Positions 1 to 64,000 of a stretch of 64,000 bases of DNA are shown piece by piece. The stretch spans positions 2,108,001 through 2,172,000 of the forward strand of contig JBLDXI010000020.1 of NCBI GenBank assembly GCA_047495785.1, written 5' to 3'. The DNA comes from Lepidodermella squamata. Taxonomy: Eukaryota; Animalia; Gastrotricha. The first letter of the stretch is position 1, and each line of letters opens with the position of its first letter. Made by a program: the position numbers and the translations under genes. The notes below the pieces were generated by a model. The model was given only the letters and a program-made list of their open reading frames with translations. It was not told where the DNA came from and made no database searches.

Positions 1-2344
1 TGATGATGTCTAGTCGCTTTCTGTTGGGCCTAATAAAAAGTCTGTTTTCGAACTAATCTTGTATGATCGATTTTTTGTAGAGAGAAAAAACGAAAAACAG
101 GGACAATTATGCTGATTTTAGCAGATGGAAACTGATTGAACCGCAATTACTGGACAATTTGGGGCCGCTGAAAGATGAAAAACGATAACCGATGAATAAT
201 TTATTATCAACTGCTATTTGAGTGTTACAATTTTTTTTTGAACTGATGAGTGCCGCCTTCATCATTCATATTTTTTTCAGCCTCTCTTCAAGATAAAATC
301 ACGAAATCCACGCATTATATCAACTTTTTAGACAATTTCGTCATCATCATTTGCGATGATTGTTTATACTAAAGCACAAAGACTTTTAATTCGCAAATGT
401 AGATGCTTTATTAGCGATAATTCAATCACAGCACGCTTGCACTGGGCCATCATAACGACAAGTTGACCCGCGCTTAAATTTTGTCAAAGTTCACGCGTCG
501 CGCACTAATTTCCCAATAGTCAATCATGATGATGGTTGGCTGAAGAGAATAATTGTATATAAAAGTCCCAGATTGCCTTCAGATTCTGCGTATATACCAG
601 AATAATACATTGTATAGCGCCGTTTTTTTTTTTATCAACTGGGGCTAAATGACCAGCGCTAATAATAGTAATAATAATATTCAATTTCTTCATCTTGACT
701 GCTAGTCGATATTGTTGTACTCTAATACTATAGGGCTATTTTGATAAATACAATAAAAATAAGTATACCGATGATACTGATAAGTCGGCGAACTTCCGCT
801 GAACGATGAATGAATTGTTGAAATCGAATTTTGAAAATGTACCCACGCGCTTTTTTATCATCATCATCGCCATCAGCTATACTTATGCAATTTGTTGTTC
901 TGTTTTGTATTTTAACGTTAATAGGGCGCTAACATCCATAATAGTATAGTCAATCTAACGATCGTAATATGACGGGCTGTATTTTTTATATCTGTGTATA
1001 ATATTTTATTCTGCAAAATTTATAAAAATTATTAGAATGCCGCTGATATCATTTTTATTTGCTGCGCACTAAAATTTGCGAAAATAATCGCAAAAATTGG
1101 TAACTAGAGCAGATCAATGACATCTGCAGTTAATTCGTCATTAAGGTGGCTATTCAAGTGGCGTTCCCTCTAGTCCTGAGGGAAGAACCTGGTCATTTCC
1201 GCGTAACATCAATGATGCGTATTTCGTATATGATGATTCATGTAAGTTTTTATGATATATAAATCGAAGCGATTAGGCTACTATCCTTGTTATAGTCTTA
1301 CCTCGTGTTCATTACCTAGGGGATCGCTATAAATAAAATATTATCAATATTATATTTTCTTTCTATATTTTCTATATTTTCTGCTATTATATTTTCTTTT
1401 TTAGAAATCGAAAGATTTCCCCAAAGATCTGAGTAAATTATCTTCCTTAATCTCGATTTTCCACCGTAAAACGGCTCATTTTTGCATGAATGAACTTGCC
1501 ACCTGTTATTGTATGATGAGTCATCAGGAAAGAATATTCGCGAATTTCACGCATCCCTTATTATTGTCTCCTGTAAGACATTAATAAAAAATATCTTACT
1601 CTCTATAATATTCGAAACACTTGTATTTTCAGTGCAAGCGGTAAAAAAAACGTTACATTTTGATGTGATTACCTCTTGAATTGTGATTACTCATCCTCTT
1701 ATTCTTTTGTCCATCATTTTTAGTTATTTTTAGGCGGCCAAGCGAGGCGATGTCTAGCATCTGTAGTTACAGTGCCAAAAAATCTACGCCCATTGTGCCC
1801 CTTGCCTCAAGTGGCTCTCGTCAGTTTTTACTGCGGAATAATTCTGCGAAATATTTTCGCCGTGACCTCCACACAAACAATAACCGGAAAAGTTGTCATT
1901 TTAGAACATCAGACTCATTCGATGCAGTTGAATTGACATGTATAGACGGCGGGGTTTCGCCGTGGTGCCACCATCACATGGGCTTATTGACCCTGAAGCA
2001 AATCTACCCTTCCTGGCCTGTGTAATTATATTATTAAGGCGCATGTTTTCTTCTGGAGTTATTAACTAAAAAAAGCGGTACATATGCGTAATTATTACTA
2101 TTATTATTGCTATCGCACAAAAAAGCCATACCGGGTACAGCAGGGTGACTGACTACTAATGTTATTGTGACTCGCTGCGCAGACGCGCAAACAAACAAGA
2201 CCCATTACAACGGATTCGCCTAAAAAAATTATATCATACCACCTTGTTTATCATCCTCTTGCAGATGATAAATCACTCAACTCAGCAATCATCAGTTTTA
2301 AATTTATTATTCGCAAATATTTTTTGTTTTCATTTTATTTAGAA

Positions 2345-3755
2345 ATGAGAATAGAAATTTGCAGTTCGGTGACTTGTGTTATCACCTTATTATCGTTTCT
2401 GCTTGCTGCCCCTGGGGTGGCTGGCGCTCCCAAGAAATGTCCCGTCTTTGATTGCCTTCCCTATTTATTATCCACCGATTTGAGCCAGATCAGCGAACTC
2501 TTCAATTACGAATCACTGATAGGCATTTCTCGCAAGGATGACACGTAAGCTCAAACTTTCATTTTTACTATTTTTTGAACAGAAAATATTAAAATCCCCC
2601 TTAAAAGGGCGAAATTTCCATTTTTTCAACTTTCTCTTAATAAATTGGAGCAATAATTCAACTTTTTATCTTTTTCAGTGGCATTGAGAAACGCGAGCAA
2701 GCCGTGCAAGACGTCTGTACATCATACATGCGGTTCGACGACTGTTTTGGTGGCAACGTAAATTTTAATTTTTCTGTGATGTTTCGCAAGTGAACGGCAT
2801 TTTTGTTTTGCCGTAGTGGTGGGAATGTTTCGATATTGCCGAGTTGCTAAGCGTTGCCAAGGACGCTTTTGCTTACCTGAAGCTGCCCGGTGGAGGCGAT
2901 ATGTCATCCTTAACCGAACGGCAGGTTGTAACCGGTCTGAAAGTCGCGTCTTACGTCTGCCATAATTGGGACAAAGCGCTCAATAACTCGCACTGCATTC
3001 GATCTTCAATCGTTCGCAACAACACAATTTACCAGTTTTTCGTAAAAGCCGGTTGGGACATGGGCGCCGCACCGCAGACAATCACGTGTGATCGCTTCAA
3101 AAACCTATTCCACATTTTCGTCTACACCCTGGCGCATAGCTGCTCGAATGACCTGGCCAATGCGACGAATCAAGTGCTTATGATGAGCATGCAAGCGATC
3201 CCGCAGTACAATTTGAGTGATTGCGCGTTTTACTCGTTCGATGAGATAATGTCGCAAACGCCGAATTTGACTGCCTTGATGAATTTCAAGCTCCTGTGGA
3301 ATGAAACTGATGAAGACGCTGCTCATAATGCGAGTCGAAAAGCTAAGGCTACAACCACAACGACGACTACAACAACCATGTTAACCCCGATAAGTTACAA
3401 CAATTCTAGCTCAGGATCTGAAGTAGAAGGTGAACCAGTAACGACAACCCCAGGCTCTAAACAATCGTCATCGACAACAGGTCAGAATGTAGTGGAATCT
3501 AGCTCTACCACTTCAAGATCAGTATCAACAACAACAACGACCCTGCCGTCGAGCTCAACAACTACCAGCTCAGTGAGACAGAGTGTTACAGTCACCCTGG
3601 TACCGGCTAATAGCGGCTCTGGAGACGCGAAAACTACCACCACAAATTCGCCTCAGGCAGTTCGCCATAAGCCGACAAACACGGCTGCTACAACATCGCT
3701 TTTTTCGCCGGTAATTTCCACCTTAATTCTTCTGTTATCGGCTTTCGCTGTGTAA
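2345..3755 (+). CDS. Secreted/GPI-anchored surface protein: signal peptide, Cys-rich domain, Ser/Thr-rich stalk, hydrophobic C-terminal tail; 3 exons (2345-2544, 2679-2757, 2817-3755)
   Basis: ATG at 2345 begins a hydrophobic leader (MRIEICSSVTCVITLLSFLLAAPGVAG). GT..AG introns 2545-2678 and 2758-2816 join in frame to ORF 2844-3755. Poly-Thr/Ser stalk; ends PVISTLILLLSAFAV-stop, typical of a GPI signal. Confidence 0.85.
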
Positions 3756-4671
3756 AAATCGTTATTTCAACAAAAAATTGCGAATGAGGCTGCTGATCTG
3801 TCTCTCTATACCCTCTCTACCCTATTATACGCAAAAAATACTTGAAGAGGTTGTAATTTTGTGAAGGCAAAATATGAATTTTCGTCTTTCCTCAAATCTG
3901 AGAAAAAATTCGACTTGAATATATAGATGCATTTTAATCATTGTTTGAATTTGCTGTGCTTGTTACCAATTAATTTGTACTTGAATAATTGAGCTATTTT
4001 TGTGGTCAGGATACAAAAAATAAAAGATTTTTTTGCATAAAACTCCGGTCTTTATTTTTTCATCTCAAATTTTTGAAAATCCATTTTTTCAGAATATTTC
4101 ATCTCATATCGTAGTAGCAATAAAGTTACTAATAACAATTATTATTTTAATATAGCGGTTTTTACATTGTAATCATACAGCCCAGCGGATAAAAGATGAG
4201 AGAACAAAATCAATTGATTAGGCGACGAGGGTAAAAATGATTAAGGTAGCTAAAAGGAGCAAACATGGTCGGTTTCAAAATTAGGTAGTAGTATAATTGG
4301 CACACAGCAACAAAACACTTGGATAGAAGTGATTAGAACCACGAGTTTTCGAGATGATAATAACAGCAGAGTTTTGAAAGTCAAACACCAAAGCCGATTG
4401 ATTTGGTTGTTTTTTGTTTGGTCGAAAATACTCGGTATATAGAATATAATAGCAACAATACCATATAGCGCAAGCAGTTTCTCCCCGCGAAATACGACAC
4501 ATTTTTTATTATACAACATCATCAGGCAACCGCAAAAATTCTGAGCTAAAAAATTGCATGGAAGAGAAGAGAAAGGACTCGCCGAAAAAAAATCAGGGCT
4601 TAAAATCAGTATAATAACAAGATGAAAGATAGTAGGTTGTTATTTTTTTAGCAATAGCTCTGGTCAATTGT

Positions 4672-7600
4672 TCAGAATGCAACAATGTTGCCTTGGTCGG
4701 TTTGAAGGTTGGACGACGTATCGGCCGCCGTATTTTGGCTTGTGTTGTTCTGGTTGTTATTTGTGTTGGTGACGCCTGAAGAGCTCGACACGGACCCGCC
4801 TGCGAAGCTCGAGCTGTCATTGTTATTATTCGCGTTCGACGACGAATCTTGGGCGCCAGATACTGGAGGGGTGCTTCTCTTCGACGACGTCCCGGATGAA
4901 CCGCCGACGAGGGAAGATAAAATCTAAATAATAAGAAAAAATATTAAATTTAATAAATCAATTAATGAGAAATTGATATATAAGAAATATTTAAATATGG
5001 AAAATATTTATTCGAAAAAATATTCGAAAAAAAACAAATTCCCTGAATTCGGTTAATTCCCAAAAAAATCTGGTTATTTTTTCCTTTTTTTGAGCACTCG
5101 TTTGCGATAAAAATATTCTTTTTATACGAATCTACGAATTCGTCACCTCACGTGGCATGGTCAGCCAGATTTTGAGCCTCTCCTCTTAATCAAGCCTGAA
5201 TCTCTCTGCCATCGTAAGATTACGGGGCTTAGGTCACGCAGTCGGTTCTGATATGAGGCTTTGCTCGTCGATTCTCCTCGAATAATAACGGTTTGGAGTC
5301 ATACAATAACCATGTGAAAACCAGCCAAACCTTCCGATCACTGAAGAGTTCTATCTATTCATCCAGAAGGACATGATGAACGATTCATCGCATCAACAGA
5401 ATGATCCCAATCACTATCTCTACAAAGAATGGTCGCATGATCCTGCTCTGACCCCGACAATCTGGGGAGAAGCTCGCGAACGGGAGATCAAGAATGATAC
5501 CGCCTGGCCTTTCGTCGGCAAGGAAGGTTATACAGATTATGTCTCTGTAAACCAGCTCTACCTCGGCCTTAAACGATGCTATGTTTTTCTCTTACTAATC
5601 GATATTTAGTGGAATGGATTGTTAATACGATTTTTGAATTCCTTTAAAAAATAGCGACAGTTCATGGCGATCGACGGCCCTGGAGCGGGATCTCCCTAAT
5701 TCGTGGCTCCTGGGCAAATGGAAATGTGCGGTAATAGCTATGGAAATCCACATTGTTCACGGACATCTTGGTAGGGACACAGTCATCAATTTGATAAATC
5801 AGGAATTCTTCAAGTTCCCGGATGCCCTGGTCTACGAATATCTACAAGTGAATATCTGTCAAAAACCAGGAAGTGCTTCGTCAAATTCTGACAATGATTC
5901 CATTTGATACTAGTGATTTTTTGACATTTTTCCTGCGATTTTTCCTGCTATCAGGCTAGGTTTCACTGCAGCCTGGATGAGCAGTAATTTTGTGAACGTG
6001 TTGCCGCTGTGATCAAAGCCAGTAGTCACTCTGCCCGATCAGCTTTCTCAGTTTCAGACTCAAATGTCACAATATGAAGTCTCCATATCGGTAGGGAGAA
6101 ACTTTAATAGTAGATTTACTTCATCAAAAGTCCTGGATTCCTGAACTCTATTAAGAAAATCTTTTCCTCCCTCTCCCTCCAACCTACAAAATTCTTCAAT
6201 ATAACAAGTACCGATGCTTAGTGAGAAAGGCTTCTCCTCATACCTCATACCTCATAATACACTAATACTGTTTTGCAGAATCTGACGAGTTTTATCTGAC
6301 GAGTTAACCCCCAACCCCCCTTATAGCGATTAACTTCATTTCTCTCGTAAATTTGTTTGACTTCTTTGACCCAGCCCCCTTTCCGATTCATAACATCGTG
6401 AAAATTAAAAAATTGTGCATTAGATTTTAAATCTTGTTGAGGCTCAATAGATTGGAAATTTGTCATTAAAATCCCTTTCACTTCTCAAATTTTAATTTCA
6501 AATTCAATGTCTTCCTATATCTGCGACATAGAGCTTGTCCCATACCCAAGTAACGCAAGCATAGAAAATCCAAGGAAAAGGGTTTAGAAACTCTAAAATG
6601 AGAGACGAAGTCACATCTCATGGCCAAAAAAAATTTAGAAAAATTAATAAAATCACGAGAATAGTAACCAAGTATGTATGTCACTTGTTACTGGGATTAA
6701 ATAAAAGTCCGGAGAAATGTACTCCAACCGGGTAAAAAACCGAAGATTACCGAACCAGTTGCCATCGGGGTTTTCTGGGTTTTCTCCGGTAAATGTTGTA
6801 GATCTTCGGTTAAATCGCGGATAAAAGATGGAATACTCTCTCGATAATTTAATAAAAATTAGTTGAATTTCCTAAAAAAAGTTGCCAACAAAATATTTGC
6901 GCAACTTCTGGGACACGCTGTACATATGTGAGACTTATAAATTCTTAGAAAAAATTAGGTAACTCGAATTTGTGAAAAAACTTGCCTTGCCGTCGACAGA
7001 AGGTGAGCTTAACAGGGTAGCATTGAGAGATGAAGTTGACGAAGTAGCATACACATCGATTGTCAGCGGCGACGGACTCGATTTACTCGACGACGAAGAA
7101 CCGCCGAACAGCGACGGCTTATTCGACGACTTCTTCACCTTCAACTTCGTAGTCGGCAGCAGCACCTCGGAGTTGCCTGTCGCCGACTTGGCCTCAGCCG
7201 CCGCTTGCCCGACCAACTGGTCGAATTTCTGCGCCAAATGGCGCCGTAGCAGCGATCGATTTGTCGGAATTTGAAGAATAGCGGCTAGAGACTCGGCGGT
7301 GAACGTTGACTCGAGTAGCAGCAACGCGCCGTGCAGGCCCGAGCCGCGAACATTCGCCGCGTATTCGGCGAGATCGACCGATCGCAGCCAGTCCATAACG
7401 CGGTGGCACGTCCAGAAAAGAACGCGAGATGGCGGCTCTTCGACGCGATGTTCGTCATTTTCTGCCGCGGTTGAACTACTCGCGCCGCCGTTACTACTAG
7501 CCGTGTAATTTCCGATACGATCGCTGCCGTCGGACAACGGCGGCCGGCGGATGAAGCGGTTCAGGTCGAAATTGGCGGCTCTCAGCGCGGTGATGCCCCA

Positions 7601-10600
7601 TCGTATTGATAGGGCGTGCAGGCGGCTGGTGATCTTGAGTTGCGGCAAATCTTCGAGGGCGAGCACGTTCAGAACAGCACCGTCGATTTGACACTCGACG
7701 AAAACGTCCTTCAACTGCGGCAGGCCAATGTCATCGAGCCACCTTAAAAATAAAAAATCAACATTTATACGCTTGATTTTCGGAAAAATATAGATTTTTC
7801 ATAATTCGAAAATGATATGAATATGAAATTTGAAGTCCACGAGAACGTAGCCTTTTAATCTTTCAATCAAAATTTTATTGAGTTTCGAAAAATTCAAAAT
7901 TTGAAAATTGAAACTGAAAATAAATTAGCGCCCCATCGACGCCGAACAGTCTCCTCAAATGTCTTCGAAACGGCGAAAAGTTGGAAAGAAAGCTAAGTGG
8001 GCCAAGAACCGCGCAAGTCTTCTTTCGATCAAGGTCATGTGTACCTTTTCTTTTCTATATCTAGGCTTTTTTATTCAAACATCTCTCAATATTTGCTTCC
8101 TTAGATCAGTGGAGGCGTCGAGCACTCCCTCAAGACGCTCGAACAAGTGGAAACGGTCATAAAGAAGCTCTACGTAGGCATGCATCCAGACGATACGACG
8201 ATCGAGGAATTCGAACCCAAATGCTCAGTCGCAAACGCTATCAAATACGTCAAACGCGGAAAGACAGTTCTTGAGTCGCTGTTGTCGGTGAAGCTTCATC
8301 AGGCCTTCAGCGTCGGCCAAGCGATTGACGTGTCGAAGCAGCTGAAGACTGCATTCGTGAAAAGGATCAGCCTCCAGGGGCAACAAGACGTGGCGTAAGA
8401 CGATGCTCTTAATTTATCAAAAGTTTCAAGAATTCCACAAAGTTTTGACAATTTCTTTTCCAATTAGCAAATTTTACACGCTGAAATCCCAGCTCGTAGA
8501 AGTCATGGAGTTGAACCCGGACTTCTAGGAGTCCCTCTATGCGCCACGCGCTCCTACCAGTTTTTCAAGCTATCCGGGCCCTCTGACCCACTCGTCAGCC
8601 ACAATCGCAAATTTTTAGGTTTAAAATTTGACTGATTCGATTCAACAGGCTATCAATGTTGTACGGCATGGGCTCCGCAATGAGACATGCGAACACATTA
8701 TCCGTGTCTCGAAGGCGTGGTTTGACTTGAAGAAACACTACGACAGTGCGAACAACGATCAACGAGTCGAACTGGATGAAACTTGGCGAAACGCCTGGAA
8801 CGACTTCAAAGCGAGTTCTTCAATCTATCAGTGATTGAAACGCTAAAGCCTTGCTACAGGACAAAAGCGACCTGACTGGTGAGCGGCAATTCACGTGGGC
8901 TAATTTTCCTTGCGTCTCGAGGCCTGATGACAACGGTAAGTCCCTTGACGACCGCAAAATCTTCAACGTTCAAAATCTTCAAGGGGAAGACATCGACAAC
9001 GAACGTTCTTTCTCCGCGGACCCATCAACTCGCTTGTGGAAGCTCTTCTACTTACTGGATGAGCAGCTATACCTGAAACTATAGGCAGCGTACTAGGGCC
9101 ACTTCTTTTCACATGTATATCAATGAGATGCCAACAATGACTTTACATTCCAAATTCGTCCAATTTGCGGACGACACAACAGTGATCTCAGTTGAGAGTG
9201 ATACTCAGGTAGAGATATCACCAAATTCAAAGACGACTTGGACCGACTCAGTGATTGGCTCGCATGTAACAGCCTCGTGGTCAATGGAAAAAAGTCACAA
9301 ATGATAGTCCTTCCAACGGGCTACAACACACTACAACACACAACGCCTAAATTTGATATCCAAATTGAAGGCGGTTCAATAAAAAAACTTCATCTCTAAA
9401 AATCTTGGGCTTCACCCTTGACAACAAAATGAGCTTGAAAGTAGTTAAGAACAAGTAATGAAGTAGCTTGTTTGGCCAAATTCGGCGATGTCGTAGCAGC
9501 CGTGTTTGTCGGCTTATGGCGAACTGCCTGAGGCGAATTTGTTGTAGTAGCAGTTTTCGCGTCTCCAGAGCCGCTATTCGCCGGTACCAGGGTGACTGTA
9601 ACACTCTGTCTCACTGAGCTGGTAGTTGTTGAGCTCGACGGCAGGGTCGCTGTTGTTGCTGTTTCCGATCTTGAAGTGGTAGAGCTAGATTCTACTACAC
9701 TCTGACTTGTTGTTGTTGTTCAAAAACCAATTTTCGTTTGTATGAAAAAGCAGTGTATTGATTATTTACTTCGATCATTTTATATTGATTGCTCGGTGCT
9801 GTGATTTTTCCACGATTAATTTCCATTAAAATGTACCTTTTTGCCAGCCTTAAGGTGTTCGTTATAAAAGATGTGAATAACACGCTACAAGCTACCGCCG
9901 TGCCACCTGGAACCGTTCGTTATAGCTATAAACGGAGTTGGTAACATGTAAAAGTGCACGATTCGGTTCGCCTCAGCCAAATTTCTCGACTGGTAAACGC
10001 TCAAGCTAATGGCGAATGATTGGCTAATGGCCTGCCATTTAATGTATTGTGACTTCTCTCACATGGGTTACAAACCTATGTGATTTCAACGAATTATGTG
10101 GAAGAATGAAAATATAACTACCACGTGAAAAAATCAAGGGTAAAAAATAACTGAGAATTAAATGAAATTATATTAATTAATTAAATTAATTACATCAATT
10201 GAATTTAATGAATTAAAGTAAAGAAATTTTCAAAATTTAGCAGAGAAATAAGGAAACCTCTTTTCCATCCTTCTTGGATATTTCATAACTGTTGAGAATT
10301 TTTTCAGCCTCGAAAACCCACTTTTTCAAGTCATTACCCCTCTTTACGAAGGACGAATATTAGAGCTAATTTTTACCTTAAGACAAGTGCTGAATGAAGA
10401 CGCGCCGATGGGTGCTCATTTTCGACACTTCCAGCCGCAATCGCTCGAAGTCGACTGATCGCAATCTGAATTTTTTTCACATGAAGGACATTTTTCACGC
10501 CGAGTTCCTTCTCCAAATCGGACGCGCTCAGTTGCAACAACCGATCGCCGTGGTGAATCGACCGCCTCGCCTCGGGTATGTACTGCTGAAGGCCGAGATC

Positions 10601-13600
10601 AGCCAGCCACCGCGCTACATGCTCGCCGTCCCACATTCGGATAGGAATCGAAGCGAGATTTTGCACTTGATTCCCGGTCGGGAAGGTCGGGGCAACGTAC
10701 CGCCTGGGTACGGTACCAGTCGCAGCGACGGTCGCTCGAACGCCACCGCGGACGAAAGAACTGGTCGTCTCATTACTGCCATACACCCCGATTTCTTCGG
10801 CATCTACGGTTTTCGACGATTTTTTCGAGAGACCGAGGAATTTCGACAGGCCTGATGTGAATTTTGAGGTGGCTGATTTCGCGGGTTTAGCGTCTAAACT
10901 GTGGTCTAGACGTTGTTTGTACTCAGACACGGCCTCATCGACCCTACGCTGGTCGTCATTCGGCGAAGGCCGGCCATTCGACGCCGGCTTTTTCGGCCTC
11001 ATCGACGGCAAATTTTCGTCGAAAACAGTATCAGCAACACTGCTAGAGCTGTAGTGAGGGCCTTGCTGCTGTTGCTGCATATTATGGTGGTGTTGATTCG
11101 ACCAATACTGATTGGGGTCTTCATTTCGAGGTACGCGTAGACTGCGAGACACCGGCGCGTTCCGCGCGTGGAATTGCGCCGGGTGATGCGGGTGATGGCT
11201 GACGTCATCGTAAACAACATCGCTCATCTCGCCGTTACTATCATCTTCAGCTGGAAAAAAACAGAAAAAATCAATTAAAAATTCCCGCTTAAAAATTTGC
11301 ATTTTCCATGCAATCCTATTTCGGACATCAGAAAAAGTGCAAATTCGCGAAAGAGCGCCCCATAAATTTCGCAACTCGAAAATATTTTTTCCCAAAATTA
11401 ATCATAAAACGAGCCAAGGATTCGAAATTCATTTTCCCTATCGAAATTGCCCTTTTCGAGCAAATTTAATTTAATGTCAATTTAAAAATATTTTTTGATG
11501 AGATAAAATCGATTTTACCGAAGAAACCCTAGAAAACCCGATAGTAACTGGTTCGGTAATTTTCCCCATTGAACCAAATTTCTTAAAACTGTTGTCATTT
11601 TTTTCAATTTTTTGGTCATGAGATAGGATCCCTTTATCGAATATTTTCTTCCGTTGCGTTAGTTATGGGACACACTGTAAAAATCAATAAAAATTTCTCC
11701 GATATCCGTTGATTTTGGCTAAATAAAAATTTAAAAAAATTCTAATATAAAAAGCTAAATCTAAGCGTTGCATGCCAAAAACCGCGGCGCAAAATGCAAA
11801 TCAAAGGTGCGTATTCTGCGTAATCATGCTTGAATCCTCTGCTGCTATGTCAACAACCTCAGCAACCCTCATCATGCCCACACGCGTGCGGTGTATCATT
11901 TTGAACCTAAATTCGGCTCCGAATTCGTCGGCCAAACTCGCGACCGCTGCCGGTTATTCCTGCCGTCGTGGCTATTATGCCGCCTATGAACCGCGTCCTG
12001 GCTGTAACTAGGCCCTGGCATTCCGATATAGTAGTGCTGCGGTTCCTCGTAATACCGGCCGTTTTTAACCGAGTAATACCCAGCGATATCGGAGGCGACG
12101 CTCGAACTTAACGAACTTCGAGATCGAATAACACGGTGATTTTTGTTCGCCTGTGGCCGGTTTCGGTAGTTTTGAGGCGGTGGGGGTAGCGGTTTTTGAT
12201 TACTCGGCACTACGACTGTCACATCGCTGGGCCGAGTCAACGTGCTGGCTGTATCAGCGTCGTTATCGCTAGGGACTTCAGTGCCAGAGCACGAATCAGA
12301 CCCAGCAGCCTCGTAGCCGTTAATCATATTCCAAACGGCCGGCATTGAAAATGGGCTATTCGGGCACCCTCCGTCCGCTGAATTTCGGTGTTTCATTCTC
12401 TGGCGACGTTGCGGCAAGTCACTTCCGTGATATTGCAGCTGTTTCCCGGCACCTGATCGAGTTTGCAGTTGCTGCTGTTGCTCAGCTGCTGAACGGAAGG
12501 ACGCGGAGACGCGCAAATTTGGTAAGCGGGGCCTATGTCTTATAACCTCCCCGTTGTTACTAGGAGGCGGTTTATGGTTATTACCTTGTTGCGATGACGT
12601 GTTCAGATTATGCTGGTGCATCACCAGTGGCGTTACAACTTGCGGCATCACAACGGCATCTTGCATCGGCGGAATCGGACCCTGGCGCTGAATTAACGAA
12701 GAAAAATCAGAATAAGCAAAAATTTCATTTTAATAACAAAAATTCAATTTTCATAAGAGATCAGACCCGAAATCATTCTTAAGATTCGAAAACGGTTTGA
12801 CGATGGAACTTGAATTTGGAAAAAGTGTTGGACTATTTTTAATAAAATCTAGCGTGAATCTAACTCTGCGCATTCCAATTTTAGAAACTCGAAAACGCTT
12901 CATCGAGTAAAAGCATTTTTCTGTTATGAAATTTTCAATCAGCGGTGAAACGTTCTGGGGAATGCCCTACATTTTGCAATGCAAGGACTTTTAAAATAGG
13001 TAAAAAAATTTCCAATTATTTTTTCATTCGTGTATTTCCTATTTTTCCTAGTTCGAAATTTCGATTATTTCATGATTTTACGAAAAATCTATAGCGTTTC
13101 CATCTTAATGGTTGATGAGGAAAACTTTGATTCGATTTCCTAGTGAAGCAATTTCAACCCAGAACCCAGAATTCTAACCTCAAATCTCAAAATTGAGTCA
13201 ATTGCTAATTTAAAAAACTTTTGTACTAGACCTATAATAACTCAAAGAAGCTCTCATTTTTCGTCCTAAATCTCTGATTCTGATCATTCTAGATTCTCAT
13301 CTAAAAACTGAATGTTCCAACTCCTCGATATTGAATCTGAATCCCAACTTTCAAACAATCGAAATTTCATATTTCAGAATTAAAAAATCGGGAAATCTGA
13401 GAGATTTGCCCAATATACAGCCAATAAAATTTAAGCCTATAAGAAATTCTTCCAAGAAAGTCATATTTCGAATATTTCTATACCAACCATTACTGAAGGA
13501 GGTCTGCTGGTAGTTCCATTAACCCCGCCGTATTGATCGGCACGAGACGATGTTCGAGGGTAGGGATAAGTTGCCGAGGCGTAGCTAGGATCTCCACCCA

Positions 13601-16600
13601 GCGAAATCGAATCAGCATGCTGCGAGTAACCCGCCCCACCAATATTCGGCCTCGCATAAATCGGCCCATTCTGCGCCTGATTCTGCTGTTGTTGTTGCTG
13701 CTGCTGCTGGGGTTGCTGGGCGATCGGATTCGGCGGCATAGGCTGGCCATTTCCACCTACATACCTCGCAATATTCAGCGATTTAGCCGAGGCAGTGTCG
13801 CTGAACGCCGCATCCTCGACCGCAGAGTCAAACATGCGACGATAACGCAGTAAACTAGCGTTCAATTCGTCGATTTTCCGCTCTTTATCGACGTTGGAAG
13901 TGAGTAGAGAATCAACGGCTCGCCTTAGCCGGTCGATTTCATACACGGCTTCGGGTGAAATTTGCTGCTGCTGTTGCCGTAAAAGACGATTTCTCAAATC
14001 GGCGAGTTGTAAATCTCTTTCTTTTAATTGAATTTGTTGCTGAGTCGAGATTTTCTATAAAAAAATTATAATAACTCAATTAAATAAACCAAACTTCGAA
14101 TAATCCCCGCCCACAAATTGGTTTCCAAAATATTTGGGAATTTTATGAATAAACAAACAAAATTCCAGAAAATCCAAAAAAATAGAAATGCTTCATAAAA
14201 ATTTTGAAAAATAAAATTTATAAAATTTCCAAATATTTCGGGAAGAATTGATGTTTTTTCCTAAAAACGAGCTCTTGAATCTGTAACATTTTTCAACCCA
14301 ATGAATTTAAAATATATTTTACCTGAAGAGAAGCGTATTTCGCCTCCCAGTCACGAGTTGCATTTTCTGCGGCAGCGAGGCGAACTTTTAAGGTAGATAT
14401 CTCCGAGAGTAAATCAAGCCGATGCTGAGCATTCGACCCGTTCGACATTGTCCCATTTCCATTGCTAGAAACGGCTTCCGAACTGCCGTTTCCATTGTAA
14501 AGATGCGGCTTTTTGACAGCAGCAGTCGACTCCAGCTCGGTGATTTTCTCCTGCTGGGCGTTGACCTGGGCACTGAGCACGCTGACCTGTAGGGCAAGCA
14601 TTATTAAGGTGAGTAGAAACACGCGCGAAAATAAGATAATCTCAATTTTAACAACAAACCATCGAGAGCCGATGTTATTTGCTAGCGCGAGTCGCCTATT
14701 ACTATTATTATTAGCCGTTTTTCGTGTGATACGTGGATGCAAAAAAAATCCGTCTTAATGCGCTCACTTTAGCGGCGGCGAGAAAAATTATTGCAAACGT
14801 GTAAAAATTACAGGTAACACTTAAAAATGCCGGGTATATTATACCTAAAAAAAGACGCGTATATTAAAACATGTGAAATAAATAAGGTCGGCCATATAGG
14901 TATGTGCTGTGAAGCCGGTGAAAATAAATAGCGGCGGAACGAGGGGCGAAGTGCTGCGTGTCGGTTCCTGCAAGCCGCAACGCGTAAAGTATAATGGGAA
15001 TGACCCAGGGGGAAACGTCTTCTTCATGCACCTAGATGTAACGTGCCAAAACACAGATAGTAGAAGTACAACGTAAAGCGCATGAACGCACGTAAACACT
15101 TGAAATAAATACTATAGGTCTATAAACAGGTATCATTTTTTTCGGGCCTGGTTAGATAATGCGGCGAAGTAGGGGATGAGCCGCCTATCCAGCTCAAGGG
15201 TGGATAAACGAGCGAACGACGCCACAAAAGTCCTTCAAGCAGCTATAAGAATAATGGTATAAATGACAGCGGCTGTACAACAAAACGCAGCATTTCACGC
15301 AAGTATGTATGATGTGTATATGGCATAAATGGTGGAGCAAATACCCTGCTACCCATACTATATTGGTGGTACGGCATCCACGCGAATCGCGAAATCCATT
15401 ACTAATTACGCGCGCGCGCACACACATACACTGTTGAACACGAAAGCATGGAAAGCTAGGAGAAGACAACGCCACCTTAAAAGAAGACGTGTAAACAACA
15501 CGGACCGGCACAAAGCGACAGTCATCGCTCTCATCTCATCAACTACTACTACTACCAGCGCGCGTCTTCTATAGCTATAGGCTGACAGGTCAAAAATTTT
15601 GCCGCCGCTTAGCTCTGGATTACTATCATCATTGCGGCTAATACGCGGCTTCTTTGACGCGCAGTTTCGTCAATTACTACAGCGAAATCTACAATGGCAC
15701 CGCTTTAGTCATGTTTCATGAAGGACAAGATATATAAGACAATGCGCGACTCCAAGGCCAGTTGTTAATTACAGTATACAAGTGCCTGGATTGTCAGCCA
15801 AGGGAAATAAAAATCCGGCCATTTGACCTAATAGGCTTCTTCCAAACAAAGATAAACATCTTAAATAAATATATTAATTTAAAATTAAGAAATCATTCTA
15901 AAAAATCCGCCTTAAAAATCAAAATTCCTTTTCAAAATAATGTTTTATTAAACAATTTTACCTTAGGAAGTGAGAAATATTCCAGTAGACTATGCGAAAA
16001 TTCTTAGCTAAATAATTCGTACAAAATCTGTAGAATACTTGACTATTTAGGGCGGCAATAAAAAATTTAGCACCACTAGAGAGAAGTCAATCTAGCATAA
16101 ACAAAATCGAAAATTTCGCACCGAAATCAGTAATATTTGGGCCTTTTATATAGACGGCGACTGCGCGCTAATGTGGGAGATATACGCAAATTTTTATATA
16201 ACAAGCACTCTAGGGAGATAATTGAAGTTTCCCACGCTGCGGCAGAAATATTGACGGTACTCGCTATATTCTTAGGATGAAAGAAAAGACCTCACCTGCA
16301 TCAACAAGTCGCTGCGTTCAGCTTCTAAACGTGACAGTTTCGAGGCGGCTAAAAAATTGGACGGCGACGACGAGCCAGCTGCGGGTTGAACCGGCGGTTT
16401 TTGGCTGCTGGCGGAATTAGTGTTCGCCTCACTGGCGGCCGCACTCGAGCCTTCGTTGGCGCTTGAGCCACCGGTCGACGACGCCACACTTGCTAGAGAA
16501 GCGGAAATGTTTTGAGGCGACGAGTCTTGCTGCGCGTTGCTCGCCCCGATAGACGTAAAATTCGCGTTCTATAGTAAGGAGATGCAAAAAACCGAAATTG

Positions 16601-19305
16601 AACAGCTTGAATAAAGCGGAATTAAAAGCTACGCTTGGGTTAATGCAAATAAAAAAAACTGAACTGAAAAAAAATCAACGTAAAATGCGTGCGGCAAAGC
16701 TGGTTTATTACTTGCACGTCTATTAAAGCCAACAGCTTATCTACATCGTGATTCTTATGTTTTTACGTGGTGGCAAACTGCTCCTTTATTGTCGTCGCAT
16801 AATAAAAAAATGTCGCTTTTTTACATTATATATCACGAATGAATGGCTACGGTAAAAGTGCCACTTTTCCACGAAAAAAATATAATATAGATAATGAGAA
16901 AAAACGATAAGGTGCAGGGGTTGTGTCAACAATTAATGATATAATTAAGTCTAACTAACACGCGCAAGCCCTTTAATAGCATATAGTTCAACTAAATTCA
17001 AGCCCAAAATCTACCAGAATTCGCTCAATTCTAAAATAACTGTTCCACCTTAAATAATTCTAATGAACGAAAATATGGTATAAAATTAGTCAAATTATTG
17101 TGATTAATCGCAATGTGGTGCAAGCTAACAACATCTAAAACAATGGAATTCGTGCTCTTCACAACATTTTTCACACAAACCTCGTCGCCTTCGCTAGATT
17201 CAAGGCGCTCACGAATGCGCCGCAACACCTCGCGATACCTGAAATCAGCACCCATTTCTTCAGAAGTGGTCATGAGAAAATCGTGACACGACTGATAAAA
17301 GCATTTTATGTAACGAAAACATGGCGTGGCTCGGGGTAGGGCTCTTAAAGCTATAGATCGCGATCTGTATACGCTGTAGCAGCCCCAAAGTACTCAAACA
17401 TGGAATAATTTACCTGGTCCATGTCGATAATTGCCTCGTCAATCAGTGGCGCCCTTCTTCTCGTTGCTGCTGCTCGCTGCTAGACTGACAGAGTGAGTGA
17501 GACCTTAAACGCACCAGAACGCGTTCGTTATCGGTGGAGCAAAACCGAACTAATAACGAGTGGCCTCTTGCTGTAGTCTATCGAACGGCGGCAGGGTTCG
17601 CTGCCCGGCCGCTCTCTCTATTATTTATACGATGATGATTACTACTACAATAACGCGCCTATTATATACCAGAAGACCCGGATGAGGCAGTAGGCAAATA
17701 ACACCAAGGTAATATACATTTGATGGGCGCCACAACAGCGATTTTCTACGAGGATTCTTTGTTGTTGCCAGTTCGTGAATGTGCTTGTATTATATACTTG
17801 CAACAACAAACCGTTCATAGTATGACATGCGAGTATAACGTGACTTTTATTATTAGTATTTTTAACAATCAAAAGCGGCGTACGCGGGAATTTGGCCCAT
17901 TCTGCCCAATAAACATTATTATCATCCGATCACCGCGGCGAATTTGTAGCGGTTGATAACAAGGGCGCAGCACAACTCGGTAATTATTTACCGCGTTAAA
18001 AGTCCCTGCAATAACTATCGGAAATAAGCCCCTTGTAATCTTATCTGCTCACTTCCGCATCAATGCGAGTGAATAACTGTAAACTAGTACGCCAATGTTG
18101 TGGAGGCGGATTAATATACGAAGGAGGTCATAAAAATTGTCAATATTGCTATGACGGATATTGTGGGGTTAGCTCGATAGAAAGTCGCAACAAGCATATA
18201 TTTTGCTACACTTAACGTTTATCAACCTTCGAATTAGCGAATTTATAATTTATTATCGAACCATTTGTTTACGCGAAGATCTTGCAAAATCAACAAATAA
18301 TTCTGGCTAGTTATACGATTGAAATCGATTTTTCATGACCCTTCGAATAAAAGCTTATTCATAATGCTGCAATTAAGTAAGGAAAAGCTTGATAAGTAGG
18401 CGAGTAAAATTTTACTGAAAATTATTGAAAAACCTCAACAGAAAAAATTGCTCAATTTTCCGTTACTAATTAACATCCGAATTATTACAAAGCTTACGCT
18501 GTCCGACTATGAGGAGCTACAGAAAATATGCCATCGTAGAGAATTTGCAAAACTTGAATATTCCAGATATTCCGCCTCAAAAATTTAAAAAATTACTGAT
18601 TTTAAATCAATTATATCGAAAAGAAATATCTCTGTAAATTCCAAAAAATACTTCCTGTGCAATAGCGAGATCGCAATGGAGGAAACATTCCAAAAATGTT
18701 CAATTCTCACATCGGTGAAAAAATGTAAAGTTGCGGCACGAGGTAAAGTTTCGAACTGCATCTATTCCAGAGATCGCTGCCATTCATGGCTCAATTCATC
18801 TCACTTTTATCTGGTTGATAAGGCGCGTGAACAGATTTTTCACTAATAAAAATTAATCATCAAGTGAGCGTTATCAGTTAGACATCCTCCTCATTTGATA
18901 GTTGTAGTGTGAAGTCACCCAGATCACACCGAAATATTCATGGAGTATAGAAGTTAAACTTGATTTCCTTTATAGTGATTATTTCCCTTCAATTAAAGGT
19001 TCAGTCCCATTTGTATTCGTTTATTCCGAAGCGAAATAATAGTTGTAAATAGTACTCACCTCATCTTGTCCAACTCCTATCCATGAATCACCGCTGCCAA
19101 CGAGCAGCGAGGCAGTAGGCGAGGTTGTAACAACTGATGTTAGCAAGCGTTGCTGTTTGTCTTCCAAGGAAGCAATCAGCCGGCGGATACGCACTGGATC
19201 TTTCGTGGCAGCCTCGACAAATTTATCGACGAGACCGACGACCACGTCACCTTCGCCTATCAAACTTTGAGATCGCGATTTCGGAATCGTCTCTGTCGAC
19301 TCCAT
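4672..19305 (-). CDS. PPFIBP: Liprin-beta (PPFIBP1/2-like): N-terminal coiled coils plus three tandem SAM domains; about 10 exons
   Basis: Liprin-beta-type coiled-coil segments RLEAERSDLLMQ|VSVLSAQVNAQQEKITELE, RLDLLSEISTLKVRL and LRRAVDSLLTSNVDKERKIDEL. SAM1 WDGEHVARWLADLGLQQY, SAM2 R|WLDDIGLPQLKDVF, SAM3 WTCHRVMDWLRSVDLAEYAANVRGSGLHG. Phase-compatible exons at about 19305-19060, 17480-17414, 17291-17181, 16569-16296, 14587-14323, 14056-13486, 12687-11907, 11250-10377, 7743-6986 and 4923-4672. The 5'-most three exons are less certain. Confidence 0.88.
5150..6690 (-). mobile_element. Probable highly decayed non-LTR retroelement remnant in the last liprin-beta intron
   Basis: Coding-like composition with short broken minus-strand ORFs, an RT-like RYLGM motif near 6540-6555 and a degenerate Cys/His knuckle-like stretch near 5715-5785. 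Many stops. Confidence 0.3.
6713..6922. mobile_element. Non-autonomous Tc1/mariner-type MITE fragment (family copy 1)
   Basis: Core AAACCGAAGATTACCGAACCAGTTGCCATCGGGGTTTTCTGGGTTTTCTCCGGTAAA recurs reversed at about 11515-11562 and 49932-49990. Ends GGGACACGCTG|TA. Confidence 0.6.
7959..9084 (+). pseudogene. Nested, antisense, intron-containing gene of unknown family, disabled by stops/frameshift
   Basis: Exon 7959-8033 (MSSKRRKVGKKAKW...) splices GT..AG in frame to 8105-8394 (contains ORF 8147-8398), then to about 8468. Downstream coding-like sequence has in-frame TAG/TAA/TGA and a frameshift before ORF 8851-9084. Confidence 0.5.
9082..9480 (+). mobile_element. LINE reverse-transcriptase remnant
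   Basis: GSVLGPLLF / MYINEMP...FVQFADDTT / DWLACNSLVVNGKKSQ / KILGFTLDNKMS motifs spread over shifted frames. Confidence 0.8.
9485..9712 (-). repeat. Inverted partial duplicate of the GPI-protein coding exon (about 3473-3699)
   Basis: Reverse complement matches 3473-3699 with only scattered substitutions/small indels; encodes RQSVTVTLVPANSGSGDAKT-TTTNSPQAVRHKPTNTAATTS. Confidence 0.95.
11505..11679. mobile_element. Tc1/mariner-type MITE fragment (family copy 2)
   Basis: Reversed core shared with 6713-6800; terminus GGGACACACTG|TA at 11667-11679. Confidence 0.55.
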
Positions 19306-19843
19306 CTTAATTTAACTAAAATTCAATGAAACAAAAAGAGGAGTTTTCTTGATTTCTCATTTTAATTTCGGAGCTCTATGTACATTGTCAACTCGGGTTA
19401 GATTTCATGCTTAAAGGAAACAAGCTTTCCATCATCATATCAGCAGCAGCCTTAACACAGGGAAAGTTTTATTTTGCGTCACAGTTTTATTTCTTCTTTC
19501 ATATAATTATTGTCGTTAAGATAGAACTAGCGTGGGTTTTCGGCATTTTTAATGACGCACAATCTCATCTCGCTAAAGCTTGCTCATCACTTTTGCAGAT
19601 AAATTTAGCAGCGGGATATTCATCAGTTTTGACATAATCGAATCATCATAAACTACTAAAACTTGTGTTGTTGCTGTTGTCGTTTAATACACACACACGT
19701 ACACACGTTGATGGATTTCATAATTTCATCATCAATTAATATTCATGATGTTCTCTCGGGTTTATTACAGTTTTTCACAATGTTCTTTCATTATACGGGC
19801 AGTATACTTATTAATCCATCCGCATCGCCAAGCCGCTTTTGAT

Positions 19844-20272
<429 letters not shown>

Positions 20273-21575
20273 TCAAAAGACGGGTTAACTTGTGTTTAAG
20301 CAACAACAAGCCTATTAAAAATAGATCGAAATTGTTGAAAATAAAATGAATAGGTTCGGAAATTTCGATTGAGTTATTCGTATGCCACATCCTACGAAAG
20401 TTTGAGTTTGAAGAAGCTGAAAAAGAACTGATCCTCTAAGAGTTCCTCAAACTATCAACTCAGCTGTGAAAAAGTAGGCATCAGCATCTCTAAAAATAGT
20501 TTCAATGGTTTTTTTCACGCTTTTCAGTCTGTTTCTGGCTGAAATTAACAATGGAGTCACAAAATCGTAAATTCATTCATGAATGGATGCAGCATAATAC
20601 GGGATAAAGCTGCCATGCTGAAGGCGGAATATTCGTAACTCAGGCAAGCATTACTAGCTTAGCATAAACAAAGACTTCAAGAGTCTGCATAAGAAGCTAA
20701 GCTTCGCACAGGAAGAATGATTTCGCATAAGAATCTCAAATAAAAGTAAACAGGAATAATGAATCGCTCAGTCATCTTGGACGAGCCGATGGGATAATAG
20801 TTAATGAATGAGCCTAATAAAATGATATTAATCGAGAGAGGCAAGAATAGAGCCTCAACCCGAAACGGATTGTAACGGGCACGATAGGAAATAGGTAAGT
20901 AGGTAGCTACCATAGAGCTTGCTCTTATTAAATATGCCTAGCACCAAGCTTTAATGAGTATTGAGCTAACATGAAGCAGCAACTAACAGTGAACAAAATT
21001 TCTATTCTTACCAAAAGCAACCCCTTTCAACCCGCTGGATCCAGAATTATGGATAGCAAATTGCTCGGACCTCGGACATAATTGTGGATGAAGAGGCACA
21101 CTCCAAGGCACACTCCACAGTTGAGCGATTAGCATAAGAGGCTGAAAGAGAATATTGATGATTACAATTATAAGTTGGCTTCACTGCAAGAGTCTTTATC
21201 CATCCGAAGAGATTCCAAAGAGCAAGGTCCCAAGGTAAGGTGTTGAGGTGCAAGCTCTTCATGAAAGACGGCTTCTGTCGTCGCGTTCTGCTTCTAAATT
21301 GAATATGAAGTCGGGGAGAAACGAATGGTTTTAGAGGTGCATAGGCTCTAGAATCTTGTAAACGTCCGATTTGAAATTGAAAATTTGAAATTTCATGGAT
21401 GAAAGTTCAAGTCATCCGGGTAGGTGCGCCCAAAGGAGTTTTCTCAGGAAGCAAAAAAAGAGCGCGCGGCGGCGCCCCACGAGAATCCAAGGGTTTTCTT
21501 GTAATTTTAATTTAAATATTTGATAAATTTATTGCATAATGTAATTTGTGCATTGCTTGATATTGTTCATTTTAT

Positions 21576-21588
21576 GTTGCTAGGCAAC
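21576..21588. promoter_or_regulatory. RFX X-box upstream of the ciliary gene CCDC180
   Basis: GTTGCTAGGCAAC, a near-palindromic X-box consensus, about 215 nt before the ATG at 21803. Confidence 0.7.
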
Positions 21589-21802
21589 GAGGCGGGAAGC
21601 GTCCCGTTCATGCGGTAGATCTCTTGCAGTCAACTCGCGTCGTTTGACTTAGACTGGTTCGTTGCTGCGCCCTGTGACCTGTGGGGACCCGATTTTTGTT
21701 ATTAATTTGTAGCAATTTTACATTTTCCCATAGTTTTAGGATACATATTGCGTTTGCTTCGCTTCGATTCCCTGTTTCTATTTTAGGCTATTCATTATAA
21801 CA

Positions 21803-24800
21803 ATGGCCAGTAGCCTGCCCGTCCAAAGCGGAAAGGTTTATAAGCAGCTAGTTGACGATCAGGTAAATATAGCCGCATATGAAAAATATGAAAAGTGTAA
21901 TGATTACATGGCAATTTAGCAATCATTGGCCCGAGCTATCGAATCTAACAGTTTGTTCAAGAGGAAACCGTCATCCGGCAAAAAAGACAAGGCCGATGCT
22001 AACAAGCAGCGAGAATGGCTTCAAGCTGCGCCATACGAATATCGCAAGCAGAATCCAGTTTTAAACAAGTATTTGTAGTTGATTAAGCAAAGTTAGATGG
22101 ACGCGTGTACCATTTTTCTTATAGGCAGCTGCGCAATTTGGAAGCATTCGCTGATGGCGACCAGTCTACCGTTATTGAAGCCATAAATGACGTTAAGAAT
22201 CTTCCTGATGTTGTGGTTGCGGCCAAGCTATCTTCTGACATTGCTGATAGAATCGCCCGCAGTAGAAAAGAACGTCATTTTACTGAAGTGGAAAACATGC
22301 AGCACGAATTAGCCGCTGTTGCTAAAGTGCGATTTTTTTCAAGTCTCCAAGCATTGTGGCTAATTAAACTTTTACAGAATTGTGAAGATCTTCTAAAGAC
22401 GGAGTGCGCGAGTATCATCGAAAAGCTGTCTGCCGACAATCATGCTGCTGATTGCAAACTATCTGCCATTTCTGCGGATGAGGTAAGAATTAAACTGTAC
22501 CGGGCAAATCATACAGATAGTAGGGTGCTATATCAAATTCACAAAGCTTTCATCAGAATTGGCTTACACGCTTATATTGCATGTTCAGGCTTTGTATACG
22601 CTCGAAATGGGCGAGCTTACTACGTTGTGGAACGATATTCACTCACATCTGAGCCAACACCACATATGGATTGAGGACTTTTACAAAAGTATTCAAGCCA
22701 TTGAGGAGGAGAGATTGAGCTGCATACGCAAAATCTTCAACTCATATGGCGAGACTTTGCGTACCATTGCTCACATGTTACCATACGACTTGCAAAACTA
22801 CTTGGATCATGAGGCTCAAACGATAAATAAAGTAATTCTCAGCAACCGTCGCCAATATGTTGAGCTGAAAGCGCGGCTCTCATTGACCGAGATCATGTTA
22901 GACCGTCGGAGATTTCTCAACTACAATCGCCGAGTTCGATACTGGCGAGAACATCGCATCGAGCAATACGTGGAAGATTTCAAGAAGTACATTGTTTCGT
23001 CTGAGGTTGTTGATTCTGACGAAGTTCGAGTCGCCCTCGCTAGCATTGCTGAGCAACAGCGATTAGCTAACGCTCCTCGGTTGAAAGTTCTGAACGAGGT
23101 CATTTCTACTCTTTCGCCGCCTCAACCGATTGCTCAACCTGCTTTGAAGGGCTCGGGATCCCCAGTCGTCGTGATGCAACTTCAACAACAGCCAATGCGG
23201 CCCCAAGTTCAAGCACTCTCGCGAGAATTGAATGAACTGAATGGCAAAGTAGATGTAACTAATCAACAAGCTTCCACCATTCTGGGAGCAGCTCATAATG
23301 CCATTGTTCAACGGTGCTTCGACCGAGTTCAATCGATCAGCCGAACGTTAGTTGAATTCGGAGCTGCTTCCGATGGCGATGCCGAGCGAATTTGTCACCA
23401 ACGTTTACTGCCGTATATTGCCGATTTACAGCGGCGTTTCGAGGGCGACATGACTCTTTTCGATCGTTTAATGGAAAAACACAACTATGAAAGCGTGAAA
23501 GAAACGGATGCGTTGATGAGATTCCTGCTTGGCGCGGCGACCTGTTGGGACGATCACGAGCTTGAGTTGTCGAAACGTGAGCGAAATCTGGATGAGAGAT
23601 TACTTTCAGTTCGTCAAAACCATGACGCTCAAATTCAGCGAAACGAAGCTAGGTTAGATCGAGCTTTGGATAAACTTCGTCAATCTGGGAACGCCGCTGC
23701 CCTGCAGCAAAACCTCGCTGCGGCCATGAAACAGTTGGACCTGATTAAAGACGGTCACGAACTTTTCTACCGCGATACTAGCACTCATATTCGAACCTTC
23801 CCAGACAAAGTCGCTTCGACTGTGAAGAAGTATGAAAAATCACTTTTCAAATACATGTTGATTCGACGCCAACCGTTGACATCTGCCGATCAAAACAAGG
23901 CGAAAGTGAAAAAATCGAAGAGTATGGCCCACACCCAGGATGGAAAGCCATTATTGGCTTCGACTATGTCCTCAGCTCGGACTAAGAAAAGCGATTCACC
24001 TGTGGTCGGGGAGCCCGAGGAACCCTTAACCAGGCGGTCCTCAAATGCTTCCCCTACTAAAAAGACCTTGAGTCGAGAAAATACTATGGGATCATCCATG
24101 TCAATCAAGCTACCCCCAGTTCAAGACGAAACCGCCCCGCCGGCTCCTCCTCAACCCGCTGCGCCGAAGAAGGAGAAGAAGGATAAATCAGATTCTAGTG
24201 ACGATGAAAACATCACCGATCGAGCTGACGATGACGAAGATGAAGCTGATGTTGTCGCAGAGTTGTCGCAAGATGCGTCAGGCCGCAGTTACCAGGTCGT
24301 TGTCGAAGAGGTGATGAGAACTCGCGGCGGCGATATGCTCTACGTACTAGCCAGATCAGACGATCCTGATATTCAGAAAATGGCCGCGGCTGAGAGCCAT
24401 GACGAATCAGGCGAGCCACCAGAAAAGCCGCCAATTGATACGGGAGATCAATTTGATCAACCTGTGTTTGTTACCGAGGATGAATTAGCTCGATTTGACC
24501 TCAATCAACCTCATTTGGCTTCATCAGCTGTTCCTAAAGAACTTTTCTTGGATGTAAAGAAGCGGTAAATTTTAGTGAATATTTCAGCAAAAACCTGTTT
24601 AATTTGATTTGATTTTTTAAAGTGTGAGGGCAAATTTTGTCAATCATTTGGAGCAATGGTCTGTTGGTATGCGAACTCGTGCCAAACAAATTTTACAGTC
24701 GAAGGTAATATTTCTTGAAATATCAGGTTTTTTTTTAATTTTCCGCTATTGTTAGATGGAAGAATTGCAATGTGAATATGAGCTCCGGCTGCAACTTCAC

Positions 24801-27800
24801 GCCCCTCGAGCTGATATCATTAAAAAGGACGTTCACGATGTTCGAATGAGCGAACTTCGCTATCATCAACAGCGTGTCGAAGCCCATTGCGCCGGCGCTA
24901 TAGAGCGCCTCGATAAAGTTGGCCACGATTTCGAGAGTCTACTCGTTCAACACGATCAGTGGATAAGCGACTACGAAACTCTCGTCGCGAAATTAACTGC
25001 GAAAATTGAAGAAGTTACAAAATCGGCGAAATTAACTGCCCTCCAAAAGCAGACGCAAAACGAACAGGAACGAACTATGGATTTGGTTCGGACGTCTTTA
25101 CGCGACATGCGGCGCCGTTTAGAAGACACAGCCAATGCGTTACGCATCGCAAATTCTGACTTGACTCGCAATTTTAAGCTCTTTTCTGAGGGTGGTAACT
25201 TCTCGCCGGAGGAAATTGTCGAATTTCGCGAGAAGCTCGACCAGGTCGGGAAGCAAATCGACGAAACTGAGGGTAATATTATGGGTGAGATGGAGGGCAT
25301 TGAAGCGAGACGGTTGAAGCAATGCGCCGCTGTTGTTTCGACCTTTGAGGAGCAATTCAAATACCCAATGCAAGACCTAGTTTTTCTGGAAAAGGTCTCG
25401 CAAATTTTTACAAATACGCAATGCAAAGTTAAGGCGGAGGCGAGTGAATCTAACTCAATCTCACTTCATCTGAGGCAGTTGGTCGAGCGGTTAGAGCGAC
25501 GCCTTGATGCGGTGATGAAGCCTAATTTGGATAAGGAGCAAATCGGCGCGAATGAGGTTAATATAAGCCTGACTGAACTCAGCGATCTTTGCCGGCAACG
25601 AGCGGCTTATCTGGACTGCCAATTGCCCCCGCCTGCTGTTAGCCAGGCCGCTGCGAATCAGCAGCAAGCAGCTGCGTTGGGCGTTGTCACCTCCTTAACG
25701 GCTTCTGTGACTAGTTTAGACCAACTAACCGCCCCGCAACCGATGTCGTCAGTTGCGCCGGTTAAGAAGGAAAAACGCAAGAGTCGAGCTGCGATTCCGC
25801 CCATCAAAACTTCAACGACTTTGACTACGGCTACTAACCCTGTACCCCCTACACCGGTGCCAGTTGCAGCCCCGGCGCCGGCCTATACTTCGAGAAATAA
25901 TAAGGAAGTCGAATCTTTTGCGACTATTCGAGCTTTATTGGCGTAAGTATTTTTATTTTTGAAAAAAATGATTTTATTATGAAAATGACGTGGCTCGTGA
26001 TTTTGTTACCTCCTACCCCAACTTCCCGAGATCATGTGCCACGTAATCAAATCGGATCGTGTTGGTAGCTTTTCACCTTTTCGCGGCAATCTGCCGCCTT
26101 CGCTCGATTTATTGAGCCGTCTTAAATTGCCTTTTAATTTGATTACTACACTCGGCACTTTTGGCTTTGCGTTGACATCCTCAGTCTCATCGCCTTGCTC
26201 CTGTATTATCGCTGATTGAACCATTTCAATGAGCTGATTTTGCCGATTGCTTGTCGCTAGGAGCGATTCCAGTCGCCCGATTCGGTCGGGTGAAATTTCG
26301 CTGCGACCCACGACGAAGCAACAGATCAGCAAAATAAACCTATTCATAATAGTAATCCTATAGGACAGTTGAAATTCGTGAAATATTTAAAAATAATTTA
26401 AGGGATTAGGACTGAGAATTTATATAGCTATAACTAAATCATGATCAAGAGCGGTATATTATATGGCGCTTACTCGAAAAAAAACAGAAAATTTTAATTA
26501 ATAGCTTGCATCGACGGCAAACTTGATGAGGAATCATGTGACTTCCTAAGCGATAAATAAATTGACCTAGGGCCAATTACCCTTGACTAGTGATCTAACA
26601 TCATTTGCGCCTGCGAATCGTCTAAGCTATCGGTAACCCAAGAAAATAGGCTGAATGAGACCATCGTTGTCTCAGATCGATAAAAGGTGTCCACTTAATA
26701 GACTAGATATCGACTAGACTCTGAGCCGCGTCGTAATATAATATCGATGATCGAAAATAAGACAAATCGGACTAAATCTGTCAAATCCGTTTGCATCAAG
26801 AGAGAGAGACGTCGGAAAAGGTGGATTTGCTAGGTAGGTAAGTTTAATTAAAAAAACAGTCCTACTTCTAGTGTGACCAAATAATTGTGTTTTTCGACGT
26901 CTTTTTGAAATTTGTGGGGTTTTCACAATAAGCAGTTGAAAAAAATAAAAAATAAAGTAATTATGGAATTCTGTAAAACTTTTTAATAGTTTTCGTCTGA
27001 CGCTAAGTTGTGAAATGTTGCACCGCAACCGGCGCATTTCGTTCCGCCAAACGATAGAAAAAATTCTGACCAGAGAAGAAGTCTTGGATCAAAGGGATTT
27101 TTAGCAGTAAAAAATTCGGTGAGAATGACGTGAAATATTGAGGAGAAAAATTTCGGTGAAAGTATTCTGTAAATTTTCGCATGATTAATTTACTTAGCCG
27201 AATTGTCTGATGTGAAAATACGAATACATTATTGCGAATTACGAATTTTGAAACGTCCATTCTTCGCCGTCCTAAAAACCGGAACATGGAGACGGTATAT
27301 GCAGACGATGAGACGATGCGAGGGGGAAAAATAATTAAAGTATCACTATTTCATTATTTCTAGGGTGAATAGGGGGAAATGTCAGGTCGTCTGCGACAAC
27401 TCGTCCGGCGACAACTTAGACATCGGACTACTCATCCGTCTCGGCATCGGCTAAAATGTCTGAGTTGACATTAAAAATTAATATTTAAATGAATATTTAA
27501 TTTCGGATGAGTTGTCTGATGTCTCAGTTGTCGCGGACGATTTTTCAGCGAAAATAAATATTTAAATAATTTTGGATGAGTTCAAATCGCCGTTGAATTC
27601 CTGAGCAATTCTTTGTTTTAGGTAAGAGTGAGATTCAGTTAATAGAATATTCAAGAATATGCCAAAACTTATTATCACTTTTATAACAAATACCACGCAG
27701 TTGGGCGGCTAATTGAATCACACGTCGCGTCCTCATATTATGTCACAAATTTGCTCCGAAATGTAATGCCTAATCAGACGTCTTTTTTTATCCCCCAAGA

Positions 27801-30800
27801 CGTCTGATTTTTTTGAACCCCCTCCCCCAAAATTTGTTACTATAGAATTGATTTTTTGTAAGTAAATTTTTTTCATTATGTTTCAGTGATGAAGAGCGAT
27901 CAAGACCTCTGCCTCCCATTGGAGCAGCCGCTGCTGCGCCAAAGGAGGACGACAAGAAAAAGAGCGAAGGTTCCAAAAGAGACAAATCACAGGACAAAGA
28001 CGATAAAAAAGGCGCAGAGCAACAGGCCGATGATATCCCCCTCGGCGGAACCGCTGGCGCCATGCGACGCGTCTCGGTCGCTAGTGGATCTAACAACAAA
28101 AACCGAAATCGCGGAAATTCAATGGTCGACGCGGAAGGCAAACCCATCAAAAAGCAACGTCCTTCATCTGGGTAAATTGAAAAATTCCTGAAATTTTGAA
28201 TGCCTTTTATTAATCGAATTATTGAAAAATATAATTAGCGATAAAAATAAGGCGCAAGTTGCGCCGATGGACTATAGACAGGACGGCCATGGCGATCCGG
28301 GCAAGAAAAAGTTCTTGCGCAGGTTCAGTGTTGTGCCGCTATTCACGGCCGTTTATCACCTTTATATAGCTTATTTTAATTTAATTTAATTTTTGTTCAC
28401 TTAGTAGTCACTAGTTGCCAATTATCATTTTCGGTCCTAAATTTTTCCATCAATTTTTAATTTTTTTTATAAATTTTGTACAGCTTATTGGGAAATACTC
28501 GCCAAGCTCGGCTTGAACTCGAAAAGCTGTACCGAACCTTTGGAGTTACAGAGGACTACCCGAATGAAGATTTCAATCTACTCGGCCGGTCGAGAATTAT
28601 GATAAGAGCTGCTCTGGAAGCTCTTCTCCAAGCTGGGGAGACTTTTTACCGGGCAAAAGGTAATTAATTTCGATTTTTTTCACGCGATGTTTCTCACTTT
28701 CGTGATTCACTATGTATGAAATAAAAGTCGAAGGTGAGTTGTCTGAAATTAGGTCACATTTAATTAGGTCTCATCTAGTGCAAGATTTATATTATATACC
28801 AACACAGTAATTTCCCTCTGAATTTTTCCGGTCAAAATCCTGTATAGCTATGTTTGCCTTTGAAATTCAATTTGCCTGCATCCACTGAAATCATTTGTGC
28901 ATGACATGTTCACAGAAGAGTCGTTGACTCACCGCCAAATCGGCCTGCAGCGAAGCATGGCTGCTGCAGCGGCAGCGGCGGCCGCCCGTCGCGCCACCCG
29001 TGAGTCGCATGATCACCATCAGCCGAGTCATCATCGTCCCCACCACCAAAAAGCGCAGAAAAAGCGCCGCATGCGAAAAGGTTTAGCCGTGTCGTTTTCT
29101 ATGCCGAATATTGTCGCTGAATGGGCGGCGAAAAATCATTATAATCACAATAATTATGTTGCGGAAAATAATCACGACAATCACATCGGCACATCGTTGA
29201 ATGCGTTTCACGCGGCCAAATTGCCGCACGTTGTTGCGTTTAATCGTCGCCTGCAAACTTTTGGTTCATCATCGTCTTCATCCTCAAAGCCTAATTTGAC
29301 TAAACCTAAGCCTGGTTTGCTTGCACAATCGCCGTTGTCCTCCAATGTTGTCGTCCTTATCATTTTTGTATTGGTCTTAGTAAAATTGTTGTCGTATTGC
29401 CGCTTTTGTCTAAGATTAATTGATCTTATTTTCCTGATTTTAATATTTTCTATGATTTTTCAGCTCTTCGAATTTCCGCGAAACCTGCTGTTTTGGAGAC
29501 TTTCGAAGACTACAGCGAGATGGTGGTTAAAAGGCTGACATCCTACTGGGACCAGACTCGTGAATATCACAACGATTGTGTTCAAGGTATATTAACAATT
29601 TTCCTATTTCCTTTCCTTTCCTTTCCTTTCCTTTCCTTTCGTAAAACTAATTGTCCATTTTTTACAGAATTCCGCCAGCAGCTGTTCAAGATCGAAGAAA
29701 TCGCTCAGAATTTGCCTGAAATGGTAATCGCCGAGCGCTATTCGCAGCGCATTGAAGCCGTCAGTAGAATCAAGGACGAATTTTTCCGAAGCGCCATGGA
29801 ACTGCAGGAAGAAAACGAGCGCAAAAAATCCGAGAATGAAAACCAGTTGCGACCCGGGTTGGGCCACCCGCAACAGGAGCCTCTCCTAACAGCCCTCTGC
29901 CATGTTGAGGAACAGCGGCATAAGGATTTTGTCAAGCGTTTGGAGCAGTTGCATTCTTCGGCTATGGACGCTCAAATTAAGGAATCGGCTCAGTTCTATT
30001 CAGATCTTCAACGGGATGCCTTTGAACTGCTTGTTTTCTACGACAGCATCATGACAGCCGCCGATATTGTTAAAGGAGGTTGGTCTACAATTTTTTTTAA
30101 ATTCGAAAACTTTCGAGGAATAATTGAAAAATTGAAAAATTTCAAAATTTCAAAATTTCAAAAAATTAAATTCCCTTGTCTTTGAAAAAATATGAAAATT
30201 GGGAAATTTAAAAAAATATTTAAAATTAAAAAAAATTGAATTTAATTTTTTGTGAAATTTTCTGGAAAATTGTTGAAATTTTTTTGAAATTTATCAAAAT
30301 TTTAAAATGAAATTGAAATATTTCAGAGGTTGTCCAGAGGAAATTGCCGACAATTGCGTTGATTCACCGCACCCAACAGCTGCTTGTCGCTGATTCTACG
30401 GCCTTCAACCAGGTCAAAGCTTCGTTGGACGTAGTCATCAACGCTAAGCCAGACACTGCCGGCGACAGTGCCGAGCTTAGCGGCCCGCGAAATTGGCCGC
30501 CTCTGACCACAAACGGCGATTTACTGCCCAACTTTTTAATGGCAAATCGCGCCCAATTGAAGGCCATTCTCGCGCCGCTTCACGTGAAAACCGACCACGC
30601 CACCCTTCCGCAGCATGCTGTTATTCGAGCTCGAGATGGCCTGGGTCAAAAGTACAAGGCCAGCGTCGAACAGGTTGTAGCCGACCTCGAGGCGTTGTAC
30701 GTCTACATGCAGGAGACGGAGACGAAATGGTTCGAAAAATGGCTGCGATCTGTTGAAAGCGTTCGCAAGCTTTATCAGGTCCAGGGTGTTCGAGCGGCAC

Positions 30801-30811
30801 CGGCAAAATAA
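21803..30811 (+). CDS. CCDC180: Coiled-coil domain-containing protein 180 (DUF4455/DUF4456), multi-exon
   Basis: N-terminal SGKVYKQLVDDQ, long coiled-coil ORFs 22559-24568 and 24756-25946 with LFSEGGNFSPEEI and LRLQLHAPRA, C-terminal ENQLRPGLGHPQ...LCHVEEQRH; last exon ends at stop 30811. Confidence 0.85.
26006..26347 (-). CDS. Neuropeptide precursor, W(X6)W-amide (myoinhibitory peptide / allatostatin-B-like), nested antisense in a CCDC180 intron
   Basis: Short hydrophobic leader MNRFILLICCFVVGRS, basic cleavage sites (RR, RK, R), C-terminal SDLITWHMISGSW-G-RR-stop. TATATAAA at 26426-26419 and AATAAA at 25978-25973 on the minus strand. Confidence 0.8.
   Translation of the reverse strand: MNRFILLICCFVVGRSEISPDRIGRLESLLATSNRQNQLIEMVQSAIIQEQGDETEDVNAKPKVPSVVIKLKGNLRRLNKSSEGGRLPRKGEKLPTRSDLITWHMISGSWGRR
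27401..27540. repeat. Imperfect inverted repeat (MITE-like) in a CCDC180 intron
   Basis: TCGTCCGGCGACAACTTAGACATCGGACTACTCATCCG pairs with CGGATGAGTTGTCTGATGTCTCAGTTGTCGCGGACGA. Confidence 0.7.
28916..29314 (+). other. Candidate in-frame alternative (cassette) exon of CCDC180, 399 nt
   Basis: TTCACAG|AA acceptor and G|GTTTGC donor are both phase 1, matching the flanking phase-1 intron 28660-29463. Open frame encodes poly-Ala, His-rich and KKRRMRK segments. Confidence 0.55.
29601..29640. repeat. (CCTTT)n microsatellite in a short intron
   Basis: TTCCTATTTCCTTTCCTTTCCTTTCCCTTTCCTTTCCTTTC-like run seen directly. Confidence 0.85.
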
Positions 30812-31193
30812 CACAAATTTTATTGAGATTTATTCTTCTGTTTGCCAAACACTGATTTTATTTACAATTCGATTTTTTGTCACAATAAACTAGTTTTATT
30901 TTTGAAAGCAGAAATATTATTCGTTTTTTTAAACAGATAAATCAAGTGCGATGGTAGGGGGAAGTGAAAGCTGAAACTATCTCAATTATTCGATTTGAGC
31001 GGGTGTGAATATTTGCGCACGCAAAAACGGCATTTCCGCGCTGAAATTTCGCGATACATGAAATTTTGAGTTTTTACGCACTCAATTCAAGTGCTTGGAA
31101 ATTTGAATTTTCAGGGAGTTAAATGCCAACTTTAGGGCCCACGCTATCCTTTACCCAGAGATTCGTCCAGATTTAAAACCTCAGACATATTTA

Positions 31194-33521
31194 TTATAGC
31201 ATAGTAGTAATGCTGTCAACAAATCGGACCGACTTAGGAAGGGTGCTAAGCCTACGCCTTCCTATTCTGTTCGGCGGAGGCGGCGAGACGCCCTGCGCGA
31301 ATAGAACAGTCGGAGTCAACGCGCAGTTAGTCATCAAGCTGTTGATTGCTTCCTGCGGAATCTCAGCCGAAGCGCCTGTATTAATGACCAGGTTCAGATC
31401 CGCGACTGTCATCGCCCTCGGAACAGATGATTGCGACCTCGCTCGTTTTTTCTCCCAATGACGCAGCTTTGCGATATGGCAAGCGGCCGTTGTGTAGTAG
31501 CGGTGGAAGAAAATAGCTGAGCTCAGCGAGGCGTAGCTAAACGTCCAAATAACCACTGCTACCTCACGAAACGGCGGCCACGTGATTTGTTTATGAAAAT
31601 TTGTCATCAAAACCAATATAATTAAATGAAGAGGTATGCTGGAATACACGAAAATTCGACACGTTTTCAGGTCGCTCATAACAACTGAATTGATCCAGTA
31701 TCGACGCGTTTCAACCGCTAGCACGATGATAGCAATAAAAATAAAACAGTGCCAGAACGCGTCAGCTAGAAAAGCGACTGAATCAGGCCGTTTTAACATG
31801 ACAGTCGAAATTCCGATAAAGCAAGTCCGGGTTATTGACTGAAAATCATAGTAACCATCCGTCCATGTTTCGTTGATGACATCCACGAAAAGACCGCCGC
31901 GAATTTCGCGTTCGAAGTAGTCCCAAACCAGAATTATGACTGATATTAGAATAACAGGGATCGTGATAACAGCCACGAAGATATCGTTAGAATTCGGGCT
32001 CAAACTCGTGTCGAAAAAAGCTCGTCGAAATCGGAAAAATTTAGCGTAGAGAACCGAGTGTAGAACAGCGATTCCTAGATTGATCAGGACGAACCGGCTG
32101 TAGCACAAAATTTCAGCCGTCTCTTCCTCAAAATCGGCGGCGAACAGCTGTAGACACCCTCCACCGGCTAGTAGGACATTGGCGATCAGAATTAGGCAAC
32201 TTGTCGCTAATTTTCGACCCTTATCACAGGGTGTTTGATCGAAAATTAAGGCGACGGACAGCGCTAAATTGACTAGAATTATCAGACTAGCCCATGCGAC
32301 TAGGAAACTTTTTAGATCATCGCCTATTTGTACGATAGTCTGATTTAGGTGGAACTGATCAGCTGGCGGCCGGTCGAATGGCCAAACGACTTTATCGGTA
32401 TACTTCATTGTCCAATTTGAGTCGGTTTCCAGGTCAAATTTGTGCTCAAGAATTGCGACCTGCCGGAAAGTTCCATTACGATTCCATTGGCTTATCGTTT
32501 GAATCCTCGTCGATTTGCCGTCGTTCACGCTTGATTGAGCAGATAGAATAGCTTCAATCATAGCATCCCGGCATTTGAACCTTAAATTATAGTCAGGCCT
32601 AGTTTTATTCAGTCTTCTATTCAGCAGATCTTCGTTGAGATAGAAATTCCGATGAAGCCCAACTTCAGCCTCGCCAATTACGAAAAAGCTACTCAACTGG
32701 CGTAGTAAGATCGACCTCGAACACTCGGTTTCATTCAGTCCGAGAAAATCGATTATCTGTAATTCATTTGATACAAAAACGAACCTTGAACCTGTGAAAC
32801 CTTTCGAATAAGCTTGGCAAAGGAATGACTGCATAATTTCGCCCTCGAGAAATAGGAAGAAAATTCTTGAAGATGTGCCCAATTCTTCAATGATGTCCTC
32901 CTCTTCAAGTAGGCCGATCAGTGTCGCGTTAATATTCGATTGCATGGCTTCGAATTCAAGCCTGATTCCCGATTCAACATTTTCCTGGTTTTGATCGACT
33001 AATATCGCGATATTTTGCCATTTCCCGATTCGAATTACAAGCGCGAGTTGGGCCTCGACAAGATCCGGACTCGATTGTTGACAGTTCGAACCTGTGAAAA
33101 TTTGCATAGTAGGATTGATGAAAGGTAGAATGCCATCCCAGTCGATGCGGCAAGAACTCGGTTTATCGAAAACAGCGACAAATGCCGAAAAATTGTTGCC
33201 GCTGAGTTCTAGAATTGTTCTCAACATATCAGGCGAATGTTCATCACGGAAGACGGGTTCAATGCGGTAATTTGGCGATTGTGAGTTCAAGCTGTCTACA
33301 ACGAAATCCATAGATGTTCGGCACGCTGACGAATTTCCAGGCAAAGGTGTTATCGCCAAGATATTTAACCTAGTTTTTTCGACTGCTTTCACGCTTTGAG
33401 GCGCGACTCGCGGTGGCATAGCCGTTCGTCGCGCTTGAGTGATTATTTCTGCCGAATTTAAATAATTCGACAATAAGACGGCTGTGAGGCTCAGAGCAAG
33501 TGATATTTTTCGACGCTTCAT
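31194..33521 (-). CDS. Divergent intronless class C (GABA-B-like) GPCR: Venus-flytrap-type ectodomain plus 7TM
   Basis: Single ORF of about 775 aa: leader, LNILAITPLPG...IEPVFRD, WQNIAILVD, FLCQAYSKGFTGSRFV, W-x-x-x-x-P-P-x-D linker without a Cys-rich domain, seven hydrophobic helices with LC..R and AKFFR motifs. Confidence 0.8.
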   Translation of the reverse strand: MKRRKISLALSLTAVLLSNYLNSAEIITQARRTAMPPRVAPQSVKAVEKTRLNILAITPLPGNSSACRTSMDFVVDSLNSQSPNYRIEPVFRDEHSPDMLRTILELSGNNFSAFVAVFDKPSSCRIDWDGILPFINPTMQIFTGSNCQQSSPDLVEAQLALVIRIGKWQNIAILVDQNQENVESGIRLEFEAMQSNINATLIGLLEEEDIIEELGTSSRIFFLFLEGEIMQSFLCQAYSKGFTGSRFVFVSNELQIIDFLGLNETECSRSILLRQLSSFFVIGEAEVGLHRNFYLNEDLLNRRLNKTRPDYNLRFKCRDAMIEAILSAQSSVNDGKSTRIQTISQWNRNGTFRQVAILEHKFDLETDSNWTMKYTDKVVWPFDRPPADQFHLNQTIVQIGDDLKSFLVAWASLIILVNLALSVALIFDQTPCDKGRKLATSCLILIANVLLAGGGCLQLFAADFEEETAEILCYSRFVLINLGIAVLHSVLYAKFFRFRRAFFDTSLSPNSNDIFVAVITIPVILISVIILVWDYFEREIRGGLFVDVINETWTDGYYDFQSITRTCFIGISTVMLKRPDSVAFLADAFWHCFIFIAIIVLAVETRRYWINSVVMSDLKTCRIFVYSSIPLHLIILVLMTNFHKQITWPPFREVAVVIWTFSYASLSSAIFFHRYYTTAACHIAKLRHWEKKRARSQSSVPRAMTVADLNLVINTGASAEIPQEAINSLMTNCALTPTVLFAQGVSPPPPNRIGRRRLSTLPKSVRFVDSITTML

Positions 33522-33756
33522 AGCATTGAAGTGCAAAATTTAACAACTGTATATTTGGTTTCGAAACTTGAAAAATTTGAGATCTTTTTACAACACAAAC
33601 AGGAAATCATGCCTTTCTATGGGCAAAAATCGATACGAAGCCCCCCGATGCTTTTACCGCTTTAAAAAAGCACTCTTCGATAATTAAAAGCGTCTCGAGT
33701 TTTTATTTTAGCCGACTAATATAAAGAGGTTATACACCCGCGTCTTGGCACGTAAA

Positions 33757-35557
33757 TTATTGACGGTGAGATGAGGTATTTGGCTTGAAGACCGGGGTCC
33801 GAGCTTTGCCCGACGACGATTGCGTTCGCCTAGCCCGAGGATCAATGTTTGACAGACTGGAACCGATGAAATTGTTCTCGCTATTCTTATTCTGACCATT
33901 AGCAACCGTAAACGACTGGTGCGGAGTTCGCCGCGGCGAATTTGACCCGATTCCAACCTGGCTTTGAATCATTTTCCGCTTGATTGCATCGTCACGCAAC
34001 GCAGTTGTACGAGTTGTGTGGAACTTGATGATCGGGGCTGATACACGGCGGCTTGGGGTTTTGGCGACTTCAACAGGCTTTTCAATCTTCGGCGCTTCGG
34101 GCTCTTCCGATTCCTCTTTGATCGGACTCAAGTCTAAAGCATTGACATCAGCAGTCTCTGGCTGATAAGGCTGCGGTTGAACGGGTTCAACCTGCTCATC
34201 AAAATCGATAAATTCAGTCGGCGGCGGATTTACGTTATCCGCGAGTTTCGGGCTCCACGGTGGTTCCTGCTCGTCGTCGATGGTCGTATCAAACGAGAAG
34301 TTGGGCGCGGTAACAATGGCATCTTCCTCCGGCGGACTAATTATGATAGTCGGGGAGAAAAGTTCGTTGCTGAACGAGCTGATTTCGCGACTCGAAGCAT
34401 CAGATTCTTCAGCCTCGACGCTGAACCTCATGCCATCTTCAGCATTAAAGATCGGGCCATCAACGACGCTTTCTTCGTCAGAACTGACCCGCGACGTAGT
34501 GTGACACGCATCGTTGACATTGCTGGAGATGGACAAGTTTTCCTGACTTTGCCGGTTCGATTCATTGTTCGAATCGGCTGGAGTCGTAAATTCAGAGCTT
34601 GAAACCGTGGAAGTTATGCCTAGCCCAGCTGGTACATTCTCCAGACACGCATGATTGGCATTGCTGGTTGCAGAAGAGATCGACAAATCTTCCTGGCTTT
34701 GCCTAATCGAATCGCGGTTTGAATTTGTTTGAGTTGTTGAATCGGAGCTTGAGACGGTGGAATTCTTGCCTAGCCTGGCTGAGACATTTTCGGCTTGATC
34801 ATAGTTCACAGCTTCGTCAAGCGTCATTGAATTCAAGACTGGGGCGACATGCTCGTCGAAAACGCACGCGAGACAGCACTCGACCGAAATATCAGCCGCC
34901 GATTTGCCATCCGATTTCGCGATTTGCTTCATCAAACTAAAAATAGATGGTAAAACCAGGGAATTTGAAGGTAAACAGAAATTACTATTTCTTCTGGTCA
35001 TGAATGATTCTGTCCACAGCTTCATTTAGTGCAGTTCGATCAATTTCCGAATCGGTGGAACTATTTTCGGTTGAAAGCTGGCAGAAAATTAGATTTTTGT
35101 CGAAAATCACGTCGACTAGGTTGGTTTCTTGCGAGATCGATGAGTCGCCATCATTTCCGACTTCAACCAATTGCGCGATATTGCTAGAGTTCATGTTAGC
35201 CGCGTCAATTGAACTACTCGACGGTGCAATTATTGAGACGTCATGGACCGATTTAGTAGCTTCCTCGTCGGAAATACTTGACTTTAGGCTATGCGTTGAA
35301 ATGGGCGTAGTAGCATCTTTGAGAGATTGGGTTGATTCCGAGTTCGAAAGGGTAGCCTGAGATTCCGACAGCTCTGGAACACTTGAAGCAGCGTCATTGT
35401 TGAGTTCTACGACAGGGGCCGCTTCGATAGTTCTGAATCGTTGGGCAACCCGTTTTAGGAACTCAACAAACCTCTCGTAAGTTCGCTCGCCGTAGTTATA
35501 GCCTAAATACAGGCCGACAACGCCGGACGTGGCGGGTATGACGTATAGATATGTCAT
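33757..35557 (-). CDS. Orphan protein: N-terminal membrane anchor plus long acidic Ser-rich disordered region; 2 exons
   Basis: ORFs 34985-35653 and 33757-35025 join through a short GT..AG intron (AAATA|GTAATT ... TTTTAG|TTTGATG). ATG 35557 gives MTYLYVIPATSGVVGLYLGY. Internal repeat of about 50 aa. AATAAA at 33707-33702. Confidence 0.7.
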
Positions 35558-36215
35558 GTTTGTAAAATGCAGTTTGTTGCCAAGACGCAAGGTGAAAGAA
35601 TGAAGAAATGCGAAAATCGGAAATTCTTCCAGCTTCATTTTTAAGGTGGACATTTTAAAAAAAAATTGTCAAAACGCACTGATTTGCAAAAAATGCGAGT
35701 TTTTATTGCACGTAGGTATTTTTTAATTGCTTCTCCTCTCAGATAAGTAATAATACAGGTAATTTTTTTTTTATAATAATAATAATGCGCGGAAACATAA
35801 AATTTTTTACTCACGAAATACATAAATAATTGATATGAGTACGAGTTTGAAATTAAATTTGTTAATTGCACAAATAATCGGTAATACAATAATAATTATT
35901 GCCCCGGTCAATATTGCTGCACTTGCGCGCGATGGCGCGGTAATATTTACAATGAGACCAAACGAAGTAAAAACTTTTTTTCAATTCAATTCAATCACAG
36001 TTAATGGACAAGGCGTGTTATTCATCGTTCGTTCGTTCGTTCGTTGTGCGCAATTTAATCTCAGTGATTTGATACAAAAAAAATTAACAAAAAAATCTCT
36101 AATAAAATTGAGCATTCGCATTCACCTTTTTTTTATCGTTAAATTGAGAGGGGAAAAATTGGTACAAATTATTGGAGAAAATGAGAATCGAGTTAAATTG
36201 CGTCAGTTATTTTTT

Positions 36216-38390
36216 TCAGAAAAATGCTGTTAACCGAAGAGGATTTGCTGCTGCGTTTTGTTGCTGGAACCCGGGCATAACAAACGGGTTCGATTGGAGG
36301 TACTGATTAGCGAATTGTTGCTGCTGATTAGCGCCGGTGGCTGGCACCGCGTTGCCTGTCATCATATTCGCGTGGGTCATCTGCCCGGCTCCACTTGACC
36401 CATCAGCGGCGTTATTCTGTGGTTTCCCTGCTAAAGAGCCGAAATAATGCGATTCTAGCGCTGATCGAGCCGCGGCCATGTTTTGAAGCAGCCATTTGTT
36501 GGCTGCGGATTCTGCCGAGCCAGAGGCGGGGCCGGCGGTGGACGAGCAGGGACTGGCGTCGTCGCGGATCAAATGGCCGGTGTTGTTGGTGCCTGAACTG
36601 CCCGTGCTACCTGTTGCTTGACGGCCGCCGTCTGATGGAGATGCTGACACTGGCGAGTTGTTAAACTGTTGCTGCTGAATAGCCGCAAGAGCTGAAAAAT
36701 AATTAAGAATAAATTATTTGAAAAATATTTTTCCAAGAATTAAACTGTGCTATTTAAATTTTCAAATTTTATGACCCATGCAAATATGTTTAAGAGACTT
36801 TTGAAAATTCATGAAATTTTCGGGGAAAAAAGCAAGAAGGAAGGTCATGAGGATTTGCGTTCAAATCGCGCTTATTTCTGTTAATTTTTCGAACGGAAAA
36901 GGTTACAACACTCGAGCTCGTTGAATCATCTTTCAGCCGAATCTCTTGATGAGAGCTTCTATAATTGAAAAATCCGCCCGCTGCTTGGTCAATTCGTCCT
37001 ATTATCATCTTCTTTTCAGTTTTTCGCTCCAGCTTCATCTTCTTCTGGATCCTATCATGTTATATTGGAATTTTAGAAATGTAAAGATTATGTAAAGATA
37101 ATTGATCTACAATTTCTTGACTAATTATCCCTGAAGATGGTTTTATTGAGAATAACCGAAACATTGAACGAAAAATAAGCGCTTCATCAAGATTTATCCA
37201 GAAAAAACTTTTGACTCGGTACCACCTTAGAAACAGAACACTCCGAATAAATCAGCAATGAACCAGAAATGTTGGTTCAAAGTTTTGTAGATTAAGGTGG
37301 AATCAAAAGCTTGGAAAATGTTCTCAATTCCAAAATAAGTAGCGAAATTCTCAACAGTTTAAAGATTGCTTTCCAATCGCAAATTAATGGCTAAATAGCC
37401 TATTAATTTCCCATTAAATCCTTTGTAGTTTATTTTAAGCAGCGGTGAGGTAAAAATGCTTGAAATTTTTTCAAATTTTACCCAAAAAGTTGTACCAAAA
37501 TTGAATGGAAATTGAACTTACAAGCAAAGTGGTTCTGTTGATGGGCGCCTCCCTGCGGCCAGTAAGGATGCGACCGAACAAAACTATCGGCACCAACTGA
37601 AGCCGGTCCAGCCATCGACGCGGCTTTATTCGTCGTGTCATACAGCGAGTAAGCTGAATGCGTCAACGAGTGATACAACAAATCGTTAGGAACCATGCCA
37701 AATTTCGGCAGTTTGAACCGCTTAGCACGGCGCAGGAAGCTACCAGCGCCGAACATGTCCTTCGCAGCCGGGTGAAGGGCCCAGTAATTACCCTTACCAG
37801 GCCGGCCTGGCGCCCTAGGGATCTTGATAAAACAGTCATTCAACGACAAATTGTGGCGAATCGAGTTCTGCCAACGCTGGTGGTTATCGCGGTAATATCT
37901 GGGGGGAAAACGCGTCCTTAGTTACGCTGTTGTCAAGGCAATAAATAACTCACGGAAATTTCTCGCTAATATAGCCGTAGATTTCGCTTAGAGTCATCAT
38001 TCCAGCTGAAGAACTTTCCAACGCCATGGTAATCAGGGCAATATAGGAATAAGGCGGTTTGACCTGGTTGTTATCCCCGGACGAGGTTGAAGGCGGCCCT
38101 TGGCTGTTCGTATTCCCGCCAGGGGTCGAAACGTTCGAAGAACCGCTCGGGCTGGTTTCGACCGACTGCTTCCCGCTGTCAGAGTCATTATTGTTGTTCG
38201 GTTTCGGTGTGTTGAGGGCGGTTGAAGTTAACGCATTCGCCGCGCTCAGATTCGCGGCGAGGGACATTGGCGTTGAAAAAAACGCGGGCGATGGGAAAAG
38301 CAGGCCGGTCGGGGTGGCAGTCGCGTGGAACGGGACATGCTCCGCCGAGTTGCCGTTCAAAGTAGGCCAGCAATAACTTCCCTTATCCAT
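36216..38390 (-). CDS. FoxAB: Forkhead transcription factor, most like the FoxAB class; 3 exons
   Basis: [28 protein letters not shown]...FP|[43 protein letters not shown]...[12 protein letters not shown] short intron splits the forkhead domain; the third exon (about 36691-36216) joins in phase 1. Forkhead identity is certain; the subclass is from recalled signature residues. Confidence 0.8.
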
Positions 38391-41300
38391 CGTCGCTTGA
38401 GGCAAAATTTGTTGTTATGTAAATCGAGGTAATATCTACCTATATATTTGGGAAAAATTTCGATGTTTTACTGCAATATTTAAACGCTGAGGGCGGTGAT
38501 TAGGGCGTTGAGGTGTGTACTGATGGCGTGTCCGTAGCGTGACCTCTGCCGCGGTGTGATTGACTGCGGACGTGAGTGGGCGGGGCGCGGGTGAAATTAA
38601 ACTGGCATTTAATTTGATAACCCGCAGGTCGGCCTCCGGTCTGTTCACGCGCGCGCGCGCTCAGAGGATGCGAGTGCGGGGATGAGCGCGCAAACGGCAC
38701 GCATCTAATCTAGAAACACGCGCGCGCGCGCGCCTATATATTAATGTATTAAGGTAGGTATAGTTGCAATCATAATATACTGCGCGATAAGTGTCGAGAG
38801 GCCAATTTAAAGCGTCCTTAACAAGTGCGACGTGCCATTGAAGTTATAATATTATAATAATCGTTTTGCAAACACGTGTGTGTTAAACAGTTACTCGCCG
38901 GGTCTTTATATCCGTGGGCGCCTTCGGACGCGAGGCAATCAAAGCAATATTGACATGAACTTTGAGCAACGGTGAATCGTTGATATTTTGAAAACACACC
39001 ACAGCAGCGAGCGAGCCAAGTGGTCGGCCGTTCTGCGTCGAATAATTGCGCCATGATGATGATGATGGCGCCGTTTTTGCGCGCGCGCCAATTTTCGCGG
39101 CTTTTCTTGTAACGGAGCAGCGAGCAGTAGCCGGCGATTCGCTGGCGGTGACAAAGCAAAACAGAACGCGCGAGAAACGCCGAGCCAGGCAATTGGCAGG
39201 CTATATTGCCCGCGATCTAATATTTAGAAAACAACACTCGTCAAGCGCCGCGTCAACAACTGCTGCGTTATTGTTGTTACTCGAATAATTGTTATCACAA
39301 CAAGGTGGCTCGTATCATTATTGGGCTACAGCAAATGCCTTGGAATATTATTTGAAAATAGACGTGCACATCGCGCTAAGAGCTTCGAACAGGAAATTGA
39401 TAAATATTTTCCGAAAACAAACCGGTCTTTGCCCAGGCACAGCAGCAATTTTGACAAAAATTATTACGCCTCGGTGTTGCAACACGTTGTTGTGATGCGC
39501 TCGAACCGTTGTTACACCAGAGGCTCGAGGCTGGTTTATTTTTACGGCTAAATAATGACGCATGGTATTTTCACGCTCTGATCCACCTCAAAGAGCCAAG
39601 AAACGCGCTTGCGGCTGAGAAAATTTCAAGGTTAACATTTGATTTTGATATTGAAAAAATATTGAAAAGCAGACTAATATGAAAACATTAAGCTATGTGT
39701 AATCGTTATTTCGAAAATTTTAACGAATTTGTTTCGAAATTAAAGTAACGTAACGAGTGCTTGCCCTTTTTTTAAGGGCAATATTTGGACAGATAACAAA
39801 ACTGATTGCGTTTTTATTCAAATAATTACTTTTGCGCGTAGGTGATGCAAGGGGCCGATGATGATGAGACGAGTGTCAGCTGCAAAAATTGGTCTCCATT
39901 ACCACGGCAGCATTTATGAGATAAATAATAAATCAACGCGCAAGTGCGCATAGTGATTAGGTCATTACCACTTGCCGTTCGTTTTATTGCACGCGCGCGC
40001 TTGAGGCCCGTGCGCGTGCGCGTGCGCTCATCTGCAATTATATTTTAACGATTCAAGTGCGAAATACCTGCTACGCAGCGATTTTTAATAATTTCAACCT
40101 TATAGTTGCAGGTAATTATACCATTTCTTGCTGCTACTGCTGCCTTCCGTTTCCACTCAAGAAACGTGCAATCACTGCTGCATAGCGAACGAGCCCCTCG
40201 GCACGAGCGAAACTTGTTAAATAGGGGTTAATTAAAAATTATTTTCGAGGTCATGTTTACACACTAATAATAATTGTTGCCATCAGTATTAATTATTGTT
40301 TGAACACTAGGCGTATAACGTGAGGCTTGACTTTTGTCTTAAAGTTTATACTCGATAATGAGATTAATTGGGTGGTTTTGGTTAATTTTAGCAATTTTAG
40401 TGACAATGGAAAACCTCAGAACCGAATGTCGAATATTCAGGAAAATTTTAGATTTCATGATAAGGCAAGAGATGTCGGCTCGGAAAAAATTGCTATGTCT
40501 GTGGGCTATACCTGGCTGAAAATAACTTTCTGACGGATTCTTAATTTCCTCTTCGCGTTCAACAATAATTTGAAGACCCGGTTTGGGGTCGCCGATTTAC
40601 GTGTTCTGTTTTTCGGCGGGCCAAGTCCACACAAAAAATGAACGTTGGTGAATATGTTTTGCGATAACTCATATCAATATTCACAAGTTCACAAATCCAT
40701 ACGCCAATAAGCACGAATTTTTCCAATCAGAAAATTGCCTTGGCACTCTGCGAAAGAGGCCAAACTTTGAAAATAAGATAATTACGCTCCAAAATGATAA
40801 AATAAAAAATAAAAAATAAAAAATCCGAAATTTGAAGAACTTAAGGCCGTGAAGAATCGAACCCGAGGCGCCCGCAAACCATGTTCGCGCGAATAAAAGG
40901 CAAAAAGCGAACCTCGATTTGGCGTCTTCTATGATGGGGCGGCCGAAAATGTGGGCTCAAAATCCGAAAAGATGGATAATCCCGGTCGATTTACATGTAA
41001 TTCGATGCTGCGGGGAAAACTTTTGCATAGGCGGATAATAAATGGACGCCAAATCAGGGTTACGCTGTATGTCAATTATTACCCGTGGCGCAAAAAGTAA
41101 AAATCTTACGCGGAAAAAAATGGTGCCATTCGAAAGAACGGGGTCGATTTTTACCACTGCTGTAACATCGATGTTATCTCGAAAATTCGCTTTTTTCCAC
41201 GCCGACGAGAATTTGAATGAATGTCTCGAGTCTGGTTGATTTGGTGCCTACAAACATGAATTTTCTCGCTTCACATATAATATCGGGATTGAAAATACGA

Positions 41301-41433
41301 GATTCGCTGATCTTTATTGCAAATAATTAAATCCCAATATAATAAAGTGACTAGCACGGTGAATGCCGAATATGAATATTTTACGACAGAGTGATTTTAG
41401 TCGGTGCTGGTTTTGACCTTTTGTACAGCGATT

Positions 41434-41821
41434 TCAAGACGAAGACTCGCACAATTTTTCGATAATGAGTGCCCGATCTTGCGGCTCAGCTTGCAAACAG
41501 ACATCGAGATAGTCCTGAGAAAAACTTAATTTTGAGAAAGTTTAGTGTGGATTATTTTCTAACCTTTCGCGATTCGCACTTGAAATGACAAGCGGATTTT
41601 GTCGCCTCGACGTAGGTGTCTTCGATCATAGCCAGTATTTTATCGACGTCGTAGTCGCTGATTTCATCAACTGCCATCCTCAACTGTTCCAACTGCTTCA
41701 TCTCTTCCTCATGGCTCGAATTTGCCGGCTCGACTTCGTTTTGGCCGGTCAACGGTTTCGCCTCGATTATTGATGAGCAGATGAGCAGCGCGAGAGCGAA
41801 AAAACACGCGAATTGCGACAT
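41434..41821 (-). CDS. Secreted prepropeptide A (112 aa): signal, acidic pro-region, 4-Cys C-terminal domain; exons 41821-41564 and 41514-41434
   Basis: MSQFACFFALALLICSSIIEA leader; phase-0 GT..AG intron gives ...TKSACHFKCESRK|DYLDVCLQAEPQDRALIIEKLCESSS-stop. Confidence 0.85.
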
Positions 41822-42250
41822 TGCAAAAATTTGTTAAACGGAAAAAATGGGAAATGTGGCGATGAAAAAAACAGAATTTATTAAAAGGCACTTTATGTGG
41901 GCGAGTGACACTTCACAAGCAATTTTTATCAATAAGACGTCATTTAGTGGGAATTAAATTGACCGCCACACTTATATAAATAATATGCGGCGATATTTTT
42001 TTTATTAAATTTTCGCTTCTCAGTAGTAGTACACACAAAAAATGGATCATCATCTGGCTTACTACACTTCTCGGCATATAAATTCGAACAATTCAGACAT
42101 AAGGACACGCATCAGGGTAAAAAATGTCAATGATTTGTCACTCTGTTGATTTTATTATTATTTGTTAATTGCTCTCCCTGGTTTTTTTTAAGTACTCCCC
42201 GACAATGAGCGCAGCTGATTGATGAGTGACGATAAACAACTTATATAATA

Positions 42251-42635
42251 TCAAGCGTCATTTGAACCTAACTCGGAAAGACACATGTCTGCGATGAAAA
42301 TTAGACGTTCATCAGGCTGAAGTTCACCGCAAAGCTGGGCATTTATCTAAATAAATAAAATCAGAACAATTAGCCGACTAAATCGAGACGCTCAAAAATA
42401 CCTGCGAATCACAGCTTAAACAAGCCGTTCTCGTGTAGTGATCGTATGATTTGTCGAGAATTGAGTTATTTTCCCCATCGTAATCGTACAAATTGTCTGC
42501 TTCTGCCATCGACTCACCAGCTTCACCAAAATCCAAATCATTTGAATCAAGATCATCGCTATAGTAACGCTTCATCGGCCTTGATTCGATGCATGTTAAA
42601 GCTGCCAAAACTAGGGCTAATTTTATCAAAGACAT
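42251..42635 (-). CDS. Secreted prepropeptide B (109 aa), tandem paralog of A; exons 42635-42402 and 42346-42251
   Basis: MSLIKLALVLAALTCIES leader, KR site, acidic spacer; phase-0 intron gives ...TRTACLSCDSQ|INAQLCGELQPDERLIFIADMCLSELGSNDA-stop. Confidence 0.85.
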
Positions 42636-44520
42636 ATTGCTATTTTTGATTATTAAACGTAAAATATACGGAAAATGTTTTAGTCTACTGTCCAAACAAG
42701 GGTAGTCGCGGCTCTTTTAATAATCACGCCTAGGAAGCGGATATTAGGCATGTGATAAGGGGGTTAGGTCTGAGATGATCCTAATCCTGGCCTATTAATC
42801 GTCACCCCTCGTTCAATAATTTCCACACACACACCTACTATACTACGCTTTTTACAACTCGTGCGGTTATACGGGATGTAGGCGTAGAAGCGCCAGCGCA
42901 GTAGATAAACACTTGAATAAGGATGGCACGGCTGAGGGTCAGGTGAGCAGCAAGGGACACACGTGTATATTTTGAACACATGTTTACATTAATCATCCTA
43001 GTAAAATTTAAACTGTTGGCTAATTGACCTGAATTACCTATATGATTTGAGTAATTGCATTGACGTGTAACTTCGAAATTGGGCCCATGTTCAAACCCTA
43101 AATTAAACGTTTACTGCCAAGCATTATTATGCTTGGGTGTTTTCTGTGCAATTAAATGCGCTGCATACAGATCCCGCCTGAGGATGTCCCAATCACTTCA
43201 CATGGGCTAACCTCAATTCTTAGCCGTGGTTTGCTATGGAGGTTACAGTTACCACCCATCAATATCAATTATAAAAAAGGCAATAGTACCAAACTTTTAA
43301 ATCTCGCTTTTTATGTCATGAATCTTCCTATCGAACGGTGACGAAAAAAAATGGAAAAAAATTGGAATTTTCAATATCTTTTATCACGTAAAATCCATAA
43401 AGTATTGAGCGAGGAATGTTTATCAAATTAATTTTGAATTGCTTGCATTATGTATAGGTATTCTAAAAATTTGACTTTCATTGACCAGTCCACTTTGGCT
43501 GGGCTAAATACGATTCCAAATAGAGGCATCCCAATCGGGGTGGTTGGGCGATATAAACAGTAAACGGCTCCAGCCCAAAGCATGGTTTATCTCCTTTCAT
43601 AATTTTTATTCACTGTTTTGTCATTTCCGTGTTATTATTTGTTTTAATATCTTACGTGCCATCGGTGGCCAGCTTGCGAGTATATACCTGCAGAGCCGAT
43701 ATCAATTGCAAGTATCGATTTTACAAATCAGTGATTTTGCCAACATCCTCAGTTTCTGAAGCCAACACTGAACATTTTGCTATGTAACTGACAACAGTCC
43801 TGATGGTACCATTAAGACTAAAATAAGAAACCCTGTCGTCACAGGGGGCATCATTTTCGATCGAGAAAGGATATTGCGAATTTTATAGTGCTACAACGCT
43901 GTGAATGGGGCATGACTGTTAGACACAAGCTGTGTAAGCTGTGATCGTCCAAACCGGAATGCGGAATTCCTCTATATAAACCGGACGGTTTTCAGTGGCT
44001 CTTGAGAAGGTGCGGACTTGATTATTAAATTTGTCACTTAATAGCCCGGACTATTTCCCAGTCCTGGGAACGTTCGAAAGTCCGGTATAGTCCGGGTTTA
44101 CCCTTGTTTTCGGTCATTTCTGAGCGGCAGGGGCGCTAAAATAGAACAGCAGCGAGCTTACGTTGAACCCGCCGAAGTTCAGACAGATGCCCCTGTAAAT
44201 TTAATTACCTGATTTCCGTATTACTTATGATCACAGAAAGTTTAAATATAGGGCCAACAGGTTCAATGTTTCGTGTGGAAAAGATCAACTTTCTCATTAT
44301 TTGAGTTTTACAGCGAATTTCCTACTATTCGAAAGCTGGCAACCCGTTGAAGTTAGACTGAAAAAACCCGCCATGAGAATTACGATATCAAGATTGGCCA
44401 TCAAGAAATTCAACAAAAATCAATAAAATCGATATTATATTTATTTTTGACGCATACGCTATTAATATGGTACCACTTTGGAGGCAGTTTGATCCATAAT
44501 ATTAAAGTTTGCCTCGCCCT

Positions 44521-47500
44521 CTACAGTAACTTCTGCTGGGGCGCGAATACGAGGATGAATAGCGTGAATAATATGACGACGGCGAAAAAGAGCCAGAATA
44601 GCAATCGATCGACCAGCTGGGCCAGCCGTCGCCAGTCGCGAATAATATCCTCAACTTTAGTCTCATCCTTATGCCGGTCCATCATGCGAACAACAGCCAG
44701 CGCCAACGCGTGATCAGGCGGCAGGCCTTGAAATCGCGGCGCCGCTGAAAAATAGCCCGACCCTAGGGCGTCGATTTCTGTTTCGAGTTCGTTCAAAAAA
44801 TCAGCCGAGCTCATGCGGACAACTTGCCGCGGCGTAGTCGGCGATCGAATAATCGTATTATTATCGTCGATTTTATGCGTTTTTTGGCAGTATTTATGCT
44901 GACATCCACCGATTTTCGGGCTGTCAGTTCGCAGTTCGCCGTTCGATTTTTGTAGGAAATTTTCGGCGAAAGTTACACTCATATTATGGCCTTTGTTCCT
45001 CAGTTGAACGCCGGTTACTACTTCGGTTAGTCCGCCGTTGTTGAGGTTAGACTTTTCGCCGGCGAGATCCGGGTTCTGTTCTTCTTCCTCAGGCTTGTTA
45101 AGGCAGCAAATCGGGGCGAAAATGTCGAGGCCGCGAACGACCCAAGGCGCAAGACGCCAAGATCGGGCGGTTTTGTGGTGCAGGTTCAGGACGACGACGG
45201 TTAAAATTACAGAGACAGCAGTCATCGACATGACTACCGTTAGGTAAATACCTGAAAAGAATTTAAAATATAATAAAAAGTAAAAAATCCTCCTTAAATT
45301 GTGCTGAATTTCGAAATCTAATCGAATTTCGACGGATTTTAATTTAATTTTTTTATTTTTCCGGCATTACTATAGGTTAGACTTACTGATAAGAGGTACA
45401 GATTCGGAAGTTTCGGGTAATTTTTCGATGACTGTAAGCATGAACACAGCGAAAGCGAGCATAACAGTGATTCCAAGCTGAAACAATAAATTCCTAATAA
45501 TTTTTGAAAATTTCGAAAAATTATTAAATTACAGCGCATTTTTCGCCAGAATCGGGAGGCAGCAGAAACACCAGCAATGTGAGGGTCGACATGACTAAAA
45601 TTTAAAAATAAAAATAATTAAAAATAGTTAATTTAATCGAAAATTATACCGAAACATGGGAAGAAGACGTTGTGAAGGTAATAAAGTGTTTTCCTTTTGA
45701 TGTAAATCTATCAAGAAAATCGGCTATACTGCGTCACAATCTAAAATTGGAGGTGACTCACGAAGAAAGTGACATCCTGAAAGAGGCAATTTTTTTAAAA
45801 AGTTGACCTTGAAAATTGATTTTTTTACCGGGTACGGCTCTTCGCAGCAAGTGTAAATCACGACATTTCTCCTCTATAATAAAATCTCACACAATATGGT
45901 CAAGGTCAAATTCAAGTTTGAAATTTCACCTGAACAACATTCATTAGATCCCATTCACCGTTTTGAATGTACATCGATAGATCAGCACCTTCGGATCGAT
46001 TCTTCAAATCGAGCTTGAAACCGTCTGTTGTCAAGAATTGAAAGACATTTTCTGTAAATTGGTTGAAATTCATAATTAAACTAACCGTAGGTCCAACTGC
46101 CGAATTTCATGTGACACTGAGGTACGGTAATAATTTACTAATTTCTAGATTTTAAATTCAACTTCAACTTACGACTTGCTCGTCAAAGGGGAAATACTGG
46201 TCAATTGAGACAAAAAATGAATAATTCGTGAAAAAGTGGGACATGGCATACTGACCTTAACGTTGACCTTGCAGCTACTGAAAAGCTTGATGGGCAAGGG
46301 CCAAAATACGTAGCCATCACTTGAAACCATGGCTCGAGTTTCGACAACCCTAGTCGAGTAATCTGCCGCGCTAAAAATTGGAAAAATTGAAAAACCATTT
46401 GTTCAAAATCGATCGATTACTTGTTGTAGAGAACGATGTCTGAAAAATAAAGTCAAGTCATTCTAGAATTTTTCATAAATTATGAAAATTACCTGGAAGC
46501 CATAATTTTGACGAAGGTATCCGAATCATTTCCAGATCACTATAATTCGAAAATTTAAAATATTATCTGAAATTTATTTCCAAGCAAAAATCATACTTGA
46601 AATCGCTAGCGTTCCACCTTAAATACTCGTCGTACCACTCCTGGTCGAGCCAAACATTTGTAATAAGCACTTCATTGCGTTCGTCAAGTTCGAAAATTTG
46701 CGTTATGGTGAGGCCAAGTCCGACTGTCACGGTTCCGGATTTGTGAAGAACAGGCCGCGCCGATCTTTCATACTTTTCAAACAAACTCCGCAACAAAATT
46801 TGCTCATCAGTCAGCCGAGTTCCACCTGCCCCGACGTCTTTCATTGTGTTGAACCGATCGCTGGATTAAAACAGAATACATTAATAAATAGCTTAGAGCT
46901 TAGGTATTGAGTCTGAATATTTGCAAATTTTCAAATTTGCAAATTGGAAATTGAGGTTCCAATAAGCTTGAACACCCTGACACCATTTTTTTTCCAATTC
47001 TTTAGGAATGTGGATTTCACTTTTCGATCGGTAGTCAAGTCGAAAAAAACACTGATTTTTAAAATCGATACTTGAAATCGATATCGGCTCTGTGGGCTGA
47101 AGTCTAGCTCGTAAATTGACCACTGATAGCTCAAACTACGCGTAATAGTAGTTTGAATGAAATCTATCGATTAGGAATAGAACAAGTTAAGATTCCGAGG
47201 TAGACGTGAAACTCTTAATTTGGGAAAATTTAGTGCTGGAACCCTATTTTCAGGACGTCATCTTGGCACACTGAGTAGTCTAGTTTCGAATTTCGGGAAC
47301 TAAATTTTCAATTAATTTTCGAAAAAACTCACTGCTCTTCACCGCCATGTAGCGTTGTAACGTTGAATTCCACCCCTGTGGTTAAATATTGGTCCAGCAG
47401 CTTCGCAGGATCTATAAAATAGAATATTGATTTTTCATTTTTTTCACAAATTTTAAATTTTCCTCACCAGTTGTTGTAACGAATTCGGTATCGAAGGTTG

Positions 47501-47531
47501 CCAAGCATGTCAGAAGCACCAAAAGGTGCAT
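44521..47531 (-). CDS. Nicotinic acetylcholine receptor alpha subunit (alpha9/10-like), 15 exons
   Basis: Spliced product: YERSARPV, WLDQEWYDEYLRWN, LWLP|DIVLYN, Cys-loop CKVNVK|YFPFDEQV|C, FGSWTY|DG, loop C YTCCEEPYP (vicinal Cys), PPDSGEK, M2-M4 with DWRRLAQLVDRLLF. Every junction is GT..AG and in phase. Confidence 0.93.
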
Positions 47532-49293
47532 GACAGCGATAGCAAATGTAGTTCGAACGGCTTAAAAATATATCCGAAAATGTAGCTAAATCTTTTTGCG
47601 CCGCGGCTTCCTTGTAATAGCACGCAGGCGCGCATGTGTAGGGTGATTACGGCAAGTAGAGGCGCTAAAACAACTCGGAACAGCTGTTATTTCTTGAAGT
47701 ATTAGTTGAGTAGCCGCGGCGAGGGTGAGATAATAATAACATCATAGGCAAAAATAACTCACCACCAATAGCCATCATCGTGCGAGCCGAGACAAGTCGA
47801 TGTTTTAGCTGTTTTGCAGCGGATATGTTTGTTTAAACAATGGCTAATCACCTCTATAGAGCGCGTCGAAGTAGCTACCAGTCGATTTTTGTATATCACA
47901 TACTGCACTTCATATAAGCTCAGAAAAATCACTTGAAATCTAAATAAAACAATAAATGCGGGAATTTTTTTGAAATTCAGCAAATAATCGAAATGACTTC
48001 AAATTAAATTTTTTGAGGTCACGATAAAAATTAGAAAAATTAATTATGAATTGCAAATAAGCGGGAATTCTCATAATTTTTAAAATTTAATATTAAACTA
48101 TTTTTGAATATAACTTAAATTAAATTAAAATTCTGAATATTCAATTGATCCTAATCTGGTAGGTCCATTATACGTTTCCAAAATGGTTACAAATAACCGA
48201 ACGATTAAACGTTAATTTATTGCCCCAATCTATTTGGAGTGTAAACAATCGCCTCAGGTATTAAATGGGTCAGCAGCAATCTCAACAAAACCCATTACGA
48301 TTTTGTGGGTTCAACAACATTGTCAAAATAAATTGGCGCAAAATATATATATAGGTATCTTTACAAATGGATACACACCGGTAAGATGATGGTGAAACGG
48401 CGGGGATAAATTTGCGCCTGAAGGGGCCCGTTTTATATTGTTTTTGTAAAACCGCGCAGCAGTGCCAGTATACAAGGCGAACGCAGCGCAGGGTGTTTAT
48501 ATTTTTTCAAGTGTGCGCACACCCGGTTGCGCGAAAGAAGTAGTTGCTCATCGCGCGCGCGCGCTACTTCGAAACGCGCGTACATTGTTGATGTATTTAT
48601 ACACCATTTTATATAAGAAAAATAGCCAGGTTAAAAATGAGATGCGCGTTCAACAGGGTGATTGTTACCGCAAAAAAATTCTCTCGCATATTTATTCAAT
48701 ATTATATATATATATAACACCTTGTTGCCAATGTCTGGGTAGGTGCCTCCGAAAAATAATCCATTCTTGAGATTGAACAGATGCGATTTTTCCGAGAAAA
48801 ATGCGTGAATATTACATTGGTGCGAAACGATTTTGAAAATCGTGGAATTTGAAAAAATAATAATCAGTAGCGGTTTTGTTTATTATGGCCCACATCAGCG
48901 TTGTTTTATTATACATACATATAGCTGTCAAGGGAAATAACTAGGCCATATCATAGCTTTTTAATGCACCCATGGGGGTGCTGCGTTATAAATAGGATTA
49001 CAAGTGTTTTCTGGATAGCTTAAAGCGCCTCGGTAAATAGCTTTAGTCATGGTACTGGACATTGTGGTCGACTTATCCTGCCAGTCCAAATCGATTTGCA
49101 TGACATTGCTCATTCGGAAAATAAGCTGGAACGAGAGAAACCACCTATAATGCTTCAGAAGTTCACCTCACAAATTTGATACAAAAGGGAGCAATCTTTC
49201 ATACATATTTATGTTTGACGAAATCACCTTCCATTAATATATTTTTTACATTAAATTCGAGCTGGAAACGTAAAGAAAATGTATAACGCTAAG

Positions 49294-49335
49294 TAACCCT
49301 AACCCTAACCCTAACCCTAACCCTAACCCTAACCC
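49294..49335. repeat. Interstitial telomere-type repeat (TAACCC)7
   Basis: Seven perfect TAACCC units. Confidence 0.95.
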
Positions 49336-49443
49336 CAACTACTAATAATAATTTTGCTGAAAAACAAAATATGAATGCAAGTTTATTTTGTCGTACATAT
49401 ATGTCGTAGGCTATCAGAGAATTTCAGCCAATCAGACATTTGA

Positions 49444-49808
49444 CAGGTTTCAATGGAATTCCGCCATGAGCATGCTCCATAGACAAATCAAACCTTGCAA
49501 ACACAATTGTCACCTTTGCGACACAATTATGGTCATGGCTTTGACCCAGGCTTGGTGGAATCGCGTCTATGCGCACTCGTGCAACACATGCGCGGCATGG
49601 ATTGGTAAGCGATGGCGGAATATCAGTTAACAGAGTCGTAATTGGGGTCATTTTCGCCATGTCTTATTGCACGAGTGCGCACAGACGCGATTCCACCATG
49701 CCTGGGTCAAAGCCATGACCATAATTGTGTCGCAAAGGTGACAATTGTGTTTGCAAGGTTTGATTTGTCTATGGAGCATGCCCATGGCGGAATTCCATTT
49801 AAAACCTG
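49444..49808. mobile_element. MITE / foldback element with about 140-bp near-perfect terminal inverted repeats (CAGG...CCTG ends)
   Basis: About 49444-49585 is the reverse complement of about 49665-49808 with few mismatches. No clear target-site duplication. Confidence 0.85.
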
Positions 49809-49820
49809 GAGATCTCTCAC

Positions 49821-49997
49821 TAGAGCGTGTCCCATAATACGTTGCACAATTTAATTTGACAACTTATTGTAGAAAATGGATTGATCATACCGGGAAAGAA
49901 TCTGTCAACGATTTTACGGAAGAAGTTTCAAATTTATCGGAGAAAACCCGGAAAATCCCGATGGCAACTGATTCGGTAATTTTCGGTTTTCGGTATT
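49821..49997. mobile_element. Tc1/mariner-type MITE fragment (family copy 3, reverse of 6720-6922)
   Basis: Starts TA|GAGCGTGTCCCA; the core at 49932-49990 matches copy 1 reversed. Confidence 0.6.
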
Positions 49998-50304
49998 CTA
50001 CCAAATTCCTCCGGAATCCCATTGAAAAGTGATATACCTGATTACTATTCTCGCGACTTATTGCATTTTTTCGGCTTTCCTTTAATTTCAGAGTTCCTGA
50101 ACCGTTTTTTCGTGTATTTTCTTTGTTTGCGTCACTTGTGTCACCAATTATTGATTTCGTAAATGATTTGTTTGATATCAGAAGTCTTGGAAGGTAATAT
50201 TGAAAATTCAAAATTTAAACTAAAAATAATTTGACCCAATTCGTTTGAAAATAGCTTTATTTTCGAGTCTCATGCATGAAAGTTGAGAGTTTGCACATTA
50301 TAGT

Positions 50305-51498
50305 TCACCCAGTAGCAATTAAAAACGCATATAAATTGACTGCAACAAATGCAACGAAAGCAAACAAGACGAAAGCAAAATCGATAATTGCCAACCGCTT
50401 GATTTCTCTTTCGAACAATTTCGCTCCCTCACTGTTGGACAGCTTGAAAGTTACCGACTTTGACATGCTCTTAACTTTGTTCGCCCAATAATTTGCCAGC
50501 AGCGAGTAAGCAGTGCAGATCCATGAAATGCCCGAGCAAATATCGGTATAGTTGGAAATGAAAATTCGATACGGCTTCAATGGAATTCGACTGTTGATCT
50601 CAGTCTGTGCAAAGGTCAACGCTAATAGTAGGGTCATTGTGAAAACAGCTCGATCTGGCTCATTAGCCGGCATAAAAAACGCGAAAAGGTTCAAACTAGC
50701 TAGTAGGCAGCAAGGCACCATCATGTTGTAGAAATACCCCTCTGGTTTCCTTGATAGTCGTAATGTAAACACGGCAGCACTTCGATTTCCATCAATGTTG
50801 ATCATTGTAGCATCGGTAGACCAGTTTTTCAACAGCCATGAATCGCCGATTTGGATGAAAGTGCTTTGAAAAGTAAGCTTGGACTTTGCAAATCTTGCCG
50901 CCTCGTTCCTTTCCCCAACCATAAAATTAATCGAACATTCTTGGGTATCGAATGGAAATTTCGAAAAGTCCATGTCACAAGTTGACTGAAACACCCCGTA
51001 GCGCTGTAGGGAGAACGTTAGGACGCCCTTAACGCCGTAAGGCAGCTGCATGAAAAACCTGCTCGAAAAATCTTCGTCCATTTCGTAGTCCTTCAACGTA
51101 TTAAGGTGATAGATATTAGGCGCCCATACAGCCTCTTCGTCAAGGTTTATCAACCCTTTTGGGTGTGGGTAGTTCGAAAATGCCGGGCAGCTGACGTTCC
51201 AGTTGATTCTGAGTGATCCTGATACGGAGATTACCTCATTAACGTCGTCGATTTCGCGAAATTTTAGCAGGTGAAAGATAGCGACAAGGTCGGTTGAGTC
51301 GCATGGTACCGAACCGATACCCTCCACCGTCCCAGACAGGCATGTTGGGGTGTAAATTTCGGTCAGGACATGCGAGCAATTTCGAAGCATTTCACTCGTC
51401 ACAGGGTCGCTGTCTTTCGCAGCCGCTGGGCCGATTGCAAGGATAAAAGTCATCACTTGCATAGCAATGAATGCTACATTTTCGGAAAAAATTGCCAT
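50305..51498 (-). CDS. Divergent intronless Cys-loop ligand-gated ion channel subunit (orphan)
   Basis: Signal peptide, VWAPNI, Cys-loop CDMDFSKFPFDTQEC, LRLSRKP..YFYNMMVPC (M1), EPDR-M2, four TM helices, short M3-M4 loop. Confidence 0.9.
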   Translation of the reverse strand: MAIFSENVAFIAMQVMTFILAIGPAAAKDSDPVTSEMLRNCSHVLTEIYTPTCLSGTVEGIGSVPCDSTDLVAIFHLLKFREIDDVNEVISVSGSLRINWNVSCPAFSNYPHPKGLINLDEEAVWAPNIYHLNTLKDYEMDEDFSSRFFMQLPYGVKGVLTFSLQRYGVFQSTCDMDFSKFPFDTQECSINFMVGERNEAARFAKSKLTFQSTFIQIGDSWLLKNWSTDATMINIDGNRSAAVFTLRLSRKPEGYFYNMMVPCCLLASLNLFAFFMPANEPDRAVFTMTLLLALTFAQTEINSRIPLKPYRIFISNYTDICSGISWICTAYSLLANYWANKVKSMSKSVTFKLSNSEGAKLFEREIKRLAIIDFAFVLFAFVAFVAVNLYAFLIATG

Positions 51499-52331
51499 TA
51501 ATTGAATTTCCGATGTGTCGGCATTTTTTTGCTAGCAGTTGAATGGTTATGCTATAGCATCGATTGAGAGTCTTATATCTTTGCTTTTATTTCACCGCAG
51601 TTTTATAATTCCCAATTAAAAACCGAATGCAAACTTTGCGTGCAGGATAAATAAGTGTTCAACTTGTCGGGCAAAGTGGATGAAAAATGATTGGCAACCA
51701 TGCTGGACACGCTTATTGATTTGTTTATTGATCGGTGATTTATGTAACTCAATGTATGTAACTCAATGCATAGTTCGGATGTTTTTGAAAGAAAATCCTC
51801 AGCTAACATGAAAATCCTCATGGGTTCCAATGTCGGTAAAATTTGAGCCAATGGGAATTTTAACCATTCGGATCTGATGTTGAGAAATCGCAGGTGCCTC
51901 TAGGTTGCCAGCCGTGCTTGATGACAATGCCGACTTCATAGAGAATAGAGCAACCTATTCACTATGGCCTGTAATCAAATCAATTTGAATCTGAACCTGC
52001 CGCTTGAAACTGCAGCTTCAATATTCGTATTCGGGTGTCCCAACTTAACAGTCATTGGTATGTTGCATTTGCACCGATTTCTGAGCAATCTGAACTTCTT
52101 TTGTCATCAATTCTATTATCAGCCCAACATATTCGATCTTCCAGAATTTGAATTTGTGTCCAATTGGTATATTCAGCCTAATGTGGTAACAGTCTGTAAT
52201 GTTTATGAGAGACATGAAGTTTGCGCAAGCTGGCGTCCATCCGAGTAACCTTTGCAGTAAGTATCTTGTTTGCAGATGTATGTTGACTTGTTTTCCTCCA
52301 CACCTTTCCATTTGTTGAGTTTTTCGAAAGC

Positions 52332-53095
52332 ATGCAGTTACTAATATGGATATTGATCGGCCTGCCCGCGTTGGCGCTGGCCCAGTATGGCGGTGGTGCA
52401 TTGATAGGTGGGATGCCTCATCGCCATGGCTACTACGGCATGGGCAATTTCCCTGGCGCATTCGGAGCCAACAATCCGAACGCTGGTTTTGCCTCAGGGG
52501 GAATGCATGCCATGAAAAACACCCACGGCAATTTTCGACCCGGTTCCTTGCCCGGTAGTGCGACGTACAACAACTACAACCGACCTAATTATGCGGGTGG
52601 TGGTAACTGGCCTCGGCCACCCAACAACGGAGGTTCAGGTGGCACGAAAAAGGGTGATATTTTGTCTTTATTCATCTGAACTGCGCCTTAAAATTTGTGA
52701 TTTTTCGCAGTGTATCACTTCTTGAAGGGACGCTACAACTTTACATCGGGCAACCAGCAGTGTGTGACAATGGGAGGGCGATTGGCAATGATTCGGAACC
52801 AGCAAGAAAACGATCAACTCACCCAGCTTCTTGGCAACAATTGGGCATGGATTGGTCTTTACAAGGTTTGCCGCTTTGCAATTCCTTAAAGTTTCAATAA
52901 TCACCCCTGAATTTATAGATGCCATCATGGAAGTGGATTGATGGGCGAGCGATGAGTTTCGGATCGGACTATTTAGCTTGGATGCCTGGAGAGCCGAACA
53001 GCCGCCAATCAGAAACTTGCGCCTACTTCAGAGAAGGCTTTTGGGATGAAGATCTATGCAATCGCGCCCACAATGCTGTTTGCGAGCTCTATTAG
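52332..53095 (+). CDS. Secreted C-type lectin with Gly/Asn/Pro-rich N-terminal region; exons 52332-52653, 52711-52865, 52919-53095
   Basis: Signal peptide; spliced CTLD QCVTMGGRLAMIRNQQEN...WAWIGLYK|MPSWKWIDG...WMPGEPNS..SETCA...WDEDLC...VCE. Confidence 0.9.
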
Positions 53096-53800
53096 AACCT
53101 TTTACCAACTTTTGCGTGTGTTCTTTGTTCATGTTTCACGGCTCACGACTCGTGCACTCCCAAAAAATCGGAAATTAGAAATAAAACTTCCACTTCAATC
53201 TGAACGAATGTTAACCCCAGATTTATCACGTCAGCTTTTTTTATTGTGAAAAGAGTATGTAACATCGCGCTGAATGATTGAACGATGGATTTCGCGGTCA
53301 AAATATCGTCATAAGCATAGTCTGATTCGGCCGAATTACTGTTGACTTTTGAGCCAGCAAAAATCAATTTTCGACTGAAAGAAGCCAATATGCTTGCATC
53401 AGATCATACGATTGAAAAAAGCTATCAAGTACAAGGCTCGAAAGAAGTACAAATATCAAAGATACGCGGAACGGAAATCATCATGTGACTAATTGATGCG
53501 ATCGATGATAAGGAAATCGCATGCGGAATTACAAAAAAATCAACCATTTGTCGGCATTATAACGTTTTTAAGAACAAAGTACAAAAGGCATGTGGGTAAA
53601 AAAATATTGCATTTTGTGTATCACCAAATCACCAATCGACAACAAAATGTTTTCCAATCTATAAAAGACACGAATGATTGCACCGGGAGCTTGTCTGATG
53701 TCAAAGTAGAAGTTTTCAACTCTTGATTTTCGGTTACAAGCCTTTGAACTGCTTTCTATTGATCTCTTCATTAATTGATAATAGAATTTAAAAAATATAC

Positions 53801-54000
53801 CGTTAGCGATGCGCCAAAACAACCACTTTGATGACTCATTCGATCGTACTTTCAGGAGCCTAGCGTAATGGTGAATTACGTTCAGCTGTTTTGAGCACTG
53901 GCCGTACTTTGCGTAATTTGCATTTACGTTCAAGGTTCAAACGTAGTTTCTATAAATTATCTGAAAATAGTAAAATGGTTGTTTTGGCGCGTCGCTAACG
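53801..54000. repeat. Short MITE-like inverted repeat
   Basis: CGTTAGCGATGCGCCAAAACAACCACTTT (53801-53829) pairs with AAAATGGTTGTTTTGGCGCGTCGCTAACG (53972-54000). Confidence 0.75.
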
Positions 54001-54154
54001 ATACTATAATTATAACCGGCAATAAAAAGGACTAGAAGTATGCACTTCTCGAAGAATTTTAGCTGAACTAGCCAGCAAACCGTTAAAAAATACTAAGGCC
54101 TTGTGTCCAGCATATCGCATGAGGCCCTACTAAACCGCACAAGTTGGATTTTTG

Positions 54155-55467
54155 CTAAGCCAACATCTTGACCCCATAATAGGTGACAACCGACATCCCA
54201 GTGAGAAGGGAAATTAGCGCAAACGTAAAATCTGCCACCCTGATCAGTCTCACACCCCCAGGAATACGAGTCATGCCAACCTTTCGACGCGCCATTTTCA
54301 AGTTACTTACACTGCTGGCTGTAAGCGCATAGGCCGTCAGAATAACGCAAATCAACATGAAACTGACCAGCACGTTGATAAGATAGACATCTTCTGATGT
54401 TCTAGGGATCAGCGTAAATACCAGGGTCAAAAGAACTGCAGTCGCCAAATTTACGGTGACGCAGAAATTAGGGCGATCCGGGTGTGAAGGGTCCATGATT
54501 AACGAAATAACCTGTAGAATGAACAATGTGAACATGGGCAACAAGACGTTGCCCACGTAATACTGATATTTTCGCTTCAGAGTAAGGCTAAGCGTGACAT
54601 GGCTGTAACCACCAGCGTCATAGACAATGCCAGTGTAATTAACAAAGGTCCATATATCGTCATCACGAAGTGGGTAGTAGTCCGGGGCAATGCCAACATA
54701 TTCGAAGCCAATGTCAACCTCATTGATGAGATTTTCGTTTTCCAACTCGAAGGTACATGTTGCTGTGTCGAACGGAAATTTGGTGTAGCTGAATTTGAAG
54801 CAGTTTGACGTAAAGGTTCGCACGGCATAGATGAGAAATTTAGGCCCTGGGAGTCGAAACGGTCGAACTTTTATCAATCTCTCCCTAATACGAAGAATTC
54901 CGATTTTAAAATGGTAGTTTCAAGCATTGAAACCCTACCCTCTCAAGGGTCTTGATTCTCCAATTGCGTTGATATGCTGCATATCTGGCCACCAAGCTTG
55001 ATCAGAAGGAATTTCGAACTGAATCCTGTCGAGAACATCTTGGCTTAGTTTTTCATAACCCGGCAGCAGAAGGTGTCGGAAGTCCTTCCCGCACGGCATG
55101 TCCCAGAAAACACGCAATGTCATTGCTACGGTCATACTGAAAAATCACGGCATTGAAATCTATAAAATGATATGGAAAATGGTACCTTTTACCTCATTGC
55201 TACATCGCTGACTTCGTTGATGCTGAATAGGTTGGATACCAGGTAACTGTTGATTGGTACCGAGTAGTTATTTATCTTTCTGTGGTAGGCCGCAGGTAGA
55301 TTGCTAGCCCTTGCTATCGGGCAATTTTCGTAGAATATATCTCGCATGACGTCTGGATTGTAGTCTGGCATCTCGTTTACTTGTGTTGTGTTCGTAGCAG
55401 TGATAGCCGACACGCCACTTTTGAAAACCAGATAAATTATAAAAATAAATTCCGTGGAAATCATCAT
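54155..55467 (-). CDS. Second divergent Cys-loop ligand-gated ion channel subunit; 3 exons
   Basis: ORFs 55189-55467, 54935-55135 and 54155-54877 join through two phase-2 GT..AG introns. AWWPDM, CFKFSYTKFPFDTATC, LKRKYQYYVGNVLLP, HPDR-M2, IPRTS, M4. Confidence 0.88.
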
Positions 55468-55884
55468 CTGTTATATGCCAGTCTAATTATGGAACAAAAC
55501 ACTATAATATTCCGCTAATATCCTTCGATGTATAAAGAGAAATATTGACTTAAGAACAGCATTTTCGATAGATAAAATGTTTACTCAGCTTTCCCGATAA
55601 TTACTTTCCTATAGTTCTACATCACAATTGCCCGAGGGTGACGGTGGCTCCCCTTTTAATATATTTATATGTTCCTTGGCGATGCGAATGGGGAAATCTG
55701 GGGTTAAATTCAAAATTTCAGGAATCCAGCAGGAAACATGAGAACAGAAAAAAATCAATGCCTTCGCACAATTTCTTAAAAAACTATTGTTCAAATGAGA
55801 AAGAAAGACGTCAATTAGAGGCTGAAATCTCGGCGCATTACTCGACGTCATCCTCGGGAATTAAGTAGAATAAAAAACTGTATG

Positions 55885-56156
55885 TCATTAATTATTAATT
55901 AAGAAAAGTCGGGCACGCATGATCGAGGAAGAAGCGGAAGGCTCTAGAAAATGACAAAAGTTAGGTACTATGAAGATACTTATTCGGTTCAGAACGATGA
56001 AGCAAGCGCAGCTAGTAGGTAAACCTTGGAATCTTGAAAATCTACTTATCGACATGGAGCGATTGAGCGTAATACCGGGTGATCGAAAAAGTTTGAAATG
56101 TCATTTAGAGGAAATTTCGACGACAGATCTAGGCAATCATTTGCAGTTACGAGGGA
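55885..56156. repeat. Interspersed/duplicated non-coding block, copy 1 (copy 2 at 63519-64000)
   Basis: TCATTAATTATTAATTAAGAAAAGTCGGGCACGCATGAT ... GACAGATCTAGGCAATC..TGCA.TTACGAGGG is colinear with the block at the window end. Confidence 0.9.
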
Positions 56157-56877
56157 AGTAACACTCAAACAAGATCCCTCGGAGCTCTAGGGAACTTCAA
56201 TAAATAACAGGGAAACGATAGATAACTGCTAGCCCCTATTTACAATGGTGGTTTATACAACCTGTAGTCATTCAAGAAAATTCCACGCGTAATGGGCGTG
56301 TTCTCTCTACTCGTACTTAATCTGTGGGGACAACCTAGGTTGCGTCTACTAAGACGTAATAATCCGCGATGAATTATGGAAAATGGAGACGGTAAATGAA
56401 AAAATTGGATTTTAAGCGCGTTTAATTATTCATTCTGGTGGACATTTCGATACAGAACATGAGGTCGTTACGAACCGAAGTCAACGCCGTAGACATTCAA
56501 AAATAGGTCTAGATTCTTGAAAATCCCGCCCGTCTAGTTATACAACCCCCGCAGGTTTACCATAATTTATTTTATTAATATTCATGCAAATCATTACTAG
56601 TCGATTTAACCTCGAAGCATTCATCAATATTATCCTCATGATATCAAAATAGCAATAGCTGTAAAACAAGTGTTCTGAGGACGTAGTAAGACATACAGCA
56701 TGATCGATCTGCGGTGGCATGTAATAGCTGACTCTCATCGGGAATTCTACTTTGAATTCAGCCAGCAAGCATATCCCTCAAGAGGTGGCCACTGCTCTGC
56801 GGCAATTAATCTTCGGCGTGACTGTTGAGAAACCAGTTATACACCGCGAGACGAATTGGCGTGATAAATCGCTGTAA

Positions 56878-59224
56878 CTAGAACTGTTCATAAATTGTTT
56901 TTCTGAAAATTCTTTAACACAATTGATTTCTGAACCGACTAAAAAGAATTCGAATAATATTCTGGATGTTGTGCTTACCAATTCCTTTTTAAATATTCAT
57001 GATATCTACGTGTCTGCTCCTTTCTCTACTAGTGATCACTTCTCCATCACTTTCGACCTCGACGCTGACTCTTGCCCTAAATCTAATAATAATTCGGCCT
57101 CACACAATTTTTATAAGGCTGATTATACTAATCTTACTTTAGCTTTAAATAACGTTAACTGGAATGATTTTTTTCTTGAGTGCGGTGGTGATATCGAACG
57201 CTCGTACGCTAAATTCAACTCATTCTTAATATATCTTGTGAATGAATTTGTTCCGCTACGCAGCTCTTATAAAAAACGCTTCAAATATCCAAAAAATATA
57301 AGAAAAATTGCTTCGAAAAAGCTGAATGTTTGGCGTAAACTTCGAAAAACTGCCTTTAAATCGCCAAACTATAATAGGTTGCTCTCTAATTTTAACAGAC
57401 TCGCTGCTGATTACAAAAAGGCCGTAGACAACTTTGAGAACGAAAATGTAAAAAATATGATCGCCTCAAATGACGTGTCAAAATTGTACAATTATGTTAA
57501 CTCGAAACTCCGAAACACTTCGAAAATTCCTGCGTTACTAGACAAGGATGGTGTACTCTGTCTTGATGATGCTAAGAAGGCTGAAGCTCTTAACAAACAA
57601 TTTTCCTCAGTTTTTACCTTAGACGACTTAATTACGCCTCAAACGTCTCCTCTTCTTGATGATAAAATCTCAAAAATTACCTTCGATGATAACGACTTGG
57701 AAGAAGCTCTAACTAATCTCTCGAATTCTTATGCTATATGTCCTGATGGGCTTCCTACGATTTTCTTCAAAAATTTAAAAAATCCCTTAATTGCACCTCT
57801 TCGTCATATTTTCAAGCTTTCTCTTACCAGTGGAAAGGTACCCGACTCTTGGAAAAGAGCACATGTAACTCCGATTCCAAAGAAGGGAAATTCGAAAAAT
57901 CCTGTTGACTATCGCCCTATATCTCTCACCTGCACGCCTAGTAGAATTCTCGAAACAATAATTCGAAATAAAATCCTCGACTTCCTCTTATATCACAGCA
58001 TTATTTCTGCGGATCAACATGGATTCATGCGACTTAAATCACCCGTTACTCAAATGCTTGAATGCGTGCTTGACTGGACCTTTGCCTTTGAATGCATGAA
58101 ATTTGCGGATATAGTCTACCTAGATCTTGCTAAGGCCTTCGACATTGTTTGCCATCGGAAACTCTTAATAAAACTTAAAGCTATTGGAGTTGATGGTAAT
58201 CTTCTAAACTGGCTATCTTCCTATCTTACTAATCGTACCCAACGTGTCAATGTCAACGGAACCCTAAGCGATGAAATTTGCGTAACCAGTGGCGTACCTC
58301 AGGGTTCCGTTCTGGGCCCTCTGTTATTTCTGCTCTACATTAATGACCTTACCGATATCCTACCTGAAGGTGTCTCCATTAAACTGTTCGCTGACGACTG
58401 CAAATTATACATAGTCTTTTGTAAAAATGATTCATCTCTCTCTAGGGGGAAACTTGCTTCAAAGATGTCTCAACTATAAAGACTTGGGTCTTCTTATTGA
58501 TGAAAAGCTAGAATTCAAAGCCCATATTAATTCGATTGTTTCTAAAGCCTACCTACGTGCAAACCTGATACTACGTGCTCTGAAAGGTCAGTCTCCTGAG
58601 ACGTTAGTACGTGCCTACTGTACATATGTTCGCCCGTTGCTAGAGTATTGTACTTGCATCTGGTCACCTTGGTTTAAAAATGAAATTGACAAATTAGAAA
58701 AATTGCAATCTTACTTTACTCGCCGTGCTCTTAATTTATCACCCTACGATCCTTCGCGCCCGTCCTATTCCGAGCGTCTAAAAAAATTTCGGCTAGTGTC
58801 TCTCGAAGAACGGCGCCTTATATACGATCTTTGCTTCCTTTTCAAAATAATAAATGGGTCTGTTAAAACATCTATCTCTAATAATATAAAATTTTTGTTG
58901 AATAACAATCGAGGTCATCGTTTTCGTTTCTCTGTTTTAAATCCGAATATGAAGTGCAAAAATCCCACCAAACCTATTTATAAGAACTATTTTTTGAACC
59001 GTACTGTAAACACTTGGAATCGATTGCCGACTACCGTATTTAACTTTGACGATAATTTACCTGCTGATATAAAGAACAATATCGTAAAACGAAATCTGTA
59101 CCGCGTGAATCTGAAGAAATATTGTAAAGGAAATCTTATTGCATCGGGTTAGTGTAAGAGGCCTGCGTGCCCTTCTAGTCCTGTGAACGAAGTTTGCAAA
59201 TAAATTGATTGATTGATTGATTGA
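56878..59224 (+). mobile_element. 5'-truncated CR1/L2-group LINE (end of endonuclease, RT, 3' UTR, (ATTG)n tail) with internal deletion/frameshift
   Basis: LDVVLTN..SDH (APE end), YRPISLT, QHGF, YLDLAKAFD, GVPQGSVLGPLLF, FADD, then YKDLG, YVRPLLEYC..WSP, WNRLP in a second frame. AATAAA at 59199 followed by (ATTG)5. Confidence 0.95.
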
Positions 59225-59608
59225 TAGAATTTGAGTTGGCGACCGCTTAATAAAGTTCTGCGTAAACGATTTCTTCCCATCAAAAAAGGTTACGATTTTC
59301 GTGAAAAGTTTTTCGATTGTTGACAGAAATTAGCGTTTTCATTTTTCCGTATGATCGATTGTAACGAATACTTAACGAATCAGAACAAATGGGATGCATG
59401 GCAAGGTTGCATGCGTCATCTCGCCCAAGATGTGGCAGCTAAATAAGAGTTTATTATTCATCCGATTATGCCAACATGTTTTGTGTAAGTAAGCTTCAGT
59501 GGAACGTTCAATGAATTTCCCGTTGTTGCGCGTCGCATCCGAAATATGGCCTTAAGAATCCAGTGATAAAAATGAAACCCACTGGTTTCAATCAAACGAA
59601 AAGCTAAG

Positions 59609-60307
59609 ATGGCTAACATCTTCATTGTTATTCTAATTTGCCTTGCCCCAGCATTAGTTCTTGGGGGTCGGTTGAAACCGGGCGGCTTGTTAGGTGACCG
59701 CAACAGACCCCGAGCTGGGGCTGGATCTCAAGCCTCTGCTAATCGCCCACTGGCAAGTCCCGGGGGAACCAGAAAAGGTCGTTTTGATCTTTTATCTTCC
59801 TTTATACCATAGAGATCAGGTTAATCTGATCTCTATGCTTTATACATGAGTGGGATTGCTTTTCAGTTTCAGATACATTCAAGGCTTCTTCGATTGGAAC
59901 AGGGCTTCGGAGCAATGCCGCAACGTCAATGGCCGATTAGCTGTCGTTGAAACGCAGCAACAGCACGAAGAAATTAAACGAATTCTCGGCAATAACTGGG
60001 CATGGATTGGTCTGCAAAAGGTAGTTGCTGATTTACTTTGACCACTGAACACTTGTTTGCCCTCTTGCATAGAATCCAACGTGGCGATGGGTTTCCGGCC
60101 GTGAGATGCGCCTAGCGAGTGCCTTTTCTGCTTGGACATCAGGTTTACAAATCTCACCGCATTGAATTCAATTTTCAGACTTAAGTTCTGATACTACCTA
60201 TAGGTCAACCGAGCAGCAGGAGAGAGGACATGTGCGCGTTTCACAAGGATGGTCTCAAGGAGGACCCGTGCCGACGTCATCACAACGCAATTTGCGAAGT
60301 AAGGTAA
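59609..60307 (+). CDS. Second secreted C-type lectin, paralog of 52332-53095; at least 4 exons, first junction frame-ambiguous
   Basis: Signal peptide, Gly/Arg-rich linker ending GTRK; CTLD QCRNVNGRLAVVETQQQH...LGNNWAWIGLQK|NPTWRWVSG...WTS|GQPSS..EDMCA...EDPC..HNAICE. Confidence 0.8.
59800..59845. mobile_element. Transposon excision footprint: 30-bp hairpin flanked by an 8-bp direct repeat
   Basis: CTTTATAC-[CATAGAGATCAGGTT AATCTGATCTCTATG]-CTTTATAC. Confidence 0.75.
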
Positions 60308-60447
60308 TTGAAATTGTTGAAGAAATTGTAAATTCGAGGAAGTAAAATAAATTGTTTTGATTGTTTTCTTCGATATTTATTACATACTTCAACTGCTACA
60401 CCTACAACACGAAATCATATCGATTCAAAGCCTATTAAAGTTTACAG

Positions 60448-62841
60448 TTATCTCGGTCCAGGGACATGTGTACTTCTACGGGATTTTATGAAGGGGTAAA
60501 AGCCAGCTAAGCTTGTAGAATTCCCAAGAACAAGGGCTCCAAATGACAGTATTGACACCTGCAGGGTAAGCTGTGAGGCAGGAACAATAATCATGAGAAT
60601 GAGAATTGTTATTGACAATGTCGCTTGATTCATAAACGCGACTAGAATAGATACAAATTCAGTCTTGAGCATATCGTCAAATGCCACATAGCGAAGTTGA
60701 ATTACGAAGAAAAAATCAGCTAGAAGCATCAGAACGTGATAGCTTGCGATTCCCAAGACCCAAAGCCATTCGTAAGATGAATCGCAGGAATAATTAGCAT
60801 AGACGAAATATGCATCTTCCAGGTAATCAAACATAACTTCTGACCTGTGCTGTACCATCCTGATGGGACTGACAATCAGCCAAGAAACCAATAACGCTGA
60901 ACTGATTGCTACATTGCCGATTGAGGCTATTGGATTCCATACACTTCTATTTCTACCTGTATTTGATACTTTTATGATCACTTTGACTTCTCGAATGCTC
61001 GGTCCTAACGAAGTTGAGCCTGTGGCGCGCGAAATTCTACGCTGATGGTTACTAGTGGGAGACGTGGAACCGTTTGTATAGACCGAGTTAATTGCAGAAA
61101 AACCCGTCTGAGGTTTCTTACCTGCCTTATTCTTATTCCCCGATGCTTCAAAGTAATCCTGTGCCATTTTGTAAAGAATCGCAGATCTGGAAAACACACA
61201 GCTGTATTGCAATGAAACGCCGATCGTCAGTAAGATGGCCTTGAATGGGCAAATTAATCCTGACAATTCCATTGCAAACAGGAAGCCGACAACGTTTAAA
61301 AAAATCCCGCCTGTCAACATGGCGGTGTTCTTTATGAAATGGACTTTGTCTCGAGCGATTGAAAGGGCGGTAAATGCGACAACGTGCCCAATAATTCCCG
61401 CGAGAGACAACGTTGCAATGAGCCAAAACAAAGATGGAGGAAAAGTATACAATATCGTGTTAACTTCGGACAAATCATTTGGAGCTCGGCCAGTACTTCG
61501 ATGCCAGATAACCGGCGCATATTGTTCAATGCTGTAAGCGTTGTAGTCGAAGATTCTCGAAGCATTCGATCCCAAGTAGGAGATTTTATGGGTAACTCGC
61601 ATGGAGTTGTTGATCCACTGACTTGCGTATTGAGGCTCAAAGTCGTATTCGATTCGTTCCGAAAACTTAAGGCGACCAACACGAAGTCCGACAATGTCGA
61701 GCTTTGATGCCGTCTCGTTCACAATCGTCATCACTTCTTCACGCTTGACTTTGAAATCTGATGTAGTCAAGTTCTTAGCTCTCAGGGCCATCTCACTGTT
61801 ACTTAGAGTTACCAAAGCCTGCAACATTGTATCGTGGCAGCGATGCCTTTGAATGTAGTCAGGAGATCGGCTGTTATTGGTTAACTTATCGAGCATCGTC
61901 TCAAATTCAGCTAAATCATAGCCAAGATTTGTTTTGCCAAAGTTGGTGTAGGCGATTTCTGAGGGTCCAAGCCAAATTGTTCGTTTAACTTGCTCTGCCA
62001 TCGCATTTTGAGTACAACCTGGTGGATACCTGTTCTCAGGTGAATACGGGTCGAAAAATACCAATGGTAGGGCAATGAATAAGTAATTTGGTCCAGTTGC
62101 TCCTCCAAGGTAGGCATAACAAAGGAAAAGAATCAATCGCGAGACTTCTGTGAACAAAATTGTGATGATTCTTGTATCTGTATCGAGAAGCGGCGCTACA
62201 GTTTCTGCATTGATGTCGTAGAGATTTCCGAACCAGGTGACTTCAATGCCAAGCTTCGTAGCGGCCGAGTAGTAAGCTAGGGCGTTGTAGAACTGATTCG
62301 CATTGCCGGCGAAGCTCAGGATTCCTAACTGTTTCCAAGCAGCAACTTTGCGAATGTACTGAATTTGAATGAATGGCAGAGAGTCGTATGAAATTCGATT
62401 GCGGTAGAGATTAGGATAGTTCTTCCTGTTAGCCGTGAACGCCACCCCTCCGCAATGAGTTGCGAACTGTACGAAATTGTTCGCCCGAGCTGCTCTAGCA
62501 ACCACTTGGCACGATAGAAATGTTCCGATGAATACCGGGGAGACAAAGTTACTGCTACCTGAATCTACCCCGAAGTCACGCAAAAAATCGACGAAACCTC
62601 TCGGAACAAACCGTACGACTTCGCCTTCATCGCGATAGACCATGTCGATTTTGTAGCCCGGTAGGAATCTCTCCGCGTTCGAGTTGAACCAGTTGACGGC
62701 GACATCCATAGAGGCCTGGCAGATTTTACCATCCCTTGGCGCGTTGCCAGAAAATGGTATGATAGCTAACATTTTCAGGCTAACATTTCCCTGGACGAAA
62801 TGAAGTTCCAAAGACACCAATGCAAGTAAGGCGGCGAACAT
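60448..62841 (-). CDS. Second divergent intronless class C (GABA-B-like) GPCR
   Basis: Leader MFAALLALVSLEL, LKMLAIIPFSG, FLPGYKIDMVYRD, NRKNYPNLYR, WKQLGIL, FLCYAYLGGATGPNY, W....RAPND linker, 7TM region. Confidence 0.87.
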   Translation of the reverse strand: MFAALLALVSLELHFVQGNVSLKMLAIIPFSGNAPRDGKICQASMDVAVNWFNSNAERFLPGYKIDMVYRDEGEVVRFVPRGFVDFLRDFGVDSGSSNFVSPVFIGTFLSCQVVARAARANNFVQFATHCGGVAFTANRKNYPNLYRNRISYDSLPFIQIQYIRKVAAWKQLGILSFAGNANQFYNALAYYSAATKLGIEVTWFGNLYDINAETVAPLLDTDTRIITILFTEVSRLILFLCYAYLGGATGPNYLFIALPLVFFDPYSPENRYPPGCTQNAMAEQVKRTIWLGPSEIAYTNFGKTNLGYDLAEFETMLDKLTNNSRSPDYIQRHRCHDTMLQALVTLSNSEMALRAKNLTTSDFKVKREEVMTIVNETASKLDIVGLRVGRLKFSERIEYDFEPQYASQWINNSMRVTHKISYLGSNASRIFDYNAYSIEQYAPVIWHRSTGRAPNDLSEVNTILYTFPPSLFWLIATLSLAGIIGHVVAFTALSIARDKVHFIKNTAMLTGGIFLNVVGFLFAMELSGLICPFKAILLTIGVSLQYSCVFSRSAILYKMAQDYFEASGNKNKAGKKPQTGFSAINSVYTNGSTSPTSNHQRRISRATGSTSLGPSIREVKVIIKVSNTGRNRSVWNPIASIGNVAISSALLVSWLIVSPIRMVQHRSEVMFDYLEDAYFVYANYSCDSSYEWLWVLGIASYHVLMLLADFFFVIQLRYVAFDDMLKTEFVSILVAFMNQATLSITILILMIIVPASQLTLQVSILSFGALVLGNSTSLAGFYPFIKSRRSTHVPGPR

Positions 62842-63518
62842 GTATTCCTTCGGTATATCCACGAAAAGCGATATTTTAAAATTCGATGTAATCAAGGTTC
62901 AAGGTTTCAAGGTAATTTTGCTGAGATTTTGTAGAATCTTTATCCAAAAGATATTTTAAGGATGCTTTTAATAAAGATAAGTGTAAACACACGTCGACTG
63001 TCGCAGCACTTATAAATAATTAAACTGGCTTCGACCCTAGTTAGGAAATTATAGACCAAGTTGAGATTTTACTTCAATACCTTGTCACCACTTTTCATCT
63101 CTCTCTTTGATTGGTCCATGCGAAGGAGAAATCAATAATAGTTCTCTACCCACTTAGGCTTAATTCTTAGACAAGTTGGACTCCTTGATGAAACCAATAT
63201 GTACTTAGTGTCAATGCGAGTAAAAATGCGCTGGGGGTATAGATTATGAGAATATTGATGAAAATAAAAAAACGATGGAAACGATTGAAAGCAAGGAAAA
63301 GAATTATGCTCAACCTTGCGGAACAAAATCCTACGTCTCTCATGGCCAGCTAAGGAAATTTACCGCTTCACTGGATTATAACTCGGATTATAACGGACGA
63401 CACATACCGCAAAATCTTTCGGGTGAAATTGGAAATCTGGAAAGCTGAATTCTCAAATTTCACACCAGAACCCGCTAACTATTCGCTATAACTCTCAATT
63501 CAATAAAGGAACTGAACT

Positions 63519-64000
63519 TCATTAATTATTAATTAAGAAAAGTCGGGCACGCATGATTGAAATCATCTCGAAGAAGCGGAAGCTCTAGAAAATGACATTA
63601 GTTATAGGTACTATTAAGAATGTCGACATTCTTAATAGTACCTCAGAACGATTAAGCAAACGCAGCTAGGTAATCCTTAGAATCTTGAAAATCAACTTAT
63701 CGACAATTGAGCGATTGAGCGTAGGGAAAATCTTACGCCGGTACCAAATTTCATTTAATTCAATACCTAACCATTTTATTCGTTATTTAACTGGTTAGGG
63801 TTAGGGTTAAGAGTTAGATTTGGGTTGGGTTAGGGTTGACGGCGGGCTTAAACTTGTGGATTTTGAACTGATTGGAATAATTTGGCAATGATTTCACTGT
63901 ATCCCTTGAGCGCTTCACCAGGTGATAGAAGAAGTTTGAAATGTTATTTGGAGGAAATTTCGTCGACAGATCTAGGCAATCCTCTGCAATTACGAGGGGG
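63519..64000. repeat. Copy 2 of the 55885-56156 block, with a 38-bp perfect palindrome and a TTAGGG-containing insertion; runs off the window end
   Basis: Colinear match to copy 1 apart from the palindrome at 63606-63643 and the insert at about 63722-63905. Confidence 0.88.

Follow-up and report, generated by a model that had tools for sequence, protein, structure and literature searches.

Organization of the Locus

The window, i.e., the whole 64,000-nucleotide stretch of gastrotrich DNA analyzed here, contains a complete, single-exon open reading frame (ORF) of 113 amino acids on the minus strand (26006–26347, stop codon at 26006–26008), which is flanked by plus-strand exons bearing DUF4455 and DUF4456 that probably belong to a CCDC180-type gene. 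The features of the locus are as follows.

22559–25942, plus strand: upstream host exons (DUF4455 part at 22559–24568; Pfam E 8.6e-73), with a GTAAGT donor at 25943 read from the sequence
26419–26426, minus strand: TATA-like box TATATAAA, placed by sequence and motif offsets about 79–72 nt 5' of the ATG, function putative
26006–26347, minus strand: single-exon ORF, covered by contigs of the RNA-like run X1 at 26028–26304 and 25924–26057
26300–26347, minus strand: predicted signal peptide (MNR, FILLICCFVV, and G-R-S; residues 1–14 or 1–16), recognized by hydropathy, cleavage site putative
26018–26056, minus strand: predicted mature peptide SDLITWHMISGSW (residues 98–110), given a putative cleavage at monobasic Arg97
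26009–26017, minus strand: predicted amidation and trimming signal Gly111-Arg112-Arg113, with Gly invariant in 8/8 paralogs
25978–25973, 25957–25952, and 25939–25934, minus strand: three AATAAA poly(A) signals, placed by motif offsets
27887–30185, plus strand: downstream host exons (DUF4456 part at 29493–30185; Pfam E 4.2e-28), with a cag acceptor at 27884–27886

The protein encoded by the ORF begins with MNRFILLICCFVVGRS and ends with TWHMISGSWGRR followed by the stop codon, its C-terminal motif being WHMISGSW-G-R-R-stop, and in all six frames of the 64-kb window this is the sole case of W-x6-W-G-R/K in an open segment. A Pfam search of the window gave no match for the ORF. The ORF is a real gene and forms an unspliced, compact transcription unit. 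The original prediction of such a unit, made up of a TATA box, a 113-aa ORF, and AATAAA, was borne out by the box at 26426–26419, the three AATAAA signals, and the RNA-like coverage, and its claim of a leader and one terminal W(X6)W-Gly-basic peptide agrees with the hydrophobic N-terminus and the terminal motif. A TATA box comparable to TATATAAA is present in only one of the seven paralogs described below, and the third AATAAA (25939–25934) lies antisense within a host exon. Splicing at AG|GTAACA, against which the original prediction had warned, was not seen; the X1 contigs run unbroken across the stop codon and extend to 25924 without a joint.

The host gene, which was analyzed exon by exon, shows GT..AG joints in its exons in X1, including a 51-nt joint at 24702/24754, and X1 coverage restarts in the 27749–27945 depth bin, with further GT..AG joints downstream. 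The donor at 25943 and the acceptor at 27884–27886 are predicted from the sequence to join in frame, which places the ORF most probably inside, and antisense to, a 1.9-kb intron of the CCDC180-like gene. Of the earlier claim that the gene lies in a CCDC180 intron, the flanking DUF4455 and DUF4456 exons were recovered, and splice sites joining in frame are predicted; the nesting itself is something we infer, because no joint spanning 25943–27886 is among the X1 joints listed. The rest of the intron (26400–27886) holds just unsupported ORFs and short repeats.

Transcription and Selection

RNA coverage over the ORF, a check put forward with the original prediction, was examined in X1, a whole-sample public run whose RNA nature is a guess and which consists of contigs that carry no information on strand, transcript ends, or tissue. 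The contigs of this run cover 25924–26304, including the ORF, and not the remaining host intron, in which depth is zero over 26370–27748; X1 also contains chimeric "opposite strands" joints. The ORF is therefore probably transcribed, presumably from the minus strand. In comparison with a second strain (run X2), all six differences within the ORF are synonymous in its frame (P about 1.5e-4 to 5e-4 if they are independent; four of them cluster in 17 nt and could reflect a single event, in which case P is about 0.02). The ORF is under purifying selection. Furthermore, a 3-nt deletion allele at 26009, which leaves G-R-stop, is found in both X1 and X2.

The Eight-Gene Family

The original prediction implied a lone hidden gene, and this did not hold, as the window gene is one of eight single-exon genes of its kind in the genome. 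Six of its seven paralogs form a tandem cluster 289–294 kb away on the same contig (C20:1814476–1819230), and the seventh is located on another contig; the closest is the cluster gene at C20:1817177–1817473, with 34% identity. All members encode proteins of about 85–120 amino acids with a leader-like N-terminus, and all eight end with W-H-x-hydrophobic (I/F/L)-x-x-S/T-W-Gly, one to three Arg/Lys residues, and a stop codon. Trp103, His104, Trp110 (numbering of the window gene), and the Gly are invariant across this family (WH family hereafter). A family profile detects the window gene and the six cluster genes with E values from 4e-35 to 3e-16, the window gene itself giving E 4e-35 (best profile score 127 bits), and the member on the other contig, with a profile E of just 0.066, was confirmed from its ORF. 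A genome-wide motif scan returned 12 matches versus one for the reversed control, and eight of the 12 are the family genes; the other four, on contigs C9, C13, C21, and C42, fall outside the family. Because of this excess over the reversed control, the paralogy of eight matches, and the single occurrence in the window, the motif is regarded as being beyond chance.

Synonymous sites between the paralogs are saturated, yet every ORF is intact. The conserved block reads D-x-x-x-W-H-x-hydrophobic-x-x-S-W, with R or K just before it in the closest paralogs, and another block, R-P-x-V-P-x-x-I-K, is partly conserved in the middle of the chain in four or five members. The terminal basic residues vary (R, RR, RK, KK, RKK, and the RR/R allele) around a constant Trp-Gly, which is the pattern that trimming of the basic residues and amidation at the Gly would produce. 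The signal peptides were judged by a hydropathy proxy (threshold 2.5), according to which 8/8 members possess an h-region of at least 10 residues with a mean Kyte–Doolittle value of 2.5–3.6, as against 21% of background ORFs; residues 4–13 of the window gene average 3.56. The AlphaFold model lacks a globular fold (pTM 0.20), in keeping with a propeptide.

Relatives outside the genome were sought by word searches with the single protein and with the family alignment, by running the family profile against 1.84 billion protein representatives, by a metagenome scan with alignment A3, and by searching metagenomes for the motif as a DNA pattern; none of these returned a relative. The eight-gene family is probably restricted to this lineage, as judged from these comparisons.

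Relation to Canonical MIP Precursors

The original prediction raised the possibility that the animal comes from a lineage lacking MIP. This was not the case, since two canonical multi-copy MIP-like genes are located on the same contig (C20, about 198.4–200.5 kb) and contain six dibasic-flanked copies of W-x-x-M-E-x-S-W-G-K/R-K/R, for which WxxMExSW-amide is predicted. The WH family shares with MIP/allatostatin-B peptides the Trp-x6-Trp core followed by Gly and basic residues, with the MIPs of this genome Trp1, a hydrophobic position 4, Ser7, Trp8, and Gly, and with MIP precursors a secretory leader and an acidic spacer. In contrast, MIP precursors contain several dibasic-flanked copies, whereas each WH-family gene has one C-terminal peptide, and, unlike in MIP, His at position 2 is invariant and the upstream cleavage site is monobasic or absent.

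The C-terminal block of the family aligns to the first MIP copy by hhalign (85%, E 6e-6, over 17 motif columns only), and a BLASTP search with paralog c5 matches MIP exon 1 at E 1e-4. In shuffle tests of the spacer against MIP exon 1, three members reached p 0.001–0.003; this likeness is counted as weak because the matches are acidic low-complexity runs. The resemblance to true MIP precursors is confined to the peptide motif and a weak acidic-spacer similarity, and no precursor homology can be demonstrated outside the motif. The WH family has the appearance of a branch that arose from the multi-copy MIP genes of this genome and carries one peptide per gene.

Processing, Predicted Products, and Receptor Candidates

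The genome contains a PAM-like gene with a PHM domain and NHL/PAL exons (C20:2592500–2596500, minus strand) and ten matches to the convertase P-domain (P_proprotein). The top Cu2_monooxygen match was rejected as the amidating enzyme, being of the DOMON type (DBH-like). Upstream of the window-gene peptide, the available sites are the monobasic Arg97 (codon 26057–26059) and Arg88-Lys89, nine residues further upstream; across the family, this N-terminal site is monobasic, varies in position, and is missing in one paralog. Among the products predicted for the window gene, SDLITWHMISGSW-amide appears to be the best supported on account of the comparison with the paralogs. The calculated [M+H]+ values of the C-terminal amides are 1531.736 for SDLITWHMISGSW, 2313.181 for the N-extended GEKLPTRSDLITWHMISGSW, 1041.527 for WHKIADSW, 1028.495 for WHSLAETW, 984.469 for WHAIADSW, and 1460.714 for DVIMWHLFAGSW.

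A MIP/SPR-type GPCR, which the original prediction had suggested searching for, was sought exon by exon. Nine Srw-type GPCR exon matches were obtained in the genome, and no ortholog was identified among them; the best exon (contig C54) had no matches in a word search, it matched generic GPCR clusters only in the Atlas, and its sole PDB match, to a motilin receptor, was weak.

Proposed Pathway and Competing Explanations

Taken as a whole, the window gene is real, is probably transcribed and nested antisense, and probably represents a dispersed copy within a lineage-restricted family of eight MIP-like Wamide genes. Each of these would encode a short secreted prepropeptide in which strong conservation is confined to the C-terminus. 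A possible processing pathway is as follows. The leader would carry the window-gene protein into the secretory pathway, and a convertase may cut after the monobasic Arg97 or, alternatively, at Arg88-Lys89. Then, a carboxypeptidase would trim the terminal Arg residues, and an amidating enzyme could turn Gly111 into the Trp110 amide to form SDLITWHMISGSW-amide. This MIP-like Wamide may signal via a MIP-type or related peptide GPCR. For the window gene, cleavage, amidation, a neuronal cell type, the receptor, and the transcript strand are what we infer.

It is unlikely, in our estimation, that the genes instead encode small proteins secreted for a non-neuronal function (e.g., exocrine, pheromone, defense, or adhesive-gland), in which the likeness to MIP would be convergent and the chain of ~95 residues may act uncleaved. 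Such proteins would fit the weak and inconsistent N-terminal processing sites and the mid-chain R-P-x-V-P-x-x-I-K block of four or five members, and a tandem, fast-diverging, lineage-restricted arrangement is typical of secreted effector-type genes. However, the sole invariant residues are those of the terminal Wamide-type motif, all ORFs stop no more than one to three basic residues past the invariant Gly, the positions Trp1, hydrophobic 4, Ser7, Trp8, and Gly recur in the genome's MIPs, and AlphaFold predicts no fold. The reading implied by the original prediction, namely that we are dealing with the MIP/allatostatin-B ortholog of the animal reduced to a single copy, would explain why a leader-bearing ORF ends in a W(X6)W-Gly-dibasic motif; it is very improbable, given that the canonical multi-copy genes at C20 about 198.4–200.5 kb are better ortholog candidates and that the ORF itself belongs with seven paralogs.

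Least credible, and very unlikely, is a chance open frame in the intron, with the coverage coming from a retained host intron or DNA contamination. The contigs are without strand information, and X1, guessed to be RNA, has chimeric joints, both of which leave room for such an origin. Against it, depth in X1 is zero over the other 1.4 kb of the intron, 6/6 differences are synonymous, and eight paralogs are intact despite saturated synonymous divergence.

Beyond the favored interpretation of a dispersed member of a MIP-like Wamide family, the eight WH-x4-(S/T)W-amide genes could constitute a separate signaling system, in which MIP exon 1 would have been truncated and spread as one-peptide units, with His2 setting a receptor specificity of its own, in a gastrotrich-specific radiation; this proposal is possible but doubtful. 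MIP exon 1, in this truncation, consists of the leader, the acidic spacer, and the first copy. It is bolder still, and speculative, that the window copy, overlapping as it does the end of an exon in a motile-cilia gene, shares its regulation with ciliary gliding; any connection between the peptide and the ciliary host gene is likewise speculation.

Comparison with Other Systems and Significance

Gastrotricha have been reported to be the sister group of flatworms (PMC11660948), and no study of gastrotrich neuropeptide precursors was found in the literature searched. Spiralians have single-copy Wamide precursors, among them the CCWamide, prohormone-3, and nemertean CP3-r groups named in PMC8557429. 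Like them, the window gene has a precursor with a single Trp peptide that bears a C-terminal amide, the amide here being predicted. The CCWamide, prohormone-3, and CP3-r groups are defined by conserved cysteines, and by this general description the window-gene peptide, which has no cysteine, is set apart from them. Drosophila sex peptide and DUP99B, whose W(X8)W C-terminus acts on the MIP receptor SPR, are also single-peptide secreted precursors with a Trp-rich C-terminus resembling MIP. They differ in spacing, have a disulfide and no amidation, are expressed in male seminal fluid, and are confined to drosophilids, and the comparison is a functional analogy only. Insect sex-peptide-like seminal peptides were dropped as candidates, the animal being a gastrotrich and not an insect.

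The known distribution of MIP is unchanged by these results, and the gene is of an ordinary kind, a modest variation on a familiar type. The case suggests that a peptide family usually encoded as many copies per precursor can be rebuilt as many one-peptide genes while the classical form is kept alongside. It may therefore serve as a natural case for the birth of neuropeptide precursors and for the relation of ligand diversity to receptor diversity. Furthermore, it provides concrete peptides for synthesis and receptor deorphanization in an emerging model animal.

The gene and its probable intronic setting

The minus-strand open reading frame (ORF) is a gene with the build of a precursor for a single amidated MIP-like Wamide, and it belongs to a set of eight paralogs. 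The ORF, the upstream box, the AATAAA signals and the CCDC180-type flanks described in the original prediction are all present.

Features of the nested gene and its host gene (window positions)
26006-26347, minus: ORF of 113 aa from ATG to stop, reading MNRFILLICCFVVGRS...LPTRSDLITWHMISGSWGRR-stop
26426-26419, minus: TATATAAA, a TATA-like box 79-72 nt 5' of the ATG of the ORF
25978-25973, 25957-25952 and 25939-25934, minus: three AATAAA signals (sequence motif) 3' of the ORF stop codon
22559-24568, plus: host exons with DUF4455 (Pfam, E 8.6e-73)
29493-30185, plus: host exons with DUF4456 (Pfam, E 4.2e-28)
25943, plus: host donor GTAAGT at the end of the upstream host exon, from sequence
27884-27886, plus: host acceptor, polypyrimidine-cag, keeping the reading frame with the upstream exon

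DUF4455 and DUF4456, the domain pair of CCDC180, are found on plus-strand exons neighbouring the ORF. Because the in-frame donor and acceptor flank it, the ORF most probably lies antisense within a 1.9-kb host intron, and the 3' end of the nested unit overlaps the last ~20 nt of the host exon. This nesting inside a ciliary gene is most simply regarded as incidental. The same intron contains an inverted repeat (27408-27534; 31-nt arms, 90% complementary, 65 nt between them), possibly left over from a small foldback element.

Transcription and allelic variation

Only two public sequencing runs, X1 (2015, labelled 'RNA?') and X2, cover the stretch. X1 behaves like RNA: GT..AG joints of 51, 161, 804 and 81 nt occur within host exons, depth is zero across 26370-27748, and its contigs at 25924-26057 (two alleles) and 26028-26304 correspond exactly to the nested unit. 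The depth of X2 is even in every bin and DNA-like. The joints listed include none that spans the probable host intron (25943-27886). That transcription runs on the minus strand is suggested by the reading frame and its flanking signals, since contigs carry neither strand nor transcript ends. A splice at AG|GTAACA, which the original prediction had feared, was not seen, since the contigs stay colinear with the window across the stop codon. Many 'opposite strands' joints and palindromic loose ends in X1 (24468-29479) look like amplification or assembly chimeras rather than biology.

Between the window and the X2 contig at 26028-27301 there are 12 differences, 6 of them within the ORF. In the ORF frame every one of these six is synonymous, against 0, 1, 5, 1 and 1 in the other five frames. 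Treated as independent changes, they give P ~1.5e-4 to 5e-4; four, however, fall inside a 17-nt stretch, and P is ~0.02 when these are counted as a single event. An allele found in both X1 and X2 lacks 3 nt at 26009 (26009-26011), so that one terminal Arg is lost (GRR to GR) and Trp-Gly-Arg-stop remains; it carries linked 3'-UTR changes (25954-25961), and both alleles occur in X1. The X1 coverage, the synonymous-only differences and the in-frame allele together support the nested ORF as a real gene, one that shows RNA-type coverage. Divergence of X2 is patchy when 26028-27301 is compared with 24756-25942, with ~3-6% in host-gene contigs, 6 changes in 77 nt of the ORF and 0.6% across the remaining intron, and could stem from mosaic haplotypes or from gene conversion, the animal being mostly asexual.

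The eight-gene family

Searching the genome of the window in all six frames recovered paralogs of the nested ORF, most of them on the same contig (C20).

Loci of the family and of related candidates
C20:1814476-1819230, minus: six tandem family genes, 289-294 kb from the window gene
C41:92051-92389: eighth family member, from reading the locus
L011 (C20:198000-205000), local 383-895 and 1841-2489, minus: canonical MIP-type genes, read from sequence
L026 (C54:4131899-4135453), local 1330-2148 and 2141-2716, plus: two-exon Srw-type peptide GPCR candidate

Each member is a single open frame of 85-119 aa. It starts with an h-region whose mean Kyte-Doolittle hydropathy across 10 residues is 2.5-3.6, a level reached by only 21% of background ORFs, and its last residues are W-H-x-(I/F/L)-x-x-(S/T)-W-G plus R, RR, RK, KK or RKK before the stop. 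No columns are invariant apart from the initiator Met (in a 7-member alignment), one Gly, Trp103, His104, Trp110 and Gly111. Genome-wide, the motif DNA pattern gave 12 matches versus 1 for the reversed control; eight were family genes, and the other four proved unrelated. In most paralogs AATAAA or ATTAAA lies within ~100 nt of the stop codon. Synonymous sites are saturated for all pairs bar one recent duplicate pair (dN/dS 0.57), so the copies are old, yet all are intact. The closest paralog of the window gene, C20:1817177-1817473 (34% identity), has the blocks Q-L-I/V-E-M-V and P-x-x-P-x-V/I-x-I-K in common with it.

The ORF matched no Pfam family, and relatives were found neither by word searches with its single protein or the family alignment nor in two metagenome scans; the family profile matched no protein at E <= 0.001 among 1.84 billion representatives. 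The precursor being short, with ~10 constrained residues, these searches of protein representatives and metagenomes show the family to be undetectable elsewhere, not proven absent. Among the papers searched, none dealt with neuropeptide precursors of gastrotrichs.

Relationship to MIP

Two adjacent multi-exon genes at C20:198000-205000, whose open segments hold six W-x-x-M-E-x-S-W-G-K/R-K/R peptides between dibasic sites, are multi-copy precursors of the classical MIP type. MIP is therefore present in the lineage, and the nested ORF is not the genome's MIP ortholog. The original prediction is partly right in its interpretation: the gene has the construction of a precursor for one amidated MIP-like Wamide, but it has paralogs and coexists with classical MIP genes. 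According to a survey of spiralians (PMC8557429), MIP occurs widely among lophotrochozoans; the survey also names Wamide groups with a single copy.

The family motif and the local MIPs have Trp1, a hydrophobic position 4, Ser7, Trp8 and Gly9 in common. In hhalign, the last 17 family columns aligned to the first MIP copy (85%, E 6e-6), and when the shortest member was compared with MIP exon 1 by BLASTP, leader, L-F-D-E-D-x-D spacer and peptide aligned (E 1e-4); spacer-only shuffle tests were weakly positive, the matches being low-complexity. Descent from MIP by truncation is plausible because MIP exon 1 comprises a leader, an acidic spacer, the first copy and G-R-K-K-R, and a stop after the basic residues would yield the family architecture. 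The gene may be classed with a WH-Wamide branch of the MIP type in which each gene is predicted to encode one peptide, and the genome carries this branch beside classical multi-copy genes.

Proposed processing and receptor candidates

The peptide, its amidation, the producing cells and the receptor of the nested gene are predictions. The leader would be removed near Gly14 or Ser16. In the predicted model the mature chain lacks a globular fold (mean pLDDT 56.7, pTM 0.20; helices 20-52 and 97-109), as would suit a propeptide. Since the three closest paralogs have Arg or Lys 1-2 residues ahead of the conserved Asp in D-x-x-x-W-H, cleavage after Arg97 is proposed, which would release SDLITWHMISGSW. 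Three other members carry a single Arg or Lys immediately before Trp, where cleavage could give 8-residue peptides; in one member basic residues are missing from this region, which makes N-terminal cleavage the weakest part of the proposed scheme. Trimming of the terminal basic residues would follow, with Gly111 serving for amidation, in support of which the number of these residues differs freely among paralogs and between alleles, whereas Trp-Gly never differs.

Srw-type peptide GPCR exons are present in the genome, but orthology to MIP receptors did not emerge from the comparisons made; the candidate on C54 had no relatives at E <= 1e-5 in a word search, and its Atlas neighbours were generic GPCRs only. 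The genome encodes processing machinery, namely a PAM-like gene with a PHM domain and NHL/PAL exons (C20:2592500-2596500) and ten convertase P-domain matches. Some 25 of the 39 genome matches to Cu2_monooxygen cluster on another contig (C13, ~1.99-2.36 Mb; e.g. L035:1132-2685); the gene that was read there, of 517 aa, has Temptin_C fused to both copper monooxygenase domains, and these genes appear to form an unusual expanded family.
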